Positions 1 to 64,000 of a stretch of 64,000 bases of DNA are shown here, in pieces; positions within the stretch are counted from its first letter, which is position 1, and each line of letters opens with the position of its first letter. A program made the position numbers and the translations under genes. This DNA comes from Octopus sinensis (Eukaryota), in the NCBI RefSeq assembly GCF_006345805.1, contig NC_042999.1:112530001-112594000 (forward strand), read 5' to 3'. The notes beneath the pieces are model-generated. The model searched no databases, was not told where the DNA came from, and was given only the letters and a program-made list of their open reading frames with translations.

Positions 1-291
1 GACTTATCAATACCACATACCTAACAAGAGGCCTGATGTAAGCTAAATCGCTGTCTATGACTATATGTAAAATGGTGCAAAAACCATCTGCTGTTATTGT
101 CCCGACATTTCATACCATTGAAGTTATCTCACTTGTCTATGACTTCCAGGTGTTTTAACACCAAGTGAATTGATGAGAATATATTCTCCTACGCCTATAA
201 GCGCAGCCTACTCATGAACTAGCAAAACACATGCCCTGTGTATGTGTGTTCGATATTGCTTATATCCCCTTCATATTTGAATATATAAATA

Positions 292-448
292 GGAATGGCT
301 GTAAGGTAAGTAGCTTGCTTACCAACCACATGGTTCCGGGTTCAGTCCCACTGTGTGGTACCTTGCATAAATGTCTTCTACTATAGCCTCGGGCCGACCA
401 AAGCCTTGTGAGTGGATTTGGTAGACGGAAACTGAAAGAATCCCGTCT
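292..448 (+). mobile_element. tRNA-derived SINE family A, head fragment
   Basis: tggctgtaaggtaag (A-box-like) and ggttcagtccc (B-box-like); matches the full copy at 30286-30683. Confidence 0.85.
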
Positions 449-665
449 TATCTGAATATATTAAAACACGGTTTTACCATTTAAATTACCAACTACTGCT
501 AACCTTATAGCAAGGCCTATGCATAGTGAGGTAATACACCAGTAGTGCCTAAAGATATATTTATCCTTTTGACGGTTGCATAACCTCTAACTCTATAGCA
601 ATTTTAACATATATATTTCTTACTAAGCAACATTAGCCTGAAAAACTCAAACATCTACTGGTAAA

Positions 666-3165
666 ATGGAACAAATAACAATAGAAGCATCATTAAAAGA
701 TATACCGATTCCACCAAAAGATGTATATCTAAAAGAAGTGATTGCAAAATTAACAAACTTCACCCACCATTTACGATGGAAAGCTTTATTCTACGATAAA
801 AATAACCAGAGATTACTTATCACAATAGCAAAGGCTTTTCCGAAGGAATTTTCAAAACTAGATAAACACGCCCACCAAACAGCCACCTGGACGCCTTTGA
901 GAACGAACTATGGGATACTATTAAGAACTTAACATTTAAACGACACCCACTAAGGAATAATACTCACCAAAGAAGCTTAAAGGACCGACTACACAAACTG
1001 AAATCGCAAAAGGGAATTATTGTACAGTCTGACAAGACCAGGAACTCATATAATTTGGATATTAATTAATACTACCAGCTGTTGCATAAAGAAATGACTA
1101 AAAAATACAAAATAGTGCCTTATAACACTTTAAGATCTTTGAACTTATCTGCCAAGAAGATTATGACCACCAACAACATAGAAGAGAAAACTGAACCTTT
1201 CGCACCCTCCAGACCCTGCATAACAATTAAGGACCATAAAGAAAATTTCTTAACAGACATGAAAGTTAGACTAATCCGCCCTAATAAATCAGATCTATGT
1301 AAGCTAAGTAAATTAATCTTAGATAAATATATTCCTACTATAAAAAACAAAATCACTCTAGAATTAAGGTCAAATACCCACGACGTCCTTAATTGGTTCT
1401 CCAATATACAGAATAAAAATAGTTATAAGAATTACAACTCATCAATTAACCCTACGATTCTAAATAGCGTTCTGATGTTCGCAAAAAAACATGCAAAATT
1501 AACAATGAATGAAATTAAGGTGATCATAGAAGCTAGGAAATCTATAATAAAATTCGATAACAAACTATGGGTAAGGAAGGACACCCCTAATTATTCCGAC
1601 ATCATTATGGGGGTCCCGGACTCAGCACAGGTATATGATTTAGGGGGTATTTACCTATTATCACATTTACACGAAGAATTCCCAGATTAGAGGAGGCCTT
1701 TACAGAGACGATGCATTATTTATCCTTAAAAATACCTCAAATAGGAGACTTGAACTACTAAAGAAAAAATTATATAAGTTCTTTAAACAGTTTGGATTAA
1801 CCATCACAATAGGAAAAGAGCATAATTCTATTAACTATTTAGATGCCAATTGTAATTTAACCACTGAATTACATGAGCTGTACGTTAAACCGAATACCAA
1901 CTTCAAACACCTAAACTTTACAAAAAGAGGACTTGTACAGGCCATTAGTAAAAGAATTTCGTATCTCTCGCCCAACGCTTATGTTCAATAAGTATAAGGA
2001 ACACTACAACATTGCATTGGAAAAAGCAGGTTATAAGCAAAAATTAAGTACCTTCATTCAGAGCCTTATAAAAATAACCCGAATAACATAAATATCCATA
2101 ATTATTGAAATAGGAATAATAGCCAAAATATCTATAATAATAATCACAAAAACAATAACAATAACAATAATAGTGGTAATAATAAAAATAGTAGGAAGAA
2201 TAATAAGGTTCATAATAATATTAATAACAACATTAGACATGATAACGATAGAAATACTAATAATGGGAATGATAACAATAACAGAAAAAAAAATAATAAT
2301 AATAATAATAATAATAATTAAAATTATACACATAAAAGAACCAATAAAGTCCCAGTTAGTAATTATAATATCAAGGTAAATAAAATAAATCGAATAAGAA
2401 CAACCTTACCAAAGCTGATAGCAATAGTAATAAAAATAACAATAGAAAGAAGAAGAATTATAACTATAACTTTACGATCTACACTAATACTGAGGTCAGT
2501 TTTTACACCAAAAACAAAAATATCAAAATTAACAAGCGGAATAAAGATAACATCTGGCTAATAATCACCTTCGCGATGCAACTAAAAACCAATATAGTTA
2601 AATCTATAATGAAAGTTATAATTACGCACTTCAATATGAATGCAAAATACTCAGAAATCTTTAGCAATAAAATTAGAGTAGGTCATAGCCTAACTTGTAA
2701 CCTAGCTACTATCATAGCCTCTATCAACAATAAAAAGCTTCTATGAAACTAGGAAGAATAACAGTAAAAAGCACAACAACCAATTGATTGATATAATAAA
2801 TGATCCCCAAAATAACTCGCCCTCTAAAAATTCGGAAAACCACCTTATGATAATCCTCCCACCATATCATAGGCACAGATAATCTTATTAATCTATGTAG
2901 TTGCAGAGATAAAAATACTTGTGAATTCTTGAATAAATGTAAAACTAAAAATATAATCTACCAATGTGATGTATTCTCTAATAATTACAAGAAAAACTTA
3001 TATAGGAGCAACTAAAAATGAAATGAAACTTAGGTATAATTCCCATCGCTCAAGTTTAAGAAATAGAAGTAAGGCTAACTCTACCGGATTAAGTAGTTAC
3101 ATCTGGGAACTGAAAGGCAATAACATTAATTATATATTAGAATGGCGTATCCTGGCCAAAATATA
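666..3165 (+). mobile_element. Degenerate Penelope-like retroelement, Naiad-like (RT + GIY-YIG), with stops and frameshifts
   Basis: RT motifs MGVPDSAQVYDLGGIYLL and GLYRDD (~1607-1712); Asn-rich linker; CSCRDKNTCEFLNKC (CxCx5Cx5C) then NIIY..YIGATKNEMKLRYNSH..TGLSSYIW (GIY-YIG) at ~2895-3160. Confidence 0.85.
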
Positions 3166-3301
3166 CTCACACAGAGTTGAAACGCTGTTTGATTCTTCTT
3201 TTCAGCGTTGACTGTTCACCATCCCACCAGATTGCTATCACTCCTTCCTTTCTCATTCATCTGTTGTGACAGAGAAAAACACAAGAGTATTATTATAGTA
3301 C

Positions 3302-3353
<52 letters not shown>

Positions 3354-3429
3354 ATATATATATAAGTACATATATATGTGTGTGTAGTTCAAATTTTCAA
3401 AGAGCAAAAGATGAAGACATATATATATA

Positions 3430-3540
<111 letters not shown>

Positions 3541-3546
3541 GTATAT

Positions 3547-3608
<62 letters not shown>

Positions 3609-3841
3609 TATATAATATATATAACGTAGTGTAAGCAAACTTATTTTTGTTTTTGGAAGTGTGGAATGTGTTTCGTAATATACAGACAACAAAGTGATAT
3701 TTCGAACACTGCATACCCATGAAAACAGCAGAAGGATTGGGTATTTCACCCTTATAAGACAGAAAAAGTTTGCAATACATTGTTGCATTCCAAAGAAGCT
3801 TTGATATTTAGCATTTAACTTGACAGGTATTGTTGTCAGCA

Positions 3842-4010
3842 GGCAGTTTAGCTTAATGGCAGAGTACTCAGTTGGTACCTGAGTGGTGTGGGTTCGAGTT
3901 CAGTGGGTGTCGGCTGACAACCTTTTCCATCTTATAAGGGTAAAATACTCAATCTTTCTGCTGTTTACATGGTTATACTGGTTTCGAAATATTACTTTCC
4001 AGTCTGTATA
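3842..4010 (+). mobile_element. tRNA-derived SINE or tRNA pseudogene head plus tail
   Basis: A box tagcttaatgg, anticodon arm ctcag-ttGGTac-ctgag, B box ggttcgagt; acceptor stem not intact; tail is present in inverted form at ~3680-3770. Confidence 0.55.
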
Positions 4011-4545
4011 ATATATATATAAATGTTCGTGTGTGTTTAGTAAAAACCTCAAAATGTGTACATGTCATTATTTGGCTACTACATGTTATCTTACAGTAGG
4101 GTATATTCCAGAGCTGAATACACATGTGGAACTCCTCCTTGCATAAGATTAATACAAGAATAATCTAACATGAGGATAGGGGATGTCAGGCTTTAATAGT
4201 AGGTCACGACGTTTGTTTCTGCACTGCAGGGCAGCTTAAAGTTGCTGAGTTTATATTCATATACCATTATAGAAGCACATTCTTTATGATATAGCTGAAT
4301 ATTTTCTTCACTATTATATAATTGAATATTTTTCAGCAAAATCCTGATATCCTCTATCCCCATGTTATATTATTCTTATATATTTTTATATATACATATA
4401 GTATAGTTTATATAATATACATGTATGTGTGTGAGTATGCTTCTATGCATATATATATATTTGCATGTATTCATGTTTATATATTCTTGTATAAGTAGGC
4501 ACATGTGCTTAAATACAAGAGCTCAAGATCAGCAACTCTCATCAT

Positions 4546-4588
<43 letters not shown>

Positions 4589-5391
4589 CAATCAATCTCC
4601 TTGCTCCATTTCACTGTTTCTTCCTAATAGTTTTTCTGGGCTATTTTGCTTTACAACATCTTCAATTGAAGTGATTTTGTCTGAAAACGAATAATCCAAG
4701 AAAAACCTGGATACACATAAACACAGGCATCAGTGTAATTAACAATGCTCATGGCTATCTCAATATTGCACCTGTCTTCAGGTGTAGCTTTGAATAACAA
4801 AAAAAAATGTTACAATACTTTCAAGATTGTTTTCAAAAATACATTCCAAACAAGAATATATAAAACAAGCCCTTAGCCTAAACAAGTTTATTTGTTGCTT
4901 GAGAATGTTTCAAAGAGTTACTATATTAGACTATATATGCTGCAGAAATTTCCTAATTTAAAATACAAACATACACACATAACATATACAGAACACCTCT
5001 CCATTAATTACTTAATATTACAGATTATTATACATGGAGTGTTACAGTATTGGAAGTATTTTTGTATGTATGTGCACACATATATGTGTGTGGGAGGGGG
5101 TACATACATGTATGTAAGCATATATATATGCATATATGTGTGTGTATTATATATATATACCTGCTTATACATACACATGTATATGTATATATTTATGTAT
5201 ATATGCACATATATTTATGTACATGTTAATATGTACATAATATATATGATATATATAAGTATGTATATATACATACCTATATGTGTTTACACATATAAAT
5301 ACATATAAATACACACATACATAAATATATGTACACATATAAGTATACATATATATAATTATATTATATATATATATATATTATATATATA

Positions 5392-5440
<49 letters not shown>

Positions 5441-5692
5441 TATGTATATAGCTATATTATATAAGTATATGTGTGTGTGTGTGGGTATTTTTTCTTTTGA
5501 TTCTTTTCTTGCAAACGCAAGTACTACCAGTTGTATATGTATGTCTTTTATATGTTGCATATATAGTTTTTTATTCATTTATTCTATTACTGATTTCAGC
5601 CAGAGGCTGAAGCCATGCTGGAGCACCACTTTTCAGTGTTTTGGGTCTCCTTTTGGTGAAGATACATACATATATATGTATATATATATATA

Positions 5693-6047
5693 CAGGGTGC
5701 AATCAGTAAGTTGTCACCATTTTATATTTTTAATTTCGTTCATGCGCACTGTTTGTTTTTGATTTTGTTGACTACACAGTATAGTAGGGTCAGTTAGGCA
5801 TCAGTTGTGAGAAAAACAGCACCATGATGCAATTCACTCTGCCAGAAATTTGGAAATGACATATTGTACTGCTTGGCATTCATGCTGGAAGCTCCAATGC
5901 AAGCATTTCAGAGTGCTTAGGTGTCAATCTGAGGACATGTAGCAAGATATTTTTATGCAATTTTGGTAAATATATCTGTTAAAATTAGATGTCACTGTTA
6001 TTTTCATTTTTGCATAATTTAGACAACAGTTTATTCAGCACACCCTG
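5693..6047. mobile_element. Internally deleted Tc1/mariner-superfamily element (MITE-like)
   Basis: TA-CAGGGTG ... CACCCTG-TA termini; right end matches the end of the transposase-bearing copy at 31435. Confidence 0.8.
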
Positions 6048-6081
6048 TATGTCTATATATATATATATATATATAATATAT

Positions 6082-6116
<35 letters not shown>

Positions 6117-6134
6117 TGTGTATAGAGTGTCTTG

Positions 6135-6200
<66 letters not shown>

Positions 6201-6327
6201 TATTATATATATATATATTATATATATATTATATATATATATATTATATGTATGATATATATATATATATATATATTGTATGTATATTATATATTATATG
6301 TATGTATATATATATATATATTATATG

Positions 6328-6430
<103 letters not shown>

Positions 6431-6456
6431 TATATATATTATATATATATATATAT

Positions 6457-7445
6457 AGAAAATAGTAAAAAGTGAAAAAACTACAGAAGGCTTAAATGTT
6501 AAAAAATATATATTTGCATCAATATGTCTGAAGAATATTAAAAAAATTTTTTCCCTCTTATAATGACATAGTTTTGAAGAAAGACCGGTTTCGCATTTAG
6601 CTTTTCAAATTTCTTACGATGTTGTGTTTATGTTCAATAGAGTTATCGTTATGTTTATGTTCAAAAGAGTTCTAAATAAGGGGAGGTAATGAGTGATTTC
6701 TTCCGGTGTAAGGGAGATAATCGCTTAAAAATGTTTTCCTTTCCCTTGGTGTGAATTTCTCTGTATCAGTATGTTGGCATGGTTAAATCTGGGCTTGTAC
6801 TTTTCAATGAAGAATGTTTCCTTGTTTAGTCTAATTTGTGTTGATGATCCGATAGCACATTGGTAAAATGGAAAGATTAAAAATTGTGGTAGTAGTTGCT
6901 TTGCGCATTTCTCAATGTGCTCACTAAAAGGTATCATTCTGTATTCTGGGAATGCAATCTGTTGTCGATGCAATGTGCATCTACGTCTGAGTGATAGTCC
7001 CGTGGATCCCACGTAGTCTTGGTGGCAGCCCGAGCATTTTATGACATAAATTATGTTTTCAGAGGCACAAGTAAAGTTAGATTTGATCTTGAATTTCTGT
7101 CCCTCTTTAAAGAGGAATTCTGATCCTTCTAGCAGGTTTGGACATGTTGCACAGTTCGATCTACCACATTTTTTTACTTTTGCATCCGTAATTTCAGAAG
7201 ACAATTTTGCCTTTGTGAGAATCTTTTTAAGTGATTTGGGTTGTTTGTAGCTTTTAATGATTTGGTGTATGTTTAGAATTTCCTTTAATTTGGGGTCCTT
7301 ATGAAGTATTGGTAAATTCTGGGTGATGATGGTGAAGGCTTCTTTGTTTCTGGGGTTGTATGTAGATATGTAAGGTAGTATTTTCGGGGAAGGTGTGTTG
7401 TTGTGTTGAACTTTTCTTAAAGTTTCTATGTTGATTTCTGTGCCT
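6457..7445 (-). mobile_element. 5'-truncated Penelope-like element, Neptune-like: linker Zn-finger + GIY-YIG endonuclease + 3' pLTR
   Basis: ORF 6725-7489(-): KCGRSNCATC..FTCASENIIYVIKCSGCHQDYVGSTGLSLRRRCTLH..ETFFIEKY; inserted in (TA)n. Confidence 0.9.
6577..6615 (-). ncRNA. Minimal type I hammerhead ribozyme, U3-A8 variant
   Basis: Reverse complement reads AAGAAA-U-UUGAAAA-GC-UAAAU-GC-GAAA-CCGG-UC-UUUCUU. Confidence 0.7.
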
Positions 7446-8052
7446 CTGAAAACATAATTTATGTCATAAAATGCTCGGGCTGCCACCAAGACTACGTGGG
7501 ATCCACGGGACTATCACTCAGACGTAGATGCACACTGCATCGACAACAGATTGCATTCCCAGAATACAGAATGATACCTTTTAGTGAGCACATTGAGAAA
7601 TGCGCAAAGCAACTACTACCACAATTTTTAATCTTTCCATTTTACCAATGTGCTATCGGATCATCAACACAAATTAGACTAAACAAGGAAACATTCTTCA
7701 TTGAAAAGTACAAGCCCAGACTTAACCATCCCAACATACTGATACAGAGAAATTCACACCAAGGGAAAGGAAAACATTTTTAAGCGATTATCTCCCTTAC
7801 ACCGGAAGAAATCACTCATTACCTCCCCTTATTTAGAACTCTTTTGAACATAAACATAACGATAACTCTATTGAACATAAACATAACATCGTAAGAAATT
7901 TGAAAAGCTAAATGCGAAACCGGTCTTTCTTCAAAACTATGTCATTATAAGAGGAAAAATTTTTTTTAATATTCTTCAGACATATTGATGCAAATATATA
8001 TTTTTTAAACATTTAAGCCTTCTGTAGTTTTTTCACTTTTTACTATTTTCTA
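7439..8052 (+). mobile_element. Inverted copy of the Penelope 3' end (inverted pLTR)
   Basis: Near-identical reverse complement of 6457-7068; ORF 7496-7783 repeats the GIY-YIG C-terminus. Confidence 0.92.
7893..7931 (+). ncRNA. Minimal type I hammerhead ribozyme, U3-A8 variant
   Basis: Stem I aagaaa/tttctt, core ttgaaaa, stem II gc/gc, gaaac-cg-gtc. Confidence 0.7.
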
Positions 8053-8086
8053 TATATTCAACCACGTGCTTTCACAAACCAACTTT

Positions 8087-8129
<43 letters not shown>

Positions 8130-8130
8130 T

Positions 8131-8166
<36 letters not shown>

Positions 8167-8169
8167 CAT

Positions 8170-8570
8170 ACGTACCTTATGCGTACCTGCTTGTGAAAAC
8201 CTGTTGAGGCAAGTGAAATCAAAATCAAATTCGATGACTGGCCTCCATGCTAGTGGAGCACTAAGAGCACCATCCGAGGGTGATCATTGCCAGCGTCACC
8301 TTACTGGCACTTGTGCCGGTGTGCAGGTGACACGTTAAAAAAGACAAGATATTTTCGTGGCCATTGCCAGTACTGCCTGACTGGCCCTCGTGCCAATGGC
8401 ATGTAAAAGCACCCACTACACTCTCAGAGTGGTTGGCGTTAGGAAGGGCATCCAGCTGTAGAAACAGTGCCAGATCAAGATTAAAGCCTAGTGCAGCCAT
8501 CTGGTTCACCAGTCCTCAGTCAAATCAGCCAACCCATGCTAGCATGGAAAGCAGACGGTGGTGATGATGA
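8170..8570 (+). mobile_element. SINE/non-autonomous retroposon family D with (GAT)n tail; related copies at ~21360-21600 and ~22260-22500
   Basis: Shared aagcacccactacactct..gttaggaagggcatccagctgtagaaac..catggaaagcagacg..gatgatga. Confidence 0.75.
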
Positions 8571-8597
<27 letters not shown>

Positions 8598-8607
<10 letters not shown>

Positions 8608-8762
8608 TATTAGAGACAAAACCACTATTTTGCAAAACAAACAAGGAAAGACTTAATCAATACATAAAATTTTAATAAAATTTATTAAAATTTTATGTAT
8701 TGATTAAGTCTTTCGTTGTTTGTTTTGCAAAATAGTGGTTTTGTCTCTAATAATATTTTATA
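8598..8762. repeat. Near-perfect ~165 bp palindrome within (TA)n
   Basis: aaaatattattagagacaaaacc... / ...ggttttgtctctaataatatttt, centre ~8680, one visible mismatch. Confidence 0.92.
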
Positions 8763-8843
8763 ATATTTTACTATAAAATTGGATTTAATCCTAAATCTGA
8801 TTTTTTCCCTGTAAATTTGGATTTATTCCCTAATATTTATTAT

Positions 8844-8874
<31 letters not shown>

Positions 8875-8888
8875 TATATATATATAGT

Positions 8889-9070
8889 GGAGGCGCAATG
8901 GCTCAGTGGCTAGGGCAGTAGACTCACAGTCATAGGATCACGTTTTTGATTCCCAGACCGGGCATTGTGAGTGTTTGTTGAGCAAAAACACGTAAAGCTC
9001 CACAAGGCTCCGGCAGGGCTGGTGGTGAACCCTGCTGTACTCTTTTACCACACTTTCTTTCACTATTTCT
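8889..9070 (+). mobile_element. tRNA-derived SINE family C, partial; fuller copies at 31999-32285 and 46218-46520
   Basis: ggaggcgcaatggc.cagtgg.tagggcag..gattcccagaccg shared among three copies. Confidence 0.85.
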
Positions 9071-9105
9071 ATATATATATATATATGTATACCTATATAT
9101 GTATA

Positions 9106-9160
<55 letters not shown>

Positions 9161-9239
9161 TGAGTATATGTGTTGTCTGTATGTGTGCCCGTCTGTCTGT
9201 ATGTGTGTGTCTGTCTGTATGTGTGTGTGTACGGGCCAC

Positions 9240-9416
9240 TAGCCACTAAAGCTTTTTTTTATTCTCTCTATGTTTATTTTCTTGTGTTCCTTTCTGTTGA
9301 AAAGTGTATGCTCAAAACATAAAAGACTTACTCACCTACCTGAGCGTTAAACTAATACACCTGTTTGTTGTTTACATCTTTTGTCTTCATCTTTTGTTTT
9401 TTTGTAAATTCCAACT
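9240..9416 (+). mobile_element. Short non-coding pLTR-like repeat with decayed HHR-like motif; related copies at 26940-27105(+), 30887-31036(-), 31166-31362(+)
   Basis: Shared ctttctgtNgaagagcgtaggctcgaaacgtaaaagac..ctgagcgttaaactaatacac..gtcttcgtcttttgt; all copies next to (TA)n. Confidence 0.75.
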
Positions 9417-9420
9417 ATAT

Positions 9421-12400
9421 ATAATGTTCGTCCTTCAGGTTCGAGGATTATCATTGACATCAATTGGTGGAATTGCTGCTATGAGACCGGAGGTGGCTGG
9501 TGAGGCCAATCCGGGCAAGAAAGCCCCTCCCACAGGTGGGGCAGAAGTGAGTAGGGGCTGTGCTATTGGTGCAGGTGGCTCTGGCTTTCCGCATCTGGCG
9601 TTTCTGTTCTGCTGACTGAATCCGTCTCTCCTCGGCTGTCTTTGCTCCTGTGGTGATTGCGCTGCGCCAGGATGAGCGGTCGGCAGCAAGTGTCTCCCAA
9701 GTCTCTGTGCCGATAGAGAAGTCTTTGAGAGAGACTTTGAGACTGTCTTTGAAGTGCTTCTTCTGCCCTCCGACTTTGCGTTTGCCCTGGCTGAGTTCAC
9801 CGTAGAAGAGCTGTTTTGGGATGCGAGTGTTGGACATGCGAGAGACGTGGCCTGCCCATCTCAGCTGGGCCTTGCGCATGATCGTGATGGTGCTAGGGAG
9901 ATCTGCCTGCTTCAGAACTTCCGTGTCTGGGACTTTGTCCTGCCAGCGGATGTGAAGGAGGTTCTGAAGACACCTAAGGTGGAAGTGGTTTATCTGGCGC
10001 TCGTGCCTTCGGTAAGCAGTCCACGTCTCGCAGCCGTATAGTAGGGTGGTAAGCACAACTGCCCGGTAGACTTTCAGCTTGGTGTTGAGGCTGATTCCTC
10101 TCCGCTCCCAGACTTTCTTTCGCAGTCTCCCAAACGCGCTACTTGCCTTGGAGATTCTGTTGATGATTTCAGCATCTATGTTGGCATTGCAGGAGAGAGT
10201 GCTGCCCAGGTAGGTGAAGTTTTCCACTTCGGTTTTCTTGGCACTGATGATGAGACCGATATTGTCACAGGCTGATGAGAACCTGTCCATCCCGAGCTGC
10301 ATATCCTGCTCATCGATTGCGTTAAGGGTGCAGTCATCAGCAAAGAGAAAGTCTCTGACGACTGTCTCCCTCACAGTTGAAAAATTTCCCGTCCGTCCTG
10401 TACTTGATGTCGATACCAGACTTGCAGTCCCTGAAGGCATCGGACAGCATTGCCGAGAACATGATGCTGAACAGTATTGGGGCCAGGACACAGCCCTGCC
10501 TGACTCCGTTGGTCACCTGGAAGGCTTCAGATGAGTTGCCGTCTTCAAGGACTCTGGCTATCATTCCGTCGTGGAACTGGCGGACAATTGCAATAAATTT
10601 GCTGGGGCAACCAAATTTTCCCATGACCTTCTAGAGTCCCTCCCGACTGACTGTATCTAAAGCCCTGGTGAGGTCAACAAAGGTCATGCAGAGGTCAAGG
10701 TGCTGCTCCATGCATTTCTCCTGGATCTGGCGGGCGGCGAATATCATGTCAGTGGTCCCTCGACCCGCGCGGAAGCCACACTGGCTCCAAGTGTTCCAGA
10801 AGGCGGTCAAGCAGGACTCGGGCCAGGATCTTGCCTGCTATGGACAAGAGGGAGATTCCTCGGTGGTTGTCGCAGGACTGCCGATCTCCTTTCCGCTTAT
10901 AAATGTGGACGATTGTTACGTCCCAGAAATCTTGAGGGAGTTGTTCCCTGTCCTACTTCGACTGGAACAGGCTGGTGAGCTGACTGATCATGGTGGGGCC
11001 GCCCGACTTGAACACCTCTGCAGGGATGGCATCAGAGCCTGGCGCTTTGCCGGTGGACATTTTTTTGATGGCTCTGCTCACTTCCTCGACTGCAGGGGGA
11101 ACAGCTAGCTCGTGGTTTGTCGGCACCTGGGGGAGTCGTGCGATGGCTTCCTCGTTGATCTGGGCTGGTCGGTTGAGCACGATGTTGAAATGCTCCACCC
11201 ATCTCTCCAGGATCAGCCTCTTGTTAGTCAGGAGTGAGATTCCATCCAAGCTGAGCAGGGGAGTTGATCCAAAGGACTGCGGTCCATAGACAGCTTTCAG
11301 CGCCTCGTAGAATTTCTTGGTGTCGTGTTTGTCTGCGTATCCCTGAATCTCATCCGCCTTGGCGCTTAACCATGCGTCTTGCATGAGGCGGAGTTTTGCC
11401 TGGACTGTGCTGCGAATGTTGTTGAAAGCAGCCTTCTTTGCCGTGCGGGTGGTGTCATTTTGGTGGGCCCGCAACAGACGGCGTTTCTCTTCCAGGAGCT
11501 TTTGGATTTCCTGGTCGGTTTCGTCGAACCAGTCTTGGTGGTTCCTCGTAACTTGGCCTAGAGTTTCAAGGGCGATGGAATGAACCGTGTCCCTGAACGA
11601 TTCCCACTGCTCATCGATGCTGGACTGGTCATTCCGAATGTCCAACAGCTTGCTGTCCATACATGACTGGAGATCTTGTGCAGTCAGCTGGTTCTTTAAT
11701 TTCGTGATGTTAAGCTTCCTCGTCACTTTCTGACCCTGTGGTCTTCTCTTAGGTTGGATGTAGAAATCCATCCTGGAGATGATGAGGCGATGGTCCGTCC
11801 AGCAATCAGCTCCACACATGGCTTTGACCAGTCTCACGTCCCGCCTGTCTTTCGCCCTGACGATGACGTAATCTATCAGATGCCAGTGTTTGGAGCGTGG
11901 ATGCATCCATGATGTCTTGTTGCGTGTTGGCAGACGGAACAAGGAGTTGGTAAGATCATGAGAGGCGCACACCCGCAGGAGGAGCTGCCCGTTGTTGTTG
12001 CACTTTCCGATTTCTTGCTTTCCCAGTACGCGATGCCAGGCTTGGTGGTCAGTCCCGACACGGGTGTTAAAGTCCCCAAGGAGGATGAGCTTCCCAGGCT
12101 GGGCTGACGTGATGAGGGAGTCGAGTTCCTCATAGAACCTGTCCTTAACTTCTTCAGGGTTGGTCATGGTGGGGGCGTAAGCGCTGATAATGGTCGCACT
12201 AGTCTTATTTCCAAGTGGGAGTTGCATCTTCATCAGCCGATCGTTGATACCCTCGGGGGAGCTTTCCAGTTTCCGCACGTGTACTGACTTGATGGCAAAA
12301 CCAACACCAGCCTCACGACGCTCTTCGCTGCTGCAACCACTCCAAAAAAAAGTGTAGCCGCCGCCCGTCTCTGTCAGCTGGCCTTTGTCCGCAATGCGGG

Positions 12401-13251
12401 TCTCGCTCAGTGCTGCGATATCGACATTGTATCGGCTCAGTTCTCTGGCCACCAGGCTCGTCTCTCTGCTTTGGTGTTGTCAAGCAGAGTTCTCACGTTC
12501 CAAGTTGCGAAAGTGAGCACCTTTGTTCGTTTTCTTTCTTTGTTTCGACCGCTTGGAAAGGATCCCCACCAGCCGCGGTTTGCTGACCAGGGTGTGGTGA
12601 GGCAGGCTATGTTTAGGGCAACCTTTTCTAGCCCCGTCCTCATGCTGTGGAGGCGAGCAGAGCGATCCTGAAGAGGGCTGCTCGGTCACTCAGGAGGCTG
12701 CCAGACTCCACTGCTGCCTCAGTTCAGTGAGGGGCGACCACATGTCCTAAGCCGCCTGTGTGTGGGTTCACGACTGCAGCTCCCAGTGTATCCTCACCTG
12801 CTACTTCGCCGTTTCCCCATCGCCACAGGACTTTGTGATGTTGGTGTCATGATGTCATGACGTGCACGTGACTTGGATTATAGTGAGGGTGACTTGCGCA
12901 GGATCAGCCTCACTCTCTCGTCCTGGTGCACCGGATCCAGTGGCAAGACAAAGTCAAGACGCCTGGGGGTAGACCAGGATGCAGGAGCTGCCGGAAGGTG
13001 GCACGCATGACGCAATCCAACCCCCGTAGGGGCTCCACTCCAGATTTATGTAGGTTTTTGGGTGGCCATTGACTCATGAGAGAGTTCCTCTGCCCTTTGA
13101 CAGGTTTTGTTTTTAGTCCTGCTGGGTGTCCAAATCACCCTCCTCATCAAGAAATCTTGGTGGGGTTGCCAGTTTAGTCGCCAACGACCCGACCATGTAA
13201 CAGGTTGTACTGGGTTACATGTTATCAGTAGCTCCAAGCAGAGACCTGACA
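9421..13251 (-). mobile_element. Near full-length RTE-clade LINE (APE + RT + C-terminal CCHH finger), frameshifted with small deletions
   Basis: TFATWNVRTL, IAALSETR, GVGF, SAYAPT, LGDFN, IDY, TDH (APE); KAPGSD, GVRQGCVLAP, LFADD, YLGS, LRWAGHVSRM (RT); CPTCGRGFLARIGLTSHLRSH; ~600 bp 5' UTR. Confidence 0.95.
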
Positions 13252-13299
13252 CAATATATATATACATATACAAGCACACATATATTATTTATATTTTTG

Positions 13300-13600
13300 T
13301 AAAGATGCTTGACTCAGTGGTTAAAGCATCAGGCTTACAATTGTAAGATTGTGAGTTTGATTCCCAAACTGAGACGTGTGTAGTGTTCTTGAGCAAGACA
13401 CTTTATTTCAAATTGTTCCTGTTCACTCAGCTGTGAGAAGACTTATCCATTTATAGGTACAACTAACTTTTGCCAGTTAAGTAGACTGGAGCAGCGTGAA
13501 AATAGAGTGTCTTGCTCAAATATGCAATGGGCTACAGAGAATCGAACTCGTGACCTTACAATCATGAGCCGAATACCCTAACCATTAAAATGCAAGCTCA
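13300..13600. mobile_element. Two tRNA-derived SINE family E heads in opposite orientation; also 32440-32550(-) and 51210-51335(-)
   Basis: ctcagtggtta..gagtttgattccc..gttcttgagcaagacac and its reverse complement. Confidence 0.65.
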
Positions 13601-14231
13601 CCCTTATTTCTATCACAAGGCTTTTATCAACCGAAGTCTATTGTACAATACTCTAATCCAAAATGCTGCATGTAATAGGCTTGAACCTAATACCTCACTA
13701 GTCTGAAACAGATTCTTAAACATCTGGTCATACTTGCATTGTATTTTACAAGAATGCTTCCAGACACAGTCACTTAGTGATATGAAGATCACTGACTTTT
13801 CTGTATATTATCATTGAGTAAAGATGGAATTGGTTCAAGTATTAATAGCATTTACTCTGGTTATTGCCTCCAACATAAAACACACATTGAAATGTTCTTG
13901 TGTTTTTCATCTCTCTGTGTTTAGATGCTCTTCAATATATTTTTTTTTGAAATATCTGTCTAAAAGTGGGTGTATAGTGGGTACATGAGAATATATGTGA
14001 GTGAGTATACATTTGTGTATTGATTATGATTAGCACTACATTGTGGCTCCTGGTATTATTGATTCTGCATGGTATGCACACACATACACACAAATACATG
14101 TGTGTATGCACATACACACACACAAACAAACACGTATGTATGTATATGTACATATTTGTATATATATATATATATATGTATATATTATAAATGTATATGT
14201 ATGTATATATATGCATGTGTATGTATGTGTG

Positions 14232-14267
<36 letters not shown>

Positions 14268-14271
14268 ATAG

Positions 14272-14308
<37 letters not shown>

Positions 14309-14405
14309 ATATATAATATATTATGTATGTATATATGTATATGTATGTATGCATATATATATATTAATATATGCATGAATATATGCATATGTATATATAT
14401 ATATA

Positions 14406-14770
14406 GGCACGAGCATGGCTGTGTGGTAAGAAGCTTGCTTACCAACCATATGGTTTTGGGTTCACTCCCTCTGCATGGCACCTTGGGCAAGTGCCTTTCA
14501 CTATAGCCTTGGACCGACCAAAGCCTTGTGAGTGGATTTAGTAGATGGAAACTGAAATGAAGCCTGTCGAATATATATATATATATATCACTTGACAACC
14601 AATGCTAGTGTGTTTACAACCTTGTAACTTAGCAGTTTGGCAAAAGAAACCAACAGAATAAGTAATAGGCTTACAGAGAATAAGTCCTGGGTCGATTTGC
14701 TCGACAAAAGATGGTGCTCCAGTATGGCTTCAGTCACATGATTGAAACAAGTAAAAAGAGTAATAAAAAA
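14406..14770 (+). mobile_element. SINE family A (head + tail), CpG-decayed
   Basis: Aligns with 30286-30683. Confidence 0.85.
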
Positions 14771-14782
14771 AGAATATGTATG

Positions 14783-14832
<50 letters not shown>

Positions 14833-15250
14833 CATGCATATACCTATGCACAAACACACACTATGAATGCATGCTTGAGGTTTCTATGTTTGTTCAGGGA
14901 GAGAGATTGTTTTTCTCTTTTTTTTTTTTACAATACAGATGTATCAAAGTTTTATTTTATGGAACCGAAACAAAAGACTAGCCAATGAAACAAATGCTTC
15001 AGGGAAGAAAGCTGAGAATATTCAATGGAAGGGGAATAACTATACTATCTTAATGTTGATAGAGAAGCCTAAGAGAGAAAGTGGCTTTTGCAATGTGAAT
15101 GTAAGTATTATGCATACAAATCACTATATGAATATAAGATAAATTAGTATATATATATGCTAGCAGTAACCAAAAGCTAAAATTAAATTATATTAAACAC
15201 ACACACACATGTATATGTATAGATATATTTATACATATATATACCTTATG

Positions 15251-15293
<43 letters not shown>

Positions 15294-15298
15294 TCATC

Positions 15299-15362
<64 letters not shown>

Positions 15363-15370
15363 ATATATAT

Positions 15371-15415
<45 letters not shown>

Positions 15416-15418
15416 ATA

Positions 15419-15472
<54 letters not shown>

Positions 15473-16040
15473 ATATATATATACATACATACATACATAC
15501 AAAAAGAAAAACAGAGATAGAGGAGATCTTTAGATCCAAATAATAAATATAAACGTTACCAACGTAATTACTTTTCTGTGTAATACTTGTATGTGTAGGT
15601 GTGTGTGATTGTGTGTGTAGGTATGTGTGATTGTGTATGTGTTGTTTGAATGTGCCCATGTGTGTATATGTATACAGATAGATAGATAGATAGAATATAT
15701 AAGTATATATATATATATAAATTTGTATATACATATACATAAATATACTTATATAATTAATATGCATGTATGTATGTATATATGTATGTATATACGTATG
15801 CATGTATGTATGTACGTATGCATGTATGTATGTATGTATGTAGAATTTATCAACATACACATGCAAAGACACAAAGATTCATATCAATAATTCCATGCAC
15901 ATGAAAAATAAACAAATAATGTATATTTTGTAACATATACATTTGCACATTCAGCTTAATAACTTACTACAAACAATAGTTGGTACAACTGATGCAATAC
16001 ACCAACAAACAAACTCACGTCTTTATATACATGCATATGT

Positions 16041-16169
<129 letters not shown>

Positions 16170-16212
16170 TATATAAATATATATATGCATATATATATAT
16201 ATATGCATATAT

Positions 16213-16256
<44 letters not shown>

Positions 16257-16262
16257 TAGATG

Positions 16263-16298
<36 letters not shown>

Positions 16299-16599
16299 TA
16301 GATAGTTCGATAAATAGATATAGATATATATATACACAGATAAATGTACACAGATATATATATACACAGATAATGTATTCATATACAAATGTAAGTGTAT
16401 ATCTATCTGTGTGTGTGTGTGTGTGTGTGTGCGCATGTAATATCTATTAAATATACAATAGAACGCTGAAATTAATAACTTGCCCTTTAACAATAAAGTT
16501 GTGTACAATGCACACAATACATGTATACACATTTCACATATTTACACTACAACAGATAAAGAGCACTGTTTACTTTGATTGTAATAATTCTTATAAATA

Positions 16600-16860
16600 T
16601 AAGATGGTGATGATGATGATGATGACGACGACAATGAAGGTGATGATGATGATGTCAATGATGAGGATGATTATGATGATAATATCAACTGCAATGAAAA
16701 TGATGATGACTAATGATGAAAACGATGACGATGATGATGAGGATGATTATATCAATAACGATGATGTCAAGAAAGAGGATGATTATGATGATAATGTCAA
16801 CTGCAATGAAAATGATGATGATGGTGATGATGATGATAATGACAACAATGACAGTGATGG
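16600..16860. repeat. Degenerate (GAT)n trinucleotide tract
   Basis: Direct reading; includes a duplicated gaggatgattatgatgataat.tcaactgcaatgaaaatgat unit. Confidence 0.9.
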
Positions 16861-17102
16861 TATTGGTAGTGGCGGTTTTGATTAATATAAGTATTAATGT
16901 TATATATATATATATAATTGTGTGTGTGTGTGTATATATATATATATAGAGAGAGAGAGAGAAAGAGAGAGTGAGAAAGAGAAATAGAGACAGAAAGAGA
17001 AAGAAAGAGAAAGAGAGAAGGAGAAAGAGAGAGACATAGGTAGCTAGAGTGAGAGTCTTACAGACAGACAGACTTATGGAAGGATGGGCAGATGGAAGGA
17101 CG

Positions 17103-17243
<141 letters not shown>

Positions 17244-17824
17244 ATTGTTAGGTAGTCACTTATACACATGTGTCTGTGTGTATGTAATGTGTATGCATGT
17301 GTTTGGTGTGTATTATGTATGTGCTGTGTGTGCAATATACCTAACCATCGTTGGTTATTGAGCAAATAATTTGAGTGTTTTTCTGTGTGAGTATATGTTA
17401 TGCTATGAATATAAACACAACATACATTTAAAAAAACGCACGCACACACGCACACACACACACATACATACATACAATTATAGACACATACAGACACATA
17501 CACACCCATAACAGACAAAAAGAAAGTGAGATGTAGAGTGATTGATTCTACTTTTATACAGCAGCATTCTGAATTTCTGAACAGGATGGAATTGTTCCTT
17601 TTATTCATTGGTGTTATGGAGAAAGGTAATGCATCTCATTTAATAAAACTCAACAATTATATGGCAATGTGACACTATATGCAAATGATATATTATAAGT
17701 GTGTAGGTGTGTGTGTACACATGTATATGTGTGCGTGTGTATATATATATATATGCATATATATGTCTATATATATATATATATATATATGCATACATAT
17801 GTCTATATATATGTATATATATAT

Positions 17825-17858
<34 letters not shown>

Positions 17859-18163
17859 CATATATGTACATATATATATATACATATATATGTATACATA
17901 TATATATATATATATATACACACACATACATACGTGCATCATTATAGGTAATATACCTGGTAAAAGATACCCATATTATTGAATATGTCCACACATGCAG
18001 CATTCACACACATAAATATATATGATAATGTGTGTGTATGCGTGTTTGTGTCTGTGTGTGAGTGTGTCAGGGTTTATATATATATATATACACATTAATA
18101 TGTATACATATTTGTACATATGCACACATAAATATGTGTGTATCTGTATGTGTATATATATAT

Positions 18164-18201
<38 letters not shown>

Positions 18202-18333
18202 AAAGATATGTTATGTATGTATATATGCACATACATACACATTTGAACATGCATATAATGTGTGTGTATGCATGTCTGTGTCTGTGTGTGAGTGTGTCAG
18301 GGTTTATATATATACATACACATTAATATGTAT

Positions 18334-18375
<42 letters not shown>

Positions 18376-19816
18376 ATATATATATACACATACAGATACA
18401 CACATATATGCTGATACATAGTCATATTGTACACATACATGCAGATACATATATAAGTATACCAAATATATATATATATGTGTGTATGTGTGTGTATATT
18501 TATATATATCATATACATATAAATACATATTCATACACACTCATACAGATACACGCACACATACACACACACACACACTCACACACACCAACATTCACAT
18601 ACACACACATGCATAATAACTCTCTTGGACATATACAAATATATGTACATGTACATGTATTACATGATATAAAATCTATTTTATTGTACAATTTTCTTTT
18701 TATCATGACAGACTGCATTCATGCTCGGAACATTTATTTCTAAACTAACAGTAATAATGCATTATTACCATTAATTTAGAAATGAAGGTTCCCAGTTCAA
18801 ATGAGGTTGGTACTATACACATATCCAGGAATAAGAATCTAGACTACAATATGAGGTATAGGTATCAAATCATAGCTTTGATGTAAATAGGAAAAAAATT
18901 TCTTTTCTCGTGATCATTTAAATACTCAAAATAATTATTTTATCTGTTCTGAAGTTTTCTTATCATTTTACACTCTTTTTATGTATATATATATACTTTG
19001 TAGAAAGGGTTTTATATAGCTAGATGCATTTCCCACTGTGTATCATGAAGTTAGACAAAAAGAGAGAAGCAAGCAAAATATCTTTTTTCCAGTCAAAGTT
19101 TACTCTCCATGAGAATAAAATAAGTACCAACAAAATACTGGGCTTAATTAAAATTGATTATGCCACTCATAAAAAGTTTTTGGTCCTGATATAAAGCATA
19201 TATGTATAGAAAATTAATATAGATATATACTATATTTGTATGTTAAGCAGGGCTACCATTGGTTTCATGTTAAGAAAGGTATCTCTTAACAGTTATCAAA
19301 CCTGTCGCATGAGATGTTGATGTTCATCTCTATCTTCAATGAAAGCATCCACCAATGCAGTGTTAAGCAGTCATTTTTACTCTTCAATAATAACGCATAT
19401 GTACATGTGTGTGTATATATATATACACACACACATACATAACCAGTATATGTGATTGAAGTAGTATTAAATAGTCATCTATGTACCATACTTAATGTAT
19501 ATAAACACTTAATCAGCCAGTTACTATATACTATGATATTCATGCTGAGATAACATTATAACATCTCTTATGGGTGTACTATGTTAAAAACACAATAAAT
19601 GTCAGAGGGAGATAAAAAAAAGAAAACACTTGTCATCTCCCTCCATGCTTTGAATATTTTTTTTACATAGATAGCTCACACTCTCTCTCTCTCTCCATTT
19701 GTGTGTGTGTGTCTGAGTATTAATCAATGAAATTCCAACTTAGTCTGATTTTCACGTTTTATTATTTACAATTTTACAATATTGAGATGAACTAGTATTT
19801 TTATGCATTATACCTG

Positions 19817-19899
<83 letters not shown>

Positions 19900-21116
19900 G
19901 CATACACACAAATGCATGTGTGCACACACACACATACAGATACATGCACATGCACACACATATCTGGCTTCCACACAGTTTCCATTATTAGATTTCACAC
20001 ACAAAGCATTAGCCAACCCTAGACTATGGTATAATAAACTTCCCAAAGAGTTACACAATGGGATCCAACTCTAAGTCATGTGCTCACAAAGTCAGTTTCT
20101 AAACCACACAGCCATGCATTCATCCATTTATATGCATGGAGGTTTTTTTAATCTCAGTACAAATCCCAATTTTGAAGTTGTAATTTAAAAATTAATGACT
20201 AGACAAAATCATTAGCATACTGGGCAAAATAGTGACATTTTGTCCAACTTTACAATCTGAGCTCATATTCTGCCAAGGTCGATTTTGCCTTTCGTCCTTT
20301 TATAGTCAATAAAATAAGTACCAGTTGATTACTATGGTTGATGTAATCGACTTACCCAATTCCCTAAAATTGCTGGTCTTGTGCCAAATTTGAAATCAGT
20401 TTGGAATTATTGATTTATAACATATGTGGGAGGTACAGATGATTCTTTTTGACTCATTATTTGGCTGTATTTTATTGATCCAAGAATAATAAAAAATATC
20501 ATTGACCTTGGTGGGAATTGAACTCAGAATGCAAAGAGGTATAATTAAATACTACAATATATTTTTTCCTAATACTCTGCCAATACTGCCAATTCCTGTC
20601 AATGTTATCTGGCAGGGATTGAGTAGTCTGAGGACTGTGCCGAGCTGAGCCTGCTTTGGCAGATCTTAGGTCAAACATCCTTACCAAATGGTTAGTGTGT
20701 TTGACCCATGAACACAAAGTTTTGGATTTAATTCCTGGACTGCGCAGTGTGCTATATCTGTGAGAAAAGCTCTATTTTTCATGTTGCTCCAGGCTACATA
20801 AATGTAAATGAGTACCAGACACATGTTGGTGCAGCTGTCTCTCTCTCTTTCTCCTGCTGTCATTTCCTGGTTGTGCTGAAGGTTTGGAATTCATGGCGCA
20901 CAGAGGGTATCTATGTCTGCTTGTAACTATATGGGCACCAAAAATCAATTAACAAAAGCATGGTACATTGTTGCAAATCCACACTTGTTTGGCAATGATA
21001 GCTGGCCACTTATACTATTTCAGAGAAAGTAGCAGATATGTGAGATCTGCAGGGAATTCAGAATCCTGACTGACCAGTACAAGATCACAAGTTCTCTAAG
21101 TTTTGTACATGTATGT

Positions 21117-21151
<35 letters not shown>

Positions 21152-23706
21152 CAGAGGTTCTGCAACCAGTGAACAAAAGAAAGAAATATGCACAGAAAAG
21201 GTTTCTTTAAAATATTTTAAATGAGCCTCCTTTAAAATAATTTTTGTGCAGAAAAGAAGGGTTTTTTTTGTCAAGACCAGATATCAAGAATTGTTGTCAG
21301 GTCCTAATTTCACATACTAATATAGTTTTATTAACCTCTCATCACCTGGCATAAAGCCACTGTCCTCAGTACTACTCCCCAGCAAGTTACGTGGTGACCT
21401 CACTAGCACTGGTGCCACATAAAAAGTACCCAATACACTCTGTAAAGTGGTTTGCATTAGGAAAGGGATCCAGCTGAAGAAATCATGCCAAAGCAGACAG
21501 TAGAACTTGGCACGGTTTTCTGACTTGCCAGCTCCTGTCAAACCATCCAATCCATGCCAGCATGGAAAACAGATGTTAAATGATAATGATGATGACGAAA
21601 GACAAGGTGTGCCAAAATTAATTTGGAACAATTTTAAGCTTACATTTGCACAAGTATTCAGTGCAAACATAATTTTGTCATAGGAAAAAAGTTTGCACAA
21701 CATAAAATTTTTGCACACACTGATTACTAAAGATTAAAGCGAGCATTGGTATCAACCAAAAATAATTTTCACAGCAAGACTTAAATGTGTTTACATTCAG
21801 TTAATAAAGCATTCTTAGACTAACTAGTAACAAAAATAATGCAACTAAAACATTGAATTAAACATGATTCTCTCTAGTAACACAGCTCCAACAAGTTCAC
21901 TGGATGTATGCTACACTCTTTTGTACTAAAAACAAGTGGCCATCTTTGTTCTGATATTTAAGATGTGTATTTATTCACTTACCACCTATTTGTATGCATT
22001 GTTTTTCTGTCATACACAAATGTATATAAACATCAAGCCATTGAAGGAGTCTCTATCTAGTTGCTTGGATTACTAGAAAGAGTAACTAAATTTCCTTCAT
22101 ATCACATCTATTTACCATCTTAAACATAGAAGAACACAGAATACAGATGAGGATCTGTTGGAAGTTCAGCTCTAGCAAGTAGTGACATTCAACTTGGCTG
22201 CAGTGGAATTATCAAGACACCAATAGCAAAGTGAAATGATGATTGGCATTATCAAACTGTGGCTCCTGTGCAGGTGGCACATAAAAAGCATCATTTGAGC
22301 ATGGCTGTTGCCAGTACCATCTGACTGGCACGTAAAAGCACCCACTACACTCTTGGAGTGGTTGGTGTTAGGAAGGGCATCCAGCTGTAGAAACCCTGCC
22401 AGATCAGATTGGTGCCTGGTGCAGCCATCTGGTTTGCCAGACCTCAATCAAATCGTCAAATGTATGGAAAGCAGACGTTAAACGATGATGATGATGATGA
22501 CTGTCATAGAGAATAGGAAACACACTCCAGTCTGTTTCACCATAGACTTTACTTCACTGTAACTTTGCGTTTGTACAGCAAAATAATTGTTAGCTTTCGT
22601 CTAAACTGTTTTGTACTTCACTGTATCACAGGAATAGGTAAATTAACATTTTTTCACAGGCTGACTACAAAAAGTATCCTGCACAGTACCTGAAAATATC
22701 AAAATTCTTTCAGTCATTTCCTCATCTCGTTTTCTGGTCTTCATAAAATAAGATATAGTTTCTGCTTTATTCTATGTCCTATAAGAAAGTTCAATCTTAA
22801 CTTTTTGAACTTTAAAAATTCAACTAATCCAGTTATTTCTTTTCTAATTTACTTCTTAGCTTAAGAGAAATATAAATCATTTTTTACACATGATAAATGT
22901 TTCAAAAACACATTCCAACATATGCTAACATGGTACTTGGAAGTTGGTGATGATGATGATGACAGAGACAACAATGGCTTTTATTATTATTCTGTTACTC
23001 AATCTAGCCAGTGGATAAGGAATAAATTTTTCATACTCCTCTACATTTATAAGTTTATTGGTCAAAAAATTAAAATTGGTTGTCGATTTATTGTTTTGAC
23101 AAAACATAAGGCTATGTTTTTGATCCAGAATATAAAGGTGATGAAATCGATCTCAATTTATTCTGTGTATGTATTTTATAGACCCCAGAAGGAAAACAAT
23201 GATGGCTCTCACACATTTGAACCCAGAATGAAGATGTCTCACCCTAAATCCTGTAAGTTAATTAATCTAGAGAACAGTAACTCAATATTGATTTAGTGTG
23301 TTTATCAGGGCATATCTGGAGTGCAGCATTTTAACACTCCTCTTAATCTTGTATCAAGTCATTTATGAAACTCAACATTCTGATATCAAATCTTTCTGTC
23401 ATTTTTCACCCCACATGTTCCTTTACTTTCCTCCACTACAAGTACCTTATTCATAGTTCACAGTAATTTTCACTCAGAAAATTATCAGTTGCTACCAAAT
23501 GGCCATTCTGGTAAACTCACTTTCCCTTCATACATTGGCTGTCATGGTCTAAAGTCTAACTATTCTCTCAGATATTTTAATCCCTTAATTTTAATGAAAG
23601 CAGACAATTCCCATCCAACAGTTAAACCTCAATTCATTTCTCCTCAGGTTCTGCAGTTCAATAATATACTTTCTCATTCAAGGTCCATTTCTAACTAAGG
23701 CATTAA

Positions 23707-23931
23707 CCCTTTTATTACCATAATTCTGTTGAAAAAGCTGGGGTTTTTTTTCTTTGTTCTTATTAATTTTGAAAATAACAAAGAATTCAGTAAAATAATT
23801 TTGTCATTATTAAACTGTTTACAACATAAATTAACATGAAATTTTGATAGGTTTTAACTAAGGTTACTTTAAAACAGAAAGTTTGTGTCATATGACGAAG
23901 GAAAGTCTCAATGGGGTTGATATCTGCAGGG
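23707..23931. mobile_element. piggyBac-like MITE
   Basis: TTAA-CCC ... GGG-TTAA termini; TIRs otherwise decayed. Confidence 0.55.
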
Positions 23932-23994
23932 TTAAGCCAGGAATTTATAAGAGAACAATATTGTGTAACATTTATTTTCTTATTGTTTAACCTA

Positions 23995-24199
23995 CTCTTG
24001 TTTCAGTCGTCAGACTGTGGCCATGCTGGGGCACAGCCTTGAAGAATTTTTACTTCAATGTATCGACCCCAATACTTATTTTTTAAAGCCTGGTACTTAT
24101 TCTATCGGTCTCTTTTGCTGAACTGACAAGTTACAGGGATATAAACATGTCAGCTTCATTTGTCAAGCAGTGGTGGTAAGGGACAACACAGGCACAAAG

Positions 24200-24240
<41 letters not shown>

Positions 24241-24395
24241 CACATACAACAAATCTCTTTCAGTTTCCCTCTACTCAATCTACTCACAAGGCTTTGGTTA
24301 GCTATAGTAGAAAACACTTTCCCAAGGTGCCACACGGTGGGTCTGATCCCCGATTCATGAGGTTGGGAAGCAAACTTCTTATGACACAGCCACTG
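23995..24395 (-). mobile_element. SINE family A, full bipartite copy; further minus-strand pieces at 26715-27275, 32610-32765, 33065-33260, 33510-33640, 40225-40400, 47080-47232, 56850-57003
   Basis: Reverse complement of the family A head and tail. Confidence 0.8.
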
Positions 24396-24824
24396 TTAAA
24401 AGATAATTGTAAAAATATGGGCTGGTTGCAACTAGAAACCAAAACTGTCTATGTGCCTTACTCACAAGGTACTTATTTTTGGTTCTATAATGTCTACAAC
24501 AAAAGTTCTCCTGTTCAAGCATGGCCATAGCCCCATAGGTTACAACCAATAGACAAGTAAACTATTTTAAAAGATTTAAATAACAGAAAGAAAAGAAATT
24601 AATGTTCTCATTTTCAGAGGTAAGATATCAATCAACCTCAGTAAACATAGCCAGATGATCAAAGTAAAGTCGTATCGTGTAGAATTATATACACTGCCTT
24701 TATATGCAAAAAAGTCTTGTAGTGGTTTTGAGCTCATGACATATTTGATGGTCCAATATTTTATCTTTCAATAATTTTGCTTTTGCTTCATACATATATA
24801 CATAATTTTATATCTACATATATG

Positions 24825-24908
<84 letters not shown>

Positions 24909-24940
24909 CATATATACATAATTTTATATCTACATATATG

Positions 24941-24992
<52 letters not shown>

Positions 24993-25379
24993 GAATGTAT
25001 GCAAATAAGTATGCATATATGTATATATATATTTATATATATGTATGTATGTTAATATGAATACAAGTATATGTGCTTATGCGTGTGTGTGTATGTGTGT
25101 GTACATGTGTATATATATGTATGTATGTATGTGTGTATATATATGTGTGTGTGTACTCACATACACATATATACAAATATATATATGTATATATTTACAT
25201 ATATTTGTGTAAATATATACATATATATGTATATATTTACACACAAACACACACACATATATATATATATATATAGATAGATATAGATATACATACATAT
25301 ATGGATATATTTATTTATGTATAGATACATACATATATGTATATAGTTACTTATGTATATATACATATATGTATATGCT

Positions 25380-25450
<71 letters not shown>

Positions 25451-28400
25451 TACTTACATGTATATATTTAAATATATGTACACATATATACATACACATA
25501 CATATATTCATATATATACACACACACTTAAGTATGAATGTGTGCATTTATAAGAATTTATGAGTATGTATAGCATGATGAATATATGTGTGTGTATATA
25601 AATGTGTTTTATGAAGTTTTTGTTGAGTCATCCTTCACTTTGTTGACATTTTGAAGCAAGAAGGTAAAAAAGAAATTAAAGCCTTTTCTGTTAAGAACCA
25701 AATTATTGTTTAAGTTCTTCCAATATGACAATAAATATATTATTTGATGGATCTTTCACAAATCAAACTAACTTTTTTTGAATTTTTCTTATACATTTTA
25801 AACATTTTAAAATGAAATTATAGTCATACCTATAATAAATGAATGACAACAACCAAAATCTTCTCGTCTTTTTGGCACTGTCAGCAGAATGTTTAGTAAA
25901 ACTTTTCAGAGAAAGAACTTCAGAAATGTCTCTAATATATGGATGACATTTTCAGATAATTTATCAACACTACAAAGGAGTCAAAAATTAAATAGCAACT
26001 TTATACTTGCGCTATGAAAAAGAAATGCTAATTATAAATTAGATTAAAATCAATTACAGTATTATTTCTAATACAGAAGTCACAAAACTGAAATAAATAC
26101 AAAGAGTAACATATAATCTTTTGAGTACAGAAATGTGTATGAGTGTTTGGAGGTTAGGAAGTACATCGAATAAAGAATGTACATATACATGTACATTTGC
26201 TGCTGTTGTTGTTTTTTGGTCAAAACTCAACTCTCATTGAACAGACCTATGGTCAAGAGTTCTAGCTATGACTATCCTGTCTTATATTAGTGATTCCATT
26301 ATAAGATGTCCTTAACTTTTCAAGATGATAGGGTGTGATTTGAAGTGATGTGAGTGTTATTTCTAGCAATCAATGTGACACAGCTTCGATTTTAATCCCT
26401 TTTATATATTATATATACATGTGTGGGGGGTGGCACGTGTGTGTATGCATGTGTGTGTGTATTGATGGATTAATAAGAGGTGGATAGGTAACACTTATGA
26501 CCCTTTTCAGTGCTCTGTGACTGGTGAGAGGAAGGGAGAAAAATTTTCTCTACTCTAAGACCTGACATGAATACTTACAGCAGAGAAAATTCCCTAAAAC
26601 AACATAAAGGCTACGTTGTGGCATTATACCAAGTAATGATTTAAATCTACCATCCAAGGCATTATGCTTAACTATGTTTTCATAAAGGAAACCAATATTT
26701 TCCTCAGTATTTACTTTTTATCTTTTAATTGTGACAATCACTGGACTGCAACTATTCTGGGACAAATTGATTCAAAACTTATTTTTAAGTCTGGTACTTA
26801 TTCCATTGGTCTCTTTTGCTGAACTTCTAAGATACAGGGATGTAAACAAACCAACACTGGTTGTCAAGCAGTGATAGTGGACAGAAACAAACACCAAAAC
26901 ATGCACACTCACACCCATACACACATTTTATATATATCACTAGCCACTGCACATTCTTTATTTTCTCTCCTTGTTTCTTTCTGTGGAAGAGTGTAGGCTT
27001 GAAATGGTAAAGACTTTTTCATTTCCCGGGCATTAAACTAGTACATCTGTTTGTTGTCTGCACCACCTGTCTTCGTCTTTTGTTTTTTTTGTGAATTCTC
27101 CCCCTATATATATATATATATATATATGATGGGATTCCACAGAGTTTCTATCAACCAAGTTAACTCACAAGGTATTGGTCAGCCTGGGGCTATTGTAGAA
27201 AGCACTTGTCCAAGGTACCAAGCAGTGGGACTGAACCTGGAACCACATGGTTGTAAAGTAAGCTTCTTAAACACACACCTATACCAGAGAAGCTTTCTTT
27301 TTTTTCTGCTTTGTATCAATATTGTTTTTATATTTAAGACAGGGCACTTAAGGCAAATACTAGAATGCTAAACAAGAAGCAGTATCTACTTTGATGTCCA
27401 ATGCTCCATTCAGGTCTTGGTAAAATACACTCAGTAAAGTTGCTACTATGATTACCAATTTCATCCACTAACAAAAATTAATATTCTCTCAGTTTATATT
27501 TATTTTGTTCTATCAAACTCGATCTTGAAAGTATAAATTTTATTATAACGTTGCTAATATTCTTTTCTACTCAAGGCACAAGGTCCGAAACTTTTGGGAA
27601 GGGGGCCAGTATATAACTGGTACTTAATTTATTGACCCAAAAAAGATGAAAGGCAAAGTCAACCTCGGTGAAATTTGAACTCAGAAACATAAAGACAGAC
27701 GAAATACCACTAAGCAAAATGTTGCTAATATTGTGAAACAAATAGCATAAAGTTTACTGTAAGCCTAGTTTTAATTTCCTGTGACAAACCAGTTAATTTT
27801 AAGTAAATATTTTGGTGGGATAGTTAGCAATAAATATAAGGTGGTGAGCTGACAGAACCATTAACACACCAGACAAAATGCTTAACATCATTTTCTAATT
27901 GTCTTTACGAGTTCAAACTCCACCAAGGTCATCTTGCCTGCCATCATTTCAGAGTCAATAAAATAAGCACCAATTGAGTATTAGTGCAAAGACAAAAAAG
28001 AAAATTCAGGCCTTGTGCCAATAGTAGAAAGGATTATCTATATTTTACATCTAGTGTTGATGTAAATATTTTTTAAAATTTTTATCTGTGAAAACGAGAT
28101 TACTAATCCATAAAATTTTTATCTTATTAACAGCTCGCATAAGGCACTTCATTATACTTATGCTATTGCTTTCAAATTTTGGCACAAGGCCAGAAATTTG
28201 GGGAAGGGGGAAGTTGGTCACTTGACCCCCAGAGTTCAACAGGTACTTATTTTATCAATCCCAAAAGGATGAAAGGCAAAGTGAACCTTAACAAAATTTA
28301 AAATCAGAGATTAAAGATGGATGAAATGCTGCTAAGCATTTTTCTTGGCGTGCTAACGATTTTGCCATATATAACTATTGATATTAGAAATAAAAGCATG

Positions 28401-28661
28401 CCTATCATACAATTGTGTTATCCACCCTCCATGAATCCACGTCAGACAGACATAGTGTAAGTAAATGAAACCCAAAAATATTTTGAACTAATGCACTGAT
28501 CTTAGTTTAAATTAGTAAGAATTTCTAAGGGCAGGGATCCAATTTACCCTTTCAAACAGATAAACCTGAAAAAAAAGATCAGAGGAAAAATTTTAAAAAC
28601 TGAAAAAAATTAAAATCTGAATGCCATTTAAAAAGAATTTTTTCCTAATACTATTTAGTAC

Positions 28662-28825
28662 CAGTTATGGGCAAACTGCAAACCACAGGCTACATTTAGT
28701 CTGTGGGACTTTCTAAGTGGCACACCTAACAAAAAATTACCTTGAAAGCTTTTAGTAGTGTGGCCAACCTGATGATGAGCAATGTTACATGTGGCCCACT
28801 TCTCAAAAAAGGCAGCCCATACATG
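28662..28825. mobile_element. hAT-like MITE
   Basis: cagttatgggcaaac ... ggcagcccatacatg imperfect TIRs; internal tgtggccc motifs. Confidence 0.45.
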
Positions 28826-28854
28826 ATATAGAATAACACTTAAAATAACACTTC

Positions 28855-28918
28855 TTTTTTTCAGTGAATTCAAAATTTTTTCAGTGAATTCAAAATTTTT
28901 TCAGTGAATTCAAAATTC
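28855..28918. repeat. Three tandem copies of a 20-bp unit (ttttcagtgaattcaaaatt)
   Basis: Direct reading. Confidence 0.9.
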
Positions 28919-29292
28919 AGTTTCAGTCACTAATTAATTTGACTCAGTTTTTCCAAGATTGTTTCAATTTGTGATAATATCTTAATAATATACAATTTCA
29001 TAAAACATTATGAATATTTATTATAAATTCTAATAAATTACACATAGATAATTTACTTATCATTATGAATGTATATAACAACTATAACTGACTTTCTCTC
29101 ACTCCCTCTCCCTCAGGAAAAGAAAAAGAAGACAAACTAAAAACAACCAATTGATCAACTTTTTAATAATATAAATTATAAGAAAACAACGCAAAAATTA
29201 ATACTGCAGTGTATGTGTGAGTGTTTAAATGGTTATTAGGAATGAGTCTATTATGATGCACTAGTTTTTAATATAATGTACATACAATATAT

Positions 29293-29329
<37 letters not shown>

Positions 29330-29599
29330 AAAATGAGATGATAAAGGAAAAAACAATTATGTTATGAACTATAGCTGACAGCTGTTTCTGCTATAAGATA
29401 TAGACCCATAATTGAAGGACGTTATATCTGCTATAAGATGTGAACCCATAGCTGAGTGCTGCCTGAATAACACCTTATAGTTTCATTGCAGTCTTCAAAT
29501 ATGAAGTCCAATTTATTTGTGAAAAGAATTTATATATATATATATATATGTATATATATCTGCCCATCAATCCATCTCTATCTACTATTCCAGGCAGGG

Positions 29600-29880
29600 T
29601 TGTGGGAGTAGAGTTCTCACGTACTTCCTCCATAGGACCCCTTCAGAAGCAAGCGTCATTATACATTCAGACTGGATTCTCAAGCATGACCAACTTAGAC
29701 TAATTTCACTCGTGGTCTGCCTCTAGCTCTCCCTGTTCTTGGCTCAACTTGAAGAATCCACCTTGTGATTGTTTCTTGTAACATTTTAATCACATGTCCT
29801 TAATACTGGAACTGTGACCTCTCAATGCAGAGAAGTAGCAGCTTGAACTGGAGAGACTCCCTGATCTCCAAGTTATGCAG
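29600..29880 (-). mobile_element. Old RTE-like LINE 3' fragment
   Basis: GHV..M / RWIL..EP..G.ARGRPR-like remnants. Confidence 0.5.
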
Positions 29881-30253
29881 GTGACCCCCGTGAAGCCAAC
29901 AACAGGTGCAATAATCTCATGCATAGGCATCGGTGGCAGAGACAATGGTCAGTGATGGTCTCCCTCAATCACGGGCGAGCAGACACCATATGTATATACA
30001 TACATATCATCACTAAGTAGTAGTAGTAGTAGTATAGAAGAAACAAATGAAGTTGAAAATGCACAGAGAGTTATATATGAAGATTTATTTAAATTAAAAT
30101 TCATACACTTAATCAGTTTCACATTTGTGTGATTTTCAAAAGTATATGTTTTGAGAAACATGGAGCAGTGTTGCAAAGTTACCGTGTGCGTACATGTATA
30201 TGTGTGTGTGTGTGCATGCGTGTACATGCTTGCACATGTATACAGCTAGAGAC

Positions 30254-30285
<32 letters not shown>

Positions 30286-30288
<3 letters not shown>

Positions 30289-30683
30289 GCCGTGTGGTAA
30301 GTAGCTTGCTAACCAACCACATGGTTGCGGGTTCAGTCCCACTGCGTGGCATCTTGGGCAAGTGTCTTCTGCTATAGCCCCAGGCCGACCAATGCCTTGT
30401 GAGTGGATTTGGTAGACGGAAACTGAAAGAAGCCTGTCGTATATATGTATATATATATGTGTGTGTGTGTGTGTTTGTGTGTCTGTGTTTGTCCCCCTAG
30501 CATTGTTTGACAACCGATGCTGGTGTGTTTACGTCCCCGTCACTTAGCGGTTCGGCAAAAGAGACCGATAGAATAAGTACTGGGCTTACAAAGAATAAGT
30601 CCCGGGGTCGATTTGATCGACTAATGGCGGTGCTCCAGCATGGCCGCAGTCAAATGACTGAAACAAGTAAAAGAGTCAAAGAG
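30286..30683 (+). mobile_element. SINE family A, well-preserved bipartite copy with internal (TA)(TG) microsatellite
   Basis: tRNA-like head, central microsatellite, tail ending gaaacaagtaaaagag; another + copy at 52460-52815. Confidence 0.9.
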
Positions 30684-31097
30684 TATATATATATACATAT
30701 ATATCATTTTCATTTTTTTTTCATTATGTATATAGATATTATAATTCTTTTATCTTTTACTTACCTCATAATATGATAACGAATAAAAAAAATAATAAGG
30801 AATAAATATATATATAGAGAGAGAAATAAAATCTGTAATGTAATCCCTAAGTTAAAGACATTAATATTAATAAAGGTTACGAACTAAAAGACGAAGACAG
30901 GTGGTGTAGACAACAAACAGATGTAATAGTATAACGCTCGAGAAGTGAAAAAGTCTTTAACGTTTCGAGCCTACGCACTTTCACAGAAAGAAACAAGGAG
31001 AGAAAATAAAGAATGTGTAGTGGGTAGCGATCTATGTGTGTGTGTATAGTAAATCCCCCCAAAAAACGAAGAACAAACATAAAAAAACAACGCGAGG

Positions 31098-31154
<57 letters not shown>

Positions 31155-31372
31155 CAGGACGCCATGATAGATCGTCAGCTACTACGCGCATTTTTTTCTC
31201 TCCTTGTTTCCCTCCTTGTTTTTTTCTGCGTATCTTTCTGTCGAAGAGCGTAGGCTCGAAACGTAAAAGACTTTTTCTATTCCTGAGCGCTATACTAATA
31301 CATTGGTTTGTTTGTACTTCACCTGCCTTCGTCTTTTGTTTATTTTCGTAAACTTTCCCTTCATATATATAT

Positions 31373-31434
<62 letters not shown>

Positions 31435-31437
<3 letters not shown>

Positions 31438-31960
31438 GTGTAGTGAATAAACTGTCGTCTAAATTGCACAAAAATAACACTTGACATCTCATTTTAACAG
31501 ATATATTTACTAAAATTACATAAAAATATCTTGAAAAACTAAAGAGTAAATTTATTCAATAAAATCGCCATTGGCTTCGGCCACGACCTCCAGACGACTT
31601 CGGAATCTCCTGCACCTCTTCTGGACGGTCTCCTTGTTAAAGTTGGTGAATGCTGCCATAATCCTTGCCTTCAGTTCATCTTTGGTGTAGCTAAGAGTTT
31701 CGTTGGTCTCTCGCTCAACTGCACCCCACACATAATAATCAAGGGGATTGCAGTCTGTAAAGTTAGGTGGTCAGATGTTAGGGGTGATGTGGTCGCAGAA
31801 ATTGTATGACAGCCATGACTGGGTTCCCCTGCTTGTGTGACATGGTGCAGAGTCCTGTTGCCAGACATAGGGACTTCCAGCAGCCATCATCTCCAGCACT
31901 ACCACCTCCAGGCACTTAATGTAGGCTTCCGTGTTAAGTGTGAGGTCGTGCGGGAAGATG
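31435..31960 (-). mobile_element. Tc1/mariner-superfamily transposase C-terminal fragment with TIR
   Basis: YVWQQDSAPCHTSR..PPN.TDCNPLDYYVWGAVERE..RFRSRLEVVAEANGDFIE*; ends ..cacctg-TA. Confidence 0.85.
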
Positions 31961-31996
<36 letters not shown>

Positions 31997-33467
31997 CAAG
32001 CGCAATGGCCTAGTGGTTAGGGCAGCGGACTCGCGGTCGTAGGATTGCGGTTTCGATTCCCAGACCGAGCGTTGTGAGTGTTTATTGAGCGAAAACACCT
32101 AAAGCTCCACGAGGCTCCGGCAGAGGGGGGGGCGATCTCTGCTGTACTCTTTCGCCACAACTTTCTCTCACTCTTTCTTCTGTTGGCCTGCTCGCTTAGC
32201 CGGCGGGGTGGCGTCATTTGAAGGCTAAATCAATGCGAAGCGCATTGTGACCAGTGATATGTAGCAACATCTGATATCCTGGTCTCAGGATGGACTCAGC
32301 CTTTCTTGAACGACCTGCACAAATGATTTGTTTATAGTGAACAAATGTTGGTGTCGCACATTAGCTCACTCTCTCCAGCACATTGACGTTGCCTGAACAG
32401 GTGCACGGTATACCATGCGTCAGGTATCGAAGTGATCGCAGAGTAACGTGAGATGGGGTATTTTGCTCAAGAACACAACGTGCCACTCCGTCTAAGAACT
32501 GAACTCACGATCACTAGACCGTAAGGGCAACACACTAACCACTGGGGCATGTCTCCCCCTCTTTCTCTCTTTCTCTCTCTCTCTCTCTATATATATATAA
32601 ATATATATATGCACGACGAGCTTCTTTCAGATTCCGTCTACCAAATCCACTCACAAGGCTTTGGTTGGCGCGAGGATATAGTAGAAGACACTTGCCGAAG
32701 GTGCCATGTAGTGGGACTGAACCCGGAACCATGTGGTTGGGAAGCAAGCTTCTTACCACACAGCTACAACTGCGATATAATTTATAGACTAATATCAGAT
32801 CAGCCTACATATCAAGCTACATGTGGGTGGGGGGCGGTATTCTAATCTCTAGTCCTGAATACTTAGACTTACTACATACGTTACTGAATATCATATATTA
32901 AAAGCTTTAATCAAAATGTCATGCAAACACCTTTTATAATGTTGCAGCAAGCAAAGATTAAATAATAAAGGGAGACTACTCTAGGTAAACTTTTCACTTC
33001 TCCAGTAACTTATACGAAAATGCGTTATAACTGCACTATAAATTATAAAGCAGTGTGTATATTCTTTTATTCTTTTACTTGTTTCAGTCATTTGACTGCG
33101 GCCATGCTGGAGCACTGTCTTTAGTCAAACAAATCGACCCAAGGACTTATTCTTTGTAAGCCTAGTACTAATTCTATCGGTCACTTTTGCCGAATCGCTA
33201 AATTACGGAGACGTAAACACACCAACATCGGTTATCAAGCAATAGTGGGGGACAAACGCAGACACACAAATACATACATACATACATACATATACTCCTT
33301 GTTAGTGGATTTTGTAGACGAAAACTGAAAGAAGCCTGTCGTGAGTGTGTGTGTATGTATGTATTATATATATATATATATATATATATCTATGTATGTA
33401 TGTACGTATGTATGTATGTATGTATGTATGTATGTATGTATATATATATATATATATAATATATTAT

Positions 33468-33511
<44 letters not shown>

Positions 33512-34249
33512 ACATGCTTCTTTCAGTTTCCGTCTACCAATTCCACTCACAAGGCTTTGGTTGGCTTGTGGCTACAGTAGAAGACACTTGTCCAAATTGC
33601 CAGGCAGTGGACTGAACCCGGAACCATGTAGTTGGGAAGCAATATACATTATTCGTATTATTTATATATTATAAATAAATTTATAGATAAACATACATAC
33701 ATACATACACACTCATACACACACAGAAACCATAAATGTAAGATATAATAACTATATGTGAGAGAGCGTATTCAAATTTGTATACACACACACACAGTAG
33801 ATATATATAGATATATAGATATATAACTTCACATGGAGATATTTGTGTATGTATTTATATAGTATATATACTGTATAATGTGTGTGTGCATATGTCAAAT
33901 GTAAATTACATATGTGAGGTATATGTAATGTGTAAAATAATGCGAATTTTTATGGATCATATTTCTGCATCTTGGAAGGTATTTGGACTCAGCTGGGTAA
34001 AACCGTCGTAATGTTCCAGCCTATACCAGCAAACCTATATATGAAACCATCTATCTTAGTTGAAGGAACAGTGGTAGGCAAGTTTATCTTAGATGATGAA
34101 AAGTTTTTAAGGCTTCAGAAGGTAACTGAATCCTTCAGGGCTCTCGAGTCTCCAGTCTAGTACTCACATGCCATCACAAGGTGAACAAAAGTTGCTTTGA
34201 TCCGCGTGTGTCTTCTGGCGTCCTCCTTTACTTATGTGAGACATGGACC

Positions 34250-34600
34250 CTTTTCGGGCATCATGTAAGGGTCCTTGAACGCTCCCATTAGAGATGTCTG
34301 AGACACATTCTGAATGTTGATCCTTATAGACTCCAGAGCCAACATCCTAAGCATTGGTGTGATGGTGCACCGTCTACATTGGACTGGTCATCATGCTCCG
34401 GTGAATGATCAGAGGTTCCCTGAGCAGATGCTATAAAGAGCAAAAACAAGACTGCGATTTAAGGATTGTGTAAAGTTGAAGGCATGTGAAATATGAGAGG
34501 TTAATTGAGAAAGCAAAGCTTGTCATCGCCTCCAATAAGAGTAGACAATTAAAGAAAAGAGTAGATATTTTCGAAAACCAAAAAAAGCATTTCAGTTACC
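34250..34600 (+). mobile_element. Old RTE-like LINE 3' fragment
   Basis: LHWTGH..ND.RFP.QML..RFKD remnants. Confidence 0.5.
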
Positions 34601-34712
34601 AGGGGAATCACGAGTGTAAAGCATAAATTTGTCTAAGCGCACAATGTTTCTAATGGTCAGTGATGGTCCTTCTTGGTCACGAGTTGACAGCCATCATGTG
34701 TGTTTGGTGTGT

Positions 34713-34747
<35 letters not shown>

Positions 34748-34896
34748 TGTGCGTGCGTATGTGTGTGTATGTGTGTCTGTGTGTGTGTGTGTGTATGTGT
34801 GTATTCTGCTCACCTAATTTTGATCAGCTGCTGAATTAGGCCTCAACTAATATATATCTTATGTGTTCTTGTATGCATGCGAGTATGTATGTATGC

Positions 34897-34929
<33 letters not shown>

Positions 34930-35879
34930 TGTATGTATGTATGTATGTATGTATGTATGTATGTATGTATGTATATATGTATGTATGCATGTATGTATGT
35001 ATTGTGTACGTATGTATTATGTATGTATGTATAGAACTGTGTGTGTTGGTGGGGTACATATATGCATGTATGTACGTACGTGTGTGTATATATGCGTGTA
35101 TGTGTATACAGGCACACTCAAGTATATTTATTCCCAGTAGACCCACCAGTCTTCCGTAATCTTCTCCTTGCTTTCTCTCATTACAGCGTGAGGAACTTTA
35201 GCAATATAAGGAAGATATGTAACTCCTCGGGCGTATTGAGGACAAATTAAATGAGGGAGCTCTGAGCTCTTCAGCCGTAATGAGGACCAATTAAATGAGG
35301 GAGCTCTGAATAAAATTATGCATGGTAGAGACTTTGACTTGAAGTGAAGAGAACCAGTTTAGGAGAGTACAACCAGTTAATAAAATCTACACACGTAAAC
35401 TCCGCAAGCCACGCTGAAGGCAGCTCATCTAAAAAAGCAATTACTTTATATTAAAAAAGAAAATAGAATACAGTGGGTGCTTTAGTCATGACAAACAACC
35501 TTTCTTGTACTTATGGTACGATATGGTACCCCCAGTACATGCTAAAAAGGGATATGATATAGGAAGTACATTCAGTCAATAAAGTAATGCCTAATTTACG
35601 GAAGTTACAAGAACAATTAAACCTTATTTGGGTATACAGAACTATCACTTATCGTTTTTGCATTCAGTAATGGGATGGCCAGGTTGGAACAAATGGTCGT
35701 GTGTGAAAAACCTTTTGATTGTCATCAAACGATTAAATCAACTCTCTTCCATTTAGGGGCAGATAGTGGATATTAAGTAGCTTATGCACCACAAAAAACT
35801 GTTCTCTTCTTATCAGATGCGAAACTTTTGGGTTGGTCATAAACAATCGCACGATGAAGGATAGGTTTGGAGGGATTGT

Positions 35880-36620
35880 ATTTACTGATACTAGAGCGGA
35901 GGCTTATAGATGTATGTTGTGTGCAAGAGATAAGGTGGAGTAGAGTCTCAGCCTAATTCGTTGGGAGTAATGAACACGTATACAAATTTTGGGGGCAGGT
36001 AACAGATGGAGCATTGAAGTGGATAAAGCATTGAAGCATTGAAGTGGATAAAGTAACTGAGATAGCTGAAGTATGTGATAGAATGATTAAATTTAAATTC
36101 ATCATATGCAACACGACAACAGTAACTTCTGCACCACAGTCACGACTTTCTATGAGGCTCTCTTGCATATTACCGTGATAACTGGTGACAGCGACCTTGT
36201 TATGATAGTTAATGACTTTAATGGGAAAATGTTGAGCAATACTATAATGGCTACTTCAGTGTACATGGAGATTATGGGCATAGAATAAGGAATGAAAAAA
36301 GAAAAGATCAAGAATATTGGAGTCCTGTAACATAAATGAGCTAGCTATTGGCAACATTAACTTCTGAAAACTTGCCACCATTCCAATCTCCGGCGAATCA
36401 AGGAAACATACAAACCAGATAGATTTTATATTAGAATAGAGTATGTAACTGCATGTAGAAACTAAATTCTTCCCCAGTGAAAATGCATTATTCAGTATAG
36501 ACTTATGGTCAACGACTTCAGGGTAAGAGTTCGACGGACTCGAAGACACGAGGAATCTTGATAAGAAAGGAATAAAATCTGAAAGATTCTTCGGCCAGCA
36601 ATGATTTCAAAGAAATACTA
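35880..36620 (+). mobile_element. Highly decayed LINE APE-endonuclease region
   Basis: CVQEIRW, SAPQ, DFNG, NQIDFIL remnants. Confidence 0.55.
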
Positions 36621-37345
36621 CTTGATACGTGTGAGAAGAAGTAGATAGATACTTATAACATAGAGGGCAAATGGTAATTTCTACGAGACAACCTGCCGCT
36701 AACCACAGAATAAATCTGTTGGTGGAGCAAGATTCCAGCCAGCTGAAAGGATAAAATTGATAGACTGTGATAATCAGAAAAGCCAAGAGCCAAACTCCGA
36801 ATGAAAGGTGGATACAAGCAAAAATATTAGGTAGCTAGAAGATAAGCTAAATGTCAGGTTTACAATATAAGGAAAGAAACTGAATGAAAGGTGTTTACAA
36901 ATGTTCTAAGACAAGAAAATCAGAGGCGTAAAGTGTTCCGAATTACAAAGCAGTGTGTTGGTACTAGTCAAATTGTTGTTGACGAAAAGTGAGAACAGAA
37001 TGAGAGCAGTGCACATGATCATATTGAGACGAAAAGAAAGATGCTTAGAAATATTACGATGAAAAGCTAAATTAGAAACATGCGTGGGAGAAGAGGGTCT
37101 AAGCAACTAGATCCAAAAGAGACGCCACCTTCTGAAGTTAACGGTATTATACGGTAGATAGCGTGATTATTGATATGAAGGAAGGGGTGGCCCCTGAAAT
37201 ATTAAAGACATCAGTTATAGCTCCAAATTAAAGAAAGACAACTAACGAAAAAATATAGAGAAATCTTTAATAAAAAAAAGATTAAATTCGAACACAATCA
37301 TGTGATCAATGTTTGAAAGAAAGTTTGTTCTCTAGGCATATATAT

Positions 37346-37411
<66 letters not shown>

Positions 37412-37651
37412 TATATATATACATACATATATATATATACATATATATATACATATATATATATATATACAAACATTTATATATATATATACAAACATAC
37501 ATACATATATATATATATTATATTATATATATATATATATATATTATGTATGTATGTTTGTATATATATAAATGTTTGTATATAATATATATATGTATGT
37601 ATATATATATGTATGTATATATATATATATGTATGTATATATATATATATG

Positions 37652-37758
<107 letters not shown>

Positions 37759-37946
37759 ATATATATACGTATATGTACGTGTGTCTGTGTGTCTGTCTGT
37801 CTGTATAACACATCGACAATACAGAGAAGCTTACATTACCGATTCTACACATTTCAATTTCTCAGTCATTTATTGATTGAACATTTTAATGTTTACCTTT
37901 TACCACCTGAATAAATCCTAAGACACACACAATATGTATGTGTGCA

Positions 37947-38004
<58 letters not shown>

Positions 38005-38627
38005 TGTGTGTGTATCCACATAAAGGACCCTGCTGAAAAAAATATCCATAGAAATTTCCCTCTTTCAATGGCATGAAATCTCTTACATATAGCATATGAC
38101 ATCGTAAGAAATGCAAACGTAGGAAATACCCTATAAGTGGAATGAGGGTAAAAACTAGAACCATATAAATATTAATAAAACTTGCAAACTGGTAATGGTG
38201 TGATATACACATTACTACTCTTTGTATTCACCGGAGTGAATCATAGAATTACAGACTCCCTGTGGATAAGCGTAAATGACAGAGACGGAAAAGTGGGAAC
38301 AGAGAGACATCTCAACAAACAGTGATATATACGCACGTACATACATACACGCGCGCGCGTGTATATAAATATGTGTATGTATATACATATATACATTATA
38401 TATAGAGAGAGAACACATATTTCTATGCTTGCACATTTACTTATGCATTATGTATATGCGCGTGCATACGTATACATACGTACATATATACATAACATGC
38501 ATGCATACATACATACATACATACATACATACATACATACATACATACATACATACATACATACATACATACGTTTATTAATCAACTTATCACCTCCCTG
38601 AAGTTGCTGACCTTGCGTCAAAATTTG

Positions 38628-38708
<81 letters not shown>

Positions 38709-38709
<1 letters not shown>

Positions 38710-38907
38710 GGCACCGAGCTGGCAGAATCGTTAGCATGCTGGATGAAACGCTTAGCGGTGTTTCGCCCGTCGCTATGTTCTGAGTTCAAATTCCGCCGAG
38801 GTCGACTTTACCTTTCATTCTTTCAGGGTCGATAAATTAAGTACCAGTGAAACACTGAGGTCGATGTAATCGACTAGTCCTCTCCCTCCTAAATTTCAGA
38901 CCTTGTG
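38709..38907 (+). mobile_element. tRNA-derived SINE family B; other copies at 20200-20400(+), 27560-27720(-), 27838-28030(+), 28170-28370(-), 40899-41308(-), 44960-45550(-, three in tandem), 48630-48780(-)
   Basis: gagctggcagaatcgttagc..gagttcaaattccgccgaggtcgacttt.cctttcat shared. Confidence 0.85.
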
Positions 38908-38934
38908 TGAATCAGTTTGAATACTAAAGTCTCA

Positions 38935-40085
38935 AACGACGATGATGTCTATTTTCTAATACTTTGGCATGTTTATGTTCCCGCCAATTCTTCTCAAATG
39001 GGTGTTCAAATTGACAGCATATGATCCAATGCAAATACTGACTAGGTCTATCACGGTAATTAATGTACTTAGGTGAGGCTAACATAGAGCGTCCAGGAAT
39101 GAGGCGGTCAATAGTTTCTCTGATTGTACCACAAAAGTGGAAGGTAGGATCAGCACTATTTTTCAGAATGTTGGTTTGGTAGTTGCTGGTGGGTGGACAC
39201 TGATCCTGAGCTACTATGAGTGGTTACTGAAAAGATATAGACATAGAAGGTGTAGATGTATTCAGTATTGATGGATGCTAGCATTTTATACACGGCTATA
39301 AAACATGCTATTGGCGGAAGTTTGGGTGGTTATTAGCTACGTCACTTTTGGGGAATATGTTACTCCATTTACTAGCGAGGGAGGAATTTTCCTGGGGTTT
39401 TGCATAATGTTATTGCAGAGGTGTGCCAAGCTCTCATGGGAGTGAGGGAGAGCATTCAACCAGATGTTAAGGATTTTATCTTTACCTGGTGATTTCCATT
39501 TGCTATATTTTCTTAGTGCAGTGCTGAGATCTTCATCAAAGATATCTTTCCATATTTACTCTTTAATATTTTCAGAGTCGCTGACTTGATGAATGCAGAG
39601 AAAATCACAATTGTGTCTTGGAGGGGATCGACTCGATTGATTTCCAAAACTTTTGTACTTCCTCCTTGATAATCATGGTTTTAATATTGATATTAGGTCT
39701 TGCAATGTTCCTATGAAATCTTTCAGGATTGTTTTGGAACATACTGTTACTTTTGAAAAAAAGTTTGATCTTTTCTCGATTCTCTATATATGTGCTGCTT
39801 TGGCTTGGATAATTTGCTTGATTTTTTGGGGATTGCTTCATCGATTTCACATCTTTTTTATATCATATTTTCTTTTCAGCTCCTTAGCGTTTGGCTAAAA
39901 AGCTGAAATTTTTTTCTCTCTTTGCTCTTGATGTTCTTGAGTATTTCAATATCAGATCTGAGTATATTAATTTTATTTCTAATTCTCTTTTGTCATGCTG
40001 GTTTTCTGTTTATGTTTTTCATTTATATCTTTCTCATTGCTTGAATACCACGCAATACAATGGTTATTAAGGCCGCAACAAGATG
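38935..40085 (-). mobile_element. Decayed non-LTR RT-region fragment, R4/Dong-like
   Basis: FQNNPERF..FWKSI..WKSPGKDKILNIW remnants. Confidence 0.6.
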
Positions 40086-41039
40086 GGATCTACTTCATTT
40101 TCATCCAAGATGGATTTTATAATTGCGTTTACCTTGCCTATTATTCTATCCTTTTGTACTGAGTTGTGAATCTTGGGAAGATCATTGCAATCTCTGTTCG
40201 ATGTTTGGCCCTCAAACCACTTTCTTTTACTCTTTTACTTGTTTTAAATCAACCCCAGGACTTATTCTTTGTAAGCCTAGTACTTATTCTATCGGTCTCT
40301 TTTGCCGAACTACTAAGTTACAGGGACATAAACACACCACCATCGATTGTCAAGCGATGTTGGGGGAACAAACACAGACACACAAACAAATACACATAAA
40401 TATGTGCCAACAGTGGAACATCTACATAGTTGCTCAGCCAGCTAAAACTAGAAGCCAAATTTTTCTTCAAACATATCCTACTATCTTTAAAAATCTACAT
40501 TAGATGACGAAGTATTAGATATACGATGTCCTCAGATAACACCTCTTTGATCATAAATCTACCCAACGGGGGCTGACCTTGGGCTAAACAACAATAGCAC
40601 ATACAAACATACATATAAAGTCCTTCGCTTTATGATCCATTTTTCCAACTTGGCATAGGTTGGATGGGTCTGCTGCATTGCACACATTATTATTTCTTTT
40701 GACCGTACCATAGCCTTTTATAACACTCTCTACTGTCATGTATCGTACTTTTTTACCCAGCATTTAATATCTTTTTGTTTTGCATCGTTAAACTAACACG
40801 ATTATTTTTTCTGGTTTACATCAGCAGGTACTTTTAACGCTTGATTACTTTATCAGTTCACCTGTGTCCCACCTTTCATGTAAATTAACATTATATTAAC
40901 TCCAAATTTTAGAACAGGGCTTGCTGGTACTTATTTTATCGACTCCGTAAGGATGGAGGGCAAAGTCGACCTCAGCGGAATTTGAACTCAGAGTGTAAAG
41001 ACAGACGAAATGCCGCTAAGCATTTTGCCCAGCATGCTA

Positions 41040-41282
41040 GGTAGGAGAGTCCAGTTTGCTGGACATTGTTGTAGAGATGAAAAAGAAGTAATTTCTACTC
41101 TTCTCCTCTGGAAGCCATCTACTCGCAACACCAGAGGGCGCACACTCTCCTACCCTGATGTAATCTTCAGGGATACAGGCATCCAGCAACAGGACCTCCG
41201 TAATGCCATGATGGACCGTAAAGTCTGGCGTAGCATGGTAAATTCCATTGTCTCGACCACGGTCGAACAATGATGATGATGA
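41040..41282 (+). mobile_element. RTE LINE 3' end with (TGA)n tail, nested in a family B SINE
   Basis: RRVQFAGHCCR..LLWKP..RG..AMMDRKVWR; SINE sequence resumes after the tail. Confidence 0.8.
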
Positions 41283-41344
41283 GTGATTCTGCAAGCTCAT
41301 CACCTTAATGTAAATTAACATTATATTACTGTCAAGCAAGGTAT

Positions 41345-41660
41345 TATCCCACCGAAGTGGGATGCAAAGGGTTTGCAGGTCAGCCCCTAATCTACACAGC
41401 TCACAGTACGCTTGGCATCACAGGGGCCAGTAAGTAGAACGCCATCTGGTGGGTTGTGGAGACAGCAAAGCTTGCCTCAAGGTGACTGTGGATCGAGAAG
41501 TACAAACCCTGAAAGGGCAAGTACGACCAGATGTAGTGCTAACTGGACACAAACTGAGGTCTGGTCAACCCCGGATAGATTACAGGGTGAGAATGTCCGA
41601 TGTTGAAAGACCCGAAACACCTAATGACTCTAGGAAATATCACAGGGTGATAAAAACTGC
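41345..41660 (+). mobile_element. 3' end of an RLE-type (Hero/R2-like) non-LTR element
   Basis: PTEVGCKGFAGQ..LGITG motif followed by a 3' UTR. Confidence 0.55.
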
Positions 41661-42196
41661 TATTTGGATTACTGAACCCAGTCAAACATAAGTTTAGAAC
41701 GTAAACGGACGGAACTAAAAGCTGTCAGACATTTAAACTAGTATTGTACCAAATCAGCACCTCCAACTTAATAAAAGAAAAAATTACCATTATTATCGTC
41801 ATTATTTAGAATTTAACATTATTTTTATAATATTTCCATAACTTTTCATAAATAAAAAGGAATTTTGTTTGTTTCCAAATAATGGTACAGAAATATTTAT
41901 AAAAGAAATAAGGATAAAACTTTGTGTGTATGTATGCTGCTGTGTGTGAGTGTGCGCTTTGTGTATGTATTGTGTGTGTGTGTGTGCGTCATGAGTGCAA
42001 CAGTGAGTGAGTGGGAGGCTGTATATATAATTACTAATTCAATTTAAAATAAATTTGGGAACAAGTTCGTTCGTAAAATATTTCACTGAAGTAGACTGTT
42101 TGGAAACTGGTGAAAAAATCCCCAAAGTATCTCTTGATGAATTATTTCTCTGTTGTGTGAGGGTATGTAGTTATATATATGTATGTATATATTATA

Positions 42197-42310
<114 letters not shown>

Positions 42311-43099
42311 ATATAATCACTAGTTTAGAAAACAATAATATTTTAGGATAGAATTTGCAACCAAAATAAATTTTCCATTTCAAACATTATAATTTCACTT
42401 TTTGTTTAAATCAATAATACACATGTAAATATAATTTTTGAATGCTATCTAAGAAATCAAAGTCAAAAAATGCTTTACTTATGTATTTATTGATTCATTT
42501 CTTCTTCGCTTTTATTTATTTATTTTTTTTAACCTTATTGCTAGAAATATAAAAGGTAAATGGTAATAAATTGAATAGTTGTACACAAGAGTTTAGAAAT
42601 ATAGTCAGCTCATAAATAAAATGCAGAGTAAAATATTACATTCATAAGAGATATTTCTCACAACTTTGAAATGTATTAAATTTTAAAGTTGTGCAACATC
42701 TCAAAATTTTAATATCAAAATAATTAATTACTTTAATTCTATCGCTATTTTTTCTTCATACTTTTAGCTTAAAGATGAATTTAATGAATATATAATTTGT
42801 AAATATATTCAAAAGACAAATTTTATTCCCCCATATGCCAAAGTACTATCTATATTCTCTGTGGCTGAAAACAGACCAACAAGCGATTTAATGTCTTTGA
42901 CAGAAGATATCGCCTATAAACTTATGTAAACGGCATGGAGTATCTTATAAAATAGGGTGTAAAATATTTGTTTAAATGCATCGTGTTCTATTCGGAATAA
43001 AATTGTTATCTCATTGATATGCAAATTAAAGGGGACTGTTAATTTCGACCTGGCTAAAGCTGTAACAGTTTAAGAAAAATAAATATTGTTATGTCAGAA

Positions 43100-44420
43100 C
43101 TCATATGAACCGTATTCAACAGCCGAATCAGTAGATTTGCTTTTAACAGATTTTCTTTCAAGGTGAAATCAGCTCTTGTAGTGTTCCACTCTGCTATGAT
43201 ACATATGATTGAAGGTTTGTAAATCGCGTTTGTAGTTGTTGACCATTATCAGAGTTCTCTGAGTCATACAGAGAATATTGCAATTATGAACAAACAATTT
43301 TAAAATAATGTAGAAACATAGGTGTGAAAGCGAATTCAAGAAAAATATCAGTTATGCCTTGACCAAATAAAATACTTTGAACATCTAGCTGAAGAATTAA
43401 AATCACTTGTTGCTACTCATGCTTTACAAGCGCTTATTGATATAACAGAATCAGACTTCTATTGGACCAAGTTTATCTCTCAATCTGTCAGAGACGAATG
43501 AATCTTTGAGGAAATTTGTAGAGAGGTGTACATGGGCTAAAGTAAAGCAAAAAGTATGACAGTGTCATAGTTTTTGTTGTCATGTCGCTAGTATCGAGTT
43601 ACTTTGATATACAATATCTGGACTAATATATATAGATGCAAGCAAATTCTCATTAGGTGCTCTTCTAACACAAGAGCATCATCCAATTCTATATGTATCT
43701 ATATCATTGACTCTGGCACAGCAACAATGGAACCAAATGACAAAAAGAGTCATGGGTGATAGTCTCTGGCCACTTTTATGAGTATGGTGCATCTTTCTTA
43801 GTATAAATAAGTCATAAACTTTTGATTACCATCTTGAGAAAAGTACTTTACAAAACTTCTCCGAAGTTTAAGACTATGAATAGATTTTGGAATTATGATT
43901 GCACTATGAAATATGTAAAGTTAGAAAGACTGAAACATTATGGATGTACTGAACCATACAATGCGTAACTGATCTTCCACTTGTGATACGGTCAATATCA
44001 TGTATGAAACTGGTTTGTTGCCAATACTTCAACTGAGTGATGTAAAAATTGGTGAATTGCAGCTGAGACAGCTAATGTTAGTCAACTGGCTAAATTACGA
44101 CAAAATATGGAACAAAGCTGACCTCAGAAACCGATGTCTTTCACCAGTATCTCTGGAAATGCAAAGATAAGTTAACACATGTCTAGGGAGTACAATTCAA
44201 AATCATCAAAGTTATTATTCCACGAGCAATGAGATTGTAGTTGTGTAACCGTACACAAGTGACATTTAGATCGTTCACTGCTCCTAAAGAGAGCAAGAAA
44301 GCCACTACATTGGTTTGGAATGTCAGTTGAAGAAACGATCAAAAGGAAACATTTGGCTTAGTACCATTGTCGGAGTTATCTTGATCAACTGTCGGGGTAG
44401 ATTTGTTTCGAGACAACTTC
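43100..44420 (+). mobile_element. Decayed Ty3/Gypsy pol (RT-RNaseH-integrase remnants)
   Basis: RFSF.VKSA..VF, EKYQ..IKYFEH, IDASKFSLGALLTQEHHPILYVS.SLTLAQQQW, HKLL.TI, VGVDLF, in pol order. Confidence 0.7.
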
Positions 44421-45586
44421 CGCTTTCTCATTCTTGCAAATGAATTTACTGTGGCTTACGACTGTTTTGCCTTTTGTTCCAGCAGTTTATTATAGTCAGT
44501 TAACTCACTGCAATTATTTTAAATCCAGGCACGTTTTGAAGTAATACAAATTCTGGTTAGCAAATAAAAACAAAAAGGGGATGTAATAAGAGTTGCCTTT
44601 CTTTATATGTAGTGTATAGTATGTATGCATGTATGTATATAAAATAGTAAACTGTTTATAAAATAGTAAACTATTTATAAAACAGTAAGCTCTTTTTCTC
44701 AACATTCTCGGAGGCCCCCAAAAAATGAAAGGTCATTAATATTGTCAGTGTTTTCTGTGCGTTTGTGCATGAGCACACATTTTACCATTAGCGAACAAAG
44801 GAAAACAATGTGTGCACATAAGGTTTTGAAGATAACAAATTCTTAAAGATAAAAGCTGGCCTACAATACGATTCAACAAAGAAGCTGCCAATAATGATTT
44901 CTAATATTAGCACAATGCCAATAATTTTAAGGGGAAGCATATTACTGATACCATCGATTCCAATTCTTGATTGGTACCTCATTATATCGAAAACGATGAA
45001 TGGTAACGTTGACTTTGGTGGGATTTGAAATCAGAAGATAAAGAGCCATAGGAAATACCGCAAAGCATTTATTCCGATGCTCTGACTGTTCTGCCAACTC
45101 ACTACCTTAAAGGAAGCTTTAATAATAATTTTTTCTACTAAAAGGCACAAGGCCTGAAATTTTGTAGGGTAGAGCCAGTTAATTACATTGACCGCAGAGC
45201 TCAAATGCTACTTATTTTATCGACTCCGATGGATAAAAAGCTAAGTCAGCTTCGGCGGAGTATGAATTCAGAACGTAGAGACAGACAAAATGCCGTTAAG
45301 CATTTTGTCTGGCGTACTAACGACTCTGCTAGCTTACCACCTTAAAAGAGCATTTTTATAATCTTTTCTACTATAGGCACAAGGCCTGAAATTTTAGCAG
45401 GGGTTAGTCGATTACATCGATCCCATTTATTTTATCAACCCTGAAAGGATGAAAGGCAAAGTCAACCTCAGTGGAATTTGAGTTCAGAACGTAAACACGA
45501 ACGTAAGCATTTTTTCGGGCGTACAAATGATTCTACCTGTATGCCGCCTTAAAGGAGCATCTTACAACAACAGCAACAACAACAGC

Positions 45587-45629
<43 letters not shown>

Positions 45630-45904
45630 CGTAAGACACTTTGTCAAAGGTTGGTTTCACAATTTAATGCAGCAATCTCGCCCAATGCGAGAGGGTTCCT
45701 CACTCCTCCTCTTCGTAGGCGCGTGACCTGCTAGAAATAACAGTAAATCTTCGCAAAATAACACCCAGCACTCTTTAAAAAAAGAAGTACATGTTAGATA
45801 AAGTAATCCTAGAAATGCTGTGTCCAAAACAATGGGCCCATGTTAACTAGAATTTAGAATATATATATATATATATATATATCTATATATATATATATAT
45901 ATAT

Positions 45905-45948
<44 letters not shown>

Positions 45949-46023
45949 AGAAATGGAGCAATAATTAACAATGAGAGGTGGATCATTGGTGTTCTAAAGT
46001 CATTGTTTAATTAAATTAAGAGT

Positions 46024-46104
46024 ATGTTTACAGCTGTTTCTATTTATTAAAATGGGGTAAATTTGCATTTACCTCGTTACAATTGATAAACATCTTCAGA
46101 ACGA
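46024..46104 (-). ncRNA. Type I hammerhead ribozyme with extended stem II
   Basis: GUU-CUGAAGA-UGUUUAUCAA..(GGUAAAU/AUUUACC hairpin)..UUAAUAAAUA-GAAAC-AGCU-GUA-AAC. Confidence 0.7.
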
Positions 46105-46165
46105 TTATATGGCAAAGATAAAATAGAAGGAAAAAAAGGAAAAGTGTTCGTTAAAGCATTATATA

Positions 46166-46214
<49 letters not shown>

Positions 46215-46516
46215 TGTGGAGGCGCAATGGCCTAGTGGTTAGGGCAGCGGACTCGCGGTCGTAGGATCGCGGTTTCGATTCCCAGACCGAGCGTTGTGAG
46301 TGTTTATTGAGCGAAAACACCTAAAGCTCCACGAGGCTCTGGCAGGGGGTGGTGGCGATCCCTGCTGTACTCTTTTGCCACAACTTTCTCTCACTCTTTC
46401 TTCTGTTGGTCTGCTCGCCTAGCCAGCGGGGTGGCGTCATTTGAAGGTTAAAACAATACGAAGCGCATTGTGACCAGCTATGTGTAGCAACATCTGATAG
46501 CCTGGTCGGTCACGTG

Positions 46517-46555
<39 letters not shown>

Positions 46556-47418
46556 TATTTTATATTTTCATTATATATTCATGTACATTTTTATATTTTC
46601 ATATATATTTATATGTATATTTTTATGCATTTGTGTATTTTTACGTAATTTTGTACACGCATATATTTTTTTACGGTTTTATGAGATTGCTTTAAGTACT
46701 CAGATGTTATAAAGGAAAACTGTTTGTCGATTATCTGAACTTTGTGTCTTCTATCGATGCCTATATTATTCATATAGACCATATTCTGAGCTCCACATAA
46801 TTGTTCTATATACGGAATTATTACCTTTATTCTTTCCTTGTATATATATCTACTATATATTTGTGAAAGGGCGGATGTTGTCTCACAAGCAGTTGTGCAG
46901 GCAAAAGTGTTAGTAAATGTGGTCGGACTGACCTAAAAATTTGCTTGCATAGCAACTTTGAATTTGCTCAATTGAAAGGCGTGGCCTCTAGGGCAAAATT
47001 CCTCATCTTTAAAATGTGGCCCGAGTAGACCCGAATGAAATCAGGTTATAATACTAATATACATATATATATATATATGCACGATGGGCTTCTTTCAACT
47101 TCAGTCTGCCAAATCCACTCACAGGGCTTTGATCGGACCGAGGTTATAGTAAGACACTTATCCAAGATGCCATCTAATGGCGCTTAACCTGAAGTCATGT
47201 GGTTTGGAAGTAAACTTCTTATTACACAGCCGTCAGCTATGTTGGTTTTTATAAAAAGGGACAGTTTACAGACGTTGCAAGCTTTGCTTGGCCGAGGGGT
47301 CAATGATTCTAAACATTCCCTGGGCCCGGGACCTTTCTTAAACTCCGAAAGTGAAACGTATTGCTAAAAGCAATAATAGGCGCGAAATCAAAGGTAACCA
47401 GCCATACCCAACGACTAT

Positions 47419-47421
<3 letters not shown>

Positions 47422-47450
<29 letters not shown>

Positions 47451-47453
47451 CAT

Positions 47454-47488
<35 letters not shown>

Positions 47489-47497
47489 TACATACAT

Positions 47498-47530
<33 letters not shown>

Positions 47531-47650
47531 TACATACATACATACATACATACATACATACATACATACAACCACCACATACACATACATACATACATAC
47601 ATACATACATACATACATACATACATACAAAACACCACACATACATACAT

Positions 47651-47685
<35 letters not shown>

Positions 47686-47765
47686 TACATACACATACAT
47701 ACATACATACATACTACATACATATACAACATACATACATACATACATACATACATCATACATAC
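47422..47765. repeat. (TACA)n/(CA)n compound microsatellite
   Basis: Direct reading. Confidence 0.95.
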
Positions 47766-48040
47766 ACATTCACCAGCAACTCTTACATGTTTCTTTTTTC
47801 TCTTTCCACCACACTGCTCCTTTCTTTACTTCCATCTCCAGCACTCCTCCCAACCTCTCTACTCTATCACCAAGCCTCTCTGATGAAAGACTATATCTAA
47901 AACGTTATATTTTTATTCTATATCTCTTAGTCTATAATTTGTTTGCTTCTTCGAGCGTGTCAACCGAATAATATCAACGATGACCGGCCCTTGGGCTTTT
48001 GTTATATTCTTTATTTGATTCTGTTTTTTGTTGCTAATTT

Positions 48041-48170
<130 letters not shown>

Positions 48171-49052
48171 TCTATCTCACTCACTCTCTCTATATATATA
48201 TGTGTGTGTGTATGTATGTATGTATCTGCCTCCCTTTATCTTTCTCTCTGTCTCTCTATATATATATAGAGAGAGAGACAAAGAGAGAGAGAGAGGGAGA
48301 TACATACATACAGACCGAAAGACAGACAGACAAATATACACATATATATCCATACGAATATGTATGTATGTGTGTATATATATATATATGTAGAGAGAGA
48401 GAGAGAGAGAGACGGACGGACAGGCAGACAGACTGGCAGGCAGACAGGCAGGCAGGTAAGCAGAGATTTCGCTGAGGGAGCACAATAAGGCTGTAGTAGA
48501 ATACGAACATGAAGGATAAAGTTGAGTAATGAGGGTGATGACAGAAGTCATTTAAAATGTGAAATAATGACAGCCAGATAATAAAAAAAAACATCTGCTA
48601 TAATTCCATCCTTATCTCGGATGAATCATCGCAATTGATCCCAGTATTTGACTGGTATTTTATTTTATCGACTTCGGAAGGATAAAATAAAATAGTTGAC
48701 ATCGGGGAGATTTGAACACCGATCATAAAAGGACGCCTTAATTAAATACCGTAAGATATGTTGGCCGACCTTCAACGAAGTAACAGGATTGTTGCCTGGG
48801 GATAAGACGGAGTAAAAGCTGAAGGTTGAAGAAGTAGCACAGAGCAAAGAAGATAAGAAAACAGAAACGTGAATAGATTGGGCGGTTGTGAAGTGAAGAT
48901 ATACGGAAAGCAAGATTAAGCTCCAATGGGATAAAGATAACGAAATAGTTGTTAGAGAGAAATGGCAAGGAAGAAGAGTAATATGGAAATAAAGTGATGT
49001 GTTACACGGGGTAACAGTCTTAAATACAATATATGTGTGTGTATGTGTTTAC

Positions 49053-49087
<35 letters not shown>

Positions 49088-49175
49088 AGGGGAGAGAGAG
49101 TGATGGGCAGACAGATGAGCGATATAAATACACAGGTAGATTTAGAGAAAGATAAACGAATTGGAATATTGTGGA

Positions 49176-49273
<98 letters not shown>

Positions 49274-49837
49274 CTAAAGAGAGGAGCAAGTTTAGAAAGA
49301 GAGATAGAGAAAGGGAAGGAGAAAGAGATTAAGATTAGATACAATGAGAGAGGAACACATAGACATAAAAGACATGGTATGGAGAGGTAGGAATGGGAAG
49401 GGAACGAAAACGGAACAAACAGGCGGAACAAGCCGACTGTCGGATGTCGCCGGCCGTAGCTATGACGGAGGGCGGCGAGTGACACCCGAGTGACACGCGG
49501 CGAAGAAGCAGGCACGCAGAGGTGGGGGGAAAAGAGAGCGCTTTGTATAATCACATGCTCAGCCTAAACAAATAATTGCTCAGCTAGGGAAACACAACAG
49601 AGTATTGTGAAGTTTGATAGCCGCAAGTTATAATTAACTGAACCTATGTCTAATTCACGATCGCCGGCCCTTTTGTCACGAAGAATTGAAGTCGTTTCTA
49701 TTGACAATATCAGTTAATTCCCATTGACAAATGCGACAGAACGACGAAGACACTTACAGTGGGAAGAAACAGCGGCGGTGGCGATGCCGAGAGAGCAGTG
49801 GACGAGCGAAAAACACCTCTCTCTCTCTCTTCCTATT

Positions 49838-49894
<57 letters not shown>

Positions 49895-51727
49895 GTCTCT
49901 CTCTCAGTTTCTTATTATTTATCTCACACACACTCTACCTTTTATCTACTTCTCATGTTGCCTTTCTCATTCTCTTTTTAACCTCTCTTTCAACAATCTT
50001 TCTTTACTTCCGTCACTCTCTCTCTCTCTCGCTCCCTCTATCTGTCTATCTATCTAACTTACTATCTATCTATCTATCTTTCTTTACACACAGCCCACAG
50101 TTACACACACATAAGTGCAACACACGAAACTCCCAACTCTTGAGTTACAGATGTAACTTTACAGCAATATGTGTGTTGGGACACGAAATAAATTAATTCA
50201 TAGATGTATATGTATATGTCTTCCCGTTTGCGCGTATATGTACTTTATGGTCTGCCCTTCTCTTCCTCTATCTCTGTCTATCTATTTCTATTTATCTCAT
50301 GTACGTCTGTGTGTGTGTGTGCTTTTTCTTGTTATATTTGCATCATTTGTCTTACTCTCTATGCATACCTATCTATATATCTATTTATCTACCTGTCCAT
50401 TCGACCTCTGTTGCTGGTCAATTGATGGAAACACTATTTTGTTTTGTGTTTTTCACTCGACACGTACTAAAGATCAAATAACATAACTATATATTCAGAT
50501 GTATACATTCAGTGTAAATATAGTAATAACCATATCAAATGTGTTTGAAAAAATAGCAATAATCGTCTGTGTGTGTGTAAGGAGTGAATGTAAATTTGTG
50601 TGTATGTATGACAATGAATGCATGTGGAAGCAAATATTGATCAATATGTGTGCGTACACGTACTGTTACAGTTGCGTGTGTTTGTGTCTAATAGTATTTA
50701 GGTGGTGTTCGGCATTATTCGTGGTGACCAGTGAGAGCTTTACCAATTTTGCTCAATGTGCTAGAAACAGCAGCCAAATCACCCTCGAAACTTTTGTTGT
50801 CTTGTGCATCAATCCATTCTTGAGCGACTCCAGTAGTATATCGGTTTTTTCTATGAGAATAAGTTACGAGACCCTCCTTGAAACGTCTTCATTTCCGAAG
50901 AAATTGGAATCTTCTCAGTATATCGTTGCTGGTTTTGAAGGGGATAATAATTTTACTAGTTCTTTATTTCTCAACCACGGAAGAGTAATAAAAAAAAAAC
51001 TGAAAATAGCATCGATGAGATTTGAACTCAATGCAGTGAAAGAAATACTATAAGGTATTCTATTCGACGCTCAAGCCACTCCTCAAATTCGCTGTCGGTT
51101 ACGACGACGAGTGTTACAGTTGACAGGCGTACTCTTAACGTAGTTCTTAGGGAGATTTAAGTGACGAGGCTGGCCCCTTTTGAAATACCGGTACTACTCA
51201 TTTTTGTCAGCCGAGTGGACTGAAACAACATGAAATAAAATGCCTAGCTCAAGGACACAGCATGCTGCCGGAAATCGAACGCATGATCTTAGGATTGTGA
51301 GCCGAATACCCTAACCACTAAGTTACGTGTCTTCATATAAAGGAAAGGATAAAGTAGTCCTGGACAAGCAAAAACATTGGTGAGTCACGGCTGGAATGTC
51401 AGTGAATATAGGCTCAAGTGCTAAGCTGGGACTAAAAGAACTATGCAACAGTCAACAGCATCATCATCATCATCATTAACTTCACCATTGATTCCATCAA
51501 CATCATCATCATGTATATAACAGAGACAGTAAATATGTGTGTATGTGTCTGTCAATCAATGCACAGTATGAAAAAATATATATATATACCGTTAAGAGTA
51601 TATGTAAGAGTGAAAAAGTTCAAGTGTTGTGTAAAGAAATGCATGTATACATGAATATGCGAGTATATGTATAGATCCACAAATAATACATACATATACA
51701 TACATACATACATACATACATACATAC

Positions 51728-51759
<32 letters not shown>

Positions 51760-51788
51760 GTATATATATTTATGATCCACAAATAATT

Positions 51789-51844
<56 letters not shown>

Positions 51845-53314
51845 TGTATGTGTGTGTAAAGAGGGAGAGAAGAAAAGGGTGTGTGTGTGTATGTTTGAAT
51901 ATGTAACTATAGATAGATATTAATGTATATATATATACGTGTGTGTGTGTGTGTGTCAACAAAAAGCTGCTATTTAAGACGTTGCATGTTGGGAATAAGA
52001 ATTCAAATAATTTTTTTAATGTTTGTCAATGTTATCAAGTTTGAAATTTGATGTTTTATTGCAAAATAAAAATTGCAGAAAAACTACAACGAGCAATGTT
52101 TTCACTTACGTGTGTGTGTGTGCGTGCGTGCATACGAATATAAACATGCATATATGCATGTGAATACGTATATATAGATGTGTGTTAGTGTGTGTATGTA
52201 TGCATGTATATATATATGTGAATTTAGATGTGTATGTGTTGTGTGTGTGTGTCTATTATATAGAAAATTATCAGTCCACTCTGAGTTGCACCTTTGTTTG
52301 ATCCCTACAGTGAAGAAAAGGGATTCGCAATATTTATAAGGTTAGGGAGACCTTGGAGGTATCTGAGTACGGAGGATGTTAAATGTAATAGCCGATCCAA
52401 ATTTTAAAAGCAGGGAGGAGTGTAAAAGGTTGTAAAATTCCTTGATAAATATCTGATTGCGTGTTTAAGAAATTCGCTTCCAAGTCACGTGGTTTGGGGT
52501 TCAGTCGCAATGCACGGCACCTTGGGCAAATGTCTTCTACTATAGCCCTGGGTCGACCAATGTGAGTGAATTTAGAAGGCAGAAACTGTGTAGAAGCCCC
52601 TGTATATATATATGTGCATCTGTGTTTCCACTCATACAGACACAGCTTGACAACCGGTGCTCGTTTGTCTACCTCCTCCTAACTTTGCGGTTCAGCAACA
52701 GAGACCGATAGAATAACTATCAGACTTTAAAATAAGCACTGAGGTTGATCTGTTCAACTAAAAATCTTTTAAGGCGTTACTCCAGCATGGTCGCAGGCCA
52801 CTGATTAAAACAAGTACAGTCAGAATAAGATATCTATTTCCTTTCCATTGACTATTATTTTAGTTATTTTCGCACAAAGTTTCCTTTTTTTCTCTCTTCC
52901 CGTCTCTCTGACCGCACAAAAATATTTTTCCACGGGAATACATCGACAATAAATACTAGCCATGTAGGCATTTGTTTATTGAACCAAAACCAAAGTGCAA
53001 TTAAGTTGTCATATATTCCTCTTATGGGGATGTCTCTTTTCATATATTCCCACACATCTGCTGCCACGGCATTTTAATTCTAATTATAGATATAATTACA
53101 GTTTCAATATTCAGATACTTATTAACGTATTTTATACCATTTTACGATCAGCCACATTAAGACTTACAATTACATTTGACACCCCTCTCACCAACATATC
53201 TCTATGATCTTTCTCGCCTTATAAGTTTTGCTGGCCCCTGTCCTTCACAACCGTGCTCAGCTAAGGGCGAAACTCACAGTAGATTGACCCTTATCATGGA
53301 GAACATTTTAGTAC

Positions 53315-54220
53315 CGGTTTCAGTTTTTGCGACTTTTTCAACTTGGAGTAAAGCATGAAAAATAATTAAATTGTGTGAAAAATTAAATGAAATGTTTTTT
53401 AAAACATATTTTCATAGTTTTCAAGTGCAAGGGACATTTTCCTATTTTTCCGTCTGTCTCTGACTCTTTTTTTACTCTTATGGGGGCTTGGTAGCAGGTA
53501 ATAGCAGTCCTAATATATGATATGAGGTTTTTCCCCTCTATAAATTCAGGGACTATGCAATCTGTAGTCAGCGCATTAGTAAAGACTCATATTTTATTGG
53601 AAAATATAAACTCCTTTTGAATGCGTCCACCACAAATGTCACTATTACAAGGGTCTTAGAATAATACCCACGCAAATATTAAAAACGACATATTCAGAAC
53701 AGTCACTACCCATGAATTTATTCGGAACAATTCCAGTCACTACTATTACAATCACAACGGGTCACTTTAGGGTCATTTGACCATTTAAGAGGATTCCACC
53801 AACAACTTACCACTCACGCATTTCTATTATCCTTTTTCTTCTTTTCCTACTCCCTCTTCTTCTTCTTCTTCTCCTTCTTCTTCTTCTTCTTCTTCTTCTT
53901 CTTCTTCTTCTTCCTACTCCTCCCCCTCTTCTTCTTCTGCTTCTTCACTGCTGTCACCTCCTTTCCGAACTACTACTGCTGCTTAAACAATCAAAACCAA
54001 GAACTCATATCAAATGTTAGACTGCTACTACCTGCCACCTGCTAACAAGAACTCACGTGTGTAAAAAAGAGAGACAGAGACAGACAGAAAAAAAGTAAAA
54101 TGTCCCTTGCATTTGATAACTATGGAAATATTTTAAAAAGACATTTCATTTCATTTTTCCACAATTTAATTGTTTTTCATGCTTTACTCCAAGTTGAAAA
54201 AATCGCATAGACTGAAACTG
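53315..54220. mobile_element. Non-autonomous DNA-transposon-like element with ~155 bp inverted arms
   Basis: 53315-53475 is the reverse complement of 54063-54220 (ttcaacttggagtaaagcatgaaaaa / tttttcatgctttactccaagttgaa). Confidence 0.7.
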
Positions 54221-54239
54221 ATGAGATTGAGTTTTTTTA

Positions 54240-54700
54240 GTTGACCCCTAGTAGTCAATGCCTGTCATACCGTCTGTCTTTCTCGTTATTGACCTCTGGA
54301 GTCCTTCCACTTTCATAATGCTTTGCTTCGTGAGGGAATACCACAGTGAATAACAATATTCAAAGTGGGGTCGGGAAAAAGTAGAGTAGAGAAGGATCAT
54401 GGTGTGAGCATCTCTAGACCAGAAAGTTCTCAGAATCCAGGAACACATCTTGCGGGTCAAATCAACCCTGCTGTTTACGTTGGAACTCCAGCTTAGATTG
54501 TTATTGAACTCCAGCTTAAATTGTCAATTACTCCAAGGTCTCTTGTGTTGTTGGATGAAACGAGGGAGTTGCCCAAGGGAAGGGCATATGGTAGTTTCAG
54601 AGTATCCTCTTTTCCAAAGTGGATCAAATTAAACTTATCTTCATTTAGAAGCATATTGTTCTTTTCCGCCCATTGGACAACAAACGGACCCGTTCGAAGG
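54240..54700 (-). mobile_element. CR1/L2-group LINE RT C-terminal fragment
   Basis: WAEKNNMLLNEDKF..RDLGVID..ILRTF..LYSTFSRPHFEYC..LW. Confidence 0.8.
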
Positions 54701-55275
54701 TATGTTCGTTCTTCCATGCCGTTTATGGCCTTCTGGAGACATATACGTATATGTGTGCGTATGTGTGTGCGCATGTGTGTGCGTATATGTGCATTAAGTT
54801 ATACAGGAAGAATATATTCATGAATATCAAATGAAAGGACTGCATCATTAAACTATCACAAGGTTAGTGACGCAATCCTTGAGAATGTTCATTACAACAG
54901 AATTGAAGCCCTCACCTTTTCAGTAAGCTTAGACTCTCATCGACAGATCATGAATGTTGCTGGTGGACAACCATGTTTTTCCACCAGATCCTTGATAGTA
55001 AACTCAGCAACAGCGGAAAACCCTGTAGTATCGTCTTCGATTGTACAAAGATCAAATCAAACAAACAATGACAATCAACATCAACCTGAAAGATCCTGAT
55101 GAGCAAGCAAAAACACACAAACTCTGGCATGGAACCATTTCAACTACTGCAGAACTGTTTGTACAAGAACACCGTTGGATTGAAAAGGACAAATGACAAA
55201 GACAAAAAAATTCGTCGATCCCGATCACGTTCTCTAAGAAGTGAAATTTGAGTAGATGCATCTTTTATGCAACAC

Positions 55276-55801
<526 letters not shown>

Positions 55802-55972
55802 CGCAGACACATACACATAAATATATGTATATACATATACACACATATGTATGTGTATGTAGTATGTATATGTTTGTATATGTATAGAGTTCTATGTGCA
55901 TGCATGCATGCATACATACATACATACATACATACATACATACATACATACATACATACATACATACATACA

Positions 55973-56003
<31 letters not shown>

Positions 56004-56249
56004 GTGATGTCTGTCCAAGACGAAACTGAAATTTTAAACAAATGTACCTAGTCGCCGCCGCAATAAAAATGCGGTTACAATGCTACATGTGGAAAGGTGA
56101 CCTTGACCTTCAATCTCATTAGAGCTACATCATTCAATGTTAGTTAATCATCGTTCTATACGTACTGTAATGAATGTATGTTTAGTGAACTTGGTGATTA
56201 AGGGCGTTGAACAACGAAAGACTTGAAACATGTTTTTATGAAACTGTTT

Positions 56250-56480
56250 CGAAATGCAACACGCTTTTAGTGAAGATTGTTTGAGATGTATGCAATGTTA
56301 CAGGTGATACCAATGTTTCTAAATTGGAAATGTCATCCACTGAAGATGATTCAAAGTCTGGAAAACCTACCACGACAACGAACGACGATCTCAGTACAGA
56401 AATGTTTGCCATGATTTTTAAAATTTGTCTCCGGACTGTCCATGAGGTTTCTGCAAAAGTAAGCGTCTGTAAAGGTTTTG
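56250..56480 (+). mobile_element. mariner transposase N-terminal (HTH) remnant
   Basis: AFSEDCL..STEDDSKSGKPTT motif resembling EDxxRSGRP. Confidence 0.5.
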
Positions 56481-58632
56481 CCACTTAATTGCAAAGGAAA
56501 ATTTAAGGTGCAACAACAATGGGTGGAGCTTATTTTAAAGAAATCCGTCTTGTTGAGACTACAAATAAAGCAATTAATTTTGTTGTTTTTTTTATAAGTT
56601 TTGTTTCATCTGAACATGCCTCATGTGTGTCTGTTTGTGTGTGCGCGCGTGTGTACGTGCACGCATCAGTGTGTATTGATGGTTATTCCTTTATACATGA
56701 ATGAAAGATCAAGTCACATTGACCTTTGGTGTGGCCTTGTGGAACAACCTTAAAGTTCAAGGGGCACATTACAGAAGTAGCTTGTCATTGCTTTGCTCCG
56801 AATTTTAATCCATCCAACAGGATTAATTGAATTCAGTCCATTCAAGTCGCAGGTCCCACACAGTTTCCATCAAACAAATTTCACTCTCAAGATATTGGTC
56901 AGCCCTGAAGCTATAGAAAAAGTCATCTACCAAGGGTACACACAGTAATATCAAACCCTGAAACCTGTTGTTGTGAAGCAAACTTCTTACCAACACAGCC
57001 ATGTAGATTATCAAATCATTACAACTAGTCAGTGTCTTACAACTGTGGTAGTTGCAACCAAGAGTTAGTACACCACTTTACTGTTCAGAGGAAATGATAA
57101 TTTCCCACCACATATTTTCTATACAAAAGACAGAAAGTGTCAGTTGATATCAAATGTAGTTTATACAAAACCAAAGACATTAACTACATTGTTACTGGCT
57201 GTAAAAGAATGTCCTCTAGATATCATCTTCCTTACAGCATGATGTGATTAGATGAATACACCAAAACCACTAGATCAAAGAAATTCCAACCACGTTTCGT
57301 GGTTCACTACCTCAACAACTCCTTTATAGGATCCGAATATTGTTGGGCTCTTAGAATAAAAATAGCAACCAAATTAAACCATGGGACCACAAAATGAAAG
57401 CATGCTCTGGTGTAGAAGTCAGCTGGTCACATGAGTAATAGGAATATTGCAATGGTCAAGTGTAGTAGAGGAATCTGCAAATCTAGAACACAAAATATAC
57501 TATCAGTTTTAGATTCATTATTATTAGAGCAAAAGGACATGTATCAAACTGTCTTGATCAAATTATAGTAGAACTACAGATGATTACCCTCTCTGATACA
57601 ATGAGAAACTGCAAGGCCTTCTTAAAATTTAAAGGGTAATTGTTGTGTAAATGTTTTTTTTATATATAGTATTTCTTTACCATCTTGCCATTGAGCGGGT
57701 GACTAATCATAATAAACTCTAAAACAACAATCAGGAAGAGAAAATATACAAGCATAGATTTTACACTTTCATATAAATAAATATATAGATAAATAAAATT
57801 TAATATTATTTTGTTAAAATTGAAATATTCCATTGAAAGTTAAAACAAATATTCCAATATAGATTTAGCTTTCAAAAGATGAATTTAACTTTTAAAGGCA
57901 AATTTACAAATCTTAAACCTTTACAGCAATTGTCATTTCCTGAAATTGTAGGCTTTCGCATATATTTATTATTATAAAATTGTTATTATATTCAGCATTA
58001 GGATTTAAAAACAAAATCTATCAATTTTGAATTCTGAAATAGATGAATGCAACTCCATAATTTATATTCCCTGAGAGTTTTCATTACATGATCTACCTAC
58101 AAATGTGTATCTATCTATATCACTTTACACAGTCAATCTCTGCTTCTCTTACACATAAAAATGCATTTTCTCTCCTTCTCTATCAATCTCTTTTGCACTC
58201 TCTCCAAATGTGTGTACATAGAAAGGGCATGTGTGTGTATATGCATGTATCAAACAATCTATTTTTCATTCATGCACACATGCACAAACATAAAATAATA
58301 AACTCAATTTACATATATTTATATGTTAGCATGTGTGTACATGATACGTTAATACATTATATTAACATTATTATACATGTGTATATCATATTATACATTT
58401 TTATATTATATACACAGGTACATATATAAATAGAGAGATATATTTACGTACACATGCATTTATATATATGCATATTCATGTAATAAATATGCATATATAT
58501 AAATATGCAATTTGTATATTTCTCTCAACTCACTCCTCTCTTTCTTGCTCTCTCTCTCTCTCTCGCCCCCTTCTCTCTCTCTCTCTCTCTGCATCTTCTT
58601 TGGTTTTATATATATATATATATATATATATA

Positions 58633-58665
<33 letters not shown>

Positions 58666-58746
58666 AAAGATTATGCATATGAGACTACATATAATATATA
58701 TATGCATGTACATAAGCACATCCATATAAATATCTAATATATATAT

Positions 58747-58794
<48 letters not shown>

Positions 58795-58868
58795 TAATAT
58801 ATATCTATATATATACATATATATGAATAAATGAAAGAATGGAGTCGAACGAAGATGTTAACAAAATT

Positions 58869-58961
58869 CCTTTACTCTCGACACATGTTTTGAAGACAGC
58901 ATATTTTCATTCTGAATGAATAAAGGGTGCATTATGCAATCTTCTCATCAGGAAAGAAAGG
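58869..58961 (-). ncRNA. Hammerhead copy with G12A core mutation; duplicate at 62800-62892
   Basis: Reverse complement reads CTGATGA-GAAGA..TCTTC-AAAAC-ATGT-GTC. Confidence 0.65.
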
Positions 58962-59163
58962 AGCCTCTCTCAACAACAAGACAAACAAAATTTCGATGAT
59001 TGCCTACATGGTACCCAAAGCGATAATGAGTGCTTTTTTTTAAAAATCCGTTATAAGCATTGACGTCAAAAATAGATAGTAGGAGGAAGTAAAAATAGGT
59101 AGGGGACAGTATGTTTGCTGTATGTATGGAAATGTGTGGGTGTGTGCTTGTGTTAATGAGTGC

Positions 59164-59204
<41 letters not shown>

Positions 59205-59601
59205 TGTGTATATAACTGCATTTGTGTCTGTGTGTGTGAGGGAGAGACAGACGTCAAAGATAGGTAGTAGTAAGGGAAGATATAAAGGAGTAATAGGTAG
59301 GGAAGGGGAAGTGTACGTTGATTGAAAGAATGTACGGAGGCTTAGGAAAGAATTTCCCTATAGCAGTGGTATGGACGTGAAGCTAATTGTTAAAACCACA
59401 GTGACTATCGTTATCATTTATATGAGTAGAAAGTGTGTTTCTGCCAATGTTTACATTTGTACGATTTTTCTATGAGTGTGTTTACTAGGGGAACCTTAGC
59501 GAAAAGAATATGGAAGAGCTACAAATGTTACAAAAAACACTCATTATCGCTTTGTAGGCAATCATCGAAATTTTTGTTTGTCTTGTTGTTGAGAGAGGCT
59601 C

Positions 59602-59691
59602 CTTTTCTTTCCTGATGAGAGATTGCATAATGCACCCTTTATTCCTTCGGAATGAAATATGCTGTCTTCGAAACATGTGTCGAGAGAAAAG
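59602..59691 (+). ncRNA. Type I hammerhead ribozyme with long stem II; duplicate at 63543-63631
   Basis: Stem I cttttctttc/gagagaaaag, CTGATGA 59612-59618, stem II gaga../..tcttc, GAAAC-atgt-GTC 59670-59681. Confidence 0.8.
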
Positions 59692-59879
59692 ATTTTGTAA
59701 CATCTTCGTTCAACTCCATTCTTTCATTTATTCAATATACACACTCAATTTCTACACATGACCCGAGTTTTTTACCCTTGACAGGTCGCTTCAACCGTGT
59801 TTTCTGACGTGAATTTCTACCCAGGTTTCGGTTAAACGAATTTTCCATGCTACAATAAACATAGGATAATTCACCTACT

Positions 59880-59940
<61 letters not shown>

Positions 59941-60099
59941 TATATAATATATATATATATAATATATATTATATATATGGACTCTGTGTCATGAACGACA
60001 AATGAGGGTTTAGTAAAATAAAGCGGTAATCATGTTGTATGCCTGCTGGTGCCTTGCAACCCTTTTGGTAATGGAACAAGTTGAGGACTCAGTTTGCTT

Positions 60100-60789
60100 G
60101 AGTGCTTGTGGATCATTCACTATGTGTTTTCTTTTGGGGGGGGGGGCTGAATAGCAAATTGGTGATGAGAAATGGGTATCAAGCACCAAAGACAGTGGGT
60201 AGGGAATGGAGAAACACCACACCCCATACTAAAGAAGGTATTCACCCATATAAGGTGTTATCTGTCTGATGGGATATGAATGGTTTAGTCCACTTTGGAA
60301 TTTTAAACACAAACCAAACGATGAAAAAGGAGATCAACTGCGAGCAGCTTGAGTCGCTTAAATCAGTGCTAGAAGAAAAACAACTATTTTTGGTTTGAAG
60401 ACGAAAGGTGTTCTTCCATCAGGATAATGCTCGGCCACATACAGTGAGGATGACATTCCAAAGGCTGGAGCAGTTTGAATGGGAAACAATGCCTCACCCA
60501 CCATATTCACCAGACATTGCCCCATCTGATTATCATTTATTCTGCAGTCTTCAAAATCATTTGGACAGAAAAAATATGAATTCTGTAGATGAGTCAGAAC
60601 AGTACTGGAGCAGTATTTTTTCATCACGGACAAGTGGATTTTTGGAAGAAGGGCCTTGCAAGTCTACCAGATAGATGGAAGATCACTGTAGAAAAGAGAG
60701 AGTGTATTTTGAGATTTAAAAAAACTTTGTTTATCTTGGTTTTGAAATAAAAAAAGTATAAAAAAGCACATTATTTATGGATGACCCAA
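60100..60789 (+). mobile_element. mariner (D,D34D-type) transposase pseudogene with right TIR
   Basis: GDEKW, FHQDNARPHT, HPPYSPDIAPSDYHLF; ends ttatggatgacccaa-TA. Confidence 0.9.
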
Positions 60790-60905
60790 TATATACATAT
60801 TGTTATGTATGTATATAAACATACACACACATACTTACATACATAAACATACATACACACATATATACATATATATGTGTGTGTGTATGTGTATGTATGC
60901 ATATA

Positions 60906-62152
60906 TTATTATTATTATATAACTGTCCAATATTTGGTAGATTGAGGCAACTTTCTACTGCATCATCTACTACATCTCTGTGTTGCTGGGGTGTGTGCAG
61001 CATTGAGTGTTCTATTCTGCTGTTGGGGTGTGCAAACTCTTCCCAATACTGTATTGTGTTAACTTTTTTCTTGGGGTGTGGTGTTGTCTTTTGTGTGCTT
61101 GTATTGTGTGCGTTGAGTGTGTAATGTTTTGGTTTTCTAGCTTGCTGGTGGGAGTTTATTTCATTGGGTAGGTGCTGTATAGAAGGTGTCTTGTATTTGT
61201 GGGTTGTTTTGTTTAGGTCGTATTATTGAATTAATAATGTCTTCTGTAGAATGTGGGCTGTTCTTAGCAGGGCTATTTTTTGGACAATGTGTAGTGTTGA
61301 AGATCCAAGTATAGCTTCTACATTTTTGTTCATGTGATTTTTTTATCATGCCCAATGCTCCAATTATTATAGGTATTGTTTTTACCTTCATGCCCCACAT
61401 TTTGAATATTTCAATTTTGAGATCTTTGTACATCGACAATTACTCCACTTCTTTTTTGAAAATATTTTGATCAGAAGGGACTGCAATGTCTATCAGTAAG
61501 CAAGTGTTTTTTTCCCCAATCCTTGACTATTATGTCTGGGTGATTAGCTTTTACTTCTTTGCCTGTTTGAACCAGTATCTCCCAGATAATTGTGGCCTGA
61601 TCGTTGTCTTGTACCTTTCTTGGTACATGCTTATAGCACCTGTGTCAGTTTTGATGTTGTAACATTGGCATATTGTCCAGTAGATATAACTGCTTACTTT
61701 GTCATGTCTTTATACATATTCAGACTTGGCAAAGACTGGGCAGCCCGTGATGATGTGGTCAGCTGTTTCGTTGTTGTGGTTGCACATTCTGTATTAGGTG
61801 TTGAGGCCTGTTTTCATTATTTTTTTTTTGGCTTTTATAATTGTTTGTAGTCAGGCATTGATCTTGTGCAGAAAGAATCAGTCCTTCCATTTCGGCTTTT
61901 AGTCCAGAGCTTTTGAGCCATTGTTAACTTTTACTTAGGCTCACTTCCTCTCTATCAAATCTTAAAGTCATTTTTCTCTCCATTTCTTCTTCAGTATCTT
62001 TTGTAATTCAGTTTCATGTTGTTTTTTTGTCTCTCTGACCATGTCTGCTATGTTGTCGTCTGAGGTCAGTGTGTCACGTAGTTTGCTTCTGTTTTTTTTT
62101 TTTTCTATTTCCATTTTCGTGAAACCAAATGATTGTCGTAAATGAGTGCCAT
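60906..62152 (-). mobile_element. R4/Dong-like non-LTR element 3' part (CCHC + RLE endonuclease), truncated by gap
   Basis: ETADHIITGC..RHD..HPDII..CLLIDIAVPSD..YKDLKIEIFKMW..IPIIIGALG; 3' end abuts (TAA)n. Confidence 0.8.
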
Positions 62153-62252
62153 NNNNNNNNNNNNNNNNNNNNNNNNNNNNNNNNNNNNNNNNNNNNNNNN
62201 NNNNNNNNNNNNNNNNNNNNNNNNNNNNNNNNNNNNNNNNNNNNNNNNNNNN
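62153..62252. other. Assembly gap (100 N)
   Basis: Run of n. Confidence 1.
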
Positions 62253-62539
62253 ATATATTTATATGTTAGCATTGTGTACATGATACGTTAATACATATAT
62301 TAACATTATTATACATGTGTATATCATATTATACATTTGTATATTATATACACAGGTACATATATAATAGAGAGATATATTTACGTACACATGCATTATA
62401 TATATGCCTATTCATGTAATAAATATGCATATATATAAATATGCAATTGCAATTGTATATTTCTCTCAACTCACTCCTCTCTTTCTCGCTCTCGGTCTCT
62501 CTCTCTCCCCCCTTCCTCTCTCTCTCTCTCTGCATCTTT

Positions 62540-62586
<47 letters not shown>

Positions 62587-62684
62587 CGAGAGAGAGAGAG
62601 AGAGAAGATTATGCAAGAGACATATAGAATATATGGCATATGAGCACATCCCATATATAAATCTATATATATATATTATACATC

Positions 62685-62736
<52 letters not shown>

Positions 62737-63094
62737 TATCTATATAACCGTATATATGAATAAATGAAAGAATGGATCGACGAAGATGTTAACAAAATTC
62801 CTTTACTCTCGACACATGTTTTGAAGACAGCATATTTTCATTCTGAATGAATAAAGGGTGCATTATGCAATCTTCTCATCAGGAAAGAAAGGAGCCTCTC
62901 TCAACAACAAGACAAACAAAATTTCGATGATTGCCTACATGGTACCCAAAGCGATAATGAGTGCTTTTTTTTAAAAATCCGTTATAAGCATTGACGTCAA
63001 AAATAGATAGTAGGAGGAAGTAAAAATAGGTAGGGGACAGTATGTTTGCTGTATGTATGGAAATGTGTGGGTGTGTGCTTGTGTTAATGAGTGC

Positions 63095-63143
<49 letters not shown>

Positions 63144-63819
63144 TGTGTATATAACTGCATTTGTGTCTGTGTGTGTGATGGGAGAGACAGACGTCAAAGA
63201 TAGGTAGTAGTAAGGGAAGATATAAAGGAGTAATAGGTAGGGAAGGGGAAGTGTACGTTGATTGAAAGAATGTACGGAGGCTTAGGAAAGAATTTCCCTA
63301 TAGCAGTGGTATGGACGTGAAGCTAATTGTTAAAACCACAGTGACTATCGTTTATCATTTATATGAGTAGAAAGTGTGTTTCTGCCAATGTTTACATTTG
63401 TACGATTTTTCTATGAGTGTGGTTTACTAGGGGAACCTTAGCGAAAAGAATATGGAAGAGCTACAATGTTACAAAAAAACACTCATTATCGCTTTGTAGG
63501 CAATCATCGAAATTTTTGTTTGTCTTGTTGTTGAAGAGGCTCCTTTCTTTCCTGATGAGAGATTGCATAATGCACCCTTTATTCCTTCGGAATGAAATAT
63601 GCTGTCTTCGAAACATGTGTCGAGAGAAAAGATTTTGTAACATCTTCGTTCAACTCCATTCTTTCATTTATTCAATATACACACTCAATTTCTACACATG
63701 ACCCGAGTTTCTAACCCTTGACAGGTCGCTTCAACCGTGTTTTCTGACGTGAATTTCTACCCAGGTTTCGGTTAAACGAATTTTCCATGCTACAATAAAC
63801 ATAGGATAATTCACCTACT

Positions 63820-63880
<61 letters not shown>

Positions 63881-64000
63881 TATATAATATATATATATAT
63901 AATATATATTATATATATGGACTCTGTGTCATGAACGACAAATGAGGGTTTAGTAAAATAAAGCGGTAATCATGTTGTATGCCTGCTGGTGCCTTGCAAC
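62253..64000 (+). repeat. Near-identical direct copy of 58313-60060
   Basis: Colinear match with scattered 1-bp indels; starts exactly at the gap. Confidence 0.92.

What the first reader, a model, noticed from the sequence alone, without database searches (positions are those of the whole stretch)
7893..7931. Minimal hammerhead with compensatory U3-A8 core in a young Neptune-like pLTR
Seen: core UUGAAAA replaces CUGANGA, with a perfect 6-bp stem I, a 2-bp stem II and GAAAC-CG-GUC; both pLTR copies are identical here. Known: positions 3 and 8 base-pair in the active HHR fold, so C3U plus G8A preserves the pair. Inference: a functional rare variant that standard CUGAnGA searches miss.
Basis: partly seen in the sequence, partly recalled or inferred. 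Interest (0 to 1): 0.75.

Follow-up and report, generated by a model that had tools for sequence, protein, structure and literature searches.

The report
Penelope hammerhead, known U3-A8 core
This 39-base motif is the hammerhead-shaped RNA signal of a very abundant Penelope-type jumping gene; its unusual U-A core pair is shared by the whole family and is already in print, and this copy has also lost one stem base, so it is predicted to cut itself weakly if at all.

Summary
The motif is real. It lies in the 3' UTR/pLTR of a 5'-truncated Neptune-like Penelope element, and U3-A8 is the family state: 1,950 exact genome matches against 3 for C3-G8, reversed-pattern control 0. It is neither new nor rare. 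Natural U3-A8 cores were published in 2011, and in Penelope minimal hammerheads in 2014, including the same UUGAAAA heptamer. Here they outnumber C3-G8 under one descriptor. This scan has noted U3-A8 hammerheads in octopus-like genomes before. Two corrections: U7899 is left unpaired between stem I and the core, because this subfamily lost A1.1, which sister subfamilies keep; and the two window copies are inverted arms of one insertion, so their identity shows nothing and they cannot dimerise in cis. Across subfamilies the hammerhead layout is conserved while the flanks drift. A tree shows A1.1 lost and later regained, and a nested U3·G8 clade. C3·A8 mismatch families also amplified, and insertion junctions do not pile up at the cut site. 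Cleavage is untested; weak dimer- or protein-assisted cutting is most likely.

The parts
7893..7931 (+). Minimal type I hammerhead motif, U3-A8 core, 2-bp stem II, palindromic ACCGGU stem III region, GUC triplet; predicted cut between 7925 and 7926
7899..7899 (+). Unpaired U (position 2.1) whose partner A1.1 is missing in this subfamily and present in sister subfamilies
6577..6615 (-). Identical hammerhead motif in the other arm of the inversion
6457..7441 (-). 5'-truncated Penelope-like copy: end of RT, CX4CxxC linker, GIY-YIG endonuclease (open frame ends at 6725), 3' UTR with hammerhead, ending in (TA)n
   Evidence: 96.5% to residues 581-811 of the RT-EN frame of L064
7439..8088 (+). Inverted 5'-truncated copy (inverted pLTR) joined head to head through about 3 nt of microhomology (7439-7441), ending in (TA)n
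8052..8088 (+). About 37-nt 'tail' extension present at one end only, typical of Penelope-like insertions
   Evidence: a tail is seen in 43 of 100 sampled copies; described in PMC8557442

Best explanation
The motif is the pLTR hammerhead of a high-copy Neptune-like Penelope retroelement family; U3-A8 is inherited by the whole family, and the motif likely works in intact tandem elements as a slow self-cleaving RNA that is predicted to need a second copy or the element's own protein to fold. Shown: the location (about 110 nt after the endonuclease stop codon; about 190 nt before the start codon of the next tandem unit), the family-wide core, and conservation of the hammerhead layout while the flanks drift. 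Inferred: two same-strand copies pair through the palindromic ACCGGU to form a 6-bp stem III, and cleavage after GUC or GUA would trim the 5' end of element RNA. The window's subfamily lost A1.1, which leaves an extra U next to position 3 and is predicted to slow cleavage further. The two window copies are truncated and on opposite strands, so they are most likely inert passengers.
For: 1,950 exact U3-A8 matches against 3 C3-G8, control 0. In the first 100 of 2,462 copies picked by a 3' anchor outside the hammerhead, 74 keep the region: position 3 is U in 72 (2 rows are mis-registered deletions, none C), position 8 is A in 65 and G in 9, N17 is A, C or U and never G. Across 8 subfamilies, 0 of 16 hammerhead positions not fixed by my search pattern vary, against 59 of 192 flank positions (Fisher p = 0.007). 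The tree on upstream sequence (83 rows) puts 7-bp-stem forms at the base, the window in a grade that lost A1.1, and a regain of A1.1 inside a GUA clade (clade support 100, nested 84-98). The designed dimer scores -12.9 kcal/mol, near the cofold minimum of -13.5, against -2.5 for the monomer. One locus (L256-L258) holds 5 identical junctions of a 389-394-nt unit that starts at the predicted cut site (0/+1). Published: minimal Penelope hammerheads cut weakly, as dimers (PMC4209133); the anole element's hammerhead cuts only with its protein (PMC11167929).
Against: No cleavage data. Insertion junctions are not enriched at the cut site: about 0.38% per base in the 4-nt window against 0.33% at a control site. 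Subfamilies without A1.1 amplified well (36 of 74 sampled copies). A U3·G8 clade has support 100, and C3·A8 mismatch families are multi-copy (11 and 7 rows among the first 100 of 205 matches), so the 3-8 pair is not strictly kept. Covariation in a 7-row alignment did not beat shuffles (204 of 500). A full pairwise scan of one hammerhead found rescue only for the G3-C8 swap (PMC9901934, passages). Insertions beside position 3 impaired saltern hammerheads strongly (PMC3088659).
Confidence: 0.62

Rival explanations
1. The hammerhead-shaped sequence is kept for a role other than cutting (folding or protein-binding element, promoter or reverse-transcription signal in the pLTR), and cleavage is negligible, at least in the subfamilies that lack A1.1.
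For: Loss of A1.1, U3·G8 and C3·A8 forms all amplified. No junction pile-up at the cut site. In GUA variants the computed best dimer fold pairs A17 into stem I rather than leaving it free (-15.1 against -13.1, and -15.5 against -14.1 kcal/mol). In the anole element, hammerhead-dead mutants inserted normally in vitro and no RNA-seq reads ended at the cut site (PMC11167929).
Against: Every subfamily-level change seen stays within what hammerhead catalysis allows (N17 never G, position 8 only A or G opposite U3, catalytic G12 and the U4-G5-A6 turn unchanged). A1.1 appears to have been regained. One tandem array starts at the cut site.
Confidence: 0.33
2. Local decay of a canonical CUGAnGA hammerhead, or a chance match.
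For: Rfam gives no hammerhead hit; the monomer fold is not better than shuffles.
Against: U3-A8 is the state of 1,950 exact genomic matches with control 0, and no C3 was seen in 74 copies sampled without regard to the core.
Confidence: 0.02

Closest known systems
U3-A8 minimal hammerheads of Schistosoma mansoni Cercyon Penelope-like elements (Cervera and De la Pena 2014, PMC4209133)
   Same: Type I minimal hammerhead in the pLTR, U3-A8 core (the supplement row S. mansoni(4) has the same UUGAAAA heptamer), G10.1-C11.1 pair, palindromic stem III region, opposite-strand pairs in truncated copies.
   Different: Here stem II has 2 bp rather than 6-8, there is no extra nucleotide between A9 and G10.1, stem I is 6-7 bp, and the window's subfamily has an unpaired U between stem I and position 3.
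Natural hammerhead core variants (Perreault et al. 2011, PMC3088659)
   Same: U3-A8 covariation, 2-bp stem II and extra nucleotides next to position 3 (2a/2b) are all described.
   Different: The 2a/2b insertions were reported only from salterns and are 2 nt in the tested case; here a 1-nt equivalent arose by loss of the partner base in an animal retroelement.
Neptune/Nematis-type C-terminal-endonuclease Penelope-like elements (Craig et al. 2021, PMC8557442)
   Same: RT followed by a CX2-5CxxC linker and a GIY-YIG with two cysteines between the motifs, (TA)n targets, inverted 5'-truncated copy, 30-40-nt tail, hammerhead near the 3' end.
   Different: Clade placement by RT phylogeny was not tested; full-length copies have two overlapping frames.
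Hammerhead of the anole Poseidon element PAc (PMC11167929)
   Same: pLTR hammerhead of an endonuclease-bearing Penelope-like element; model for protein-assisted cleavage.
   Different: PAc has C3-G8 and overlaps the start codon; here the core is U3-A8 and lies about 190 nt upstream of the start codon.

Membership tests
Type I hammerhead ribozyme (minimal, Penelope-type) | Core U4 G5 A6 N7, A9, G12 A13 A14, A15.1-U16.1, H17 | tested here: met
Type I hammerhead ribozyme (minimal, Penelope-type) | Watson-Crick pair between positions 3 and 8 | tested here: met
   U7900-A7905; family state in 65 of 74 sampled copies, U·G in 9
Type I hammerhead ribozyme (minimal, Penelope-type) | Stem I abutting the core (1.1-2.1 pair) | tested here: not met
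   U7899 is unpaired in the window's subfamily; met in 38 of 74 sampled family copies
Type I hammerhead ribozyme (minimal, Penelope-type) | Stem II closed by G10.1-C11.1 | tested here: met
   2 bp; the G-C pair is kept in 7 of 7 aligned relatives
Type I hammerhead ribozyme (minimal, Penelope-type) | Palindromic stem III region allowing a dimer | tested here: met
   ACCGGU self-duplex -8.3 kcal/mol
Type I hammerhead ribozyme (minimal, Penelope-type) | Covariation supporting the stems | tested here: inconclusive
   1 double-sided change among 13 pairs, not above shuffles; conservation against flanks p = 0.007
Type I hammerhead ribozyme (minimal, Penelope-type) | Site-specific self-cleavage | not testable with these tools
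   Only assembled contigs were offered; the indirect junction test gave no enrichment
Rfam hammerhead families | Covariance-model match | tested here: not met
   No hammerhead hit at E<=10 on 7850-7980
Penelope-like element, C-terminal endonuclease | RT followed by GIY-YIG with two cysteines between the motifs | tested here: met
   L064 frame: RVT_1 E 2e-7 above cut-off; GIY-YIG only weak (E 0.067; 0.0099 for the window piece); GxKF, DKG and the cysteine-bearing GIY-YIG motif found
Penelope-like element, C-terminal endonuclease | Tandem or inverted pLTR structure with tail | tested here: met
Neptune clade | CX2-5CxxC linker between RT and endonuclease; (TA)n targets | tested here: met
   CX4CxxC present; 99 of 100 sampled copies have (TA)3 or more within 80 nt after the 3' anchor (the element's own end holds a short TA run, so this count is generous)
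Neptune clade | RT phylogeny with Neptune rather than Nematis | not tested
   No reference sequences of the clades were at hand; the linker is shared with Nematis (PMC8557442)

The most novel reading that the evidence does not exclude
This family is a natural record of a hammerhead walking across its own fitness landscape: a U3-A8 ribozyme that lost its first stem I pair (a 2a-type bulge), kept amplifying because the element's protein or a dimer rescues folding, switched to a U3·G8 wobble in one lineage and regained the lost base in another, in a genome where U3 cores outnumber the textbook C3-G8 core.
Probability: 0.3. Interest if true: 0.55.

Novelty: new member of a known kind. Interest (0 to 1): 0.28.

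Why it matters
As reported, little: the core swap and its link to Penelope-like elements are in print. The useful residue is practical. Searches for CUGAnGA miss most such motifs in this genome, and the family offers four natural, closely related versions (with and without A1.1, U-A or U·G, GUC or GUA). Side-by-side assays of these could address the open question of whether Penelope hammerheads need to cut at all.

Tried and rejected
Rfam scans found no hammerhead. RNA evidence: no RNA holder on record was listed; only contigs of guessed RNA or unknown runs could be laid, and they cannot show ends, strand or level. They showed no joint matching a possible intron from the GTAAG at 7891 to the CAG near 7980, so that idea was dropped as unsupported. 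Cut-site footprint: the junction pattern gave 23 hits; I dropped 9 internal-duplication variants, 1 mutated copy and 2 repeats of one locus, leaving 11 independent junctions, 10 of them at or just after the cut (one ambiguous through stem I microhomology). The control pattern upstream gave 24 hits; I dropped 5 indel variants and 3 repeats, leaving 16. Per-base rates were about equal (0.38% against 0.33%), and the control junctions also cluster locally, so I do not count this as a footprint. An earlier GC-rich control gave 8 hits. In the 100-copy sample 5 of 56 called breakpoints lay within 5 nt of the cut; several calls were distorted by inverted partners. The first tree was discarded because truncated rows gave false long branches. 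Fisher tests on genome-wide core counts are not used, since copies are not independent. The strict-core test is partly circular, so only the 16 positions not fixed by the pattern are cited. Papers not held: Lunse et al. on dimeric Penelope hammerheads and Przybilski and Hammann 2007; either may hold further U3-A8 data.

Full report
Observation. The 39 bases at 7893-7931 have the layout of a type I minimal hammerhead: AAGAAA, one U, core UUGAAAA (positions 3-9), a 2-bp stem II with a 5-nt loop, GAAAC, CG, GUC and UUUCUU. An identical copy lies on the minus strand at 6615-6577. Rfam finds no hammerhead here and the monomer folds no better than shuffles (z -0.22).

Context. The two copies are arms of a head-to-head inversion, about 1% apart. 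The minus arm is a 5'-truncated Penelope-like element, 96.5% identical to residues 581-811 of the RT-endonuclease frame of L064. That frame has RVT_1 above cut-off, GxKF and DKG motifs, a CX4CxxC linker and a GIY-YIG with two internal cysteines. Both ends sit in (TA)n and only the plus arm has the 37-nt tail. These are the features given for Neptune/Nematis-type elements in PMC8557442 (passages seen). The clade was not tested by phylogeny. Because the arms come from one insertion and lie on opposite strands, their identity is uninformative and they cannot form a dimer in one transcript. Same-strand tandem copies exist elsewhere (7 locus rows, some overlapping), and in L070 the motif lies about 190 nt before the start codon of the next unit. 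The host is likely an octopus; this is my inference from genome size and repeat content, not a tool result.

U3-A8 is the family state. The family pattern has 1,950 exact matches with U3-A8 and 3 with C3-G8; the reversed control is 0 for both. To avoid selecting on the core I took the first 100 of 2,462 copies matched by a 3' anchor (all on one contig, some pairs from one insertion). Of these, 74 keep the region: U3 in 72 (2 mis-registered), A8 in 65, G8 in 9, N17 A in 38, C in 34, U in 2, G in none; A1.1 is present in 38 and absent in 36. Contigs of runs from four other organism labels hold the family, and among the 40 differences listed (18 more not shown) the only one inside the motif is in loop II.

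It is not rare or new. With one general descriptor the genome gives C3-G8 420 matches (control 50), U3-A8 with N7 not A 1,198 (69), U3·G8 583 (90) and C3·A8 205 (47), besides the 1,950 above. These are copies, not events, and the descriptor fixes C15.2 and a 2-nt loop III. PMC3088659 (passages) reports U3-A8 in several natural hammerheads and says such pairs were already shown active in vitro. PMC4209133 (parts 1-2 of 4 and searched supplement) reports about 1,300 U3-A8 minimal hammerheads in S. mansoni Penelope elements; its alignment lists the same UUGAAAA core and a UUGAAGA (U3·G8) row for Saccoglossus. A search for hammerhead, octopus and ribozyme listed 7 papers, none on cephalopod hammerhead cores by title or abstract (listing only). 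Earlier notes of this scan report U3-A8 motifs in octopus-like genomes several times; a look-up by sequence found no note on this family.

What the family history shows. On a tree of 83 copies built from upstream sequence and rooted on one distant relative, basal rows have A1.1 and a 7-bp stem I. The window belongs to a grade that lost A1.1. Nested in that grade are a U3·G8 clade (support 100), in which GUC later became GUA (99), and a GUA clade (100) in which A1.1 is present again (84-98). The basal order rests on few rows and moderate support, the rows were chosen by similarity or motif, and recombination could mimic the regain. Across 8 subfamilies none of 16 hammerhead positions left free by my pattern varies, against 59 of 192 flank positions (p = 0.007), and 4 of 5 loop II positions vary. 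A separate ~360-nt repeat family has C3-G8 and U3-A8 members that are 86-91% identical over up to 350 nt, a true double change between close relatives.

Results against strict function. C3·A8 mismatch forms are multi-copy (11 and 7 rows of two types among the first 100 listed). Covariation in a 7-row alignment did not beat shuffles. In GUA forms the best computed dimer pairs A17 into stem I; the parallel with the known C3-G17 trap (PMC3884650, passages) is my inference. A pairwise scan of one hammerhead rescued only G3-C8 (PMC9901934, passages). Two-base insertions beside position 3 impaired saltern hammerheads (425-fold slower in 4 M LiCl than a consensus ribozyme). For the anole element, the hammerhead cut only with protein, its mutants still inserted, and no reads ended at the site (PMC11167929, parts 1-2 of 4).

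Footprint test. Eleven independent junctions fell in the 4-nt window, 10 at or just after the cut, but a control site gave 16 over 7 nt and the per-base rates were equal (0.38% against 0.33%). One locus is suggestive: L256-L258 holds five junctions of a 389-394-nt unit that runs from the cut site (0/+1, one base ambiguous) to about 180 nt into the ORF and lacks the core, as repeated copying of a cut RNA would give. It is a single event.

Mechanism. Most likely the motif is a slow ribozyme of intact tandem elements. Two copies would pair through ACCGGU (-8.3 kcal/mol; designed dimer -12.9 against a cofold minimum of -13.5), possibly helped by the element's protein, and trim the RNA 5' end. Location, family state and conservation are shown; dimer, cleavage and role are inferred. 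The window's form is predicted to be weaker than its A1.1-bearing sisters, and the window copies are likely inert.

Verdict. A real feature and a new member of a known kind; the advertised novelty is published. Interest 0.28, resting mostly on the natural series of variants that could be assayed side by side.

Noticed in passing
L061:2473-2560 +, L064:2386-2470 +, L066, L068, L070:6523, L139, L155, L255: Long copies have two overlapping frames (about 170 nt of overlap, -1 relation) with an in-frame U UUU UUA slippery heptamer just before the conserved RT N-terminal motifs, kept in all 7 distinct stretches found. Likely a programmed -1 frameshift; PMC8557442 Fig. 1 mentions a frameshift with pseudoknot in some Penelope-like elements without my seeing which clade.
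   Followed up: partly
L256-L258 (G000:C12162): Tandem and inverted array of a 389-394-nt unit that begins at the predicted hammerhead cut site and ends about 180 nt into the ORF; looks like reiterative copying of a short or circular RNA.
   Followed up: partly
G000; L080, L091, L099 against L110, L111, L120, L128: A ~360-nt tandem repeat family without a detected Penelope ORF has C3-G8, C3·A8 and U3-A8 members with otherwise near-identical hammerheads.
   Followed up: partly
L133-L142: A young multi-copy subfamily of this element carries a U3·G8 wobble core, with RT-EN pieces mostly 90-98% identical to L064.
   Followed up: yes
window 53341-53312, minus strand: A second, weaker hammerhead-like motif (UUGAAAA, extra A, GU..CU, GAAACCGGUA) with poor stems; perhaps a decayed copy of another family.
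   Followed up: no
window 9460-12479, minus strand: Broken LINE with AP-endonuclease and RT pieces, probably of RTE type (recalled resemblance).
   Followed up: partly
window 1070-1900, plus strand: Decayed frame with RT-like motifs that recall a distant Penelope-type RT; no significant match to this family or to Pfam.
   Followed up: partly
window 8613-8747: 135-nt near-perfect palindrome flanked by (TA)n, possibly the head-to-head stub of another element (seen as weak microRNA-model hits).
   Followed up: no
L070:3180-6040: An intact-looking LINE (865-aa RT frame) inserted in the first frame of a full-length copy of this element.
   Followed up: no

What the first reader, a model, noticed from the sequence alone, without database searches (positions are those of the whole stretch)
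31233..31270. Multi-copy non-canonical HHR-like core CUGU-N-GAA in a ~180-bp repeat
Seen: UCUUU-CUGUCGAA-GAGC-GUAG-GCUC-GAAA-CG-UA-AAAGA. All four copies (9290, 26975, 30955 minus, 31233) have CUGU rather than CUGA and one extra nucleotide before stem II, so the deviation is family-wide. Stems I, II and the ACGU palindrome are intact in the best copy. Inference: either a new catalytic variant, or a ribozyme-derived fold kept as a recognition signal in a SINE-like Penelope parasite.
Basis: partly seen in the sequence, partly recalled or inferred. Interest (0 to 1): 0.75.

Follow-up and report, generated by a model that had tools for sequence, protein, structure and literature searches.

The report
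Penelope retroelement hammerhead with U6 core
These four repeats are cut-short tail ends of a Penelope-like jumping gene with over 20,000 copies in this animal genome, and their small hammerhead RNA motif has a U where hammerheads normally keep an A; the rest of the motif has stayed fixed, so it likely still folds as a hammerhead but is predicted to cut slowly, and the element likely spreads without needing fast cutting.

Summary
The motif is real, but it is not a SINE parasite. The four copies are 5'-truncated 3' ends of a Neptune-type Penelope-like element (PLE). Near-complete 4.4-kb units with reverse transcriptase and GIY-YIG endonuclease carry the motif in both pseudo-LTRs. The extra nucleotide before stem II is a published trait of PLE minimal hammerheads; only A6→U is unusual. 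U6 dominates every age group: 22,734 pattern hits, U6 in 97 of the first 100 listed, A6 in none. A sister family and metagenome relatives keep A6, so U6 is likely derived. Between subfamilies only N7, H17 and one stem-edge base change, against 55 of 134 flank columns (p=2e-6). That is the hammerhead constraint pattern, but there is no covariation inside the lineage. About 1% of young copies start at the predicted cut site, within background. Best reading (0.5): a folded but slowed, probably protein-assisted ribozyme. Main rival (0.33): a dead recognition fold. Cleavage is untested. I found no report in print (Lünse 2017 unreadable here). This scan has already noted the same thing 29 times in at least 6 genomes, this one included.

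The parts
31233..31270 (+). Type I minimal hammerhead motif: stem I 31233-31237/31266-31270, core CUGUCGA 31238-31244 (U6 = 31241, N7 = 31242), extra A 31245, stem II 31246-31249/31254-31257, loop GUAG, GAAA 31258-31261, ACGU palindrome 31261-31264, predicted cut after A17 (31265)
   Evidence: architecture as in PMC4209133
31154..31361 (+). 5'-truncated 3' end of the Neptune-type PLE (middle-aged subfamily, N7=C, H17=A), between (TA)n tracts
   Evidence: 81% to the 3' end of near-complete unit L161 over 224 nt, E 4e-55; 91-96% to 39 other genomic copies
30872..31035 (-). Older 5'-truncated copy (N7=G, H17=U); motif at 30954-30991 with G8A and A10.2U damage
26938..27113 (+). Older 5'-truncated copy (N7=G, H17=U); motif at 26976-27013, decayed
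9231..9423 (+). Oldest of the four copies (N7=U, H17=A); motif at 9289-9326, decayed
31049..31097 (-). 3'-terminal scrap of the sister PLE family that keeps the canonical CUGANGA core; this scrap is too short to include the hammerhead
   Evidence: 83% over 52 nt to L270, E 9e-09

Best explanation
The motif is the pseudo-LTR minimal hammerhead of a Neptune-type Penelope-like retrotransposon lineage that carries U instead of A at core position 6; it likely still folds as a hammerhead under selection, is predicted to cut slowly and probably only with help (a second copy or the element's own protein), and the element likely inserts mostly from uncut RNA. Shown: the element anatomy, U6 in every age group, A6 in relatives, the pattern of constraint, and insertions that span the cut site. 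Inferred: reverse transcription starts about 100 nt 3' of the cut site at (TA)n targets and usually stops early, which gives the short copies. Also inferred: the 38-nt motif is kept by selection on source elements. Untested: any cleavage, dimer formation through ACGU, and protein assistance.
For: Anatomy: L161, L163 and L168 have the motif twice, 4,413-4,423 nt apart, in direct repeats 96-99% alike. L161 has an 835-codon open frame with RVT_1 (E 9.5e-08, above cut-off) and a weak GIY-YIG hit (E 0.006, below cut-off), plus DKG, YIDD, a CX4CxxC linker and IIY-YIG motifs. U6 fixation: 97 of the first 100 of 22,734 hits, A6 0; with stems fixed and core free, 97 of 100 of 16,228; oldest group 80 U, 15 C, 5 A of 100 listed; 79 of 82 readable copies retrieved without regard to the motif; 7 of 7 readable copies in 600 kb of arbitrary DNA. 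The 30 A6 copies fetched of 172 fall among U6 copies of several subfamilies. Constraint: on trees built from flanks only, 166 copies, just columns 2.5, 7 and 17 of 38 show lineage-level change, against 55 of 134 flank columns (1 of 36 when N7 and H17 are set aside; Fisher p 2e-6). On the 86 unselected copies: 1 of 36 vs 47 of 141 (p 9e-5), and vs 16 of 68 in the 3' flank alone (p 0.005). N7 and H17 are the free positions of the published consensus CUGANGAH...GAAAN..NUH; the chance that 3 variable columns include both is 0.004. C3, G8, G12, A15.1 and U16.1 are kept and no subfamily has G17. U6 is derived: sister family CUGAYGA (5,749 hits) and 12 of 12 motif hits in 80 metagenome loci of relatives have A6. 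Literature: a natural A6C hammerhead cleaves slowly but detectably (kobs <0.1/min, PMC3088659); the Anolis PLE hammerhead cleaves only with the PLE protein and its cleavage is not needed for insertion in vitro (PMC11167929).
Against: No cleavage was measured. In a full single and double mutant scan, all changes in the CUGA region except the C3-G8 swap gave low activity, with no rescue (PMC9901934, passages). Stem II and loop 2 are invariant in sequence inside the lineage, with no compensatory change; that fits sequence-specific binding as well as catalysis. No genomic footprint of cutting: about 43 young copies start at the cut site (19 of 30 loci read, scaled to 68 hits) against about 20 at a control site 5 nt upstream (11 of 30, scaled to 54). 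That is about 1% of a roughly estimated 4,000 copies, within the 0.2-0.6% per nt seen upstream, and the site offers TA microhomology. U6 allows a UGU/ACG helix that closes the core in the isolated 38-mer (G5-C15.2 probability 0.45-0.98 in 5 U6 copies, at most 0.08 in 8 natural A6 copies). With 40 nt of flank, stem II exceeded probability 0.5 in only 3 of 13 copies. Poly-T slippage may inflate the flank counts. The long copies have 5' frameshifts, so present activity is not shown.
Confidence: 0.5

Rival explanations
1. Catalytically dead hammerhead kept as a sequence-specific recognition or folding element for the element's own RT-endonuclease. U6 may be favoured because it closes the core and protects the template from cutting.
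For: A6 changes are strongly deleterious in vitro. Stem II and loop 2 are invariant without covariation. No cut-site peak of 5' ends. Closed-core pairing is predicted with U6. Cleavage is dispensable for Anolis PLE insertion in vitro. U6 motif hits outnumber canonical ones about four to one, 22,713 vs 5,749, with patterns that are not identical.
Against: Every catalytic and core position stayed fixed while N7 took all four letters and H17 only A or U. A plain closed hairpin should favour U7, which pairs with A14, yet C, G and A subfamilies were abundant. No protein-binding data.
Confidence: 0.33
2. A fully active new core variant: the GUAG loop, the extra A or the protein compensate for U6.
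For: Strict hammerhead-type constraint across subfamilies; the loop differs from the A6 sister family (GUAG vs UCC or UUU), which could be a co-adaptation.
Against: No double mutant rescued the CUGA region in a type III hammerhead; min-HHRs are slow even with A6; no cut-site footprint.
Confidence: 0.1
3. The constraint acts on DNA (pseudo-LTR promoter or endonuclease site), or the motif merely hitchhikes.
For: The motif lies in the pseudo-LTR, which is thought to hold the promoter; invariance without covariation.
Against: Neutral hitchhiking is rejected (p 2e-6 to 0.005). A DNA motif gives no reason for N7 and H17 to be the variable sites (p 0.004). Stem I position 2.4/1.4 is C-G here and G-C or G-U in the sister family.
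Confidence: 0.07

Closest known systems
Minimal type I hammerheads (min-HHR) in the pseudo-LTRs of metazoan PLEs (Cervera and De la Pena 2014, PMC4209133; read parts 1-2 of 4 and supplement parts 1-2 of 3)
   Same: Place in both pseudo-LTRs, mostly solo truncated copies, 4-5 bp stem I, extra base between 9 and 10.1, G10.1-C11.1, palindromic CG in place of stem III. The Acropora Neptune example (CUGACGAA, 4-bp stem II, tetraloop, CG) has the same layout and matches the motif beside metagenome relatives of our RT.
   Different: U at position 6. All 56 representatives in their Fig. S3 have A6, and their descriptor was built on the conserved core, so U6 forms would be missed. Their families vary much; this lineage is nearly invariant.
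Neptune clade of EN+ Penelope-like elements (Craig et al. 2021, PMC8557442; passages)
   Same: RT followed by a CX2-5CxxC linker and C-terminal GIY-YIG; tandem pseudo-LTR structure; microsatellite targets.
   Different: The paper says canonical hammerheads are universal in C-terminal EN+ PLEs; this lineage has a non-canonical one. Naiads, which lack canonical motifs, have the endonuclease at the N-terminus, unlike this element.
Natural A6C hammerhead of phage Bcep176 (Perreault et al. 2011, PMC3088659; passages and section 3 part 2)
   Same: Natural change at position 6, low but detectable activity.
   Different: A single phage example with C, not a U fixed in tens of thousands of retroelement copies.
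Poseidon PLE of Anolis carolinensis (PMC11167929; passages and section 3 part 2)
   Same: Reverse transcription starts 3' of the hammerhead; uncut RNA is the main template; AT-rich targets; cleavage needs protein.
   Different: Different PLE clade; there the ORF starts inside the motif, here the first ATG lies about 700 nt downstream.
Non-LTR retrozymes (bioRxiv 10.64898/2026.07.22.740005; part 1 of 5)
   Same: Hammerhead-bearing repeats related to PLE pseudo-LTRs.
   Different: Retrozymes are non-coding tandem units of fixed length; these copies are variably truncated ends of a coding element, and 6 of 162 sampled run into the next unit.

Membership tests
EN+ Penelope-like element (Neptune type) | Single ORF with RT and C-terminal GIY-YIG endonuclease | tested here: met
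   L161 835-codon frame: RVT_1 above cut-off, GIY-YIG E 0.006 below cut-off; 1,220 homologs, many with PF00078/PF26215/PF01541; 5' frameshifts in three long copies
EN+ Penelope-like element (Neptune type) | Direct-repeat pseudo-LTRs from partial tandem units | tested here: met
   L161, L163, L168, L169: repeats 96-99% alike over 400-1,127 nt
EN+ Penelope-like element (Neptune type) | CX2-5CxxC linker between RT and endonuclease | tested here: met
   CSRPRCRTC at residue 702; definition from PMC8557442
EN+ Penelope-like element (Neptune type) | RT phylogeny places it in Neptune rather than Nematis | tested here: inconclusive
   No reference tree was built. Indirect: relatives at 54-57% identity carry the published Acropora Neptune hammerhead
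PLE min-HHR | Stem I, stem II with G10.1-C11.1, extra base 9b, palindromic 15.2-16.2, NUH | tested here: met
PLE min-HHR | Core CUGANGA (A6) | tested here: not met
   U6 in 97 of 100; so it is a variant, not a plain member
Hammerhead ribozyme | Compensatory base changes in stems | tested here: inconclusive
   None inside the lineage; one between sister families at 2.4/1.4
Hammerhead ribozyme | Site-specific self-cleavage after position 17 | not testable with these tools
   Only contigs of runs guessed to be RNA; genomic footprint test negative
Rfam hammerhead families | Covariance-model score above gathering threshold | tested here: not met
   0 hits in L101, L110 and also in canonical sister L289, so Rfam does not model these minimal forms; none among the 150 of 428 window hits listed
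SINE or non-autonomous retrozyme | Fixed non-coding unit with its own 5' end | tested here: not met
   5' ends spread over 10-300+ nt and run on into coding sequence

The most novel reading that the evidence does not exclude
U6 is an evolved latch: it pairs the core (UGU) with the ACG palindrome and holds the ribozyme shut until the element's own protein opens it, after which it cleaves well. This would be a protein-gated natural hammerhead with a core base thought to be invariant, and if the scan's unchecked notes on other animals hold, one that arose or spread more than once.
Probability: 0.15. Interest if true: 0.75.

Novelty: new variant of a known kind. Interest (0 to 1): 0.5.

Why it matters
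Why PLEs carry hammerheads is an open question: proposed RNA processing, dispensable in one in vitro system, possibly parasitic. This genome holds a natural experiment. A lineage with a damaged-looking core and more than 20,000 copies sits beside a canonical sister family, and natural A6 copies of the same subfamilies exist as controls. If the U6 motif cuts, the hammerhead core consensus is looser than the descriptors assume and surveys miss tens of thousands of motifs. If it does not cut, the constraint shows a non-catalytic job for the fold.

Tried and rejected
SINE or retrozyme reading: rejected. 'Extra nucleotide is novel': rejected. 'U6 is decay of old copies and young ones are canonical': rejected, the youngest group has U6 in 28 of 29. 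'A hidden A6 subfamily': not seen; the A6 copies fetched (30 of 172) are scattered, though 5 of 100 in the oldest group leaves a small one possible. Rfam gave nothing useful. No solved structure for the protein. RNA evidence: three runs guessed to be RNA cover the motif as contigs, which cannot show ends, strand or level; one raw DNA run under the same label did not cover it; no conclusion drawn. Cut-site footprint: about twofold over one control site but within the upstream background; no positive control on the canonical sister family was run, so the test's power is unknown. Lineage-level change was measured by step counts on present-day copies, so the order and number of changes at N7 are not established. 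Rows dropped before the counts: 41 of 207 (5 sister-family, 29 chosen for A6, 7 gappy); a further 80 chosen by motif-containing queries. Print searches for a U6 core: 'hammerhead'+'A6U', CUGU terms, Penelope/Neptune/octopus: no report in the listings. Lünse, Weinberg and Breaker 2017 (PMC5785218), the large survey of PLE hammerhead variants, is not held and may list U6 forms; the per-mutant data of PMC9901934 were not read.

Full report
Observation. The window holds four copies, all with U at hammerhead position 6 and an extra A before stem II. The exact core 25-mer occurs 2,512 times in the 2.72-Gb genome G000 and its reversed control never; a CpG-tolerant pattern with positions 6 and 7 free gives 22,734 hits. 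Eight copies spanning the motif in 600 kb of arbitrary DNA suggest roughly 36,000 in all (rough). The host looks like an octopod from its repeats; that is recalled and not tested.

What the repeat is. All copies end at the same place before a (TA)n tract and differ at the 5' end: homology reached 10 to 300+ nt upstream of the core in 60 copies. Longer copies run through about 0.9-1.2 kb of pyrimidine-rich sequence into GIY-YIG and RT remnants. A protein search gave 150 scored matches. Of 20 regions fetched around long frames, four had the motif twice in direct repeats; in L161, L163 and L168 the two are 4,413-4,423 nt apart, and L169 is shorter. L161 has an 835-codon open frame with RVT_1 above cut-off and a weak GIY-YIG hit, with DKG, YIDD, a CX4CxxC linker and IIY-YIG. 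The linker marks Neptune and Nematis PLEs (PMC8557442). Metagenome relatives at 54-57% identity carry the hammerhead published for an Acropora Neptune element. So these are truncated ends of a Neptune-type PLE, not a SINE. The long copies are frameshifted near their 5' ends, so present activity is not shown.

What is and is not unusual. [quoted passage not shown] Their consensus is CUGANGAH and all 56 representatives have A6. Only A6→U is new here.

U6 is fixed and derived. U6 stands in 97 of the first 100 hits with positions 6-7 free (3 C, 0 A), 97 of 100 with the whole core free (2 C, 1 A), and 80 of 100 in the oldest group (15 C, 5 A). Only 172 exact-stem copies have A6; the 30 fetched fall among U6 copies of several subfamilies. 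Groups defined by flank motifs range from 0.03 (youngest) to about 0.2 mean pairwise distance and all have a U6 majority. A sister family with a similar 3' end keeps CUGAYGA (5,749 hits for a canonical pattern); a broad U6 pattern gives 22,713 (control 48; the patterns are not identical). All 12 motif hits in 80 metagenome loci have A6, some of them probably chance hits. Runs under four organism labels, from three studies, hold the family with N7 and H17 polymorphic and list no difference at U6 at 2% or more, with 12 rows not shown. If the octopus calibration of PMC13282606 applies (distance 0.09 = 25 My), the lineage has carried U6 for some tens of millions of years.

Selection. On trees built from flank columns only, 3 of 38 motif columns show lineage-level change: N7, H17 and 2.5 at the outer edge of stem I. 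55 of 134 flank columns do (p 2e-6 with N7 and H17 set aside; 166 of 207 copies). The result holds on 86 copies retrieved without regard to the motif (p 9e-5; 3' flank only p 0.005). N7 and H17 are the two free positions of the hammerhead consensus (chance 0.004). Against a purely catalytic reading, stem II and loop 2 are invariant in sequence and no compensatory change occurs inside the lineage; the one covarying pair is between families.

Does it cut? Not measurable here. Changes in the CUGA region gave low activity in a full mutant scan (PMC9901934), and a natural A6C form cleaves at under 0.1 per minute (PMC3088659). Folding of the isolated 38-mer shows that U6 allows UGU to pair with ACG and close the core (0.45-0.98 in 5 U6 copies, at most 0.08 in 8 A6 copies), but A6 forms are predicted to mispair in other ways, and with flanks stem II held in only 3 of 13. 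This is a weak lead. Nearly all insertions span the predicted cut. About 43 young copies start there against about 20 at a control site, about 1% of copies and within the upstream background; none of the 19 read continues into a full unit. This matches the Anolis PLE, where uncut RNA is the template and the ribozyme needs the protein. RNA runs were contigs only.

Verdict. A real, selected, lineage-wide variant of a known motif. Most likely a slowed, helper-dependent hammerhead whose cutting is not needed for most insertions (0.5); a dead recognition fold is close behind (0.33). I found no report of it in five searches, but could not read Lünse et al. 2017. The scan has noted the same thing 29 times in at least 6 genomes, this one included; those notes are unchecked and are not counted as support. 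Interest 0.5: modest as a discovery, useful as a ready test of what PLE hammerheads are for.

Noticed in passing
window 6541-7967: A different PLE fragment (GIY-YIG frame, 261 aa on -) with a 529-nt, 99% inverted repeat, the usual inverted 5'-truncated PLE arrangement; a scan for a canonical core near it printed nothing.
   Followed up: partly
window 9460-12479 (-): Frameshifted LINE with endonuclease and RT remnants, RTE-like by recall, ending just beside the 9231-9423 copy.
   Followed up: no
window 1070-2746 (+): Remnant frames resembling another PLE RT.
   Followed up: no
window 8613-8747: 135-bp near-perfect palindrome, MITE-like; scores only as a miRNA look-alike.
   Followed up: no
window 3842-3912 (+): tRNA-like match, 32.2 bits against a gathering score of 29; probably a SINE head.
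   Followed up: no
window 31242 (N7), family-wide: N7 takes all four letters in different subfamilies while its neighbours are frozen; it may change faster than neutral flank sites, which could reflect escape from host silencing. Not tested.
   Followed up: partly
L300, L311, L321, L352, L016: Some copies carry a 30-35 nt tandem duplication at the 3' terminus, reminiscent of the optional PLE 'tail'.
   Followed up: no
L269-L298: Canonical sister families share stem II GAGC/GCUC with 3-nt loops; the published coral Neptune motif has GGGC/GCUC, so stem II sequence is conserved beyond pairing.
   Followed up: partly
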